DNA of 43,360 nucleotides, from assembly GCA_041602195.1 (NCBI GenBank), contig JBFIGS010000001.1:1-43360 (forward strand). The letters run 5' to 3'. Position numbers and translations under genes: made by a program. The notes beneath the pieces were generated by a model. It saw only the letters and a list, made by a program, of their open reading frames with translations, was not told the DNA's origin and did not search any database. This document shows positions 1 through 43,360 of the stretch, piece after piece. The stretch comes from Sediminicola sp. Its GTDB lineage: Bacteria; Bacteroidota; Bacteroidia; Flavobacteriales; Flavobacteriaceae. Positions within the stretch are counted from its first letter, which is position 1. Every line of letters starts with the position of its first letter.

Positions 1-327
1 CAGATAAAAAAGAACTGTTTTTGCATTTTTATGATAGATTTTTTCTGCAAATAGCAAGGGTGCTCCTTCTGTATTGATCACTTGGGAAGTAAATTCCAAG
101 TCCGCAAACAATTCTTGACATTTGGTTAGATTGGCTTGAATCTGTTCTGGAAAATGGCCGTCATTTGGTATTTCCAAGAAGGATCTTAATTGCAGGACGG
201 CCTCTGGAAAATATTCCTGTGATAAATTGAGTACTTCTTCTTTTGAAAGGGTTTGGGAGTGACCAATGACCGCAAATAAAGAAAACAAGAGTAGGAGAAT
301 GATTGATTGATTTCTTGTCTTTTTCAT
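1..327 (-). CDS. Partial (5' part) secreted M20/M25/M40-family metallo-hydrolase, running off the window edge
   Basis: Not in the ORF track. Manual translation from ATG at 327 gives MKKTRNQSIILLLLFSLFAVIGHSQ...LRSFLEIPNDG...KTVLFYL with no stop. It has a signal peptide, and the 'FLEIPN' and 'KTVLFY' segments resemble M20 peptidase N-termini. Confidence 0.65.
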   Translation of the reverse strand, partial: MKKTRNQSIILLLLFSLFAVIGHSQTLSKEEVLNLSQEYFPEAVLQLRSFLEIPNDGHFPEQIQANLTKCQELFADLEFTSQVINTEGAPLLFAEKIYHKNAKTVLFYL

Positions 328-337
328 GAGCTTTTAG

Positions 338-2326
338 TTATTCCTGTTCTTGAAGCATTTTAATTTCATCCCTTAATTTGGCTGCTTGCATAAAATCAAG
401 CTCCTTGGCCGCTTTTTCCATGGCCTTTCTTTTATCCCTTATGATCTGTTCCTTCTGCTCCGTTGTAATATATTTTAGGTCCGGTTCTGCGGCCCGCATT
501 TCTTCCTTCTCAAAATGGTAGGCGGAGACCGAGTTTTTTGTCAGGGCGTTGTCCAGGCTTTTGTTCAGTGCCACGGGCACTAAATTGTTCTCGGTATTGT
601 AGGCTATTTGTTTTTCCCTTCTATAATTGGTTTCATCTATGGTTTTTTGCATACTGGCAGTGATCTTATCGGCATACATGATAGCCCGACCGTTAAGATT
701 TCTAGCTGCCCTTCCCACAGTCTGGGTCAAGGACCGTGAACTACGAAGGAATCCTTCCTTGTCTGCATCTAAAATGGCCACCAAAGAGACTTCTGGCAAA
801 TCTAATCCCTCTCTTAACAGGTTGACCCCAATAAGCACATCAAAAATACCCTTTCGTAGATCCTGCATGATTTCAACGCGTTCCAAGGTGTCCACATCAC
901 TATGGATATAGCGACATCTTACACTGATCCGCGTCAAATATTTCGCAAGCTCTTCCGCCATCCGCTTGGTCAAAGTGGTGACCAGGGTTCTTTCATCTCT
1001 TTCTACCCGCAGTTGTATCTCCTCAACAAGATCATCGATTTGGTTTTGGCTGGGGCGTATTTCAATAATTGGATCCAAAAGTCCAGTAGGGCGAATGACC
1101 TGTTCTACATATACCCCTTGACTCAATTGTAATTCGTAATCCGCAGGGGTGGCACTCACGTAAATTGTCTGGTTCTGTAAGGCTTCAAACTCTTCAAACT
1201 TTAAAGGTCTGTTATCCATGGCGGCCGGTAATCTAAAGCCATAATCAACCAAATTTACCTTTCTAGATCTATCGCCACCGTACATGGCGTGAACCTGTGG
1301 AATGGTAACGTGGCTTTCGTCGATCACCATAAGATAATCGTCTGGAAAATAATCCAACAGGCAGAAAGGTCGAGTTCCAGCTTGCCTTCCATCCAGATAG
1401 CGGGAGTAGTTTTCAATTCCAGAACAATACCCCAATTCCCTGATCATCTCCAAATCAAAATTGGTGCGTTCCTCCAAACGTTTGGCCTCTAGAGGCTTCC
1501 CAATTTCTTGAAAATAAGCGATCTGCTTAACCAGGTCATCTTGGATTTGATGAATGGCATTCTGCAAGATGTCTGGAGAGGTGACAAACATGTTTGCAGG
1601 GTAGATATTAAGGTTTTCGTATATCTCCACCACCTTGTTCTTAAATGGATCAAACGCTTCTATTTCTTCTATCTCGTCACCAAAAAAATGGATTCTAAAA
1701 GCATGGTCTGCATAACTGGGGAATACATCCACAACATCGCCCTTGACCCTAAAATTACCGTTCCTGAAATCGGCCGTAGTTCGGGAATATAAACTCTGCA
1801 CAAGTTGATGTAAAAATTTTGTCCTTGAAATGACCTGGTCCTTATGAATAGAGATCACATTTTTCTGAAATTCCACGGGGTTTCCAATTCCGTACAGGCA
1901 AGAGACTGAAGCCACTACTAAAACATCTCTTCGCCCAGAGAGTAGGGAGGAGGTTGTACTTAATCTCAGCTTTTCAATATCCTCATTAATGGAGAGATCC
2001 TTTTCAATATAAGTACCTGAGGTAGGAATATATGCTTCTGGTTGGTAATAATCGTAATAAGAAACAAAGTACTCAACAGCATTCTCTGGAAAGAACTGTT
2101 TGAATTCCGAATACAGTTGGGCTGCCAATGTTTTATTATGTGCCAAAACCAAGGTAGGCTTTTGAACAGACTCAACTACGTTGGCGACAGTAAAGGTTTT
2201 ACCAGATCCAGTGACACCCAACAGGGTTTGGTACTGTTCCTTGGAATGAATTCCTTCAACCAATTCCTTTATGGCCCTGGGCTGATCTCCGGTAGGTTTA
2301 AATTCCGATACTACTTTGAACTTCAT
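338..2326 (-). CDS. uvrB: Excinuclease ABC subunit B
   Basis: Walker A GVTGSGKT, beta-hairpin YYDYYQPEAY, DESH box, C-terminal UVR domain (LDFMQAAKLRD). Confidence 0.98.
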   Translation of the reverse strand: MKFKVVSEFKPTGDQPRAIKELVEGIHSKEQYQTLLGVTGSGKTFTVANVVESVQKPTLVLAHNKTLAAQLYSEFKQFFPENAVEYFVSYYDYYQPEAYIPTSGTYIEKDLSINEDIEKLRLSTTSSLLSGRRDVLVVASVSCLYGIGNPVEFQKNVISIHKDQVISRTKFLHQLVQSLYSRTTADFRNGNFRVKGDVVDVFPSYADHAFRIHFFGDEIEEIEAFDPFKNKVVEIYENLNIYPANMFVTSPDILQNAIHQIQDDLVKQIAYFQEIGKPLEAKRLEERTNFDLEMIRELGYCSGIENYSRYLDGRQAGTRPFCLLDYFPDDYLMVIDESHVTIPQVHAMYGGDRSRKVNLVDYGFRLPAAMDNRPLKFEEFEALQNQTIYVSATPADYELQLSQGVYVEQVIRPTGLLDPIIEIRPSQNQIDDLVEEIQLRVERDERTLVTTLTKRMAEELAKYLTRISVRCRYIHSDVDTLERVEIMQDLRKGIFDVLIGVNLLREGLDLPEVSLVAILDADKEGFLRSSRSLTQTVGRAARNLNGRAIMYADKITASMQKTIDETNYRREKQIAYNTENNLVPVALNKSLDNALTKNSVSAYHFEKEEMRAAEPDLKYITTEQKEQIIRDKRKAMEKAAKELDFMQAAKLRDEIKMLQEQE

Positions 2327-2468
2327 CCTGTAAAATTACGAAAGAAGGATGGTTAATGCAGTTCAAGGGAACTAATTTTAACGTATCGTTTGTATCTTAA
2401 ATGGTTTAAAAAAAACTTGTGTGGAAGAACTTCTCCCGACAAAATGAATTTTAACACCTTCACCAATA

Positions 2469-3302
2469 TTATAAATCCCGCTTTTTCAACAAGGCATAGG
2501 ACCCGTAAATGAAACAACTGGTCCAGAACAGCACTATGAGTATTTCATACCAGTGAACTACATAATCCATGTTGAATTCTTCGCCAATTTGCTTGGCCAC
2601 GGATTGGACCGCACCCAATCTTGAAAACGGTTCTTTTAATAAGTTGGACATGGATTCCAATGGAAGGAAATCCAAGACTTTTTCAGAAGCCTCTTTGCCC
2701 ATAAGTCCCCATACAAGAAAACGGATTCCCAAATTTTCAAAAATGGCCCACAGAATCAAAAAACCCAGGGCAAATGCAGAGCGTTTCACCAAGATGCCCA
2801 AAAAGAGACAGAAGGAAAAGAAGCCTACCAACTTTATAAAAAATGCGAATAAATATTCCAGTTCTGAAAAGATGATGGAGATTTCATTATAATCAGAATA
2901 GACCAGACCCAAGATCAAAGAGACCACAAAAACAAAAATAGTGGACACCAAGGAAAATGAGATCACTGTTAGGAATTTTGACAGTACAAATTCCTTTTTT
3001 GACAGGCCGTCTATAAGATTTTGTTTTATCGTTTTGTTGCTGTATTCATTGGCCATCATAGATACTATGACTATAGCCAGGAACAGTTTAAAAATGGCAG
3101 TGATGTACGTGTTGAAATGCCAGATATAAGGAAAATTGAAAATGCCCTGTTCCGCCAAATGAAACTTAATGGGGCCGATATCAAATTTAACTGCCGCTAT
3201 CAAGGCTATTGAGGTGAGCAAGATAAAATAAGATATGATCAGGGCCTTACTCGCCCTATTGTTCCAAAGTTTTATAAATTCTATTTCTAACAATCTTTTC
3301 AT
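2469..3302 (-). CDS. ABC-2 type transporter permease
   Basis: Multiple TM segments and 'ANEYSNKTIK' motif; directly downstream of an ABC ATPase. ATG at 3302 is preferred to TTG at 3308. Confidence 0.85.
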   Translation of the reverse strand: MKRLLEIEFIKLWNNRASKALIISYFILLTSIALIAAVKFDIGPIKFHLAEQGIFNFPYIWHFNTYITAIFKLFLAIVIVSMMANEYSNKTIKQNLIDGLSKKEFVLSKFLTVISFSLVSTIFVFVVSLILGLVYSDYNEISIIFSELEYLFAFFIKLVGFFSFCLFLGILVKRSAFALGFLILWAIFENLGIRFLVWGLMGKEASEKVLDFLPLESMSNLLKEPFSRLGAVQSVAKQIGEEFNMDYVVHWYEILIVLFWTSCFIYGSYALLKKRDL

Positions 3303-3348
3303 AATCAAGGTGGTTGTCTCTTAACAAGAGGTTGGTTGGGATGCTTAT

Positions 3349-4266
3349 TTAGTTGGCGTTGACCAGTTGTGGTGCGTTTTTTGTCAAGGTCAAAAATTGT
3401 TCCTCCAGGCTTTCCTTACGCTTTACCATATGGGAAAGCACAATGCCCTTTTTAAAGAGTTGTGCGTTGAGATCCTCTGCAGCTAGATCTTCGGATAGAA
3501 AGGCAGTGATGAGTCCATTTTCCTCTTTGATGGCACTAAAATGGGGGTCTTGTTTTAAATAATCGCCCAAACCCTTTAGGTCGCTGGTTTTAAGTTCAAA
3601 AAAACCGTGACTTCCCAGCATACCGTCTACAGGCCCTGAATATAACTTTTCCCCCTTTCTTAGGATCACAACATGGCTGCAAACCTTTTCTACTTCATCC
3701 AACAAGTGTGAGGCTAATAGGATGGTGGTTCCTTGGGAGGCAATTTCTTTGATGATCTGCCGTATTTGATGGATTCCTTGAGGATCCAATCCATTTGTAG
3801 GTTCATCCAGAATTAGTATCTCTGGGTCGTTCAACAGGGCAGAGGCTATTGCCAGCCGTTGTTTCATGCCTAACGAATAGGTCTGGAATTTACTGTTTTT
3901 CCTGTCGAGGAGGCCTACCATTTCCAGCTTTTCCTCTATCTTGACAGTACTTACATTTTTTATTTTACAGACCAGTTTTAGGTTCTGTACAGCCGTCATG
4001 TAAGGATAGAAATTAGGACGTTCTATGATGGCGCCAACCTTTTTAAGTGCGTCGTGGGTGGAAACACTTCCATTGAACCAATCAAAAGTACCACTGGTTT
4101 TATTGACAACATTCAATACAATACCCAAGGTTGTTGATTTTCCGCTTCCATTGGGTCCTAGTATTCCATATACATTACCTTTTTCAATGGTAAATGATAG
4201 GTCTTTTACAGCGGTGAGATGCCCAAATTTTTTAGTCAAATGGCTTACAGAGAGAATGGTTTCCAA
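3349..4266 (-). CDS. ABC transporter ATP-binding protein (BcrA-like)
   Basis: GPNGSGKST, signature YSLGMKQR, Walker B ILILDEP, H-loop SH. Confidence 0.95.
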   Translation of the reverse strand: METILSVSHLTKKFGHLTAVKDLSFTIEKGNVYGILGPNGSGKSTTLGIVLNVVNKTSGTFDWFNGSVSTHDALKKVGAIIERPNFYPYMTAVQNLKLVCKIKNVSTVKIEEKLEMVGLLDRKNSKFQTYSLGMKQRLAIASALLNDPEILILDEPTNGLDPQGIHQIRQIIKEIASQGTTILLASHLLDEVEKVCSHVVILRKGEKLYSGPVDGMLGSHGFFELKTSDLKGLGDYLKQDPHFSAIKEENGLITAFLSEDLAAEDLNAQLFKKGIVLSHMVKRKESLEEQFLTLTKNAPQLVNAN

Positions 4267-4301
4267 AATCGGATTTGTTTTTGCATTGTTTATAGTAACT
4301 T

Positions 4302-4327
4302 GACGAAGAAATGCTTATTTTGTTACA
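4302..4327 (-). promoter_or_regulatory. Candidate ECF sigma promoter for the ABC operon
   Basis: Minus strand reads TGTAAC-N16-CGTC, matching the general ECF AAC/CGT pattern, about 35 nt upstream of the start codon. Confidence 0.5.
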
Positions 4328-4358
4328 ATTAAACATCCCCTAAAATTATTAGTCTAGA

Positions 4359-5438
4359 ATGTCGGAACGATTAATGTCAAAGAAAAAGCCAGCATTTCCA
4401 ATAAATGCCAAGCTAGATGCGTATTTACATCACTACAGCAGAAAAATTGAAATCCCTATTTTTTACGATGACCTTTTGCGCTTTAATGGATCGGTAGTGG
4501 TGTATGATAAAAACGAGGAAGATACGATGTGGATTAGGGTTTATTATTCGGAATACGAACGCCAGGAAATAGATATAAGCTTAAAAAAGGTGTATTCCAT
4601 TTTGCATTCAGATGGAAGTGATAATATCATGCAATACCTAAATGTAGATGCGGTCGACTATTGTACGTTTGGGAATTCCAAGCCGTTTAGGATAAAAATA
4701 AGGAATATACTCAATGATAACTTCACGTATTTCTACATTAAGAAAACGGATGCTTCCCGAGTTTACGGCCTTGAACTGGAGCATATGCTTTCTCCCTATA
4801 ACCTTAATTTTTTGGTTTATAAAGATACACTGATAGAAGAGCATATAGCCGGGATCCCAGGTGATGTTTTTATCAAAGAAATGCTTCCAAAATGCACAGA
4901 GACCGAAAAGGCACAGCTGGCAAAGGAATTTGTAAAATTCAATGAGAGGTGCATGATTCGGTTACTAGGGGATATGCGTTCCTATAACTATGTGATAGTG
5001 CCTACCCACGATTTCGATCATGTGGTTTATAAAATAAGGGCAATTGACTTTGATCAACAGTGTTTTGAAGGAAAACTGAAAGTTTACCGTCCACAATTTT
5101 TTAAGGAGAATTTCGAGATGGTAGAAATGGTGCGTAAGAAATTACAGAACCACTCTATAGATCAATATAAAATAGAGGAGCGTTCTATTGTGGCAAAAAG
5201 GATACTAAGCTCAGGGAAAAGAATTAAAAAGTTGGTGGCCATCTGTAAGGGTGATAAAATTTCCAATCCGGTAAATGTAAAGATGTTACGTGAACAAATC
5301 TATGAGATCACCTATGATCCTAAGTTAATGAGATGCAGAACCATGGGACAGGTACTCGGTAACGCCCTGGATTTTGTCAAAAGGAATTATGAAGACGTCA
5401 GTATGAAACAAATCTTGGAAAACAAGATACAAGTGTAA
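4359..5438 (+). CDS. Hypothetical protein with HipA/PI3K-like kinase motifs
   Basis: 359-aa ORF with FGNSKP, YFYIKK, GLELE, LLGDMRSYN and AIDFD in kinase-motif order. Confidence 0.6.
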   Translation: MSERLMSKKKPAFPINAKLDAYLHHYSRKIEIPIFYDDLLRFNGSVVVYDKNEEDTMWIRVYYSEYERQEIDISLKKVYSILHSDGSDNIMQYLNVDAVDYCTFGNSKPFRIKIRNILNDNFTYFYIKKTDASRVYGLELEHMLSPYNLNFLVYKDTLIEEHIAGIPGDVFIKEMLPKCTETEKAQLAKEFVKFNERCMIRLLGDMRSYNYVIVPTHDFDHVVYKIRAIDFDQQCFEGKLKVYRPQFFKENFEMVEMVRKKLQNHSIDQYKIEERSIVAKRILSSGKRIKKLVAICKGDKISNPVNVKMLREQIYEITYDPKLMRCRTMGQVLGNALDFVKRNYEDVSMKQILENKIQV

Positions 5439-5470
5439 TAATTTATATAACCCGGAGTTCACACCGCCAT

Positions 5471-5510
5471 AAAAAAAGGGTGCATACTTAGTATGCACCC
5501 TTTCTTATTT
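5471..5510. terminator. Bidirectional intrinsic terminator
   Basis: AAAGGGTGCATACT-T-AGTATGCACCCTTT hairpin flanked by A- and T-rich tracts, between convergent genes. Confidence 0.85.
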
Positions 5511-5531
5511 TTATATTCTTAGATCAAATTT

Positions 5532-6590
5532 CTAACTTTTTTGCTCTTTGTTGAAATAGACCAAATAGTAATACATCTGGCGTTCCTCATCCCATCCTTT
5601 TTCAACAAATTTTTCGGCCGACTCCGGATTGATAAAATCCAATTTTATCTGGATGTTGGTATCTAGATTGATTACGTTCTTTATTTTCTTTCTAGCATCT
5701 GAAACAGCCTTGTTGGCAATATCAAAATTCGATACATCCTCTATGCTGTATTTGGGTCCCTTTTCCACTTTGTAGTTCTTGAATTCAGGAATAAGTTCTG
5801 GATTGCCCATTACTTCATTCAAAAAGTTGGTTTCCTCAAAAGCGTCATTTTTTGCAAAATGGTTCACAGCCCTGTTCATAAAGAGCACTTCTTGTTGTTT
5901 GTCCTCGGCAGGTAAAACAACATCCTTGGCAAAATTCTGACAGAACTTCAAATAGTTCTTGGTCTTAAAGTTATCGTCGGACAAGGGCTCTACGCCCAAG
6001 AAGTTCTCAAGCCAATATTTGGTATCGTACCTATTGCTATCCACGGAAAGAATTTTAAAGCCGTCCTCCTTCTCTGTATTGAAGATAAGGCAGCCTTTGT
6101 CCAATTTGTTGATATTGATGCCCTGTTGTACCAAGATATCCAAATTGTTGTCGTTCTCCTCAAATTGAAGAAAATCGTGTTTTAGCTCACTTTTGAAAAC
6201 TCCAATGGCATTGACTTTTTTGTTGTCCAATAAAAGATCGGTGAGGTAGGCAATATAAACTTCTCCGCTCTTGATATGCGGGTGGTTCGATTGTTCGAAC
6301 AAATAATTTGCAATTTTCTTTGAATTTGCATGAGCACTGCCAGGTTCATTGAAGACCTCGGAAACTATGTTGTAAATTTCATTGAATTCCAAGTCCACTT
6401 CATCACTGAACTTGAAATAGTTTTCTTCTTTTTCTCTAAAAGGTTTAAAGAAATATTCCTTTAAAAGTCCGGTAGTTTCATCATTTAGGGCGAAAGGTTC
6501 CGAGGATAGAAAAACACCCTCACCCTTGTTCTTATTTCCAACACGGTGCAAGGAGATGCTTTCAATTTGGGTAGCGTATAGATTGATCAT
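5532..6590 (-). CDS. Nucleoid-associated protein (NdpA/YejK-like family)
   Basis: About 350 aa with 'LHRVGNK', 'HPHIKSGEVY', 'KLDKGCLI' and 'YWLENFL' segments recalled from this family. Confidence 0.7.
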   Translation of the reverse strand: MINLYATQIESISLHRVGNKNKGEGVFLSSEPFALNDETTGLLKEYFFKPFREKEENYFKFSDEVDLEFNEIYNIVSEVFNEPGSAHANSKKIANYLFEQSNHPHIKSGEVYIAYLTDLLLDNKKVNAIGVFKSELKHDFLQFEENDNNLDILVQQGININKLDKGCLIFNTEKEDGFKILSVDSNRYDTKYWLENFLGVEPLSDDNFKTKNYLKFCQNFAKDVVLPAEDKQQEVLFMNRAVNHFAKNDAFEETNFLNEVMGNPELIPEFKNYKVEKGPKYSIEDVSNFDIANKAVSDARKKIKNVINLDTNIQIKLDFINPESAEKFVEKGWDEERQMYYYLVYFNKEQKS

Positions 6591-6682
6591 ATGTTGTCTA
6601 TATAGAAGTTTATTCCTTTGGTCAAGGAAAGGTTTGGATTAAGTCAGTGAATATATTAAATGTTGAGGAACAGGACAGAAAC

Positions 6683-7177
6683 TTAGTTCCAGTTTTCATC
6701 AAAATCCAAATCTTCATAGTTGTCCAGGGTGTCATCAAAATCGAACATCGGGTCAGATTCAAAGTTCTTTTCTGGTGGCGAATCAGGTAATTCACCATAA
6801 CTGAACAAAATATTAGGATAGGCCCTGCCGTCTTCTTTTTCTACAATATCGGCCAGTTCCACAAAAAAGGTCCACATGCTCAAAAAGTCATAGACATAAA
6901 TAAGTTTGGGAGTGTTTTTTGTAAGTAGGTCCTCTATATGTGTTTCCTGCATGGAACGCAAATCAGCTCCACCATCACCCATGTCTGAGAGCGCAATTTC
7001 TTCTTCCTGGTTCCACTCATCATCGCAGGTGTAAAAGGAGGCCATTTCATTGCCCAAAAACCCAAAAGATTGGGTTATCGTATTGTGAAATTCTTCAAGT
7101 GTTCTATTCCCTTCTATTTCAATATCCCTAAAGACATCATCTTCCGCATCTAGAATTACTCGTATCTTATAAATCAT
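6683..7177 (-). CDS. pRiA4b ORF-3-like (IS1096 passenger TnpR-like) protein
   Basis: 'VFRDIEI..TLEEFHNTI..SFGF' and 'YVYDFLSMWTFFVEL' patterns; acidic C-terminal tail. Confidence 0.75.
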   Translation of the reverse strand: MIYKIRVILDAEDDVFRDIEIEGNRTLEEFHNTITQSFGFLGNEMASFYTCDDEWNQEEEIALSDMGDGGADLRSMQETHIEDLLTKNTPKLIYVYDFLSMWTFFVELADIVEKEDGRAYPNILFSYGELPDSPPEKNFESDPMFDFDDTLDNYEDLDFDENWN

Positions 7178-7199
7178 TATAAAAGTTTTTAAGAGGGTG

Positions 7200-7207
7200 C
7201 AAAGTTA
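7200..7207 (-). promoter_or_regulatory. Bacteroidota housekeeping -7 box
   Basis: TAACTTTG on the minus strand 22 nt upstream of the ATG at 7177. Confidence 0.55.
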
Positions 7208-8239
7208 CGAAGTTTTGAACGTTTTGCCCTCTTTTGTAGCTTCCAAAACTAAATAGAATTGTACCCCGAACAAAAGGGCGGCGAACATGAGGTGAATTGG
7301 CTGACTTCCAAAAGGAAAATCGATGTATACCATAAGAATGCCCGAAATAATTTCCAATAGAATAAGAGCCATGACCCACATCATTTTTGGATATCCGAGG
7401 TTGAACTTAAATATGCGATAAAAGATGAATGCATTGAGAAGGACTACAAGGATGGAAAACGATCGGTGGATATAAAAAATGAGGGTTGGGTCCTGAAGCC
7501 ACAAATCCTTGGCAGATTCCCCAAAAACATCTATTTGCTCGTCCACAAATTGTCTTACCTGGGTACCCATGATGATCTGTATCAAGGTAACCCCTAAGGC
7601 CAAGGCCAATAGTAAGGTCAGTGACCTATCGGCCTTATTGTTCTTGACTTTTGTTCCTGAAATATGTATGATATAAAGTAGGAAGGCCACAATGACCAAG
7701 GCCATTACCATATGTACGGTAATCTTAGCAGGCAACAATACGGAATAGACCACTGTTGCGCCAAGCCATGCCTGAAAACCCATCCCAAATACTACCAGCC
7801 ATGATAAAATAGGAATCCATTTGTTTTTTTTCCAGAAACTGAAAGAAACTACGGCCAGTACCAAGGTGGCCAATCCGGCCAAGGCACCAAAAAGTCTATT
7901 TATAAATTCTATCCAAGTGTGCAACGGATTAAAAATGGCATAATCGTGTTTGGTGTAGGTCTCCCATTTATTTTCGGAATAACTATTGGAAGTTTCAAAA
8001 TCTTCCTTGGCCACCTTTAGAGTTTCATCAACGATAATGACCTGCCCTTTTCTAAAAGCTTTATTGGGTTGCCATTGTAGGTCTATACTATTTGTTGGGG
8101 GGATATAATATCCAAAGCACTTTGGCCAATCTGGGCATCCCATGCCGCTACCGGTCATGCGTACGACCGTGCCGGCTATAATGACCAAATAAACCAAAAC
8201 CAATGCTGTTTTTGCTATTTTTCTAAAAGATTGATGCAT
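7205..8239 (-). CDS. ctaA: Heme A synthase (COX15/CtaA family)
   Basis: SGMGCPDWPKC, WIEFINR, FQAWLG; conserved His residues in TM helices (TVHM, IHR, IHL). Confidence 0.88.
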   Translation of the reverse strand: MHQSFRKIAKTALVLVYLVIIAGTVVRMTGSGMGCPDWPKCFGYYIPPTNSIDLQWQPNKAFRKGQVIIVDETLKVAKEDFETSNSYSENKWETYTKHDYAIFNPLHTWIEFINRLFGALAGLATLVLAVVSFSFWKKNKWIPILSWLVVFGMGFQAWLGATVVYSVLLPAKITVHMVMALVIVAFLLYIIHISGTKVKNNKADRSLTLLLALALGVTLIQIIMGTQVRQFVDEQIDVFGESAKDLWLQDPTLIFYIHRSFSILVVLLNAFIFYRIFKFNLGYPKMMWVMALILLEIISGILMVYIDFPFGSQPIHLMFAALLFGVQFYLVLEATKEGKTFKTS

Positions 8240-8258
8240 AGTAACGATTATGGATATA

Positions 8259-8266
8259 CAAAATTA
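8259..8266 (-). promoter_or_regulatory. Housekeeping -7 box
   Basis: TAATTTTG 19 nt upstream of the ctaA ATG. Confidence 0.5.
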
Positions 8267-8361
8267 CTATAGTTTTTCTTCTTGTTTAATATTTATTAAA
8301 TATAATTAAACAATAAATATGATTTACTAAGCCAGTAATAAATTACAACTGGGTTGACAAC

Positions 8362-9786
8362 CTAGCTTTTTGTTAGTCCCATGCTCTTGCCCTTCTGAAA
8401 CATATATTGTTTCGCAGCCTCGTATTCATTTGGTATTTCTCCTTCTAAAATGGCTTCCTTGATAGCATCTTTTATGATACCAATTTCCTTGGAGGGCTTT
8501 AGGCCAAAAGTTGCCATTATTTCCTCTCCACTTACCGGAGGTTGAAAATTACGTACATGGTCCCGTTCTTCTACTTCCACTATTTTTTGCCGTACAATTT
8601 TAAAGTTGTTCTTGTACTGCTTTTGTTTTTTGGGATTTTTGGTAGTGATATCCGCCTCACAGAGGGTCATAAGATCCTCTACATGATCACCGGCATCAAA
8701 AATTAGTCTACGTACAGCCGAATCAGTCACAAAGTCCTCTGCCAGTACAATGGGCCTAGAACTCATAAGGACCAATTTTTGAACGTATTTCATTTTATCG
8801 TTCAAAGGCAATCGCAACCTTTTGAATAATTTATAGGTCATTTTAGATCCTACAAACTCATGGCCGTGGAATGTCCACCCTATTTTTTTGTCAAATTTCT
8901 TTGTTGGGGCCTTGCCTATATCATGTAATAATGCCGCCCATCGCAACCAAACATTATCTGTATGTTTGGATATATTGTCCACTACTTCCAAAGTATGCCA
9001 AAAGTTATCCTTATGGCGCTGGCCCTCAATTTCTTCAATCCCCTGTAAGGCGGTAAGCTCTGGCAAAATATATTCCAACAACCCTGTTTTGTGCAATAGG
9101 CCAAGACCTAAAGAAGGGGTGGGACTTGCTAGAATTTTGTTGAGTTCGTCAACAATACGTTCTTTTGAAATAATCTGGATACGATCCTTATTCTCCGTTA
9201 TCGCATCTAGCGATTGGGGGTAGATGGTAAAATTGAGCTGTGAGGCAAATCGTATGGCACGCATCATCCGAAGAGGGTCATCAGAATAGGTGATATCGGG
9301 ATCGAGGGGAGTGCGGATCAGTTTATTTTCCAAATCCGAAATCCCATCAAACGGATCTGATAATGTGCCATAATCATCCTCGTTTAGGGAAATGGCCAGG
9401 GCATTGATAGTAAAATCGCGTCTTTTCTGATCGTCTTCCAGGGTTCCATCCTCTACAACAGGTTTTCTACTGTCAAAATGGTAGCTTTCCTTTCTGGCGC
9501 CCACAAACTCAAGTTCAACCCCTTTATTCTTTAACATTGCCGTCCCAAAGTTTTTGAAAACAGAAATCTCAGGTTTTCCAGACAGTTTACCAGCTACTTT
9601 TTTTGCCAGTTCAATGCCGCTGCCAACAGCAACAATATCTATATCCTTGGGAATTCCCCTTTGAAGCAGGTAGTCCCTTACATATCCACCAATGACATAA
9701 CATTTGATGTCCATTTCTTTGGCGGCTTCGGCTATAACTTTAAATATGGGGTCTTGTAATGCTTTATTGTGGTTCTGATGCGTCAT
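8362..9786 (-). CDS. cca: CCA tRNA nucleotidyltransferase with HD domain
   Basis: GGYVRD, DIDI, RRDFTINA, DDPLRMMRAIRF, HD motif LLHDIGK. Confidence 0.9.
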   Translation of the reverse strand: MTHQNHNKALQDPIFKVIAEAAKEMDIKCYVIGGYVRDYLLQRGIPKDIDIVAVGSGIELAKKVAGKLSGKPEISVFKNFGTAMLKNKGVELEFVGARKESYHFDSRKPVVEDGTLEDDQKRRDFTINALAISLNEDDYGTLSDPFDGISDLENKLIRTPLDPDITYSDDPLRMMRAIRFASQLNFTIYPQSLDAITENKDRIQIISKERIVDELNKILASPTPSLGLGLLHKTGLLEYILPELTALQGIEEIEGQRHKDNFWHTLEVVDNISKHTDNVWLRWAALLHDIGKAPTKKFDKKIGWTFHGHEFVGSKMTYKLFKRLRLPLNDKMKYVQKLVLMSSRPIVLAEDFVTDSAVRRLIFDAGDHVEDLMTLCEADITTKNPKKQKQYKNNFKIVRQKIVEVEERDHVRNFQPPVSGEEIMATFGLKPSKEIGIIKDAIKEAILEGEIPNEYEAAKQYMFQKGKSMGLTKS

Positions 9787-9787
9787 T

Positions 9788-10348
9788 TTATTCTCGGATC
9801 ACTTTAACAGTTCCATCATTACCGAGTTTTATTATGGATGAGGGAGTGCTTTTCTCTTTATCGCGGTCCAAATTTACTACATAGTCAACACCTTTTAAAA
9901 TCTCACGGCTTATTTCTTTGAAACTTGTGGGGGTGGGTTCTCCTGCAATGTTTGCAGAAGTTGAGACCAACGGCTTTTTCAACCTTTGGATAAGATATTG
10001 GCAAAACTTATCAGAAGCTATACGTATCGCCAAGGTGTCATCTTCCGCTATTAAGTTTTTTGCCACTCCCTTGGGGTGGTCATACACAATGGTGGTGGGT
10101 TTGGTGGCCATATCTATAATGTCAAAAGCAACATCAGGTACTTTTTGGATGTGCTGTTCTAACATAAAATCATTGGCTACCAGGCATATCATTGTTTTGG
10201 TATTGGCCCTCTTTTTTAAGGTATATATTTTTGAGACCGCCTCAGCATTGGTGGCATCGCAACCAATCCCCCAAACCGTATCTGTGGGGTAAAGTATGAT
10301 TCCTCCATTTTGGAGAACATCTAGACAGTTTTTAATTTCTTCAGTCAT
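9788..10348 (-). CDS. tsaC: L-threonylcarbamoyladenylate synthase (YrdC/Sua5)
   Basis: YPTDTVWGIGCD, KKR, STSAN motifs. Confidence 0.93.
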   Translation of the reverse strand: MTEEIKNCLDVLQNGGIILYPTDTVWGIGCDATNAEAVSKIYTLKKRANTKTMICLVANDFMLEQHIQKVPDVAFDIIDMATKPTTIVYDHPKGVAKNLIAEDDTLAIRIASDKFCQYLIQRLKKPLVSTSANIAGEPTPTSFKEISREILKGVDYVVNLDRDKEKSTPSSIIKLGNDGTVKVIRE

Positions 10349-10366
10349 TGTACTAAATTAAAAATC

Positions 10367-10374
10367 CAAAGATA
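10367..10374 (-). promoter_or_regulatory. Housekeeping -7 box for tsaC-cca
   Basis: TATCTTTG 18 nt upstream of the ATG. Confidence 0.55.
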
Positions 10375-10381
10375 CTATGTT

Positions 10382-11227
10382 TTACTGTTTTTGATCCAAT
10401 ACGTCCCCATCTAAAGTAATGTTGAAATATTCTGAAACGGCTATCCATTGGATTCTATTTTTATCCTTATCGATATTCGTTTTTTTGAGAGATTCCTTTT
10501 GGGAGCCGATGATGGGTATTGGGTAATCAGATTTTAAGCTGGCCTCTCTTGAAATGGTACCATGTTTTGTAGACATTGCCTTGAACCATAGGTCATCTGC
10601 CTTTGGGGTCAATTTTAAAAATAAATGTTCATTGGTGGTTTCCTTGGCCAAGGATTTTGGAGGGTACAATACGCCACCAGCCCCAATGGGAATGATGGCC
10701 TTTGGGTTTAGAATTCCTTTATCAGGATAGGTCCATTGTTTGTAGGGAAGGACCTCGCCTTCTGAATCTACTCGTATATATCTCGTTTGGTTGGCAATTA
10801 CATCGTCTGGATACTTCAAATGCTCCTTATACAACAGTTTGAGCCAATTTTTGCGATAAATAAGGTCGTCGTCACAGGTCACAATAAGTTCATCACCAAA
10901 AAGCTCCAGGCTATGGATCAGTTTTCGATGGGAACAGGTGAGGCTAGAATATTTTATTTCAAATCGATCGGACAACAGTTTCGAAAGTTGTGGGGGAATC
11001 TCATTGCTTAGGGAATCATTTAACCATAACAGTATTTTTTTTGGCAGCACTTCTTGATCTAACAGGCTTCTTATAACGATATGCAGCGTGTGCAACCGAG
11101 ACGGTATGGAAGTTAATGAAACGATTACTGGGATTTCTTTTCTATCCTGTATTTCAAAATCTTTAACTTTTTTTGATAAAAGCCTTAGGGTGTGGAAAAT
11201 GGAAACCGGTATTTCTTTAACCTTCAT
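10382..11227 (-). CDS. GT-A fold glycosyltransferase
   Basis: VIVSLTSIPSR, DxD motif TCDDDLIY, GAGGVLYPP, ADDLW. Confidence 0.8.
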   Translation of the reverse strand: MKVKEIPVSIFHTLRLLSKKVKDFEIQDRKEIPVIVSLTSIPSRLHTLHIVIRSLLDQEVLPKKILLWLNDSLSNEIPPQLSKLLSDRFEIKYSSLTCSHRKLIHSLELFGDELIVTCDDDLIYRKNWLKLLYKEHLKYPDDVIANQTRYIRVDSEGEVLPYKQWTYPDKGILNPKAIIPIGAGGVLYPPKSLAKETTNEHLFLKLTPKADDLWFKAMSTKHGTISREASLKSDYPIPIIGSQKESLKKTNIDKDKNRIQWIAVSEYFNITLDGDVLDQKQ

Positions 11228-11293
11228 ACGTCCTATTTATATGATTGATCCTATAGGTTTGTTATAGTGAAATCATGATTATTGATAGAAATC

Positions 11294-11325
11294 CAAAGAT
11301 ATACAATAAGAGTTTTATATTTTTG
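11294..11325. promoter_or_regulatory. Back-to-back -7 boxes of divergent glycosyltransferase genes
   Basis: TATCTTTG on minus (11294-11301) and TATTTTTG on plus (11318-11325). Confidence 0.5.
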
Positions 11326-11344
11326 CCCCATATTTGAACAAACC

Positions 11345-12166
11345 ATGACAAATCCCAAAATTTCTATAATTGTTAGCACCTATAATTCTGAGGATTGGCT
11401 CAGGAAAGTGTTGTGGGGTTTTAATTGTCAGACTTTTAAGGATTTTGAAGTGGTTATTGCAGATGATGGTTCTGGGCCCAAAACCAAAGAGCTTCTTGAG
11501 CAAATGGGAAAGGAAGTTTTTTACCCTATTGTCCATGTCTGGCAGGAGGACGAGGGTTTTCAGAAATCCAGAATCTTAAATAAAGCGGTAGTAGCCTGTA
11601 ATTCAGAATATATTATCATGACCGATGGTGATTGTATTCCACGGGAAGATTTTGTGGAAGTACATTATATCAATAAGGCCAAGGGCTTTTTTATATCGGG
11701 AGGGTATTATATGCTGCCAATGGATATCTCTAAAATAATCAGTAAAGAGGACATCGAAAAACAAAACTGTTTTAATATACAGTGGTTGAAATCCAATGGT
11801 ATTTCCAAGACTTTTAAGAACAATAAACTTACCGCAAAAGGATTTATTTCCAAACTGTTCAACAAACTTACTCCCACCAATGCGAGTTGGAACGGTCATA
11901 ATTCATCTGGTTGGAAAAATGATATCATAGAAGTCAATGGTTTTGACGAGCGAATGCAATATGGAGGGCAGGACCGTGAGCTGGGGGAGCGTCTGTTTAA
12001 TCTAGGCATAAGGTCCAAGCAATTGAGATATAGTGCAGTATGTGTTCATCTAGACCACAAAAGAGGCTATAAAACACCTGAGTCCATTGCTAAAAATGTT
12101 GCAATCCGTAAAGAGGTTAAAAAGATGGGAAGTCATTGGACTTCTTATGGCATAATCAAGAAGTAA
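11345..12166 (+). CDS. Glycosyltransferase family 2
   Basis: ISIIVSTYN, ADDGS, TDGDC, NGFDE, GGQD. ATG at 11345 lies just downstream of the -7 box. Confidence 0.9.
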   Translation: MTNPKISIIVSTYNSEDWLRKVLWGFNCQTFKDFEVVIADDGSGPKTKELLEQMGKEVFYPIVHVWQEDEGFQKSRILNKAVVACNSEYIIMTDGDCIPREDFVEVHYINKAKGFFISGGYYMLPMDISKIISKEDIEKQNCFNIQWLKSNGISKTFKNNKLTAKGFISKLFNKLTPTNASWNGHNSSGWKNDIIEVNGFDERMQYGGQDRELGERLFNLGIRSKQLRYSAVCVHLDHKRGYKTPESIAKNVAIRKEVKKMGSHWTSYGIIKK

Positions 12167-12939
12167 GCTAGCTCATTTTTTTTTTCCAACTGCTTTAATT
12201 CCTTATAGCGCTCATAATCTCCCAGTGCATTTAGATAACAGATGATTACACCTTTTTTACCGTCTAGGATGCCCAAGCGTAAAATATAATGATTAAAGAA
12301 TTTCCATGTGGGTTTTAGGAACAGAAGAAAATAATTGAATTTCTTTTCCTTGTAAAAAGCTTCCTTGGCCTTTAATCTACCATAGTTAAGCATTTTACTT
12401 TTGTAATCTTCGTAATTTTTATAACAATAATGGATGAGTTGTTCTTTTAAAATACCAGAAGAACCTTCAACGTCCAAGGTTTCATGCACAATTTTCTTGT
12501 CCGAAAATTGGGTTTTACTTTTCCGGAACAACCTGTAGTTTTTATCCGTTTGCCATCCGCTAAAATGCAACGGTTTGTTTTGAAACATAAATTTCCTGTA
12601 AAACCAATACGCTACATGCTCATTATCGCCATTTATGGTCTCTACTATTTCTTTTTGCAGCTTTTTGGTCACTACTTCATCAGCGTCTAAAAACAACACC
12701 CAGTCATTGGTTGCCTGTTTGAGGGTAAATGCTTTTTGAGCGGTAAAGTTTTCAAAAGGATTTTGAATCACCTTTATCTTGGGATGATTGCATAGATATT
12801 CGTAGGTGCCATCGGTGCTGAAAGAGTCTACAACGATAATTTCATCAGCAAAATCAATGGATTGGACACATTTTTCGATGTATCCAATCTCATTGTAAGT
12901 TATAATTAATGCCGTGATTTTTTCCTTGGTACTACTCAT
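12145..12939 (-). CDS. Glycosyltransferase family 2 (WaaE/KdtX-like LPS glycosyltransferase)
   Basis: ITYNE, VDSFSTDGT, FLDADE, VHE. A -7 box TACTTTTG at 12977-12984 supports the ATG at 12939. Confidence 0.88.
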   Translation of the reverse strand: MSSTKEKITALIITYNEIGYIEKCVQSIDFADEIIVVDSFSTDGTYEYLCNHPKIKVIQNPFENFTAQKAFTLKQATNDWVLFLDADEVVTKKLQKEIVETINGDNEHVAYWFYRKFMFQNKPLHFSGWQTDKNYRLFRKSKTQFSDKKIVHETLDVEGSSGILKEQLIHYCYKNYEDYKSKMLNYGRLKAKEAFYKEKKFNYFLLFLKPTWKFFNHYILRLGILDGKKGVIICYLNALGDYERYKELKQLEKKNELAYFLIMP

Positions 12940-13037
12940 AAAAGTTGATAACGTAACAACACTTGAATATTGCTGACAAAAGTATAACAAAAAAAAGAAG
13001 GAAAAATTATATAGAGATATAAAATTCCTACAATTTT

Positions 13038-13853
13038 CTACACCGCTACGTTATATTCCCTTAGGGCATCGTTCAGAGAAGTTTTCTTATTTGTGCTCTC
13101 TTTTCTTTGGCCGATAATCAAAGCACAGGGCACCTGATAGTCCCCAGCAGGAAATTTTTTGGTATAGCTTCCGGGAATGACAACAGACCTGGCAGGAACA
13201 AATCCTTTGCGCTCTACAGGAGTATCTCCGGTAACATCTATAATCTTCGTCGAGGCCGTTAATACAACATTGGCGCCAAGTACGGCTTCCGTACCCACGT
13301 GTACACCTTCAACGACTATGCAACGAGAGCCAATAAAGGCGTTATCCTCTATGATCACTGGCGCGGCCTGTAATGGCTCTAAAACGCCTCCAATTCCGAC
13401 ACCACCACTTAAATGTACATTCTTGCCAATTTGGGCACAACTGCCCACCGTGGCCCAAGTATCAACCATTGTGCCTTCGTCTACATAAGCTCCAATATTC
13501 ACATAACTTGGCATTAAAATGGTTCCTGCCGAGATATAGGCTCCATGGCGGGCCACTGCATTTGGCACCACACGGATACCCTTTTCTGCATACCCTCTTT
13601 TTAGCGGCATTTTATCGTGGTACTCAAAAATACCAACCTCCAAAGTTTCCATTTTTTGAATGGGAAAGTATAGAACTACGGCCTTTTTAACCCATTCATT
13701 GATCTGCCAGCCATCAGTTGTTGGTTCGGCACATCGGAGTTGTCCGTTATCTAACAAATCGATGATCTTTCGTATGGCTGCTTGAGTCTTGTCGTCTTTC
13801 AGTAATTCTCGGTTATCCCAAGCTTTTTCTATGATTTGTCTTAATTCGGTCAT
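13038..13853 (-). CDS. dapD: 2,3,4,5-tetrahydropyridine-2,6-dicarboxylate N-succinyltransferase
   Basis: WVKKAVVLYF, hexapeptide repeats, VDTWATVGSCAQIG, GGVLEPLQA. Confidence 0.97.
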   Translation of the reverse strand: MTELRQIIEKAWDNRELLKDDKTQAAIRKIIDLLDNGQLRCAEPTTDGWQINEWVKKAVVLYFPIQKMETLEVGIFEYHDKMPLKRGYAEKGIRVVPNAVARHGAYISAGTILMPSYVNIGAYVDEGTMVDTWATVGSCAQIGKNVHLSGGVGIGGVLEPLQAAPVIIEDNAFIGSRCIVVEGVHVGTEAVLGANVVLTASTKIIDVTGDTPVERKGFVPARSVVIPGSYTKKFPAGDYQVPCALIIGQRKESTNKKTSLNDALREYNVAV

Positions 13854-13871
13854 TTCTAATCAATTTTTCAA

Positions 13872-13939
13872 CAAATATAAACGCTAGGTGGTAATAAACC
13901 TTCCAAATTTATAGTTATAACATTTTATGCTTATTTTTG
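13872..13939. promoter_or_regulatory. Divergent -7 boxes for dapD and ruvX
   Basis: TATATTTG on minus (13872-13879) and TATTTTTG on plus (13932-13939). Confidence 0.55.
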
Positions 13940-13954
13940 CCAAAAAATATTGCG

Positions 13955-14371
13955 GTGGCAAGGATAGTTGCATTGGATTTTGGAAAAGTGAGAACAGGCA
14001 TAGCCGTTACAGACGAGCTACAGATTATTGCTTCCGGTCTGGAAACCGTGGAAACCAAGAATCTGCTAGACTTTCTTAAAAATTATGTACTAAAGGAAAA
14101 AGTTGAGAAGTTTGTCGTTGGGGAACCAAAACAAATGGACAATACCCCATCGGAATCTGAAGCTCTTATTAAGCCTTTTCTTCTGAAATTGACAGCAGCT
14201 TTTCCCGAAATCCCTATAGTTCGCCATGATGAGAGGTTCACTTCAAAAATGGCTTTTCAAACTATGATCGATAGTGGGCTCAAGAAAAAACAACGCAGAA
14301 ACAAGGCATTGGTAGACGAGATCAGTGCTACTATTATTTTACAGGCCTACCTGGAAAAAACCACGTTTTAA
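13955..14371 (+). CDS. ruvX: YqgF/RuvX RNase H-fold nuclease
   Basis: ALDFGKVRTGIA, VVGEP, DERFTS, VDEISA. GTG at 13955 chosen because the -7 box overlaps the upstream TTG. Confidence 0.93.
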   Translation: MARIVALDFGKVRTGIAVTDELQIIASGLETVETKNLLDFLKNYVLKEKVEKFVVGEPKQMDNTPSESEALIKPFLLKLTAAFPEIPIVRHDERFTSKMAFQTMIDSGLKKKQRRNKALVDEISATIILQAYLEKTTF

Positions 14372-15054
14372 TGTTGGTGGACTTTGAAATATGGATCAAA
14401 AGAAAAGCTCAACAGTATTTTGAGAACTTTTACAGTGCCAGGGATATTGCGAGGCTGAAGAATAAGGATTTTGTGATCATAAGCCGTAATTGTTGGGGAG
14501 GTCAAATTTACCAGTGGTTAAAATTACCCTATAACACACCCTTTGTAGGATTGTTCATTTACACCCCATGTTACATCAAAATTCTTAAAAGATTTGATCA
14601 TTACATGAGCCTTGAACTTGGATTCATCGAAGTATCCAAGTATTCAGATTATCCGACCAACTATCCGATAGGTGTTTTGGATGATGTTGAAATTCATTTT
14701 AAACACTATGCGGATGAAGCAGAGGCAAGGGATAAATGGAACAGAAGGAAGGAACGAATGTTGGAAAATAAGAATGTGGACAATTATTTTTTTTCCATAT
14801 GTAGTTGGCGAGGTCTTTCAGACGTAGATTTAAAGGAATTTTACGAGTTGCCCTTTAAAAATAAACTTTCTTTTGGTTGTAATGATTTTTTAGAAGGGAA
14901 GGAAAACCGACATATTAAACTATATAACAATAAGAATGCTAGCTATGCAAATGCTCCTAATGGAAAAAAGCTTTTTAAACTTACATTCCTTTACTTGGAT
15001 TTGGTAGCGTGGTTGAATAGTGGAAAAATATACAGAACAAGATTTAAAGATTAA
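14371..15054 (+). CDS. DUF1919 domain protein (polysaccharide-locus associated)
   Basis: IISRNCWGG, YNTPFVGLF, YPIGVLDDVEIHFKHY, KWNRRKER. Start overlaps the ruvX stop (TAATG). Confidence 0.8.
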   Translation: MLVDFEIWIKRKAQQYFENFYSARDIARLKNKDFVIISRNCWGGQIYQWLKLPYNTPFVGLFIYTPCYIKILKRFDHYMSLELGFIEVSKYSDYPTNYPIGVLDDVEIHFKHYADEAEARDKWNRRKERMLENKNVDNYFFSICSWRGLSDVDLKEFYELPFKNKLSFGCNDFLEGKENRHIKLYNNKNASYANAPNGKKLFKLTFLYLDLVAWLNSGKIYRTRFKD

Positions 15055-15060
15055 TTATAC

Positions 15061-15651
15061 ATGATTTTACCGATTGTAGCTTATGGCGATCCCGTTTTAA
15101 GAAAAGTAGGGACCGAAATTGACAAAGATTACCCTAATCTATCTTCCTTGATAGACAATATGTGGGAAACCATGTACCATGCCCATGGGGTAGGGTTGGC
15201 TGCGCCTCAAATAGGTTTGCCCATAAGAATGTTCATGGTAGATGCCACTCCTTTTGCGGATGATGAAGAATTAACCAAAGAGGAGCAAAATCAATTAAAG
15301 GATTTTAAGCGTGTTTTTATAAATGCCAAAATCTTGGAAGAAACTGGAAAAGAATGGGCATTCAATGAAGGATGTCTGAGCATCCCCGATGTAAGGGAGG
15401 ATGTGATCAGACAGGATACTTTGACCATTAGTTATCTGGATGAAAATTTTGAGCCACATGAGGAAACGTTTGATGGACTCTTGGCCCGTGTAATTCAACA
15501 CGAGTATGACCATATTGAAGGTATTTTGTTCACAGATAAATTATCTTCCTTAAAAAAACGTTTGTTAAAAGGCCGGTTGGCCAATATTTCCAAAGGAAAA
15601 ATCAATGTAGATTACAGAATGCGCTTTCCAGAATTGAAAAAAGCACGTTAA
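15061..15651 (+). CDS. def: Peptide deformylase
   Basis: GVGLAAPQ, EGCLS, QHEYDH. Confidence 0.98.
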   Translation: MILPIVAYGDPVLRKVGTEIDKDYPNLSSLIDNMWETMYHAHGVGLAAPQIGLPIRMFMVDATPFADDEELTKEEQNQLKDFKRVFINAKILEETGKEWAFNEGCLSIPDVREDVIRQDTLTISYLDENFEPHEETFDGLLARVIQHEYDHIEGILFTDKLSSLKKRLLKGRLANISKGKINVDYRMRFPELKKAR

Positions 15652-15710
15652 GTAATTTATTTATTAGAGTAAAAGTATAATATTTGTCCCCACAAATTTA
15701 AAAGTAGGAA

Positions 15711-16136
15711 ATGAGTTTAGATAAAATTTTATCCATAGGAGGAAAACCAGGACTTTATAAATTGTTGACACAGACCCGTACAGGCTTTGTTGCTGAATCC
15801 TTATTGGATGGCAAGAAGATTACGGTTGGTTTTAAAAACAACGTCAGTGTGCTCTCTGAAATAGCCATTTATACCCTAGAGGAAGAAGTGCCTTTAAGGG
15901 AAGTATTTCAAAACATCCAAAAAAAGGAAGATGGAGGAAAGACCTCTGTTGGACATAAGGACGATAAGTTGAAATTGGAAGAGTATTTCTTTGAAATATT
16001 GCCCAATTATGATGAGGACCGAGTGTATATGAGCGATATTAAAAAAGTCGTGCAATGGTATAATATTTTGCATGAGCAAGGTATTACCGATTTTGCGGCA
16101 AAACAAGAAGAGGAAAAAGCGGAAGAAAAGGAGTAG
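15711..16136 (+). CDS. Conserved Bacteroidota protein (DUF5606-like)
   Basis: ILSIGGKPGLY, LSEIAIYT, YDEDRVY..DIKK..WYN. Confidence 0.75.
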   Translation: MSLDKILSIGGKPGLYKLLTQTRTGFVAESLLDGKKITVGFKNNVSVLSEIAIYTLEEEVPLREVFQNIQKKEDGGKTSVGHKDDKLKLEEYFFEILPNYDEDRVYMSDIKKVVQWYNILHEQGITDFAAKQEEEKAEEKE

Positions 16137-16159
16137 TACTTCGTTTCTTTATAAATATT

Positions 16160-16188
16160 AAAAGCCTTCTATCAAGAAGGCTTTTTTT
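16160..16188 (+). terminator. Intrinsic terminator
   Basis: AAAAGCCTTCT-ATCA-AGAAGGCTTTTTTT. Confidence 0.85.
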
Positions 16189-16252
16189 ATGGCGTTTGAT
16201 CATGGAATTATTAGCTATATTTAGACGACTAATTTTTAAAAATCTATATTCA

Positions 16253-19200
16253 ATGCAATTCCGATGCAATTATCACCTTACAGTATTCTTACTATTTGCG
16301 ATCGTATTCCTAGGGAATGCACAACAATCAAAATCCGAGAAGGATACATTAAAAAAGGCGACCAAAGAACTTCCTTTAGAGCCTGAGCGTACGATCTCCT
16401 TTTCTACTGATAAAGGCACATGGATTTCCTTGGATGTAAGCCCAGATGGTGAATCGATCGTTTTTGACCTTATGGGCGATATTTATATGATGCCTATTAC
16501 AGGAGGGAAAGCCCTACCTATAACCAAAGGATTGGCATACGATGTACATCCGAGATACAGTCCTGATGGAAAATCTTTGGTTTATATTTCGGACAAGAGT
16601 GGATCGGACAATATTTGGACCATGGACATTGCCACAAAAAAAGACACCCAATTAAGCAAAGAGAAAAAGGAAAATTTCTTTGCTGCAGAATGGACTCCAG
16701 ACGGGCAATATATCATAGGATCTAAAGGAAGGAGAAATCCCAAACTACATATTTATCACAGGGATGGGGGCAAAGGGAACGAATTAATTTCCGAACCAAA
16801 AGAACTGAAGACCATTGATCCCGCCATAGCGGCCGATGGAAAACTAATCTACTTTTCCCAACGTAAAAATGCCTGGAATTATAATGCACAACTGCCGCAA
16901 TATCAAATTGGCACCTATGACATGGTTGATGGGGATGTTGCCACAATAACATCCAGATATGGTTCAGCATTCACCCCAACTTTGTCCAATGACGGGCATT
17001 GGATGGTTTATGGAACAAGATTTGAAGAAGAAACAGGGTTGATACTTAGAAATCTTAAATCAGGGGAAGAAAAATGGCTAGCCTATCCTGTACAGCGAGA
17101 TGAACAGGAATCTATTGCACCCTTGGGAGTATTGCCGGCTATGTCATTTACCCCAGACAACAAGAATTTAATTGCTTCCTATGGAGGCAAGATCTATAGC
17201 ATTTCTTTGGAAAATAATGTAGCCAAAGAAATACCTTTTGAGGTAGATGTGCAATTGGACCTTGGTCCAAGATTGGAATTTAAATATCCTATTGAAGATG
17301 CTGCAGAAGCAATGGTCACCCAAATTAGAGACGCCAAACCTTCGCCAGATGGCAAGAAATTGGCCTTCACAGCTCTCAATAGACTTTACATCATGGATTT
17401 GCCAAATGGCACACCAAAAAGAATCACGAATCATAATTTCACAGAAGCCCAGCCAGCATGGTCACCCGATGGGAAATATCTTGTATTTACAACTTGGAAA
17501 ATCGGAGGAGGTCATCTTTACAAGGCCAACATAGATGGTCGTACTAAAGTGGAACAATTGACAAAAGAGCCAGGTATTTTTACGAATCCATCTTGGTCGT
17601 ATAATTCAAATAGGATTGCTTTTAATCGTGGGTCGGCCCAAACCTATGATGATGCTATAAGTACTTTCTCTGATAGTGCCCAAGAAGATCTGGTCTGGAT
17701 TAGATCTGAGGGAGGGAACATTAATTTTATTGATAAATCCAAAGATCGGACCTATCCACATTTTACAAAAGTAGATGATCGTATCTATCTATTTGATAGC
17801 AAAAAAGGGCTGGTATCCATTCGTTGGGACGGCTCGGATGAAAAATCCCACTTAGAATTAAAGGGTATTGAGACGTATGGATCTTCCGATGTTTTTGGAA
17901 AGGATCATGATGACCACTATCTCCCATCCATTATGCCATCCTCAGAAGAGGGGTGGAGGGCCGAGGATAAGGCTTCAAAAGCGGCTCAAATACTAATCTC
18001 TCCAGACGCTTCTACTGCCTTGGCTAAAATTAACAACGATATTTATTCTGTTGTAATCCCAAGATATGGTAAGACCCCATCAATTTCGGTAGCGAAACCT
18101 CAAGAGGCGGCTTTCCCAGCTATGAAGCTTACCATTATGGGGGGAGAATTTCCCGTATGGAGTGCAGATAGCAAATTGGTACATTGGTCCCTAGGGGCTA
18201 GTCATTTTGCTTATGATCTGCAGTCAGGAAAGAAATTTAATGACAGTCTGGCCGCTGCGAAAAAAAAGGAAGAAGAATTAAAGGACCTTGGTAAAACTAG
18301 GGATTCATCTAAAGTTGATAAAGTTAACGGTGAAGACCCAAAGAAGAATCCAAAGTTTAAGGCCAATGAATATAAAATAAAGGTCACCTACAAAAAAGAT
18401 ATTCCCAAGGGCAATTTATTGTTGAAGGGAGGACGTATTATTACTATGAGAGGCGACGAGGTAATTGAAAATGGGGATATTTTAATTGAAAATAACCGTA
18501 TAAAACAGCTTGGGGCTTCTGGTAGTTTTGATGTTCCTTCTGGCACAAAAATCCTAGACGTGAGCGGTAAAACCATAACTCCAGGTTTCATAGATACCCA
18601 TGCCCATATGTGGCCTAACTGGAACGTTCATAAGAGTCAGGTATGGATGTATTCTGCGAACCTTGCCTATGGAGTGACCACCACAAGGGATCCTCAAACT
18701 GCGACCACTGATGTACTTACCTATTCCGATATGGTGGAGGCGGGTATGCTACACGGCCCACGAGTTTACAGTACAGGACCAGGTGTTGGCTATTGGTCTT
18801 ATCAAATTGAAAATTTGGAGCACGCCAAAGATATTCTTAGGCAGTATAGTGAATATTACAATACCAAGAGCATTAAAATGTATCTTGTAGGTAACCGTCA
18901 GCAGCGCCAATGGATTATAATGGCCGCCAAGGAACTTCAATTGATGCCGACCACTGAAGGGGGACTAGATTTTAAATTGAATATGACCCAACTATTGGAT
19001 GGCTATCCTGGACACGAACATTCATTACCCATTTACCCTATTTACCAGGATGTGGTAAAGAGTATAGCAGAATCGAAAATGGCAGTTACCCCAACTTTAT
19101 TAGTTTCTTATGGAGGTCCGTGGGCAGAAAATTACTATTACGCCACTGAAAATGTGTGGGGAGATCAAAAGATTCAATATTTTACACCTTATGAAGAATT

Positions 19201-19666
19201 AGCAAAAAAATCAAGGAGAAGACCGGGTTGGTTCATGGAAGAAGAGCATGTTTTTAAAAAGCATGCCGAATTTATGAAGGATCTTGTTGCAGCAGGAGGA
19301 TTGGCAGGTGTTGGTAGTCATGGCCAATTACAAGGTTTAGGTTATCATTGGGAATTATGGTCCGTGGCCAGTGGGGGAATGAAAAATCACAATGCTCTAA
19401 AGGTAGCCACTATCCTTGGGGCTACGGCTTTAGGATTGGATGGTGATTTAGGAACACTCGAAGCAGGTAAATTAGCAGATATTTTAATTCTCTCTAAAAA
19501 TCCCTTGGAGGATATCCGAAATACCAATTCCCTTTTGAATGTTATAAAAAATGGAAAAGTATACGACGCTAATAATTTGGATGAAGTTTGGCCAACGGCA
19601 AAGAAGGCTGAGAGCTTTCATTGGCAGACCAAAAAACCAACAGGAATTCCTGGTTTAGATAAATAG
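16253..19666 (+). CDS. Secreted amidohydrolase-family protein with N-terminal TolB/PD40-like beta-propeller repeats
   Basis: Signal peptide from ATG 16253; repeated SPDG motifs; TPGFIDTHAH, GVTT.RD, SIKMY, GHEH, GTLEAGKLAD. Confidence 0.88.
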   Translation: MQFRCNYHLTVFLLFAIVFLGNAQQSKSEKDTLKKATKELPLEPERTISFSTDKGTWISLDVSPDGESIVFDLMGDIYMMPITGGKALPITKGLAYDVHPRYSPDGKSLVYISDKSGSDNIWTMDIATKKDTQLSKEKKENFFAAEWTPDGQYIIGSKGRRNPKLHIYHRDGGKGNELISEPKELKTIDPAIAADGKLIYFSQRKNAWNYNAQLPQYQIGTYDMVDGDVATITSRYGSAFTPTLSNDGHWMVYGTRFEEETGLILRNLKSGEEKWLAYPVQRDEQESIAPLGVLPAMSFTPDNKNLIASYGGKIYSISLENNVAKEIPFEVDVQLDLGPRLEFKYPIEDAAEAMVTQIRDAKPSPDGKKLAFTALNRLYIMDLPNGTPKRITNHNFTEAQPAWSPDGKYLVFTTWKIGGGHLYKANIDGRTKVEQLTKEPGIFTNPSWSYNSNRIAFNRGSAQTYDDAISTFSDSAQEDLVWIRSEGGNINFIDKSKDRTYPHFTKVDDRIYLFDSKKGLVSIRWDGSDEKSHLELKGIETYGSSDVFGKDHDDHYLPSIMPSSEEGWRAEDKASKAAQILISPDASTALAKINNDIYSVVIPRYGKTPSISVAKPQEAAFPAMKLTIMGGEFPVWSADSKLVHWSLGASHFAYDLQSGKKFNDSLAAAKKKEEELKDLGKTRDSSKVDKVNGEDPKKNPKFKANEYKIKVTYKKDIPKGNLLLKGGRIITMRGDEVIENGDILIENNRIKQLGASGSFDVPSGTKILDVSGKTITPGFIDTHAHMWPNWNVHKSQVWMYSANLAYGVTTTRDPQTATTDVLTYSDMVEAGMLHGPRVYSTGPGVGYWSYQIENLEHAKDILRQYSEYYNTKSIKMYLVGNRQQRQWIIMAAKELQLMPTTEGGLDFKLNMTQLLDGYPGHEHSLPIYPIYQDVVKSIAESKMAVTPTLLVSYGGPWAENYYYATENVWGDQKIQYFTPYEELAKKSRRRPGWFMEEEHVFKKHAEFMKDLVAAGGLAGVGSHGQLQGLGYHWELWSVASGGMKNHNALKVATILGATALGLDGDLGTLEAGKLADILILSKNPLEDIRNTNSLLNVIKNGKVYDANNLDEVWPTAKKAESFHWQTKKPTGIPGLDK

Positions 19667-19685
19667 AAGAAATATTCATCCCCCC

Positions 19686-19722
19686 AAAAAAAAAAGGCTC
19701 TCAACATTGAGGGCCTTTTTTT
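19686..19722. terminator. Bidirectional intrinsic terminator
   Basis: A10-GGCTCTCAA-CA-TTGAGGGCC-T7 between convergent genes. Confidence 0.85.
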
Positions 19723-19739
19723 AGAATTTAAATAGTGAA

Positions 19740-21356
19740 TTAATCTTTACCCATCGGTATAGGAACACTCTTTTTCCAATCAATTTTTGGGGATGGATAA
19801 TACTTTACGTCCATCATTTCCAGGTAGGAAGCTTGATTGGCCAGGCGGATTTTATAATTTTCCCAATCCCTATTTTCTTCTGTTGTCCACCCCAATTCGG
19901 CATACCCTATAATTCTGGGGAAGGCCAAATATTCCAACTCCTCTATATTGCTGATGGTCTCTGACCATAAAGGAGCCTCAATGCCAAGGATATCTTTGGA
20001 TTGCACTCCCTTTAGGTACTTTTCAGGGCTCCATTGATAGGCAGTATCCACAGGTATATAGGCGGCCCAATGGAGTCCAAATTTGGAAAGGGTATCGTAC
20101 TGCATATCCAAATAAGCTTTTTTGGCAGGGGATAATATTACTTTACTTCCTTTTCTTACTGCAGTAAGTGCATTTGATTCGTTGCTCCAATGCTGGGCGA
20201 TGGTGGTAGTGTCTATATCGGCTTGTACGATCTCGTCCCATCCGATCATTTTTTTACCATATTTCTGGACAATCTTTTCCACCTTATCCACAAACAGGAT
20301 ATAATCCTTTTTCTTGGTAACATGGCTTTCATCCCCTCCAATATGAAAATAAGGTCCCGGAGTAATGTCACTGATCTCACGGATGACATCATCCAAAAAG
20401 GAGTAAACTGTATCTTTTCTAGCATCAAAGGTGCTAAAGCCCACTCGGGTACCCGTATACGGTTTTACCTGTTTGCCATTACCGTTTAGAAAGGGGTAGG
20501 AGACCGAGGCGGCATTGGTATGGCCCGGCATGTCTATTTCAGGTACTATAGTAATATGTCGTTCAGCTGCATAATTGACAAGATCCTTATAATCATCCTG
20601 GGTGTAAAAGCCTCCTTCACCACCACCGACTTCTGTTTTTCCACCGACCTCAGTTAGTCTTGGCCATGATTTAATCTCTATCCGCCACCCTTGATCATCG
20701 GACAGGTGTAGATGCAGGATATTTATTTTATAGTAGGCCAAAAGGTCCAAATATTTTTTTACATCTTTTACACTAAAAAAATGTCTGGCTACATCTAGCA
20801 TGGCTCCCCTGTAAATATAATTTGGATGGTCCCAAATCTTTCCTGTGGGAATCAACCACATTTTGTGGTTTGTTAGGGTATCGTTGCTGGTTTCAGGTAT
20901 AATCTGTCTCAGGGTCTGTATACCCCTAAAAGCACCTTCGGCAGTTTTTGAATTTATGATTACAGAATCCCTGGTGATATACAGTTGATAAGATTCTTTG
21001 GTAGTAAGGTCCAGACTATCAGATTGGTTGATGTAAATGATACGCTCAATAGTTTCCGATACTGACGCATTTACCGGGAGAGAAATATTTATTTTCTCCT
21101 TTATTTTTTCGGATAGGAATTGACCAACTTCCGGAAATCCGATTGAATTTTGAGAAGTAAAGATTGCGGTATGTTCGTCTAGACCAAAAGCACTATTGGT
21201 TGCTATGGTTTTAAAGGGCTTGGGAATTATATTTTCCGCAGCAAGATCTGTACTAGGAAATTGTATGTTTTCTTTTAGTTTTTTTTCTTGACAAGCAACT
21301 AAGGCCATGATGAAAATAAATAAAAGAAAGGATTTGAATAAGTGTGATTTGATCAT
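19740..21356 (-). CDS. GH20 beta-N-acetylhexosaminidase, probable lipoprotein
   Basis: LDVARHF, HLSDDQGWR, PEIDMPGH, catalytic HIGGDE; lipobox LVAC after the ATG at 21356. Confidence 0.93.
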   Translation of the reverse strand: MIKSHLFKSFLLFIFIMALVACQEKKLKENIQFPSTDLAAENIIPKPFKTIATNSAFGLDEHTAIFTSQNSIGFPEVGQFLSEKIKEKINISLPVNASVSETIERIIYINQSDSLDLTTKESYQLYITRDSVIINSKTAEGAFRGIQTLRQIIPETSNDTLTNHKMWLIPTGKIWDHPNYIYRGAMLDVARHFFSVKDVKKYLDLLAYYKINILHLHLSDDQGWRIEIKSWPRLTEVGGKTEVGGGEGGFYTQDDYKDLVNYAAERHITIVPEIDMPGHTNAASVSYPFLNGNGKQVKPYTGTRVGFSTFDARKDTVYSFLDDVIREISDITPGPYFHIGGDESHVTKKKDYILFVDKVEKIVQKYGKKMIGWDEIVQADIDTTTIAQHWSNESNALTAVRKGSKVILSPAKKAYLDMQYDTLSKFGLHWAAYIPVDTAYQWSPEKYLKGVQSKDILGIEAPLWSETISNIEELEYLAFPRIIGYAELGWTTEENRDWENYKIRLANQASYLEMMDVKYYPSPKIDWKKSVPIPMGKD

Positions 21357-21388
21357 AGAATAGGCTTCGGTAATGTAAAGGTAATTGA

Positions 21389-22033
21389 TTAGTTGACATG
21401 TTCCTTGATCACCGAAAGCCACAGGTCATACCCTTTGGAATTCATGTGTAGTCCGTCTCTTAAAAAGATGTCGCGCCTAACCATGTTGTTGTCTAACATG
21501 GGGTCCCATACATTGGCATAGCTTATGGTGTCATCTCTTTTACTCAAGCGTTCTAAACCACGGTTCAATCTTTTATATTTATTTCTGTGGCCCCATCTAG
21601 CTATGCTGGGCTTGGCAGAAATAAGGACAATTTCTGTTTTTGGATCTTTTGCTTTGATACGGTCTATGATCGCAATGGTGTTTTCAAGGATTTTCTCTGT
21701 TCGTACCTGGGCCGCGATATCATTGTCGCCTTCGTAAATAAATACCTTTTTAGGTTTGTATTCAAGGATCAGTTCATTGGTATAGCGCAATAAGTCGGCA
21801 GACATGGAACCTCCAAAGCCAGAATTTACAACCTGGTATTGGGGAAAGGCATTTTGAATATTATTCCACATGCGTATGCTGGAACTACCTGTAAAAACAA
21901 TGGTTGTTTTAGAGTCATCCCAAATTCTGTCATATTTTTTTTGAATGGACAGTACTTCCTTTTGGAAAGGCCCGCTTTTCTGGGCATGCCCAAGAAATAG
22001 GAAGAGGAGCATGGAGATAAATAAATATTTCAC
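21389..22033 (-). CDS. Secreted SGNH/GDSL hydrolase
   Basis: FTGSSS, GFGG, YEGDND, DGLH; signal peptide. Confidence 0.9.
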   Translation of the reverse strand: MKYLFISMLLFLFLGHAQKSGPFQKEVLSIQKKYDRIWDDSKTTIVFTGSSSIRMWNNIQNAFPQYQVVNSGFGGSMSADLLRYTNELILEYKPKKVFIYEGDNDIAAQVRTEKILENTIAIIDRIKAKDPKTEIVLISAKPSIARWGHRNKYKRLNRGLERLSKRDDTISYANVWDPMLDNNMVRRDIFLRDGLHMNSKGYDLWLSVIKEHVN

Positions 22034-22174
22034 AGCAGAAGATGGTTTGATTGGGTCCTTATTATAACGTTTTTAAAATAATAATATTTTTTGGTAACTA
22101 CATAAAATTCAAGTAAAAGTATCAAATAATTCGTTCAATTGTAACAACCTCCTAAGGGTTTACGTAGTTGTTTG

Positions 22175-23047
22175 TCAGTGTTTTATGACTGGTTTCGTCA
22201 AGCCTTCGGCAATGGACCAATCGTAGAATCGCTCTATCCAATTATCCGATGGTAGTCCTTGTGTCTTCATACCAAATCCATGTCCGCCCTTTGCATACAT
22301 GTGCAATTCCGTAGCAATTCCCTTCTTTGACCAAGACGTATAGAGTGCTATACTTGCCGGTGCCAATTCCAATGGATCATCAGTGGCACATATAATCAAC
22401 ATAGGCGGCCCATTAGAGGGGGTATCGTGGGAAGGGACAATATCCATCCAAGGATATACCGGAACTAGAAAATCTGGTCTATTTTCTTTTGAAGCATTGT
22501 AAATGACCGACATGGTAACGGCGCCCCCCGCGGAAAACCCCATAAATCCAATTTTGTCGGGTTCTACGCCCAATTCTTTGGAATGCTGTCTTACATAGGC
22601 TATGGCATTGAGTCCGTCCTCAGTGGACAAGGGCAAGACTTTAGTAGCTTTTATAGTTACCTGTTCACCATCCGTATTCAAATCGGCCACTGCATCCTCC
22701 CCTGTGGGAACCAATCGATATTTAAGTACAAAAGCGGTAATGCCCTTACTGTTTAACCATCGGGCAACATCATTTCCCTCACTATTGATACTATGGGCAT
22801 AAAGGCCTCCTCCAGGTGCTATAATTACAGCGGTACCATTTGTTAATGAAGGATCAGGTCTAAAGACTTCCATGGAAGGTTTGGAAACATTGGTTACCAC
22901 TTGGGTCTGCCAAATTTCGGAATAATAGGTTTTTTCTGATGCTTTCCATTCTATATCCAACGAATTTCCTGAAGGTAAATGAACAATTTCTTGAGATTGT
23001 AAAAGGGCGGGGATTAGCATACTTAAGAGCATGTAAAGGTATTTCAT
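22175..23047 (-). CDS. Secreted alpha/beta hydrolase (esterase)
   Basis: PGGG oxyanion motif, GFSAG nucleophile, GGHGFG. Confidence 0.9.
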   Translation of the reverse strand: MKYLYMLLSMLIPALLQSQEIVHLPSGNSLDIEWKASEKTYYSEIWQTQVVTNVSKPSMEVFRPDPSLTNGTAVIIAPGGGLYAHSINSEGNDVARWLNSKGITAFVLKYRLVPTGEDAVADLNTDGEQVTIKATKVLPLSTEDGLNAIAYVRQHSKELGVEPDKIGFMGFSAGGAVTMSVIYNASKENRPDFLVPVYPWMDIVPSHDTPSNGPPMLIICATDDPLELAPASIALYTSWSKKGIATELHMYAKGGHGFGMKTQGLPSDNWIERFYDWSIAEGLTKPVIKH

Positions 23048-23091
23048 AGGTATAGATTTAAGAAATTAATAGCTGAGTTGTGTTTTTTATT

Positions 23092-23922
23092 TTATTTAGC
23101 AATTGGAACGTCATTTAATTGGCCCCATTCGGTCCAGGAGCCATCGTAAACCGCCGTGGGGTTCTTTTGAACCAATTCACTTGCCAAAAGAATAATACAG
23201 GCCGTAAGGCCAGAACCACAGGTAAACACTAATGGACGGTCCCCAAGTTGTAAGTGCTCAAATACTTTTTTTAAATCTTCTCTGGGAAGAAATTGACCAT
23301 CTTTTATAACTTCTGTATAGGGAAGGTTTAAGGACCCTGGGATATGTCCGCCCTTGAGATCTTTTCGTGGTTCTGGTTCTAACCCGCAAAAGCGCCCCGA
23401 GGATCGAGCATCGATTACTATGGCTTCATTTTGTTTCAGATTGTTTAGAATGTTTCTGGCGTTCTTGACCATGTTTGGTCTAAATTTAGCCCTAAAAGTT
23501 CCCTTGGGATAAGTCGCTTCTTGTATTGGTTCGGTTGGTAATCCTTCTTTTGCCCATTTAGGAAGCCCGCCATCCAAGACAGCAATATTATCATGTCCCA
23601 TAGCTTTAAACATCCACCAAACCCTGGGGCTGGAATAAACCCCCAAATTGTCATAAACGACAATTAGGCTATCAGCATTAATACCCAAAGCTCGACAGGC
23701 AGCAGTGAAGGAATCCTCCTCCGGCAACATATTGGGTAGGGGACTTTCCATATCCGAAAATGAATTTTTCAGATCAAAAAACCGGGCACTTTTTATTCGG
23801 ATATCGGTTAAATCAGAAGTATCGCCCGATTTGTTTTCGGACATGCTCGCATCCAAAATTATCAGTTTAGGATCATTCATTTGGCTTTTCAACCATTCAG
23901 TGGTAACCAAAGGTGCTAACAT
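23092..23922 (-). CDS. sseA: Tandem-rhodanese sulfurtransferase (3-mercaptopyruvate ST type)
   Basis: RVWW, LDGGL, GHIPG, active-site loop CGSGLT, YDGSWTEW. Confidence 0.88.
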   Translation of the reverse strand: MLAPLVTTEWLKSQMNDPKLIILDASMSENKSGDTSDLTDIRIKSARFFDLKNSFSDMESPLPNMLPEEDSFTAACRALGINADSLIVVYDNLGVYSSPRVWWMFKAMGHDNIAVLDGGLPKWAKEGLPTEPIQEATYPKGTFRAKFRPNMVKNARNILNNLKQNEAIVIDARSSGRFCGLEPEPRKDLKGGHIPGSLNLPYTEVIKDGQFLPREDLKKVFEHLQLGDRPLVFTCGSGLTACIILLASELVQKNPTAVYDGSWTEWGQLNDVPIAK

Positions 23923-24113
23923 GTTTTTTTCTTTTTTACTAAATTAAGAATTTTATGGACCTTAATGACTTTAGCCTCGTTATTAACATCATCAATTTTT
24001 ATTTAAGCTTTATAGAACATAAATTATTGTTAAAGCCTGGCTTAGTGGGTTAATAGAGCGTTAAAGAGGTTAATTAATTTGGGTTCTATCGCCTTAACGT
24101 TTAACTTTAAAAT

Positions 24114-24758
24114 ATGGAGAACGTATTAATAGCAGGTGCCAATGGTACCACGGGAAAAATTATAGTTAACCTTTTAAAGGAATCACAATATTTTAGGCCT
24201 ATCGCCATGGTCCGCAAGAAAGAGCAGTTGGAGCAATTTGAGAATATGGGAGTAAAAACCATCTTGGGCGACTTAGAGGAGGACTTGGTGCATACCATGG
24301 ATGATATAGATAAGGTGATATTTGCTGCTGGTTCGGGAGGAAAAAAAGTAGTTGAAGTAGACCAAGAAGGGGCCAAAAGACTTATAGATGTAGCTAAAAT
24401 GGCACACGTGAAAAAATTCATAATGTTGAGCTCAATAGGGGCAGACCAACCTGAGAAGGCCGATAAATTACAAGATTATTTACGTGCCAAGCAGAATGCC
24501 GATGAGCATTTGAGACATAGTGGCCTTAATTATACTATTGTACGTCCAGGGGCACTGAAGAATGCCGAAGGTGTGGGCAGGATAGCTTTGGCTAAAAGCC
24601 TGGATAAAGAAGGTGACATAAGCCGACAAGATGTGGCTCAGACCTTGGTAAGGGTTTTGCATGATACCACGGCCAATGCCACTAATTTCGAAATATTGGA
24701 AGGTGATACTCTTATAGGAGAGGCAGTTAAATCTGTTTCTGTAGCTGAGGCCGAATAA
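24114..24758 (+). CDS. Atypical SDR / NAD(P)H-binding oxidoreductase
   Basis: GANGTTG, YLRAK, IVRPG. Confidence 0.88.
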   Translation: MENVLIAGANGTTGKIIVNLLKESQYFRPIAMVRKKEQLEQFENMGVKTILGDLEEDLVHTMDDIDKVIFAAGSGGKKVVEVDQEGAKRLIDVAKMAHVKKFIMLSSIGADQPEKADKLQDYLRAKQNADEHLRHSGLNYTIVRPGALKNAEGVGRIALAKSLDKEGDISRQDVAQTLVRVLHDTTANATNFEILEGDTLIGEAVKSVSVAEAE

Positions 24759-24782
24759 GTATATAAAGATTGAGTTAGTTGG

Positions 24783-24822
24783 AAAATCCCTCTAAAGGCA
24801 AAAGTCTTGGAGGGATTTTTTT
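24783..24822. terminator. Bidirectional intrinsic terminator
   Basis: AAAATCCCTC...GAGGGATTTTTTT between convergent genes. Confidence 0.75.
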
Positions 24823-24833
24823 ATATCCATTAT

Positions 24834-25172
24834 CTAAAACAACGTTCGAACCAGGACAATTGCAAGGCCTATGACAAATAGTGTTGTAAATATGATTTTG
24901 TTGTATTTGGCCAACCAATTTGGAAGAAAAATATCGAAATTATCTTTCTCCGAATCGGAGTATTTTCTTGCTAAAATGGTCAAGGGACAGAACATTTTAA
25001 AAATCAGCAATACAATGCCCTCGCCGATAACCAGTCCAATGGCTAGCCAAGTGAAGGAATTTATGGTATCGGTAATCCCAGTATAAAGGACATAAAATAT
25101 TATACATACAAAAAATAGCCAGATCAATGTATGGAATAACTTAATGGCCAAAAGCTTGTCTGCCTTGTTCAT
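24834..25172 (-). CDS. Small membrane protein (3 TM, CPLT motif, DUF2784-like)
   Basis: Hydrophobic segments, an N-terminal His and CPLT; likely start ATG 25172. Confidence 0.6.
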   Translation of the reverse strand: MNKADKLLAIKLFHTLIWLFFVCIIFYVLYTGITDTINSFTWLAIGLVIGEGIVLLIFKMFCPLTILARKYSDSEKDNFDIFLPNWLAKYNKIIFTTLFVIGLAIVLVRTLF

Positions 25173-25274
25173 TGGGAGTGCCTTTACATATAGTTGGAAC
25201 AACTTCCTCTAAAATAACAATTAAATCGTACATGGGCTTCTAGGGTAGATTTGTATTTTTACAAAAACTTTTTT

Positions 25275-26048
25275 ATGAATTCGAGAGCCTCCCAATTACA
25301 AGCCTTTGATCGTTTATTGACCATTATGGATGAACTTCGGGCAAAATGTCCTTGGGACCAAAAGCAAACGATGCAAACCCTTAGGCACCTTACCATTGAG
25401 GAAACCTATGAACTGGGCGATGCTATATTGGATAATGATCTTGAAGAAGTAAAAAAGGAATTGGGAGATGTACTGTTGCACATCGTTTTTTACGCTAAGA
25501 TTGGAAGCGAGACCAATTCATTCGATATAGCTGACGTAGCGAATGATATCTGTGAAAAACTAATCAATAGACACCCGCATATTTATGGGGATGTCAAAGT
25601 GGCCAATGAGGAAGAGGTAAAGCAGAATTGGGAAAAAATAAAATTAAAGGAAGGTAAAAAAAGTGTGTTGGAGGGGGTGCCCAGTAGTCTTCCGGCATTG
25701 GTTAAATCTAACCGAATTCAGGACAAGGTGGCCGGAGTAGGTTTTGATTGGGAAAAACCGGAACAGGTTTGGGAAAAGGTCCAAGAAGAGTTGGGGGAAT
25801 TCCAAGATGAGGTAAAATCAGGGAATACCGACGCCATGGAGGCCGAATTTGGTGATGTATTGTTTTCTATGGTAAATTATGCCAGATTCTTGAATATTAA
25901 TCCCGAAAACGCATTGGAGCGTACCAATAAAAAATTCATTAAAAGATTTCAATACTTAGAAGAAAAGGCCAAAGAACAGGGTAAGGCCCTAAAGGATATG
26001 ACCCTTTCCGAAATGGATGTCTTTTGGGAAGAGGCAAAACAGCTTTGA
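25275..26048 (+). CDS. mazG: Nucleoside triphosphate pyrophosphohydrolase
   Basis: CPWD..QT, EETYE, ELGD, second domain EELGE/EFGD. Confidence 0.96.
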   Translation: MNSRASQLQAFDRLLTIMDELRAKCPWDQKQTMQTLRHLTIEETYELGDAILDNDLEEVKKELGDVLLHIVFYAKIGSETNSFDIADVANDICEKLINRHPHIYGDVKVANEEEVKQNWEKIKLKEGKKSVLEGVPSSLPALVKSNRIQDKVAGVGFDWEKPEQVWEKVQEELGEFQDEVKSGNTDAMEAEFGDVLFSMVNYARFLNINPENALERTNKKFIKRFQYLEEKAKEQGKALKDMTLSEMDVFWEEAKQL

Positions 26049-26122
26049 TCAAAACTGACGTTGAGATCATCTGTTCAGCTATTACTTATGACCTATACTG
26101 TTTAAAATATAGGTATAAGACA

Positions 26123-28618
26123 CTAGCGGCTCCTTTTGATCCCTTTTACAAGTTCATACCATATCACGGATATAAACCCAATCCCAATGCTGGTCCATAA
26201 CTGATCGCCAGTGAGGCTTTCAAATTGAAAAAATGCGGTAAAGGGATCTAGATATAGCAAAACTCCCGTAAGTGCTATGGTAATGCCAATGATGAGTCCC
26301 ACTAAATTGTTCTTGTATTTCAAGGTGGTAAGGGCGGAAAAGTAAAAAGATCTGTTCACCAAGGTCAGGAAAATATTGGCAGCTATCAAGGTAGTGAAGA
26401 CCATTGCCCTAGTTGTGTTTTCATTTAAATGATTGGAAACGGCCAATTGGTAAACTGATAACGTCCCTGCCGTAATTGCCAGCCCCTGAATAACACTGGT
26501 CATTAATTCCCTCCAACTGAAAAATGTTTTTGAAAAGGGGCGGGGTTTTTGGATCATGGTATTTTTTTCCATGGGCTCATTTTCATAGATAATGGAACAC
26601 GTGGGGCCCATTATCAATTCCAAGAGAATCACATGAACAGGGGTGAAGATGTTGGGATATAACCAGCCTAAGGCCAGTGGAATAAATACGGTAAGTATAA
26701 TTGGGATATGAATGGATATGACATATTGTATGGCCTTTTTTAGGTTGGTGTAAATTTTTCTTCCCATGGCAATGGCATCAAGCATTTTGGCCAGGTCATC
26801 ATCGACCAATATGAGGGACGCAGCCTGCTTGGCGATTTCAGTTCCCTTTTTTCCCATTGCCACTCCAATATGTGCTGCCTTTAGGGCAGGGCCATCGTTG
26901 ACACCATCTCCTGTCATAACCACAATCTCATTGTTGGCTTTTAGAGCGTTGATGATTCTCATTTTGGCATCTGGGAACATACGGGTAAAAATCTGGTTTT
27001 CTTTTACACAATCCTTTAATTCTTCGCCCTGTAATTTCATTAGGTCATCACCGGAGATGCTTTTTTCATATCCTCTAAAGTTCACCTGTTTAGCAATGGC
27101 CTCAGTAGTCTCAGCATTATCACCTGTCACAATTTTTACGGTAATCCCTGCTTCGTGGAATTGGTCAAATACTGAAGCTATATTTTCCTTTGGAGGATCA
27201 TAAAAGGCTATTAGCCCTTTAAAGGAAAAGGTAAATTGCTGTTGTCTTTTTGGATACTTGTCCCCGTCAAATTTAGTCTCACCTACACCTAAAATTCTGT
27301 ATCCGTTCTTTGCAAGTTCTATGATACTTTTGGAAATAACATCTTTCTGTACCTCTGTAAGGTCTGAAATATCGAGAAAAGCTTCAGGTGCGCCTTTGGC
27401 CGCGATGATCCTATTTCCCGATGCATTTTCAAAGAGGTGGGTCATCATTGGGGGCTTACCTCCCAAGGGGTACTCATGAACCATTTTATAGTCCGGTCTT
27501 TCGTCCAGAGGAAAGTTTTGAGCATAGGATTCATGTAACGCCAGTTCCATAGGGTCAAAAGGGATAGGTTCACTGGCCCACATTGCAAGTCTTATCAATT
27601 CTTTTTCCTCTGTTGATAATTCGTGTTCTGGATTGGTAATTTTGCCGGAACCTAAAACATAGACTCTGGCCAAACTCATTTTATTCTGGGTGATAGTACC
27701 TGTTTTATCTGTACAGATCACTGTAGCACTACCGAGTGTTTCTACTGTTTTCATTTGTTTGACCACAACCCCCAACTTCATTAACCGCCATGCGCCCAAG
27801 GCCATAAATGTGGTCAAGGCCACAGGAATCTCCTCGGGTAAAATACTCATAGCAAGGGTGAGCGCTTTAAGTAAACTATCTAAAAGGTCAAGGGACCGGG
27901 CGTAGTTGATACCCCAAACCACTAAAAACACCATGGCTCCCCAAAAAACCATTTTTTTTACAAAATTCCCTATTTGTAACTCTAGCGGGGTCTTCTCACT
28001 TTCTATATCCTCAAGACTCTTCCCAATTTTACCAAGGGCCGTATTGTTGCCAATTGCCGTAATAGTTGCTATTGCCAAACCACTGGCCACAGTGGTGCCA
28101 AGGTAAATGGAACTATCATCATTTGTTACATCTTTATAAACGGATAGGGATTCCCCAGTGAGAATGGATTCATTGACCGAAAAATCGTTGGAATGTATAA
28201 TGGTGCCATCGGCCGGGATTGTACTGCCCTCATCTACAATGAGACTGTCCCCAACAACTAGTTCTTCACTTTTAATTTCAATGACCTCGCCATTTCTATA
28301 CACCTTGGAATGTGGCTGGGTAAAATCTTTTAATTTTTGAAGAGCATGGCGACTCCTGGAATCTTGATATAGGGAAATAGAAGCTACCATGACAATGGCT
28401 ATGGCCAAGAAAATCCCATCCCCATAATCCCCGCTGGCAAAGTAAATCACCGAAGCCACCAAAAGTAAAATCACCATGGGTTCTTTGGCGAGACCCCTCA
28501 AGGCATCGAGAAATCTATTTTCTTTTTCGAAAACTAGCTTGTTCTGTCCATGCGAAGCCCTTGATTGTAGTACTTGTTCATCAGTAAGGCCTGTGATCTC
28601 AAAATTATCGATGGACAT
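26123..28618 (-). CDS. Cation-translocating P-type ATPase (type II-like)
   Basis: TGES, DKTGT, KGAPE, TGD, GDGVND; TM4 motif PEEIP. Confidence 0.95.
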   Translation of the reverse strand: MSIDNFEITGLTDEQVLQSRASHGQNKLVFEKENRFLDALRGLAKEPMVILLLVASVIYFASGDYGDGIFLAIAIVMVASISLYQDSRSRHALQKLKDFTQPHSKVYRNGEVIEIKSEELVVGDSLIVDEGSTIPADGTIIHSNDFSVNESILTGESLSVYKDVTNDDSSIYLGTTVASGLAIATITAIGNNTALGKIGKSLEDIESEKTPLELQIGNFVKKMVFWGAMVFLVVWGINYARSLDLLDSLLKALTLAMSILPEEIPVALTTFMALGAWRLMKLGVVVKQMKTVETLGSATVICTDKTGTITQNKMSLARVYVLGSGKITNPEHELSTEEKELIRLAMWASEPIPFDPMELALHESYAQNFPLDERPDYKMVHEYPLGGKPPMMTHLFENASGNRIIAAKGAPEAFLDISDLTEVQKDVISKSIIELAKNGYRILGVGETKFDGDKYPKRQQQFTFSFKGLIAFYDPPKENIASVFDQFHEAGITVKIVTGDNAETTEAIAKQVNFRGYEKSISGDDLMKLQGEELKDCVKENQIFTRMFPDAKMRIINALKANNEIVVMTGDGVNDGPALKAAHIGVAMGKKGTEIAKQAASLILVDDDLAKMLDAIAMGRKIYTNLKKAIQYVISIHIPIILTVFIPLALGWLYPNIFTPVHVILLELIMGPTCSIIYENEPMEKNTMIQKPRPFSKTFFSWRELMTSVIQGLAITAGTLSVYQLAVSNHLNENTTRAMVFTTLIAANIFLTLVNRSFYFSALTTLKYKNNLVGLIIGITIALTGVLLYLDPFTAFFQFESLTGDQLWTSIGIGFISVIWYELVKGIKRSR

Positions 28619-28810
28619 TTAGTTGGGATTATCGCTTTAGCCGTTAGGTATCCCTAAAATACTGAAAAATCAACAAAATGAGGATTCTTAAATATTATGG
28701 ATAAACAGTTTTCTAGGTTCATACCTGTTTTGAAACAAACGATCTCAGATTTGGGACTGATTTGTCCCAATTTATTCAAGATTACCCACTATTAAAACCG
28801 TGGTAACTTC

Positions 28811-28818
28811 TATATTTG
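28811..28818 (+). promoter_or_regulatory. Housekeeping -7 box for the MATE operon
   Basis: TATATTTG 19 nt upstream of the TTG start. Confidence 0.55.
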
Positions 28819-28837
28819 CACTTCCAAAATTGAAACC

Positions 28838-30223
28838 TTGTTCAAGCAGTATACTAAAGAATTCCGTTATAACTTACAATTGTCTTTCCCTGTCATTTTG
28901 GGGATGCTGGGTCATACCTTTGTGGCATTTGCAGATAATATAATGGTAGGCCAGTTGGGTACTGCAGAATTGGCCGCAGTCTCTTTGGGAAATAGCTTTG
29001 TTTTTATTGCGATGTCTCTTGGTATCGGATTCTCTACGGCTATAACTCCTTTGGTCGCAGAAGCGGACGGCGCTGGAAATAAAGAAGTTGGAAAAAGTGC
29101 CTTAAAGCACGGATTGGTACTTTGCACAGGATTGGGGTTGTCCCTTTTTGGCTTGATCATGTTGTCTAAGCCGCTAATGCATATGATGAAGCAGCCACCA
29201 GAGGTTGTTGAATTGGCAATGCCCTACTTAGACTTGGTAGCCTTTTCTTTGGTTCCCTTGATTATTTTTCAAGCCTTCAAACAATTTTCTGAGGGGCTTT
29301 CCCAGACCAAATATCCCATGTATGCCACGGTAATTGCCAATATCGTGAATATTGTTCTCAACTATTTATTGATTTTTGGTTCCTTCGGATTCCCAAAAAT
29401 GGGAATCGTTGGTGCGGCACTGGGAACATTGATTTCTAGGATTGTGATGGTCATTTATATATGGGTCCTTTTAAAAAATAAAAAGAAATTCCATGATTAT
29501 GTTACGGGGTTCAACTTCCGGAACATAGAAAAAAAGGTCATGAAAAAAATTATCGACCTCGGGTTTCCTTCGGCCCTACAAATGTTCTTTGAGGTGGGCA
29601 TTTTTACAGGAGCTATCTGGTTGAGCGGGGTATTGGGTAAAAATTCACAGGCAGCAAATCAAATTGCGTTGAACTTGTCCAGCATGACCTTTATGGTGGG
29701 GATGGGACTTGGAGTGGCGGCCATGATACGTGTGGGCAACCAAAAAGGATTAAAGAATTTTCAAGATCTAAGACGGATAGCCATTTCCATATTCTTTTTG
29801 ACATTTTTATTGGAAATCGTTTTTGCGACCTTGTTCCTTTTGTTCAAAGATTGGCTACCAACAATTTATTTGGATGTCAACGATCTTGCCAATAGTGCCG
29901 ATAATACCGAGGTGATCATTATGGCGGCAGAGTTAATATTGGTTGCCGCATTTTTTCAGATTTCAGACGGTTTACAGGTTGTTATTCTAGGTGCATTACG
30001 AGGTCTACAGGATGTGAAGATTCCCACAATCATGACATTTATTGCTTATTGGCTGATAGGATTTCCTGTTAGTTTTTATTTGGGATTGTATACCCCATTG
30101 CGCAGCACGGGGATATGGATTGGACTATTGGCTGGCTTGACTGCCTCTGCAATAATGTTGTATATTCGGTTCAATTATCTTACAAAAAAATTACTTGTCA
30201 ATACACTAATAGAGATTAAATAG
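28838..30223 (+). CDS. MATE family efflux transporter (NorM-like)
   Basis: DNIMVGQLG, about 12 TMs, RVGNQKG, GALRG, GIWIG. Confidence 0.93.
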   Translation: MFKQYTKEFRYNLQLSFPVILGMLGHTFVAFADNIMVGQLGTAELAAVSLGNSFVFIAMSLGIGFSTAITPLVAEADGAGNKEVGKSALKHGLVLCTGLGLSLFGLIMLSKPLMHMMKQPPEVVELAMPYLDLVAFSLVPLIIFQAFKQFSEGLSQTKYPMYATVIANIVNIVLNYLLIFGSFGFPKMGIVGAALGTLISRIVMVIYIWVLLKNKKKFHDYVTGFNFRNIEKKVMKKIIDLGFPSALQMFFEVGIFTGAIWLSGVLGKNSQAANQIALNLSSMTFMVGMGLGVAAMIRVGNQKGLKNFQDLRRIAISIFFLTFLLEIVFATLFLLFKDWLPTIYLDVNDLANSADNTEVIIMAAELILVAAFFQISDGLQVVILGALRGLQDVKIPTIMTFIAYWLIGFPVSFYLGLYTPLRSTGIWIGLLAGLTASAIMLYIRFNYLTKKLLVNTLIEIK

Positions 30224-30240
30224 ATAAAATTAATAAGACT

Positions 30241-30468
30241 ATGGATTTTCCTAAATTTTTACTGGGTGACAATACCGATTACCCAACTGCCATATTTGTT
30301 GTTCATACAGAGTACCCTAGATTTATCATCAATTTGGAAGATGATGAAGTAGAGTGGTTGGAAGATTTTACCAAAGAGGACGAAAAAGACCTTGAAGCTG
30401 AAGCAGAAACTCTCATAGAGCAGGCTACTGCTTTTTATGACAGGGAAATTTCCAGATACGTGGACTAA
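30241..30468 (+). CDS. Small acidic hypothetical protein
   Basis: 75 aa, tightly spaced in the operon between MATE and PAP2. Confidence 0.75.
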   Translation: MDFPKFLLGDNTDYPTAIFVVHTEYPRFIINLEDDEVEWLEDFTKEDEKDLEAEAETLIEQATAFYDREISRYVD

Positions 30469-30473
30469 TAGGG

Positions 30474-31046
30474 ATGGAGCAACTGGTACAACTCGATAAG
30501 CAATTTTTCTTGTTTCTCAATGCCATGGGGAGCACAACCTGGGATGGATTTTGGTTGTTCATGACCAATAAATTAAGTTCCATACCGCTCTATCTGTTTT
30601 TACTAATTGCTTCGTACAAAAGCTTTGGACTGAAAAAGACCCTGTTGATCGTGGTCACGGTAGCATTGCTCATTACGGCAACCGATCAATTGGCCAATTT
30701 TTTTAAATATGGGGTACGGCGATTACGGCCCTGCCATGATCCGGAACTAAACGGGCTGGTGCGCTTGGTAAAAAGTAGTTGTGGAGGTAAATATGGCTAT
30801 TTCTCTGCACATGCGGCTAATTCATTTGCGTTGGCTTTTTTCTTCACCAGGTTATTAGCATTAAAATACAAGTTTATTGGTCTCTTTTTAATTATTTGGG
30901 CTACGGTAGTGGCCTACAGTAGAATATATGTGGGAGTTCATTTTCCCTTGGATATATTGACGGGGATGGGAATAGGCTTATTTTTAAGCTGGTTATTTAC
31001 AAAGTTGTATATATTTGCTCTTCAGAAATTCTTCTATGATTTCTAA
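30474..31046 (+). CDS. PAP2-family membrane phosphatase
   Basis: K..V.RLRP, FSAH, SRIYVGVHFPLD. Confidence 0.92.
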   Translation: MEQLVQLDKQFFLFLNAMGSTTWDGFWLFMTNKLSSIPLYLFLLIASYKSFGLKKTLLIVVTVALLITATDQLANFFKYGVRRLRPCHDPELNGLVRLVKSSCGGKYGYFSAHAANSFALAFFFTRLLALKYKFIGLFLIIWATVVAYSRIYVGVHFPLDILTGMGIGLFLSWLFTKLYIFALQKFFYDF

Positions 31047-32694
31047 AACACGGTATTGGTTTTTATTAACTTTTGTTATTTTGGTCTATGTGGCCGGAAT
31101 GTTCGTTACCCTTCTCGAAAACGACTCCGCCCAATTTGCCGTCATGGCCATGCGCATGGTCCAAGAGAACGATTTTCTAAGTCTTTTTAAAGGTCCCGAA
31201 GAATATTTGGATAAGCCCCATATGCACTATTGGCTTGCGGCAATTTCCTTCAAACTATTTGGTATCAATGAATGGGCCTATCGCATTCCAGGAATCCTAT
31301 CTACCTTATTAGGAGCCTATAGCTGCTATGGTTTGGGTAAATTGTTATACAATAAGGCTACAGGAAAATTGGCAGCTTTGGTCTTCATGACCGCACAGAC
31401 CATTATGTTATCTACCATGGATGTACGTACCGATGCGGTACTTACAGGTTTTACCATTTTTGCCATTTGGCATTTGGTGGCTTTTATAGAGCATCATAAA
31501 ATGCAGTCAATAATTTTAGGTGCTTTTGGCGCAGGGATAGCATTTTCCACCAAAGGGCAAATCGCTATTTTGGTTATTGGTTTTCCCATTTTATGCCATT
31601 TGGCCTACACTAGAAAATGGCTCTCCCTGGTCAATTGGCGCATCTTGGTGGCTTTGGTGATATTTGCGATTACCATTACACCTATGCTGTATGCCTACTA
31701 CCACCAGTTTGACCTACATCCAGAAAAGGTTATTCGTGGGAAGGACCACCGAAGTGGTATTTTCTTTATTTTTTGGGAACAAAGTTTTGAACGCTTGAGC
31801 GGCGAGGGAGTGGGTAAGAATAGTAGTGATTTCTTCTTTTTCTTCCACACATTTCTATGGGTGTTTTTACCATGGACAGTGCTTGGGATAGCGGCCTACT
31901 GGACACGACTGAAAAAATTGTACCAATTAAAATTTAAGTATGATCCCGCAACAGAATTTTTAACGGTTGGAGGAATAACACTTATTTTCATTATCATAAG
32001 TTTTGCACAGTTTAAACTACCCCATTACCTAAATATTACCATGCCCTTGTTCTCCATCTTGACGGCTTCCTATCTCTTCAAGATGTACGAGACCGGTAGT
32101 CAGAAAACCAAAAAGATATTTTTGGGAATACAGTATTTTATTTTGGCTATTGTATTTATTGCGATGCTTCTTTTGTGCCTATTTGTCTTTAAACTGCAAA
32201 CAACACTTTCCTTTGTTTTATTGGGGATGCTATTAGCTGTGATCGTCTATTTTTGCCTGAAGAAGGAGGACTATGCCATAAGAGTGTTTACCATAGGAAT
32301 ATACACGTCACTGTTGTTAAACTCTATACTAAACCTTCATTTTTATCCGTCCTTATTAAAATATCAAGGAGGATCCAATATGGCCAAAATTGTGGCAGAA
32401 CAAGAGATACCGGTGGAGGATATCTACAAGGTGTCTCCGATGTATACTTGGGCACTGGACTTTTATAATAAGCGTCCTGTGACCATGGCTTCCTTACAGG
32501 ATCTTAAGAAGAAAAGTGATGTATGGATCTATGTTACCAACGATGAGCTGCTTAAACTAGATGAGGAAGGCTTCATATGGGATAAAAGGTACGTAGTGGA
32601 CCAATTCAGAATTACCAGGTTACAGGCGAAATTTATGAATCCGTCCAAGCGAAAAAATATAGTGGACAAAATGTACTTGGTCCATATCAATTAA
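31036..32694 (+). CDS. ArnT/PMT-like GT-C glycosyltransferase
   Basis: YLDKPHMHYW, WAYR.P, RTD, TKG, KLPHY, many TMs; -7 box TATATTTG at 31010-31017. Confidence 0.88.
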   Translation: MISKTRYWFLLTFVILVYVAGMFVTLLENDSAQFAVMAMRMVQENDFLSLFKGPEEYLDKPHMHYWLAAISFKLFGINEWAYRIPGILSTLLGAYSCYGLGKLLYNKATGKLAALVFMTAQTIMLSTMDVRTDAVLTGFTIFAIWHLVAFIEHHKMQSIILGAFGAGIAFSTKGQIAILVIGFPILCHLAYTRKWLSLVNWRILVALVIFAITITPMLYAYYHQFDLHPEKVIRGKDHRSGIFFIFWEQSFERLSGEGVGKNSSDFFFFFHTFLWVFLPWTVLGIAAYWTRLKKLYQLKFKYDPATEFLTVGGITLIFIIISFAQFKLPHYLNITMPLFSILTASYLFKMYETGSQKTKKIFLGIQYFILAIVFIAMLLLCLFVFKLQTTLSFVLLGMLLAVIVYFCLKKEDYAIRVFTIGIYTSLLLNSILNLHFYPSLLKYQGGSNMAKIVAEQEIPVEDIYKVSPMYTWALDFYNKRPVTMASLQDLKKKSDVWIYVTNDELLKLDEEGFIWDKRYVVDQFRITRLQAKFMNPSKRKNIVDKMYLVHIN

Positions 32695-33563
32695 ACTTCA
32701 AAGGTATCCAATTCCGGTTTTTTAAAATGGTACGCTATACCCAATAGGGATACCAGGGCAGTAATCAAAAAGAAAACCATAGAGATGCCAATTGATGCAT
32801 TTTGGTCCAATGCCAACCATGCTGCACCATAGAAGAAAGTAACTTCCCTACTTCCAATTCCGCCAATGGTTAGCGGTAATACCGAAATGATAGATGATAT
32901 AAGAAATATAAAAAGGTAAGCCACTGTGTTATATTCTAGATGAAGTGCTTTTAATATTAAGAACGCACTGATCAATTGGAACAATTGTACCAATGCAGAA
33001 TAACCAAAGGACGACCAAAAAACAGGTAGCACATAAGGGAAAAACCTCTTGTTCAAAAACCAGAAGACCACAACACTAAGAATCATTCCTACAACAGCTA
33101 CGACCTTAAGAAACGGTATATCTGCCTGATTTAAAAAGAGGGCTAGGAGGCAGGCGTAGATAAATAAAAGGAGCATCCCGCTCAAGCGATCAAGCACCAA
33201 TACGGAGACCACCTTTTTGGTTACTATATCAAACTTTTTCTTGATCAAGTATCCTTTGTAGGCATCTCCACCAATACCTCCCGGGAGAAATAGGTTATAG
33301 AACATTCCCAACAGATAAAGTTTAAGATTGCTCTTTTGAGTGAGGTGAATTTTTAGTTCGTGAAAATATAGATTTAGTCTAAAGGAAGAAATCACCTTGG
33401 AAACCACAAATGCCAGAATCGCCATTACTAAATATAAAGGCTGGGTACGTTTTATGGTCTGTACAACCTCTTCGATATTGATTTTCGAAAATATAAAGTA
33501 GATCAAAACCGCACTGATACTTATTTTTAATGCGGTGATGAGGTGTTTACGCTGCTTTATCAC
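32691..33563 (-). CDS. Lysylphosphatidylglycerol-synthase TM domain / UPF0104 flippase-like protein
   Basis: FYNLFLPGGIGGD, LDRLSG, PLTIGGIGSRE. Confidence 0.85.
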   Translation of the reverse strand: MIKQRKHLITALKISISAVLIYFIFSKINIEEVVQTIKRTQPLYLVMAILAFVVSKVISSFRLNLYFHELKIHLTQKSNLKLYLLGMFYNLFLPGGIGGDAYKGYLIKKKFDIVTKKVVSVLVLDRLSGMLLLFIYACLLALFLNQADIPFLKVVAVVGMILSVVVFWFLNKRFFPYVLPVFWSSFGYSALVQLFQLISAFLILKALHLEYNTVAYLFIFLISSIISVLPLTIGGIGSREVTFFYGAAWLALDQNASIGISMVFFLITALVSLLGIAYHFKKPELDTFEV

Positions 33564-34503
33564 CTACGAATACTTTTTTAATTCGGTAAGGTCTCTTGCT
33601 TTGCGATTCGTAATACGTGCGTATCAGTAATTCCATGACAATCCCAATGGTAAACAATTGTATGCCCGCAAGGATGAACATCATTCCAAATATCAATAAA
33701 GGACGTGTGCCAATATCTTCCCCCATCAATTTTACGATCAAAAGGTAAATGTTGATGAAAAATCCAAGAATGATCAATAGGACACCAAAAATACCAAAGA
33801 GATGAATGGGCCTCTGGAAGTACTTTCGGATAAACAAGAGCAGCATCATATCTGCCACAACTTTGAAAACACGTTCCAAACCGTATTTGGAAACTCCTGC
33901 ATGCCTTGCATGGTGTTTTACGGGCACTTGTTTTATCTGTGCACCTTCCAAATGTGCCAATAAGGTAATAAACCTATGCATTTCGCCATATAGGTTCAAG
34001 TCTTTTGCAATATCTTTTGTAAAAACCTTAAGAGCACAACCATTGTCCTTAATGTCCAATTTAGTAACCCTTCTCACCAAAAAATTAGCAATCTTTGAGG
34101 GTATTTTTTTAACCAAGGAATCTTTTCTTTTCTGGCGAATCCCTGTTACTACATCATATTCCCCGCTGACGGCATAGGTCAGCATTTGTGGGATATCACT
34201 GGGGTCATTCTGAAGATCCCCATCCATGGTAATGATATATTCCCCTTTTGCATAATCGATACCTGCAGCCAAAGCCAAGCTTTGACCATAATTCTTCTTC
34301 AATTCAATAAGATGCACCTTTTCGTCTTTCAGGTCCTTGACCACTTTTCTTGTCTGGTCGGTAGAAAAATCATCGATATAGATAATCTGATAATTATAAC
34401 CTTCCAGGCTTTCGTGGATTTTTTTTGTAAGTAGCGCAGCATTGTCTTCCTCATTATATAAAGGAACAACGATAGACAATAAAGAATCTGTGATAATATT
34501 CAT
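33547..34503 (-). CDS. Polyprenol-phosphate glycosyltransferase (GT2, ArnC/GtrB-like)
   Basis: VVPLYNEE, DDFSTD, NYGQ, MDGDLQNDP, HRF, two C-terminal TMs; -7 box TAAATTTG at 34525-34532. Confidence 0.9.
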   Translation of the reverse strand: MNIITDSLLSIVVPLYNEEDNAALLTKKIHESLEGYNYQIIYIDDFSTDQTRKVVKDLKDEKVHLIELKKNYGQSLALAAGIDYAKGEYIITMDGDLQNDPSDIPQMLTYAVSGEYDVVTGIRQKRKDSLVKKIPSKIANFLVRRVTKLDIKDNGCALKVFTKDIAKDLNLYGEMHRFITLLAHLEGAQIKQVPVKHHARHAGVSKYGLERVFKVVADMMLLLFIRKYFQRPIHLFGIFGVLLIILGFFINIYLLIVKLMGEDIGTRPLLIFGMMFILAGIQLFTIGIVMELLIRTYYESQSKRPYRIKKVFVGDKAA

Positions 34504-34538
34504 TGACAGGTGTTATTTCAGGGGCAAATTTAGGCTTT

Positions 34539-35585
34539 TTATTTAAGTTCTTTTTGATGCAGGGCCAAGAGCTTTTCAGCGGCCTTAAATGGAGAAATTT
34601 TGCTGTCCATTACTTCAAGCAATAAACGATCTAAAAGGACCTTTACCTCTTTGTTTTGGTAAAATCTCTGCTTTAGCTGGTCTTCAACCGTTTGTAACAG
34701 CCAGTATTTGTTTTGTTCCCTTCTTTTCAGTTGAAATCCACCTCTTATCTTATTCTCCTCTAAATAGGTGTCTACAAGTTCCCATATTTTATGAATACCC
34801 TTATTTTCCAGAGCTGAACAGGTAAGTACTTTGGGAATCCATCCGTTCTCCTTTGGTGGGTATAGGTGAAGGGCTCTTGTAAATTCGGTCTTCGCAATTT
34901 TCGCCCTTTTCAGGTTATCCCCATCGGCCTTATTGATGACGATGGCATCTGCCATTTCCATGATGCCTCTTTTGATTCCTTGGAGTTCATCACCGGCACC
35001 GGCCAATTTTAGGAGCAAAAAGAAATCCACCATACCGTGAACTGCTGTTTCACTTTGCCCGACACCTACGGTTTCTATTAAAATAACGTCATAGCCGGCG
35101 GCTTCACAAAGGATTATGGATTCCCTTGTCTTACGGGCCACACCTCCCAAAGAACTCCCTGAAGGGGAAGGTCTTATAAAGGCATTGGGATCTTTCACCA
35201 GTTCTTCCATACGGGTCTTGTCACCTAAAATACTCCCTTTGCTAATAGAACTAGTTGGGTCTACGGCAAGAACAGCGACCTTTTTTCCCAAGGCCGTCAA
35301 ATGCAGGCCAAAAGTTTCTATAAAGGTGCTTTTTCCAACCCCTGGAACACCAGTAATTCCTATTCTGATACTGTTTTTGGTGTGCGTAAGGCAGTTTTCA
35401 ATAATCTCATTTGCCCTATTTAAATGGGTAATATTGGTGCTTTCAACTAATGTAATAGCCCTTCCCAAAGCGGTTTTGTTTCCATGTAAGATACCTTCCG
35501 TAAGCTCTTTGGCAGACGGGATATTTTTTCTAAAAGATTTAATTTTAGAAATACTCTCCGAACTTGTGTTTTTTTCTGAACTCAA
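34539..35585 (-). CDS. meaB: Methylmalonyl-CoA mutase-associated GTPase
   Basis: GVPGVGKST, AVDP, LGDKTRM, ETVGVGQSE, NKAD. Confidence 0.95.
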   Translation of the reverse strand: MSSEKNTSSESISKIKSFRKNIPSAKELTEGILHGNKTALGRAITLVESTNITHLNRANEIIENCLTHTKNSIRIGITGVPGVGKSTFIETFGLHLTALGKKVAVLAVDPTSSISKGSILGDKTRMEELVKDPNAFIRPSPSGSSLGGVARKTRESIILCEAAGYDVILIETVGVGQSETAVHGMVDFFLLLKLAGAGDELQGIKRGIMEMADAIVINKADGDNLKRAKIAKTEFTRALHLYPPKENGWIPKVLTCSALENKGIHKIWELVDTYLEENKIRGGFQLKRREQNKYWLLQTVEDQLKQRFYQNKEVKVLLDRLLLEVMDSKISPFKAAEKLLALHQKELK

Positions 35586-35587
35586 TG

Positions 35588-36148
35588 CTACTTGTTAATT
35601 GGAATACTCACTTTGGTCTTATCCCATGCCATCGTGAGCAATACAGGGTCTTTACCTTCAAAATCAATTGTAAAACTTTCTAGGGCTTCTGTCATATTCG
35701 CTGTTGGAACTACCACTTTTACAATGTCTTCCTCGGGATTTCTGGTGGTATCCTTTCCCCCACTCAAAATAGTTACTCCCCAAGCGGGCACCTCTTTATT
35801 AAAAATTATTTCCCATTGATCCTTACTAGGTTTGGTCCAAAGGGAATAGGTCCCTGCTTGTAGGTTTTTATCCATGATCTTAATATCGGTGGCGGTGGTA
35901 AAGGTTGTTGGTTCATTGGCGCCAGTTCTCCATACTACATTATAAGGGACCAAATCTCCAAAAATTATACGGTCCTTTTTAAAAGGGCTACTATAATTGA
36001 CCGTCAGTTCCATTCCATCTTCCTTGAAGGCGGCTATTTTTTCCGGACTATTCTTTTTGGTCTGTTCTTTTAAAAAAGGCTGACCAACAAAGTAAAATAA
36101 TGCGCCTAGTAGTATAAAGACAATAAGAACCCATTTTAATGCTTTCAT
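35588..36148 (-). CDS. DUF2911 domain protein
   Basis: YSSP..K.R.IFG.LVPY..VWRTGANE, AGTYSL. Confidence 0.85.
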   Translation of the reverse strand: MKALKWVLIVFILLGALFYFVGQPFLKEQTKKNSPEKIAAFKEDGMELTVNYSSPFKKDRIIFGDLVPYNVVWRTGANEPTTFTTATDIKIMDKNLQAGTYSLWTKPSKDQWEIIFNKEVPAWGVTILSGGKDTTRNPEEDIVKVVVPTANMTEALESFTIDFEGKDPVLLTMAWDKTKVSIPINK

Positions 36149-36360
36149 TTTTGGTGGATTTTTGGTTGGTGGAACTAATTTACTAAATACAGTTCAAAGC
36201 ACGTTGAAAAGAGCCTTGATTCTAAGAAAGGATTAAAAAGACCTGCTTGGAATTCTAAGGAACGGAAACAAAGAAATTAAGATTTTGGATAATTTTAGGA
36301 GATAGTTTTATGTGGTTTCAATTTCAATTGGTACTTTAAGGGGTATTAAAAAAGACATAT

Positions 36361-36786
36361 ATGAAAACTATTTTTGAGAGCAGTGCAACCAATGAAGGTG
36401 GTAGAAACGGTCATGTGACCAGTGAGGATGGATTAATAGATTTTGAGGTAAGAATGCCTGGAGGCAAAACAAAAACGGAGGGAAAATATAGCAATCCGGA
36501 ACAGCTTTTTGCGGCGGCGTATTCCACTTGTTTTGCCAGTGCTTTACAAGCTGTAGCCAAAGAACATGAGGTAAAGGATTTAGGGGATTTTATTGTGACG
36601 GCTACTATTGCCCTTCAAGAAGACGAAGATGGGTTTTTATTGGAGGCAACCTTAGATTGCTACTTGCCAACAGTGGACCAAGAAAAAGGGGAGGAACTGG
36701 TAAATGCCGCCCATGAAATTTGTCCTTATAGCAGGGCCACAAGGGATAATATCACGGTACACTTGAACCTTTTAATGGATGAATAA
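36361..36786 (+). CDS. ohr: Ohr/OsmC family peroxiredoxin
   Basis: GGRNG, NPEQLFAA.YSTCF, AHEICPYS. Confidence 0.9.
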   Translation: MKTIFESSATNEGGRNGHVTSEDGLIDFEVRMPGGKTKTEGKYSNPEQLFAAAYSTCFASALQAVAKEHEVKDLGDFIVTATIALQEDEDGFLLEATLDCYLPTVDQEKGEELVNAAHEICPYSRATRDNITVHLNLLMDE

Positions 36787-36805
36787 ATTTAACTAAAATA
36801 TAGAA

Positions 36806-36837
36806 GGGGCCGTCAATCAGGATTGACGGTCTTTTTT
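36806..36837 (+). terminator. Intrinsic terminator
   Basis: GGCCGTCAATC-AG-GATTGACGGTC followed by T6. Confidence 0.8.
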
Positions 36838-36861
36838 AGTTTTATACGGCCTTTTTTAGTT

Positions 36862-37767
36862 TTATAAGGTGCCAAAATCAAAAGTTGATTCATTCTTATA
36901 TAATTCCCCCGGCTCTAGGATTGAAGAAGGAAAATTGGACTGGTTTGGTGCATCAGGATAATTTTGGGTCTCAAAACAAATGGCAGGAAAAGAGGCAGGG
37001 GTATAAATAACCACAGCTGGTTGGTTGGTGGTTACCTTCATTACAATTCCCGAAACATCGGAAGATACGGTGACAGCATTCTTACAATGGGGTTTAACTA
37101 TGAAAGGGGTGTCCAAACTAGTAGAACCTATTTTTTTATTGGACAAAAAATCATTCTGGGTATTCACGACCTTCTTGATCCTTCCTGTTGGCACCAATTG
37201 TTCATCTAATTCTAAAAAGCCATCGGATTTTAATTCCATATTATAATGGGCTACAGAATTTTCACCATCCAATTTAAAGTAGGAGTGGTTGGTCAGGTTG
37301 ATGACCGTTGTTTTATCGGTCTGAGCTTCATGTGAAATATGTAGGGAATTATCTATCAATTTATAGGTGACATGAACTTCAAGGTTGCCTGGATATCCTT
37401 CCTCCAAATCTTCGCTCTTATAAGAGAGTTTAATGAAGGGATTTTTCCCTGAATGCACTTTATTGAGTGTCCAATATTTCTTTCCAAATCCAATTTTACC
37501 GCCGTGCAAGTGCACCCCATTTTTGTTAGATAAGGGATAAAACTCACCATCCAAATGAAATCCACCTCGAGAAATCCTTCCTGCATATCTGCCGATGCAC
37601 GCCCCTAGGGCATTTTGATCACTTAAATAGACTTCTGGATTTTCATGTCCTACAACTACATTCTGTTCCTTGCCATGCTTATCTTTCACCATCATTTTTT
37701 GGATAATGGCCCCGTATTCCAAAACAGTTAAGGATATATATTCGTTTTTAATGGTAATTTGTTTCAA
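36862..37767 (-). CDS. galM: Aldose 1-epimerase family protein
   Basis: GRYAGRI, HLHGG, EGYPG, NLTNHSYF, CFETQ; probable TTG start at 37767. Confidence 0.88.
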   Translation of the reverse strand: MKQITIKNEYISLTVLEYGAIIQKMMVKDKHGKEQNVVVGHENPEVYLSDQNALGACIGRYAGRISRGGFHLDGEFYPLSNKNGVHLHGGKIGFGKKYWTLNKVHSGKNPFIKLSYKSEDLEEGYPGNLEVHVTYKLIDNSLHISHEAQTDKTTVINLTNHSYFKLDGENSVAHYNMELKSDGFLELDEQLVPTGRIKKVVNTQNDFLSNKKIGSTSLDTPFIVKPHCKNAVTVSSDVSGIVMKVTTNQPAVVIYTPASFPAICFETQNYPDAPNQSNFPSSILEPGELYKNESTFDFGTL

Positions 37768-37946
37768 AGGAAGAAAATTAGAATAGCGATAAAAATAGAG
37801 GTTTTTATCAAATTTCAAGGGGCAATGCCCAAAAGTTGGTCTAAATTAAGTAATAAACTGGACGTCTTTTAGGTTTTAAGATCTAATCAGGGATGGCTCG
37901 CATTGTAAGGATCATGTTGATCATAATCAAAAATCCATCAGCCCGA

Positions 37947-38678
37947 TTATTCCAATAAGACTAAGGTTCCAAATATATTGGCATTTTTATAGCCTTGATT
38001 TTTGTCCTCCCCAGGTACAAAAACGGACCCGATAAAATTTTCGCGTTCTTTGCTGTCATCATTATCGCAATAGGCAATGGCAAAACCAACCTTTTTGTTT
38101 GTCTCTAAATTTTTTGGACTATTTTTTTCTCCATCAACAAAACTGTCATCGTATATTTTAACAGCAATTTCCCAGGTGCTGGTTTGCCCATTGGTGGTTC
38201 TTACGGAAGTTATATGGTCATTGTACAACCTTGGTAATTCATCAGGGGCCAAATCAACAACATTACCGTCCAAAGCAATATGATATGCGAAAGCATTATG
38301 GTTAAACTGATGTGGACCACCTGAGTTGTCTTCATCTATAAAAACTTCAACGCAGTCATCGTCCCACCATAATTTTAAAGGATCATCATACTGGTCATAT
38401 AGGACGTCATCGGTGATTTCCGCTAGGATATATAAAGCACTTTCATCCCAACTTAATTTGTACCGGCCGCTAAAATCCTTGTAGGTGTAAGCGTTTCCCA
38501 ACCAATTTTGGTCCATAGCAAGCCACTCTGCCTTGTTCCAGCAATCGTCCATATCTTTCCCATCTATATTTGGGCTTTTGCTCGCTTTCTTAACCTCTAT
38601 GATTTGATGGTCTACTTTTTTGTCGGAAGAACAGCTCCAGACCATGAAAGATAAAAATATTACTAACAGCTTTTTCAT
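37947..38678 (-). CDS. CBM9-like sugar-binding lipoprotein
   Basis: Lipobox VWSC; P.IDG...W, WD..ALY, DDCVEVFID, YCDND. Confidence 0.75.
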   Translation of the reverse strand: MKKLLVIFLSFMVWSCSSDKKVDHQIIEVKKASKSPNIDGKDMDDCWNKAEWLAMDQNWLGNAYTYKDFSGRYKLSWDESALYILAEITDDVLYDQYDDPLKLWWDDDCVEVFIDEDNSGGPHQFNHNAFAYHIALDGNVVDLAPDELPRLYNDHITSVRTTNGQTSTWEIAVKIYDDSFVDGEKNSPKNLETNKKVGFAIAYCDNDDSKERENFIGSVFVPGEDKNQGYKNANIFGTLVLLE

Positions 38679-38723
38679 ATATCGAAGATACTATTTTCGC
38701 TGTAAAGTAGTCAAATTCTTATT

Positions 38724-39389
38724 TCAATGCGAATCCGTTTTTAAAAGTTCTGGAAATTTTTTCTGGAACCTTTTTAATCTAGGAACGGAAACACCTTGAA
38801 TATATGGGTTGTTAGGATGTTTCCTTTCATAATCCTGATGATAATCTTCCGCAATATAGAATTTAGTAAACGGGGATACTTCTGTTACAATTGGGTTATT
38901 GTAGACCTTGTCCTTTGTTAATTTGGCTATATAGTCCACAATTATTTTTTTCTCCCCTTCATTTTTATAGAAAGCAACAGATCTGTATTGTGCCCCTCTG
39001 TCTGGCCCTTGTTTGTTTAAGGTAGTTGGGTCTTGGGATCCAAAGAATACCTTTACCAAGGTTTCATAAGAAACCACCTTTGGGTTGTAATATACTTCAA
39101 CGGCCTCGGCATGGCTAGTCTGTCCCATTGCGACTTGTTCATAAGTGGGATTCAATTCAGTGCCTCCTGCATAGCCAGATATCACCTCCTTAACACCTTT
39201 GACACTTTCAAAAACAGCCTCCACACACCAAAAACAGCCACTGGCAAAATAAGCCGTTTCATATTCTTTAAGGTCTTGGGCACCATAAGCTACCTTATCA
39301 ACCTGTGGTTTTTGATCTTTATTTTTTGACTGGCAGCTAGTGCTGAACAAGGCAATGGCACTTACCATAATAATTTTAAGCATCTTCAT
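38724..39389 (-). CDS. msrA: Peptide-methionine (S)-S-oxide reductase, probable lipoprotein
   Basis: GCFWC, GYAGG, HAE, QYRS, AEDYHQDY; lipobox STSC. Confidence 0.95.
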   Translation of the reverse strand: MKMLKIIMVSAIALFSTSCQSKNKDQKPQVDKVAYGAQDLKEYETAYFASGCFWCVEAVFESVKGVKEVISGYAGGTELNPTYEQVAMGQTSHAEAVEVYYNPKVVSYETLVKVFFGSQDPTTLNKQGPDRGAQYRSVAFYKNEGEKKIIVDYIAKLTKDKVYNNPIVTEVSPFTKFYIAEDYHQDYERKHPNNPYIQGVSVPRLKRFQKKFPELLKTDSH

Positions 39390-39429
39390 GGTTTCTTTCT
39401 TTTAATAGTAGTCTGAATTTACAAATACT

Positions 39430-39456
39430 TACGAAGTATGATGTTAAAAGGTTTTA
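39430..39456 (-). promoter_or_regulatory. Candidate ECF sigma promoter for msrA
   Basis: Minus strand reads TAAAAC-N17-CGTA, 40 nt upstream of the ATG. Confidence 0.45.
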
Positions 39457-39515
39457 AAGTTTTGATCTATTCTATATTTCAAGTTAGACTTTAAAAAGAT
39501 TTCATGAATTCCCTT

Positions 39516-39523
39516 TATATTTG
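39516..39523 (+). promoter_or_regulatory. Housekeeping -7 box
   Basis: TATATTTG upstream of the M28 peptidase. Confidence 0.45.
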
Positions 39524-39591
39524 AAAGGAAAGAATCTGGTTATCGGTCTTTACAATAGAACGGCCAATTAATAGTATAAACAACACCAAAT

Positions 39592-41688
39592 ATGAGAAGA
39601 TTATTAGTACACATTGTCCTATTTTCATTCAGTTATTTAGCAACTGCACAATCCAATGATGGTTTTCTGGCCCAGTCACAGACCAAGGAAAAACAAGTGG
39701 AGGATTATTTCTTGGAAACTGTCGATTTTGATCAGTATAAGATACATCTAAAGACATTGACCCAAAAACCACACGTGGCCGGAAGTAAGGCCAATGAGGA
39801 AGTGAGGGATTATATGGCCAATGTCATGAAAAATGCGGGGATGAAAGTAGATCTATATCCCTATGACATCTATATGTCCAAAAACCCTGGAACCTCCTTA
39901 ATAGAATTGGTTACACCTATCCGGGAACCCCTGAACCAACAAGAGTTTATTTTGGAAGGTGATGCCTATTCTTCCAGTGCCGACCTATGGAAAGGTTGGA
40001 ATGCCTATTCGGGCAGTGGGGATGTAACGGCAGAAGTGGTGTATGCCAATTATGGTACCAAGGAAGACTTTGAAAAATTGAAGGAACTCGGCGTTTCCGT
40101 TAAGGGCAAAATTGTCTTGGCCAGATATGGAAAAAACTTTAGGGGCTATAAAGCAAAATTTGCGGAGGAAAATGGTGCGGCCGGACTCATTATATATACT
40201 GATCCGGCAGATAGTGGTTTTACAAAAGGATTGGTGTACCCAGAAGGAGTGTATTCCAATGAAAGTGCCATACAACGTGGGTCTGTTCTTACAGAGGAAT
40301 TTACAGGAGATCCTTTGACCCCTTATGAGCCTGCTCTTCCTTTGGATGGAAAGAAAAAAATTAAACGCCTGGATCCCAAGGATACCAATATGCATACCAT
40401 TCCGGTAACACCTATTGGTTACGGGTCTGCCCAAAAAATATTGGGACTAATGTCCGGGAAGGTAGTTCCGGAAGGCTGGCAAGGCGGACTTCCTTTTACT
40501 TATCGATTGGATGGGGGAGATGAATTGAAATTGCGTTTGATGGTGGATCAAAAAAGGGATTTTGTAAGGGTCCATAATGTAGTGGGTACCATAAAGGGTA
40601 CTGAATATCCTGATGAATGGATAATTCTAGGATGCCATTATGATGCTTGGGGGTACGGAGCTACCGATCCCAATAGTGGAACGGCCATGTTATTGGGTCT
40701 TAGCGAATCGTTGGGAAAACTAGCCAAAGAAGGAAAAGGACCAAAGCGCTCCATATTGATTGCACATTGGGATGCCGAAGAGCATGGGGTAATCGGTTCG
40801 GCGGAATGGGTAGAACAAATGAAAGATGAACTAAACGCCAAGGCCGTGGCCTATCTCAATTTTGATGGGGGAGTATCTGGTAAGAATTTTGGGGCATCGG
40901 CCTCTCCTACTTTAAAGAAGGTACTGGTTGAAGCTTCCAAGGAAGTGAATTATCCAGAAACGGATAAAACGGTTTACGAGGTATGGAAAGGAGATAATGA
41001 CGCTCCCAAAATAGGAAACCTGGGTGGTGGCTCGGATCATATAGGATTTTATATGCATGTGGGAGTACCTTCCTTAAGTGGTGGTACATCTGGACCAACA
41101 TTGTATCATACCAATTATGACAGTTTTGGTTTTTATGAAAAATTTGTAGACCCATCATTTAAAATGGGGCCTATGGTAGAGCAACTGGTAGGAATAATGA
41201 CCCTGAGGTTGGCCAATGCGGAAATCATCCCATACGATGTAAAAAGATATGCAACGGACCTTAAGTTGCATTTTGAAAAGGCAACTGCCGGTGTAAAGTC
41301 ATTTGACAAAAATTTTGAGGGTTTTGGTCTTGTGGATTCTTCACTTGTGAAATTAGAGGAGGTTGCTGCCCGATTCGAAACTAGGTTGACCACTGTGTTG
41401 AACAACAGTAGTCTGTCTAAAAATGAGATCAAATCTATCAATTCAAAAATGCTGGCCCTAGAAAAAAGCTTTATAGATTCTAAGGGGATGTATTATGGGG
41501 ATTGGTACAAATCCCTTTACGCTTCTACAGATCCGTTCAGTGGCTATGCTTCATGGATGCTTCCGGGGATAGAATATGAAATATCCCTAAAATCTTCAGA
41601 CCGACTAGAGGAATGGGACATGCGATATAGCAAGGCTATTGATAATTTAAGCGGTAAGATCAATGTTTTGATATCTGAATTGAACTAA
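39592..41688 (+). CDS. Secreted M28 peptidase, glutamate carboxypeptidase II-like (PA and TfR-dimer domains)
   Basis: PHVAGS, YANYG, GCHYDAW, DPNSGT, WDAEE, GSD, YHTNYD. Confidence 0.92.
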   Translation: MRRLLVHIVLFSFSYLATAQSNDGFLAQSQTKEKQVEDYFLETVDFDQYKIHLKTLTQKPHVAGSKANEEVRDYMANVMKNAGMKVDLYPYDIYMSKNPGTSLIELVTPIREPLNQQEFILEGDAYSSSADLWKGWNAYSGSGDVTAEVVYANYGTKEDFEKLKELGVSVKGKIVLARYGKNFRGYKAKFAEENGAAGLIIYTDPADSGFTKGLVYPEGVYSNESAIQRGSVLTEEFTGDPLTPYEPALPLDGKKKIKRLDPKDTNMHTIPVTPIGYGSAQKILGLMSGKVVPEGWQGGLPFTYRLDGGDELKLRLMVDQKRDFVRVHNVVGTIKGTEYPDEWIILGCHYDAWGYGATDPNSGTAMLLGLSESLGKLAKEGKGPKRSILIAHWDAEEHGVIGSAEWVEQMKDELNAKAVAYLNFDGGVSGKNFGASASPTLKKVLVEASKEVNYPETDKTVYEVWKGDNDAPKIGNLGGGSDHIGFYMHVGVPSLSGGTSGPTLYHTNYDSFGFYEKFVDPSFKMGPMVEQLVGIMTLRLANAEIIPYDVKRYATDLKLHFEKATAGVKSFDKNFEGFGLVDSSLVKLEEVAARFETRLTTVLNNSSLSKNEIKSINSKMLALEKSFIDSKGMYYGDWYKSLYASTDPFSGYASWMLPGIEYEISLKSSDRLEEWDMRYSKAIDNLSGKINVLISELN

Positions 41689-41713
41689 AAATTAATCAAA
41701 GCCACATTAATAT

Positions 41714-42400
41714 ATGTCCATATTAACCCCCTTGGAAAGATCACTTCAAAATTACAGCAGTGCTTTTATATCAATCTTGGAACCCTTTCTTTTGGAGCAC
41801 TATACGCCATTGGACCTATCTACGGAAAACACTTCTCTGGATGGGGTTGATATTACCAATGCAGAAGCTTGTCAAAGACATATAGATTCCATTTTGAGGA
41901 AGAATAGGGCAGAGGTAGCCTATGGTGGTTATTTGGAACAAAGAAACTTGTACAATGGGAACGGACATTTTTTAGCATCTGAAGATAAACGGAACGTTCA
42001 TTTGGGAATGGATTTTTGGGCCAAGGCAGGAACATGGGTGCGGGTGCCGATTGCCGGGAAGGTCCATAGTTTTAGGAATAATGATACTTCAGGCGATTAT
42101 GGTCCGACCATCGTTTTAGAACATATTTTAGAGGGGATTAAATTCCATACCCTCTATGGACATTTGTCCGTAGAATCCTTGAACGGACTGTTTGTGGGAA
42201 AAGAATATGTCAAGGGGGAAATACTTGCATCATTGGGGACGCCCGAAATCAACGTAAACTATGCCCCACACCTCCATTTTCAGATTATTGAGGATATAGG
42301 CGAATACAAAGGGGACTATCCGGGGGTTTCTACTACAAAAGAGTTGGAATATTTCGCCAACAATTGTCCGAATCCCAATTTTTTATTGAAGGTGAATTAG
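41714..42400 (+). CDS. M23 family metallopeptidase without signal peptide
   Basis: HLGMD (HxxxD), LYGHL, PHLHFQ (HxH). Confidence 0.88.
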   Translation: MSILTPLERSLQNYSSAFISILEPFLLEHYTPLDLSTENTSLDGVDITNAEACQRHIDSILRKNRAEVAYGGYLEQRNLYNGNGHFLASEDKRNVHLGMDFWAKAGTWVRVPIAGKVHSFRNNDTSGDYGPTIVLEHILEGIKFHTLYGHLSVESLNGLFVGKEYVKGEILASLGTPEINVNYAPHLHFQIIEDIGEYKGDYPGVSTTKELEYFANNCPNPNFLLKVN

Positions 42401-42408
42401 GGTCATAC

Positions 42409-42579
42409 CGATTAACTACCTATTAATCCGATAAGTGATTTTAACTTCAAATTCACTTATCGGATTTTTTTTGCACTTCAACCAAACTTTTGTCAATAGC
42501 CGAAAAATAAGGGGTTTGAGCGAGTTTAGAAGATCATAGCCTACATGCTGTGGTACCTTTACAGAACAAAACCCAAGTC
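42409..42579 (+). promoter_or_regulatory. Upstream region copy A (homologous to 43129-43304)
   Basis: Shares CGATTAACT, TTTGTCA, CCGAAAAATAAGGG and AACAAAAC at near-identical spacing with copy B. Confidence 0.65.
42425..42472 (+). terminator. Terminator-like hairpin, overlapping conserved upstream boxes of the next gene
   Basis: AATCCGATAAGTGA-N14-TCACTTATCGGATT running into a T-tract. Confidence 0.65.
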
Positions 42580-42828
42580 ATGAAAACTATTTTAACATTC
42601 GTCTTTATCCTTTTTATCGGAGTTGTTGCCCAAGCACAGGAAACAACAAATGACATTAAAGTTGAGAATGTTGAAACTACCATCGTTACTTCTAATACCT
42701 CTACCAAGTATAACGAAGTATCTACAGAGAACAACAACGAGGTTGCTCGTTTGTACAAGTTCAAAAATGCAAGAGTTTTGAAGGCTTTGACCTTTACTAC
42801 CAAAAGAAACAATGCTAAATTGGCCTAA
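42580..42828 (+). CDS. 82-aa secreted microprotein, paralog A
   Basis: ATG at 42580; Sec signal MKTILTFVFILFIGVVAQA; a paralogous start at 43305 with several synonymous differences supports coding. Confidence 0.85.
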   Translation: MKTILTFVFILFIGVVAQAQETTNDIKVENVETTIVTSNTSTKYNEVSTENNNEVARLYKFKNARVLKALTFTTKRNNAKLA

Positions 42829-42830
42829 TC

Positions 42831-42938
42831 ATGGTTGAAATCATTCTGAGTACTGGTTTACTGTATTATGTATATTCTGTAATAGCACCAAAACTTCACA
42901 AAAGGCACTTAAGAACCATAAAGGTTAGAAGCAAGTAA
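42831..42938 (+). CDS. Putative 35-aa single-TM microprotein
   Basis: MVEIILSTGLLYYVYSVIAPKLHKRHLRTIKVRSK; ATG 2 nt after the upstream stop; hydrophobic N-terminal half and basic tail. Confidence 0.5.
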   Translation: MVEIILSTGLLYYVYSVIAPKLHKRHLRTIKVRSK

Positions 42939-42999
42939 AAGACATCGATTCCTGAATACATAGGTGGACCTCTTAGGCAATGAAAGTTGATTTAGGCCG

Positions 43000-43101
43000 C
43001 TATTGCTTTTTGGATAGACTTCGGTGAGTAAGTAGGATGATATGACTAAATAGGTCCTTCCCATCGAAACTGTTCCTCGTAAAACACCCAAAAAGCAATA
43101 G
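43000..43101. repeat. Long imperfect hairpin closed by a perfect 14-bp inverted repeat
   Basis: CTATTGCTTTTTGG (43000-43013) pairs with CCAAAAAGCAATAG (43088-43101), with nested inner pairings. Confidence 0.7.
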
Positions 43102-43128
43102 GAAGTAATGTGTACGGTTATGCTGTAT

Positions 43129-43304
43129 CGATTAACTGCACAAAATATCGGTAACCGATATTTTGTGCCATTGCCGTTTGTCGACCTTTTATTACACTTT
43201 GTCCCATCCTTTGTCAGATACCGAAAAATAAGGGACTTTAGACGAATTACATCGAGTTCAAATACACAATGGGCGTTCTACTTATATAACAAAACGTTAC
43301 CATT
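43129..43304 (+). promoter_or_regulatory. Upstream region copy B (homologous to 42409-42579)
   Basis: Same ordered boxes as copy A, offsets within 1-2 nt. Confidence 0.65.
43138..43168. repeat. 31-bp palindrome
   Basis: GCACAAAATATCGGT-A-ACCGATATTTTGTGC. Confidence 0.85.
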
Positions 43305-43360
43305 ATGAAAGCCATCTTAACTTTAATCTTTGTTCTTTTTATCGGAGTTGCTGCCCAGGC
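43305..43360 (+). CDS. Partial secreted microprotein, paralog B, running off the window edge
   Basis: MKAILTLIFVLFIGVAAQ(A); 46/56 nt and 13/18 aa identical to the start of paralog A. Confidence 0.85.
   Translation, partial: MKAILTLIFVLFIGVAAQ

Follow-up and report, generated by a model that had tools for sequence, protein, structure and literature searches.

A conserved upstream cassette accompanies a family of small secreted-protein genes in Sediminicola and other Flavobacteriaceae

Two small paralogous genes (A and B) at one end of a Sediminicola contig are each preceded by the same block of short conserved boxes, and the block is tied to the small gene at a fixed distance across genera of the Flavobacteriaceae. 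In kind, the element would be a new cis-regulatory cassette, family-wide and of a familiar type, a promoter/operator joined to a translational hairpin. The account that we favor, and to which we give an even chance, is that every gene copy carries a cassette of ~175 nt. The first ~120 nt would be a promoter of non-canonical type that works at the level of DNA and contains boxes for protein binding; the last ~45 nt would act in the mRNA as a hairpin that restrains translation. A dedicated factor encoded elsewhere, either a sigma factor or a transcription factor, would recognize the boxes. Transcription would start inside the block or at its end, where we see three candidate positions in all, and the hairpin beside the AUG would lower translation initiation. 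The features of the locus are listed in Table 1.

Table 1. Coordinates of the genes, conserved boxes and predicted hairpins in the window. Box sequences are given in the letters of copy A.
Feature	Copy A or single position	Copy B	Strand	Remarks
M28 peptidase gene	39592-41688			upstream of both paralogues
M23 peptidase gene	41714-42400		+	Pfam PF01551, E 5.5e-12; directly upstream of copy A
Conserved block, copy A	42407-42527		+	boxes 1-6; nhmmer E 2.5e-26; starts 7 nt past the M23 stop
Conserved block, copy B		43127-43248	+	nhmmer E 1.2e-31
Box 1 CGATTAACT	42409-42417	43129-43137
Box 2 CGATAAGTG	42429-42437	43149-43157
Box 3 CACTTATCG	42454-42462	43175-43183
T-run and GCACTTCAACC	42465-42483		+	best conserved box, 1.36 bits/position outside own genus
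CTTTTGTCA box of the original prediction	42487-42495	43208-43216
Box 5 CCGAAAAATAAGGG	42500-42513	43221-43234
Box 6 CGAGTT (copy A)	42521-42526	43243-43248
Box 5 (CCGAAAAATAAGGG) to box 6 (CGAGTT)	42500-42526		+	rigid spacing; candidate promoter core GAAA-N14-16-CGW
Pre-ATG box AACAAAAC	42565-42572	43288-43295
Copy A hairpin	42425-42466		+	18-nt arms, 94% complementary; -20.1 kcal/mol; arms hold CGATAAGTG and CACTTATCG
Copy B hairpin		43138-43168	+	perfect palindrome with 15-nt arms centered on box 2; -19.5 kcal/mol; no T-run
5' UTR hairpin, copy A	42544-42582		+	pairs the start codon; weak, -4.9 kcal/mol, z -0.36
5' UTR hairpin, copy B		43265-43307	+	reaches into the start codon; -6.7 kcal/mol, z -1.68
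Gene A	42580-42828		+	82-aa preprotein; signal peptide, conserved basic C-terminus
Gene B, start		43305-43360	+	cut by the window end; remainder on contig C165, 86-334

The window, i.e., the whole stretch of DNA analyzed (43,360 nt), is a complete contig, and its end overlaps a second contig (C165) by 141 nt. Genes A and B form a tandem pair, 725 bp apart. Their products had been described as microproteins; they are instead secreted preproteins of 82 aa. Each has a signal peptide at the N-terminus, a middle part that is acidic/polar and varies, and a C-terminus that is basic and conserved (..VARLYKxKNARVLKALTFTTK..). A search of both genes against Pfam and NCBIfam resulted in no family match. 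The 98 sequence relatives listed in a database search are all unnamed, "hypothetical" or bear stray labels, and the Atlas places the small protein in unnamed Bacteroidota clusters only. The AlphaFold model of the gene A product has a mean pLDDT of 59. Only the signal helix (residues 3-21) is modeled with confidence, so the mature part of the protein may be disordered. The peptide motifs of the small protein had no match in the full text of PMC and bioRxiv, and a 13-mer returned matches there only in unrelated miRNA studies. A 35-aa ORF on the forward strand (42831-42938) begins 2 nt past the gene A stop and is conserved within the genus. Between the two genes there is also an inverted repeat (43000-43013/43088-43101), the arms of which do not covary in relatives.

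The original prediction, made from the sequence of the window, described a duplicated upstream region composed of repeated boxes. The upstream regions of genes A and B can indeed be aligned over ~170 nt, and every box that it listed was found in both copies at the spacing given. The duplication is real, but it is part of the 725 bp tandem gene duplication. The blocks proper are ~120 nt and end 53-56 nt ahead of the ATGs of genes A and B. One CG-core 8-mer underlies four of the boxes; boxes 1 and 2 carry it forward, and boxes 3 and 5 carry its reverse complement. The forward copies read ..CGAT.AA in box 1 and CGGTAA (TTCGGTAA) in box 2. The core CGRTDA and its complement occur 221 times, vs. 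37 ± 6.4 in shuffled sequences, and occupy fixed places at -173 and -153 (forward) and at -124 and -84 (reverse). The CG cores are spaced by 20, 33, 40 and about 20 nt, the last being an estimate from the alignment column of box 6, and these spacings are near whole helical turns. The T-run with the GCACTT.A.CC box was absent from the original list. Of 17 exact matches to its 17-mer pattern in the genus, 16 fall within the gene arrays.

The block is confined to this locus in its own genome. We built a profile from 28 copies (11 genomes, both window copies included) and searched it against the 2.96 Mb genome, which returned copies A and B only (E-values in Table 1), with the next best hit at an E-value of 0.09. 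The resemblance of the two copies goes far beyond chance. The 14-mer CCGAAAAATAAGGG is found nowhere else in the genome; a third match, on contig C165, is the overlap with the window end. Profiles of three sub-blocks resulted in no further copies or regulon members. Weak matches to the box 5 to box 6 segment fall in unrelated places, none of them ahead of a sigma gene. One-mismatch matches of the box 4 pattern occur outside the arrays in the genus, and the three inspected in the own genome have none of the other boxes alongside.

Across genomes, the block follows the small gene. The gene is present in 11 of 61 related genomes, comprising all eight of its own genus and 3 of 29 from other genera of the family; genomes of other families (24) had none. 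Arrays in the own genus hold two to four gene copies with a period of 700-735 bp, and the block lies upstream of every aligned copy in the 11 carrier genomes. In a wider scan, at least 360 coding relatives turned up, and the best 75 loci belong to Sediminicola, Maribacter, Zobellia, Arenibacter, Ulvibacterium, Eudoraea and Spongiimicrobium. The block profile matched 90 times on the gene strand in these 75 loci. The 75 loci of other Flavobacteriaceae include 72 gene copies for which 180 nt or more of upstream sequence was available; the block ends 52-56 nt before the ATG in 71 of these, and exactly 53 nt before it in 50. The sole exception (L085) has a shortened block. The element, shared by the two window genes, is common to the whole gene family.

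The limits of the block are sharp. Conservation sets in abruptly at box 1; in 73 non-redundant of 87 block instances, the information content is 0.10-0.23 bits/position over the 70 nt ahead of the block and 0.76-1.13 inside it. Within the upstream region, the boxes of the original prediction average 1.23 bits/position vs. 0.86-0.95 for the rest of 42409-42579 (57 sequences outside the own genus). The flanking genes vary between loci and are often on the opposite strand (30 loci of other genera), and an M23 gene occupies the same upstream position in 6 of these 30. Assorted regulators lie near the block, each of them once or twice among the loci scanned, and no regulator of the block emerged from a neighborhood scan that covered 71 of 145 ORFs of at least 100 aa (long, non-overlapping ones chosen by eye). 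Since the flanks are unrelated and the neighbors often point the other way, a promoter shared by these genes would be within the cassette and not further upstream.

The promoters mapped in the phylum are almost all of the sigma-A -33/-7 type. The block contains no canonical promoter of the classes described in Flavobacterium. A study of F. johnsoniae gives the Bacteroidota sigma-A promoter as a -33 TTTG and a -7 TAnnTTTG/TAHHTTTG, in which T-12, A-11, T-8, T-7, T-6 and G-5 are nearly invariant (PMC6847099). The block lies where such a promoter would be expected, ahead of a leadered gene, and has T-rich tracts and TTTG-like words, but the near-invariant T-12/A-11 with TTTG is missing. An exact TAHHTTTG was found in the 200-nt flank upstream of the cassette in 3 of 76 sequences (6.8 ± 2.6 in shuffles), and inside the cassette in 1 of 76, with no conserved column. 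A promoter scan of the E. coli type is not applicable to Bacteroidota. The alternative-sigma promoters of F. psychrophilum, as listed in PMC9723704, are SM4 (sigma-54), SM5 (TAnnTTGY) and SM6 (ECF-type with a CGT box). The block resembles these in its invariant CG dinucleotides (CGT/CGA), its rigid spacing and its association with a small gene set that does not have a sigma-A box. It differs in the motifs themselves. The sigma-54 pattern TGG-N8-TTGC (GG-N10-GC) occurs in none of the 72 sequences, the strict ECF pattern AAC-N16-17-CGT occurs in two, and SM5 occurs in 11, with no shared column.

ECF motifs differ from one group to the next, so the mechanism may still be ECF-like. In 51 of 72 sequences, a loose GAAA-N14-16-CG[TA], running from box 5 to box 6, falls in the same alignment column. 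This is a lead for the promoter core, with a start that would lie at the end of the block. We did not find an ECF sigma gene with the same motif in the own genome. As no promoter class was recognized, the promoter reading is reached by exclusion.

The main alternative is that the whole block is transcribed within a leader of ~175 nt and acts as RNA. It could do so as a conserved, largely unpaired platform to which an RNA-binding protein or a small RNA would bind, or as a pseudoknot of box 1 with box 3 and box 2 with box 5 that works together with the start-codon hairpin. The interleaved boxes are indeed complementary (77.7% of cells paired vs. 22-40% in slid controls), an arm-swap over box 1 to box 3 gave a mild signal (46/72, p 7e-4), and genus-specific hairpins have some compensatory changes. 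A block that shows no recognizable promoter would also be expected of a leader. The complementarity, however, equals that of shuffled sequences (77.2%, with 73 of 500 shuffles as high), so the partners are without covariation. In the pseudoknot, changes on one side are not matched by the other, and we rejected it. RNAalifold on the 72 sequences of the comparison set (<92% pairwise identity) gave 0 pairs over the full region. In 40-nt windows, the block core (columns 60-105 of alignment A3) has a mean z of 0 to +0.4 against dinucleotide shuffles and is thus, if anything, below the chance level of structure; the box 1 to box 3 part is mildly structured (mean z -0.4 to -0.9, with 16-24% of windows below -1.5). 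Arm-swap tests were null for four sub-regions (p 0.25-0.8). The block thus does not have the conserved covarying structure of a cis-regulatory RNA.

Rfam resulted only in chance-level miRNA/sRNA rows for the window segment 41500-43360 at E-values up to 10, the best being sroD with 25.6 bits vs. a cut-off of 50, and in no match for six other loci at E-values up to 1. Transcript data are sparse. One metatranscriptome (X1) holds contigs of 150-240 nt at a depth of 2-3 from a related strain, and these, which may derive from DNA, cover the M28 and M23 genes, block A (42313-42530) and gene B from 43263 on. The contig over block A, which a transcribed leader would explain, runs from the M23 gene through the block at a depth of 2.8; it would also fit read-through transcription from the M23 gene or DNA carry-over. 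Two other runs (X2 and X3, of unrecorded kind) contain strain variants of the spacer only. A leader starting ahead of box 1 would lack a shared promoter, since the sequence there is unconserved and, in 73 of 76 cases, free of a sigma-A box. What is conserved in the block is its sequence, which favors recognition of DNA by a protein and makes recognition of single-stranded RNA less likely. These results agree with the original prediction in preferring DNA-binding sites to a conserved RNA fold. The DNA-site reading is the best supported, at about even odds; the leader-RNA reading ranks below it and is unlikely.

In another reading, the similarity of the two copies is a by-product of recent tandem duplication together with a terminator for the upstream gene, and the boxes are functionless. 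The copies do belong to a 725 bp tandem duplication, and copy A has a terminator-type hairpin immediately after the M23 stop. The two copies do form different hairpins, as had been predicted (Table 1). That of copy A starts 25 nt past the M23 stop codon (the stop ends at 42400), and a T8 run (42465-42472) begins at its last two bases. A stable hairpin followed by a T-run after a stop codon is what an intrinsic terminator looks like, and from its sequence we predict this to be the terminator of the M23 gene. A simple terminator scan left the copy A hairpin unflagged because the loop exceeds the limit of that tool. In copy A, the sequences CGATAAGTG and CACTTATCG, originally read as boxes, are the arms of this hairpin, and with the T8 the box 2/box 3 hairpin would double as the M23 gene terminator. 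The copy B hairpin is specific to the B-type copies of the own genus, and one relative has compensatory changes in it (GCCCTAAATATCGG/CCGATATTTAGGGC). Copy B and most other genera are without a strong hairpin before the T-run; outside the own genus, the region ahead of the run folds into a hairpin only inconsistently (mean z -0.3 to -0.9). The T-run must therefore be conserved for another reason. As a general terminator, a box 2:box 3 pairing was tried and rejected, with no covariation and weak fold z-scores outside the genus. An accident of duplication would also have to keep its distance to the ATG in all but one of 72 copies from at least seven named genera while the sequences on either side of it, 5' UTR included, diverged, and to keep the boxes better than the spacers. 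We consider this explanation very improbable.

The original prediction tentatively assigned the boxes to a LytTR-type response regulator that activates peptide genes from direct-repeat sites. Such promoters are known from the agr, com, blp and pln systems of Firmicutes, and the LytTR consensus is two 9-bp direct repeats, [TA][AC][CA]GTTN[AG][TG], 12-13 bp apart. The block shares with them short, imperfect repeats at a distance of about two helical turns (boxes 1 and 2 are 20 nt apart), a position upstream of small secreted-peptide-like genes, and an element common to paralogous genes. LytTR regulators are also common in these genomes. By this consensus, however, a pair of 9-mers at 20-23 nt start-to-start was found in none of the 72 sequences. 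Single matches fall in one column (box 3) in 19 of 72. The four boxes span ~100 bp, two of them forward and two reverse, and are not a simple direct-repeat pair, and the host is a member of the Bacteroidota. Co-location with LytTR and histidine kinase genes, which had been suggested as a check, was seen at 1 of 30 loci (L052), where both lie directly upstream. Orthologs of that regulator (59-63% identity) are found in three genomes (G014, G030 and G032), all of which are without the small gene, and the carrier genomes have matches of only 28-43% identity to it. The regulator is thus not co-distributed with the gene, in a check that covered the L052 regulator. The assignment is not supported, and we judge a LytTR regulator of the block to be improbable.

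The regulatory DNA of marine Flavobacteriaceae is poorly charted. Here, an element of 120 nt, found across at least seven named genera and tied to one unannotated family, matches no described promoter class. The block would be a handle for finding a new transcription factor or sigma factor, with the sequence that it recognizes. It is also a way to ask about the role of tandemly amplified, secreted, possibly disordered small proteins. A stronger form of the DNA-site reading is that the block is a promoter of an undescribed class, in which the 8-mers and the T-tract/GCACTT box are read by a dedicated factor that targets only this secreted, disordered, peptide-like family, with a translational lock added. 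We regard this as possible but doubtful. If true, it would describe a tightly gated, possibly signaling, peptide system of marine flavobacteria. For annotation, the cassette accounts for a recurring conserved non-coding block and flags a putative translational hairpin beside the start codon.

That hairpin is in the last ~45 nt of the cassette. In the window copies, AACAAAAC lies within its loop and 3' arm (Table 1); the sequence had been taken for a further box, which was a misreading. Among the relatives, the windows adjacent to the ATG have a mean z of -2.53, with 72% of them below -1.5, and in 68 of 72 sequences the helix either contains the AUG or ends at most 7 nt from it. When arms were swapped between sequences, the native pairs averaged -9.9 kcal/mol and the chimeras -6.5 kcal/mol; the native energy was lower in 63 of 72, although relatedness among the genomes makes the sequences non-independent and the Wilcoxon p values too favorable. 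The stems are lineage-specific, e.g., GCGUUUUUAU/AUAAAAACGC, ACGUUUUAU/GUAAAACGU and CUUGCG../..CGCAAG. Column-wise covariation was not detected with covariance model R1 on alignment A6 (62.3% paired vs. 62.1% in shuffles; two pairs changed on both sides), a model limited to a single register, although registers vary among the lineages. RNAalifold gave no consensus fold for the last 48 nt, and the hairpin shows no strand asymmetry.

Translation initiation in Bacteroidota depends on an unstructured leader. In F. johnsoniae, leader structure is reported to tune translation initiation (PMC6847099). From this, we infer that the start hairpin would restrain translation. RNA thermometers of the fourU and ROSE types are translation-blocking leader hairpins and offer a comparison. 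The cassette hairpin differs from them in having no Shine-Dalgarno to mask, in the absence of column-wise covariation, and in that its stems are stable and not marginal (-14 to -23 kcal/mol at 37-10°C in a Maribacter copy). It resembles them in its predicted AU-rich stem (U-run against A-run), which would occlude the start codon or start region, and in that the fold appears to be kept while the sequence of the hairpin varies.

Copy A of the small gene (one of two tandem paralogues encoding 82-aa signal-peptide preproteins) lies behind an M23 peptidase gene. An M23 peptidase gene directly 5′ of the small gene and on the same strand is found in its own genus and at 6/30 loci of other genera (L040, L045, L092, L095, L096, and L099). 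The position behind the M23 peptidase gene is probably the ancestral site of the small gene. In the related genome G005, both small-gene copies follow a copy of the 3′ end of the M23 gene. The tandem array in the window is interrupted by an assembly break, and the end of the window (43220–43360) overlaps contig C165 (positions 1–141) by 141 nt. Because arrays in relatives have 2–4 copies, the number found here (two) may have been collapsed.

Features around gene A and the spacer that follows it
Feature	Position	Strand	Remark
M23 peptidase gene	41714–42400	+	immediately 5′ of copy A
35-aa ORF	42831–42938	+	first base 2 nt past gene A stop codon
Perfect 14-nt inverted repeat	43000–43013 and 43088–43101		arms 74 nt apart, in the spacer from gene A to block B

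The 35-aa ORF behind gene A encodes a hydrophobic helix and a basic tail. It occupies the same position in 7/7 other genomes of the genus (57–89% amino-acid identity), and none was found behind B-type copies or in other genera. It likely codes for a small membrane protein and is likely transcribed together with gene A. Further along the spacer, the differences between the arms of the inverted repeat are uncompensated across six relatives, which argues that this repeat is probably not a conserved structure. The DNA runs contain strain variants in which another spacer of ~300 nt replaces the A-to-B spacer (joint 42824 to 43126).

In L085:101–236, a small-gene locus, the conserved upstream block is only ~22 nt from the ATG and the region of the 5′ UTR hairpin is deleted. 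Judged by sequence, this copy is a natural variant without the predicted translational hairpin. At an Arenibacter locus (L052:2–1238), the genes directly 5′ of the block and on its strand encode a histidine kinase and a response regulator of the LytTR type, the regulator type of the original prediction; the latter protein showed no co-distribution with the small-gene family. Within the genus, the box 4 pattern is matched exactly at a single place outside the known arrays, G005:C12:172308–172324.

Follow-up and report, generated by a model that had tools for sequence, protein, structure and literature searches.

We found a pair of small paralogous genes, copies A and B, at the end of a contig of Sediminicola sp., where copy A is directly followed by a short companion gene and each copy is preceded by a conserved DNA module (Table 1). 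The window, by which we mean the whole stretch of 43,360 nucleotides that was analysed, represents the entire contig C1, whose final 141 nt are overlapped at 100% by contig C165. Copy B is cut off by the end of the window and is complete on C165, where it encodes 82 aa, and a DNA contig (run X1) that crosses the window end contains a second tail-coding stretch beyond it. For copy A, all homologues share the ATG at 42580 as start codon, and not the upstream GTG at 42550. The stretch between the companion gene and the module of copy B appears variable: a cross-locus ORF comparison found no shared ORF in it, and its sole blastn match among loci L001-L030 was a locus of the same genus, L002 (84.75% identity over 42516-43304).

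Table 1. Features at the end of the window and their coordinates.
Feature	Position	Strand	Remarks and basis
Upstream module of copy A	42406-42579	+	blastn and cross-genus alignment
Heptamer-like repeats in module A	~42408-42415, 42427-42435; inverted: 42456-64, 42499-42506, 42516-42525		
Inverted repeat in module A	42426-42438 / 42453-42465		followed by a T-run, 42465-42472
Copy A	42580-42828	+	82 codons and stop; tblastn and alignment with homologues
Copy A, predicted signal peptide	42580-42636	+	
Sixth heptamer-like repeat, inverted	42612-42623	+	within the signal-peptide codons
Copy A, middle	42637-42744	+	
Copy A, tail	42745-42825	+	
Companion gene	42831-42938	+	35 codons and stop; cross-locus alignment
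Variable spacer, no conserved ORF	42939-43126	none	ORF comparison and blastn
Upstream module of copy B	43127-43304	+	blastn; includes a palindrome behind a weak sroD match
Copy B, first 56 nt	43305-43360	+	truncated by the contig end; full gene at C165:86-334

A sequence-only reading of the same DNA had described an 82-aa ORF consisting of a 19-aa signal, a 36-aa spacer and a 27-aa tail, and every number given for this layout was reproduced. Recomputation also agreed on the second gene, which starts at 43305 and matches copy A at 46 of the first 56 nt. Its completion on C165 establishes the suspected pair of paralogues, and extension of the contig revealed that copy B keeps the cationic tail (25/27 residues). 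Over their full length, the two copies share 52 of 82 residues, of which 14/19 lie in the signal and 13/36 in the spacer. The longer array that had also been thought possible was not borne out in this assembly (93% complete, 444 contigs), in which tblastn detected only A and B and a profile of the mature part gave two matches.

The predicted signal of copy A ends at an AQA site and combines Lys2, a hydrophobic core of 14-15 residues and Q20 at position +1. It is followed by an acidic spacer (7 D/E, 2 K, 18 T/S/N, pI 4.06), in a middle part rich in beta-prone Val/Thr/Ile, and by a strongly basic tail (pI 11.8), which has 8 K/R and lacks acidic residues; the mature protein as a whole has a pI of 9.5. 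The basic n-region, the hydrophobic core, the AQA site and the Gln at +1 support the Sec-type signal suggested earlier, and we predict from these features that the small proteins are exported and that the signal is cleaved after AQA. An A-x-A site followed by Gln is found in ~92% of 134 unique sequences, in which the n-region is likewise basic. This corresponds to the published Q-rule of Bacteroidetes (PMC5837995 and PMC10653852), by which a Gln at +1 after Sec cleavage would be converted to pyroglutamate.

The pattern of conservation is uneven along the protein: the signal, a short beta-prone stretch and the tail are kept, and the rest of the middle is free to vary. Over 3000 between-locus pairs, dN/dS was 0.12 in the tail (dS 1.47), 0.29 in the middle and 0.19 in the signal, and eight residues (A56, R57, L58, Y59, L70, F72, K75 and K80) were invariant in 35 aligned sequences. 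Conservation thus concentrates in the 27-28 C-terminal residues, as the earlier reading had anticipated. At the protein level, the signal peptide matches the tail in conservation. Such an unusually high level could mean that it is retained as a membrane anchor.

The mature chain is predicted to be largely disordered. The AlphaFold2 model of full-length copy A comprises a helix at residues 3-17, a disordered middle and a helix at residues 64-81, with a mean pLDDT of 62.7. Modelled on its own, the mature part came out as disordered with a mean pLDDT of 54.2, and both models are low-confidence. Cys is absent from copies A and B, which consequently possess no lipobox as in Braun-type lipoproteins. 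No C-terminal domain of the type IX secretion system (T9SS) was detected above cut-off in Pfam or NCBIfam, and the tail is only 27 residues long; the best NCBIfam match, T9SS_sortase_N, lay over the signal peptide and scored 17.2 bits where 40 are required. The general Bacteroidetes O-glycosylation motif is by eye not conserved in the spacer.

The earlier suggestion that the product might be an antimicrobial peptide finds little backing in these properties. With a hydrophobic moment of 0.20-0.37 in the tail, a negative mean hydrophobicity (-0.2 to -0.36) and a mature protein without a hydrophobic stretch, a lytic peptide appears unlikely. The near-invariance of the tail across genera and the similar gene neighbourhood in the loci examined, moreover, run counter to the pattern of fast-diversifying peptide toxins or pheromones.

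Homologues were readily found. At E<=0.01 we obtained 98 sequences of 45-144 aa, all unnamed or 'hypothetical', and an exhaustive profile search returned 244 cluster representatives at E<=1e-3, the best 150 of which are 46-171 aa long and match at or near the C-terminus. Because of these homologues and representatives and the purifying selection acting on them, the feature exceeds chance. Matches occurred in 97 of 401 Flavobacteriaceae genomes at E<=1e-3, with a best E<=1e-8 in 73 of the 401. With a profile of the mature part, 7 of 62 Flavobacteriaceae matched, compared to none of 338 genomes in 17 other families of the order. In 16 genera that occur at least twice among the matches listed, every listed genome was positive. 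Named carriers are Zobellia, Maribacter, Arenibacter, Ulvibacterium and Sediminicola, which include alga-associated polysaccharide degraders. Relatives carry one to nine matches per genome, with up to nine in G071. Genome G321 holds four copies at an exact spacing of 725 nt, and the three of these in locus L004 differ pairwise by no more than one residue. The multi-copy arrays of G321 and G071 are dosage-like.

As the earlier reading had stated, no characterised family is recognisable in this protein. Searches of Pfam, NCBIfam, PADLOC and PHROGs gave nothing above their cut-offs, a PDB profile search yielded no match at E<=10, and all public names seen were 'hypothetical'. A literature search with the family motifs retrieved no relevant paper. 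In the ESM Atlas, the clusters are auto-named 'hypothetical protein', with one 'putative GLPGLI family protein', and share no common Pfam family. The tail was not found within longer proteins, in a search that counts as weak evidence. The family is real and uncharacterised, and was found here only in marine Flavobacteriaceae.

The companion gene begins with an ATG 2 nt after the TAA of copy A, and its product is predicted to consist of one membrane helix and a short basic end. It has a single match in this genome (E 5e-17). Its distribution is nested within that of the family, as it occurs in 37 of the 401 genomes, each of which is one of the 73 with a strong family match, and in none of the 328 others. 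The 48 unique companion sequences have a dN/dS of 0.175. In 31 of 40 cases the companion lies within 100 nt behind a family copy, at a distance of 2-74 nt, and it is found mostly behind one paralogue class (84-85 aa), with one such paralogue per genome. Not every copy can require the companion as a partner, given this preference for one class and its detection in 37 of the 73 family-positive genomes. The conserved motif of the companion lies on the predicted cytoplasmic side, away from an exported protein. Pfam and NCBIfam contained no match to the companion, which seems to be undescribed so far.

An alignable stretch of about 170-180 nt precedes every copy across genera (71 sequences of <85% identity to each other), and the module of copy B is 90-91% identical to the modules of G321. 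Module A contains an inverted repeat, which is situated 26 nt past the stop of an M23 peptidase gene, and heptamer-like repeats whose CG cores are kept in 51-70 of the 71 sequences. A sixth repeat, with its CG kept in 62 of 71, lies within the signal-peptide codons, where synonymous sites are near-fixed and dS drops to 0.73, compared to 1.47-1.64 elsewhere. The module blocks had further matches in the genome inside coding regions only, and no wider regulon was found.

Several regulatory readings of this module were examined. A riboswitch or leader RNA found little support, as RNAalifold on the intervals -190..+30 and -190..+90 yielded almost no consensus structure (-0.66 kcal/mol in one of the two). 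In the hairpin, 87% of cells pair, and 163 of 500 shuffles reached its covariation score, i.e. there is no excess. The only Rfam match, sroD, reached 25.6 bits, short of its gathering score of 50, so the element is not a member. A sigma-70 scan returned no promoter-like site, and the sole terminator-like site falls within copy A on the minus strand. A TAnnTTTG box, the motif of canonical Bacteroidetes sigma-A promoters (PMC9723704), did not reach a quarter of the 71 upstream sequences at any alignment column, even with one mismatch. Readings of the blocks as sigma-54 -24/-12 or ECF-type elements did not fit by eye. RNA run X20 provided two thin contigs (depth 2-3), one of which ends 42 nt upstream of the copy B ATG, too thin for a reading of expression or of the transcription start site.

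The neighbours differ between loci and provide no functional hint; they include MsrA, M23 and M14 peptidases, a GDSL lipase, a MacB/FtsX ABC transporter, an amidohydrolase and a sulfatase. Among 533 flanking ORFs of 65 loci there was no constant neighbour, and at these 65 loci no processing enzyme or exporter was linked to the family genes. The earlier reading had likened the layout to pre-pro-peptides, in which an anionic pro-piece would mask a cationic core. A similar neighbourhood is kept across genera in the loci examined. Ten of the 65 loci (Sediminicola, Zobellia and Arenibacter) have a HisKA_2 membrane kinase no more than 6 kb away; that of this genome is located at C165:4606-5820.

Judged by gene order and not by sequence, the Zobellia galactanivorans genes ZGAL_2935 and ZGAL_2936 are probably copies 1 and 2 of the Zobellia loci L050/L065, and ZGAL_2937 is probably the companion found there. 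Expression of ZGAL_2936 was strongly elevated with Fucus vs alginate (log2FC +6.0, P 3e-24) and Ascophyllum vs alginate (log2FC +4.9, P 4e-19), and reduced with Laminaria vs maltose (log2FC -2.5, P 7e-4), with ZGAL_2935 at +3.1 and +2.5 in the Fucus and Ascophyllum contrasts (PMC9296495 Supp. Table 3). In these two contrasts, the kinases ZGAL_2938 and ZGAL_2940 changed by +2.6/+2.3 and +2.1/+2.3, and the upstream genes msrA3 and ohrB differed (PMC9296495). ZGAL_2933, ZGAL_2935 and ZGAL_2936 have no main-text mention in the literature searched, for which the supplements of PMC5613140 and PMC9296495 were covered, and the general Zobellia literature contained nothing on these genes.

We tentatively propose, with a probability of roughly 0.35, that the family represents a self-acting envelope protein, which would be exported by Sec, remain disordered and dock via its cationic tail on the envelope of its own producer, with the companion as a membrane partner. 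Sec export and cleavage after AQA would release a mature protein of ~63 residues, the Gln of which at +1 would be converted to pyroglutamate. The near-invariant C-terminus could then attach to a conserved component of the envelope, serving for binding and not for membrane lysis, and the acidic, variable middle may be a spacer. The companion might be a single-pass inner-membrane peptide that partners the copy A product. Each unit would be a separately regulated gene, with the six heptamer-like repeats as putative protein-binding sites. Possible roles include envelope protection, a stress response or the modulation of membrane proteins. Enterobacteria produce proteins of this kind, Asr, Spy and CpxP, which are Sec-exported, small, poorly structured and partly basic, act on their own envelope and are strongly regulated. 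The family resembles them in being small, predicted to be Sec-exported, poorly structured and basic in part. It differs in that it has no sequence relationship to them (nothing above cut-off at E<=1 in Pfam or NCBIfam), was found only in Flavobacteriaceae, occurs in multi-copy tandems, combines an acidic spacer with an invariant tail and is linked to a membrane micro-gene.

A toxin gene followed by a tiny membrane-protein gene is the classic toxin-immunity layout, and Sec-dependent class II bacteriocins such as enterocin P and lactococcin 972, as well as microcin V with Cvi, possess such a downstream immunity gene. Like these bacteriocins, the family has a signal peptide and a small cationic product, and it occurs in arrays of paralogues with a small membrane-protein gene right behind one copy. 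The 35-aa membrane peptide could thus be an immunity protein, and companion-less paralogues could be extra toxin alleles protected in trans. The net-cationic exported product with its mature pI of 9.5, the divergent middles of the tandem paralogues, the short distance between family copy and companion (2-74 nt in 31 of 40) and the strong condition dependence of expression, the latter on a ZGAL assignment by synteny, would all suit such a system. However, the mature chain contains no membrane-active segment, neither hydrophobic nor strongly amphipathic, and the near-invariant tail and similar neighbourhood in many genera are neither patchy nor diversifying. About half of the carriers lack the companion (present in only 37 of 73 family-positive genomes), its conserved part is predicted to be cytoplasmic, no outer-membrane exporter is linked and PADLOC reported nothing, all of which makes toxin and immunity an unlikely explanation. 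A unit akin to type I toxin-antitoxin systems, in which the conserved non-coding DNA keeps a small toxic membrane peptide under control through a structured leader, an antisense RNA or both, strikes us as highly improbable. Type I toxins, among them TimP of Salmonella with its signal peptide, are small hydrophobic products, encoded by small multi-copy genes that have long conserved non-coding DNA on their flanks. The stand-alone, multi-copy family units with their long conserved non-coding stretches and the synonymous constraint at the coding 5' end fit this picture, as does the companion, whose size, single helix and basic end match those of known type I toxins. However, neither covariation support for an RNA structure nor an Rfam family was found. 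The main product is mostly hydrophilic, with a hydrophilic part of 63 residues, the module precedes the main gene and not the companion, and the loci, in similar neighbourhoods across genera, do not look mobile.

Small proteins are known to regulate kinases, as exemplified by MgrB, SafA, CpxP and ExoR, and the exported protein or its freed tail might be a periplasmic ligand that tunes nearby HisKA_2 kinases, with the companion as a second small modulator. This would be consistent with the kinases near ten loci and on C165, with the rise of ZGAL_2938 and ZGAL_2940 in the same contrasts as ZGAL_2935 and ZGAL_2936, from which msrA3 and ohrB deviate, and with a near-invariant disordered motif, which suits a protein-protein interface. 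In size (30-50 residues), single helix, short charged end and frequent lack of annotation, the companion is also reminiscent of MgrB, AcrZ and SafA, but Pfam and NCBIfam reveal no homology to them, and it is coupled to the gene of an exported protein. Yet such a kinase is missing from the 6 kb around 55 of the 65 loci, synteny alone may account for the linkage, and the loci have no linked response regulator. The shared expression is weak as evidence, given that expression of many genes is low on alginate; we therefore regard a kinase ligand as unlikely. An extended scheme, a novel type of envelope signalling module in marine Flavobacteriaceae, in which an autocrine periplasmic ligand and the membrane peptide jointly tune the neighbouring HisKA_2 kinases and the six-repeat module closes a feedback loop with up to 64-fold switching between algal substrates, seems quite improbable. 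The pre-pro signalling peptides of Firmicutes, Phr and PapR of the RNPP type, resemble the family in their Sec signal, variable pro-region and conserved C-terminal part. The family differs from them in that none of the 65 loci has an adjacent receptor gene, the host is diderm, the conserved part spans 27-28 residues and does not diversify into pherotypes. If the N-terminal segment stayed uncleaved, the product would be a signal-anchored inner-membrane protein, possibly paired helix to helix with the companion. The signal indeed equals the tail in protein-level conservation and has half the synonymous divergence of the other parts (dS 0.73 vs 1.47-1.64), which is unusual for a disposable signal peptide. 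We consider such an anchor quite unlikely, as the hydrophobic core is short, a canonical A-x-A with Gln at +1 prevails, and the synonymous constraint, in the very stretch that harbours a heptamer-like repeat, suggests a cause at the nucleic-acid level. We judge it very unlikely that the protein is secreted to serve in a matrix or in adhesion, with its cationic end binding extracellular polyanions such as algal alginate, sulfated glycans or DNA. Such a role would be compatible with the alga-associated polysaccharide degraders among the carrier genera (PMC9296495), with the expression of the likely Zobellia orthologue, which is lowest on alginate and on alginate-rich Laminaria, and with the abundance of beta-prone Val/Thr/Ile in the middle. 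On the other hand, no outer-membrane route is evident, no T9SS C-terminal domain scores above cut-off, and the residue-specific invariance (Tyr, Phe, Asn, Thr) exceeds what charge-based binding of a polymer would need.

The companion gene, the upstream module with its six heptamer repeats and the expression change of up to 64-fold in the probable Zobellia orthologue are new in this study. Some carriers are model organisms for algal polysaccharide degradation in coastal carbon cycling, and the family motif is among the most conserved short motifs in their genomes. On the synteny-based assignment, expression of the family swings 16- to 64-fold between growth substrates. Should its function turn out to be dull, this would be one more conserved hypothetical family. 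The companion and the repeat module provide concrete handles for its study and, if a conserved component of the envelope is the docking site of the tail, the family would represent an unknown piece of the envelope biology of Bacteroidota.

The layout that the sequence-only reading had described for copy A held on recomputation: a 19-residue signal ending in AQA, a 36-residue spacer with seven D/E and two K, to which the recount adds 18 T/S/N, and a 27-residue tail with eight K/R and no acidic residue. The 5' ends of copies A and B are, as had been claimed, identical at 46 of 56 bases. A longer, GTG-started frame from 42550 was rejected as the start of copy A, since every homologue begins at ATG. 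The window makes up all of contig C1. Contig C165 of this genome shares the last 141 bases of the window at 100% identity and contains the complete copy B, and a DNA contig of sequencing run X1, probably from the source sample, runs past the end of the window and reaches a second stretch that codes for a tail. Copies A and B agree at 25 of 27 tail residues, so that the cationic tail is present in both, and at 14 of 19 signal and 13 of 36 spacer residues. The suspected pair was thus found, but the possible longer array was not: only two copies are assembled here, a count bounded by the assembly (93% complete, 444 contigs). The contig break at 43360 falls exactly within the repeated 5' end of copy B. 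Contigs of several relatives likewise start or end at family copies (e.g. G054:C27:8, G399:C16:26 and G641:C4:4) and, because contigs break there, family copy numbers from draft genomes are probably undercounts. A 386-nt X1 DNA contig connects one tail-coding end with one module start (window 42830 and 43127) across 297 other letters; since this spacer differs from that of the window, the sample contains either a variant strain or one more unit.

Features of the copy A and copy B region and kinase loci
Feature	Position	Strand	Remark
M23-family peptidase gene	41714-42400	+	directly upstream; no obvious signal peptide
Module of copy A	42406-42579		non-coding, conserved
92-codon ORF antisense over copy A	42534-42812	-	taken as a shadow of the conserved gene on the plus strand
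Copy A ORF	42580-42828	+	ATG start as in all homologues
Signal-peptide codons 5-14, copy A	42592-42623		contains one heptamer-like repeat and a sequence close to the flavobacterial -7 box
Companion ORF, 35 codons	42831-42938	+	starts 2 bases past the copy A stop; unannotated-looking
Module of copy B	43127-43304		non-coding, conserved
Copy B, complete	C165:86-334
HisKA_2 kinase of this genome	L132 (C165) 4606-5820	-
Other HisKA_2 kinase loci	L034, L050, L056, L065, L078

A word-indexed search returned 98 homologous proteins of 45-144 residues, which, save for evident cluster artefacts, are unnamed or 'hypothetical'. With the aligned mature part (A5) as profile, an exhaustive search yielded 244 cluster representatives at E<=1e-3, 85 of them at E<=1e-10; among the best 150 of the 244, which have 46-171 residues, the match extends to the C-terminus or nearly so, and a dedicated search for longer proteins bearing the tail found none. 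Named carriers include Sediminicola, Zobellia (six species), Maribacter, Arenibacter, Ulvibacterium and Spongiimicrobium, and tblastn confirmed at least 556 family stretches. Matches at E<=1e-3 occur in 97 of 401 sampled Flavobacteriaceae genomes, 73 of which match at E<=1e-8 (manual count); the remaining 24 probably match via the signal peptide alone, because this profile included it. The mature-part profile was positive in 7 of 62 Flavobacteriaceae genomes; the 338 genomes sampled across 17 further families of the order gave no match. Genomes hold one to nine matches, frequently in tandem, as in genome G321 with four copies spaced by exactly 725 nt, and all but one of 109 regex-detected copies are co-oriented, the exception being a minus-strand 67-aa match discarded as aberrant. 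The earlier impression that this is no characterised family agrees with Pfam, NCBIfam, PDB, PADLOC and PHROGs, none of which offered a fitting family for the main protein. No described relative was found. The known systems set beside the family were Asr, Spy, CpxP, MgrB, Phr/PapR, class II bacteriocins and type I toxins. Motif strings and ZGAL tags (Zobellia galactanivorans genes) gave no relevant mention in the paper texts searched.

Three parts are conserved: the last 28 residues, at the end where the sequence-only reading had suggested looking, the signal peptide, and a short beta-prone segment near the start of the mature chain; the rest varies in sequence and length, with mature chains of about 53-66 residues. 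Across 3000 pairs between loci, dN/dS is 0.12 in the tail (dS 1.47), 0.29 in the middle (dS 1.64) and 0.19 in the signal, where dS is just 0.73, half that elsewhere. In signal-peptide codons 5-14, synonymous codons are near-fixed across genera (for example, a single Leu codon accounts for 112 of 117 cases and a single Gly codon for 116 of 122), whereas those of the tail vary freely, which points to a putative nucleic-acid-level constraint on these codons. The proposed Sec signal has the Sec/SPI form, with its AQA site and Gln at +1, in line with the Bacteroidetes Q-rule for Sec/SPI signals (PMC5837995, PMC10653852). AF2 predicted helices at 3-17 and 64-81 of the full-length protein at low confidence (pLDDT 62.7) and gave pLDDT 54.2 for the mature part alone; from these models we read the mature protein as disordered, and its tail may fold on binding. 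The suggestion of an antimicrobial tail was not sustained, as a hydrophobic moment of 0.20-0.37 and a negative mean hydrophobicity speak against an amphipathic lytic helix.

The roughly 180 nt before every copy can be aligned across genera, and several blocks of this module are near-invariant among 71 sequences (<85% identical). Six blocks resemble copies of a single heptamer (form TCGRTAA): two read forward, near -173 and -153, and four are inverted, near -120, -80, -59 and +39, with the +39 block inside the signal-peptide codons. Their CG core is retained in 51, 69, 68, 70, 69 and 62 of 71 sequences, and our arithmetic puts their spacings near whole helical turns. Together, blocks 2 and 3 make up an inverted repeat with a T-run behind it; in the window this lies 26 nt past the stop of the M23 peptidase gene, for which it may serve as terminator. 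An RNA consensus structure of the module was unsupported (-0.66 kcal/mol, similar in a second computation), the hairpin showed no covariation beyond chance (163 of 500 shuffles reach its score, though 87% of cells pair), and the canonical TAnnTTTG promoter box (PMC9723704) is absent from a fixed upstream place. We therefore infer that the blocks are putative DNA-level sites through which a protein may regulate the gene. No module blocks were found upstream of other genes in this genome.

The companion encodes one predicted membrane helix followed by a short basic end. Its position and length are unchanged in four Sediminicola-type loci, and other genera carry a related ORF of 33-49 codons behind one family copy, with a common Pro- and Lys-rich motif just past the helix. 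In this genome it matches once (E 5e-17). Within the 401-genome sample the companion occurs in 37 genomes (E<=1e-4), mostly as one copy, and only in family carriers, all 37 being among the 73 strongly positive genomes, a co-occurrence that is no independent statistic since the genomes are related. A family copy lies upstream of 40 of 48 unique companion sequences in the available DNA, at <=100 nt in 31, 101-400 nt in 2 and >400 nt in 7; the linked copy mostly belongs to the 84-85-residue paralogue class and, in this genus, to the A type. In Zobellia, the companion sits 590-710 nt behind the second copy rather than directly after it (L065 7131-7836 and other Zobellia loci). The companion's dN/dS is 0.175, with dS near saturation, and family models did not match it.

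Copy B is followed by three convergent genes, for an amidohydrolase, an M14 carboxypeptidase and a membrane HisKA_2 histidine kinase. The flanking genes are not the same from locus to locus and seem to reflect shared synteny rather than a pathway. Of 65 related loci, 16 have an M23 homologue at the matching place and on the matching strand (median distance 184 nt). Membrane HisKA_2 kinases, often as several paralogues, are encoded no more than 6 kb from the arrays in 10 of 65 loci, and this genome has such a kinase there too. Zobellia loci read epimerase, MsrA, Malectin/Big_1-domain protein (the gene called lipoprotein in Zobellia tables), copy, copy, companion, kinase, oxidoreductase, kinase, kinase. 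Because this order agrees with ZGAL_2931 to ZGAL_2941 as named in two supplementary tables, we take, from gene order alone, ZGAL_2935 and ZGAL_2936 as the family copies and ZGAL_2937 as the companion. In Supplementary Table 3 of PMC9296495, ZGAL_2936 has a log2FC of +6.0 on Fucus vs alginate (P 3e-24), +4.9 on Ascophyllum vs alginate (P 4e-19), +2.5 on Fucus vs FCSP, the fucose-containing sulfated polysaccharide fraction (P 1e-3), and -2.5 on Laminaria vs maltose (P 7e-4); ZGAL_2935 reaches +3.1 and +2.5 in the first two contrasts. By our subtraction, alginate lies about 4 log2 units lower relative to maltose. In Zobellia, two HisKA_2 kinases also go up in those contrasts in which the small genes rise. 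The putative orthologues are not discussed in the text of PMC9296495 and are absent from the microarray table of PMC5613140.

The gene layout would suit an exported toxin with the companion as its immunity protein, but a membrane-active segment and diversification are both absent and some carriers lack the companion, so that we consider such a pair unlikely. A role as kinase modulator, for which the neighbouring kinase genes and the weak co-expression speak, appears to us just as doubtful. That the signal is retained as an anchor is rather improbable, binding of an extracellular polyanion more so, and a type I-like module would be a distinct surprise; some other explanation has a small but real chance.

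Four observations point to a partner inside the producer: the near-invariant, residue-specific conservation of the tail over many genera, the genus-consistent presence and similar gene neighbourhood across genera at the loci examined, the near-identical copies within arrays, and the hydrophilic, predicted disordered mature chain. For these reasons our best, still tentative reading (probability roughly 0.35) is an envelope protein whose export, cleavage, disorder, binding and regulation are predicted. Its putative docking tail would attach it within the envelope of the producing cell, where the companion may act as membrane partner of one paralogue.
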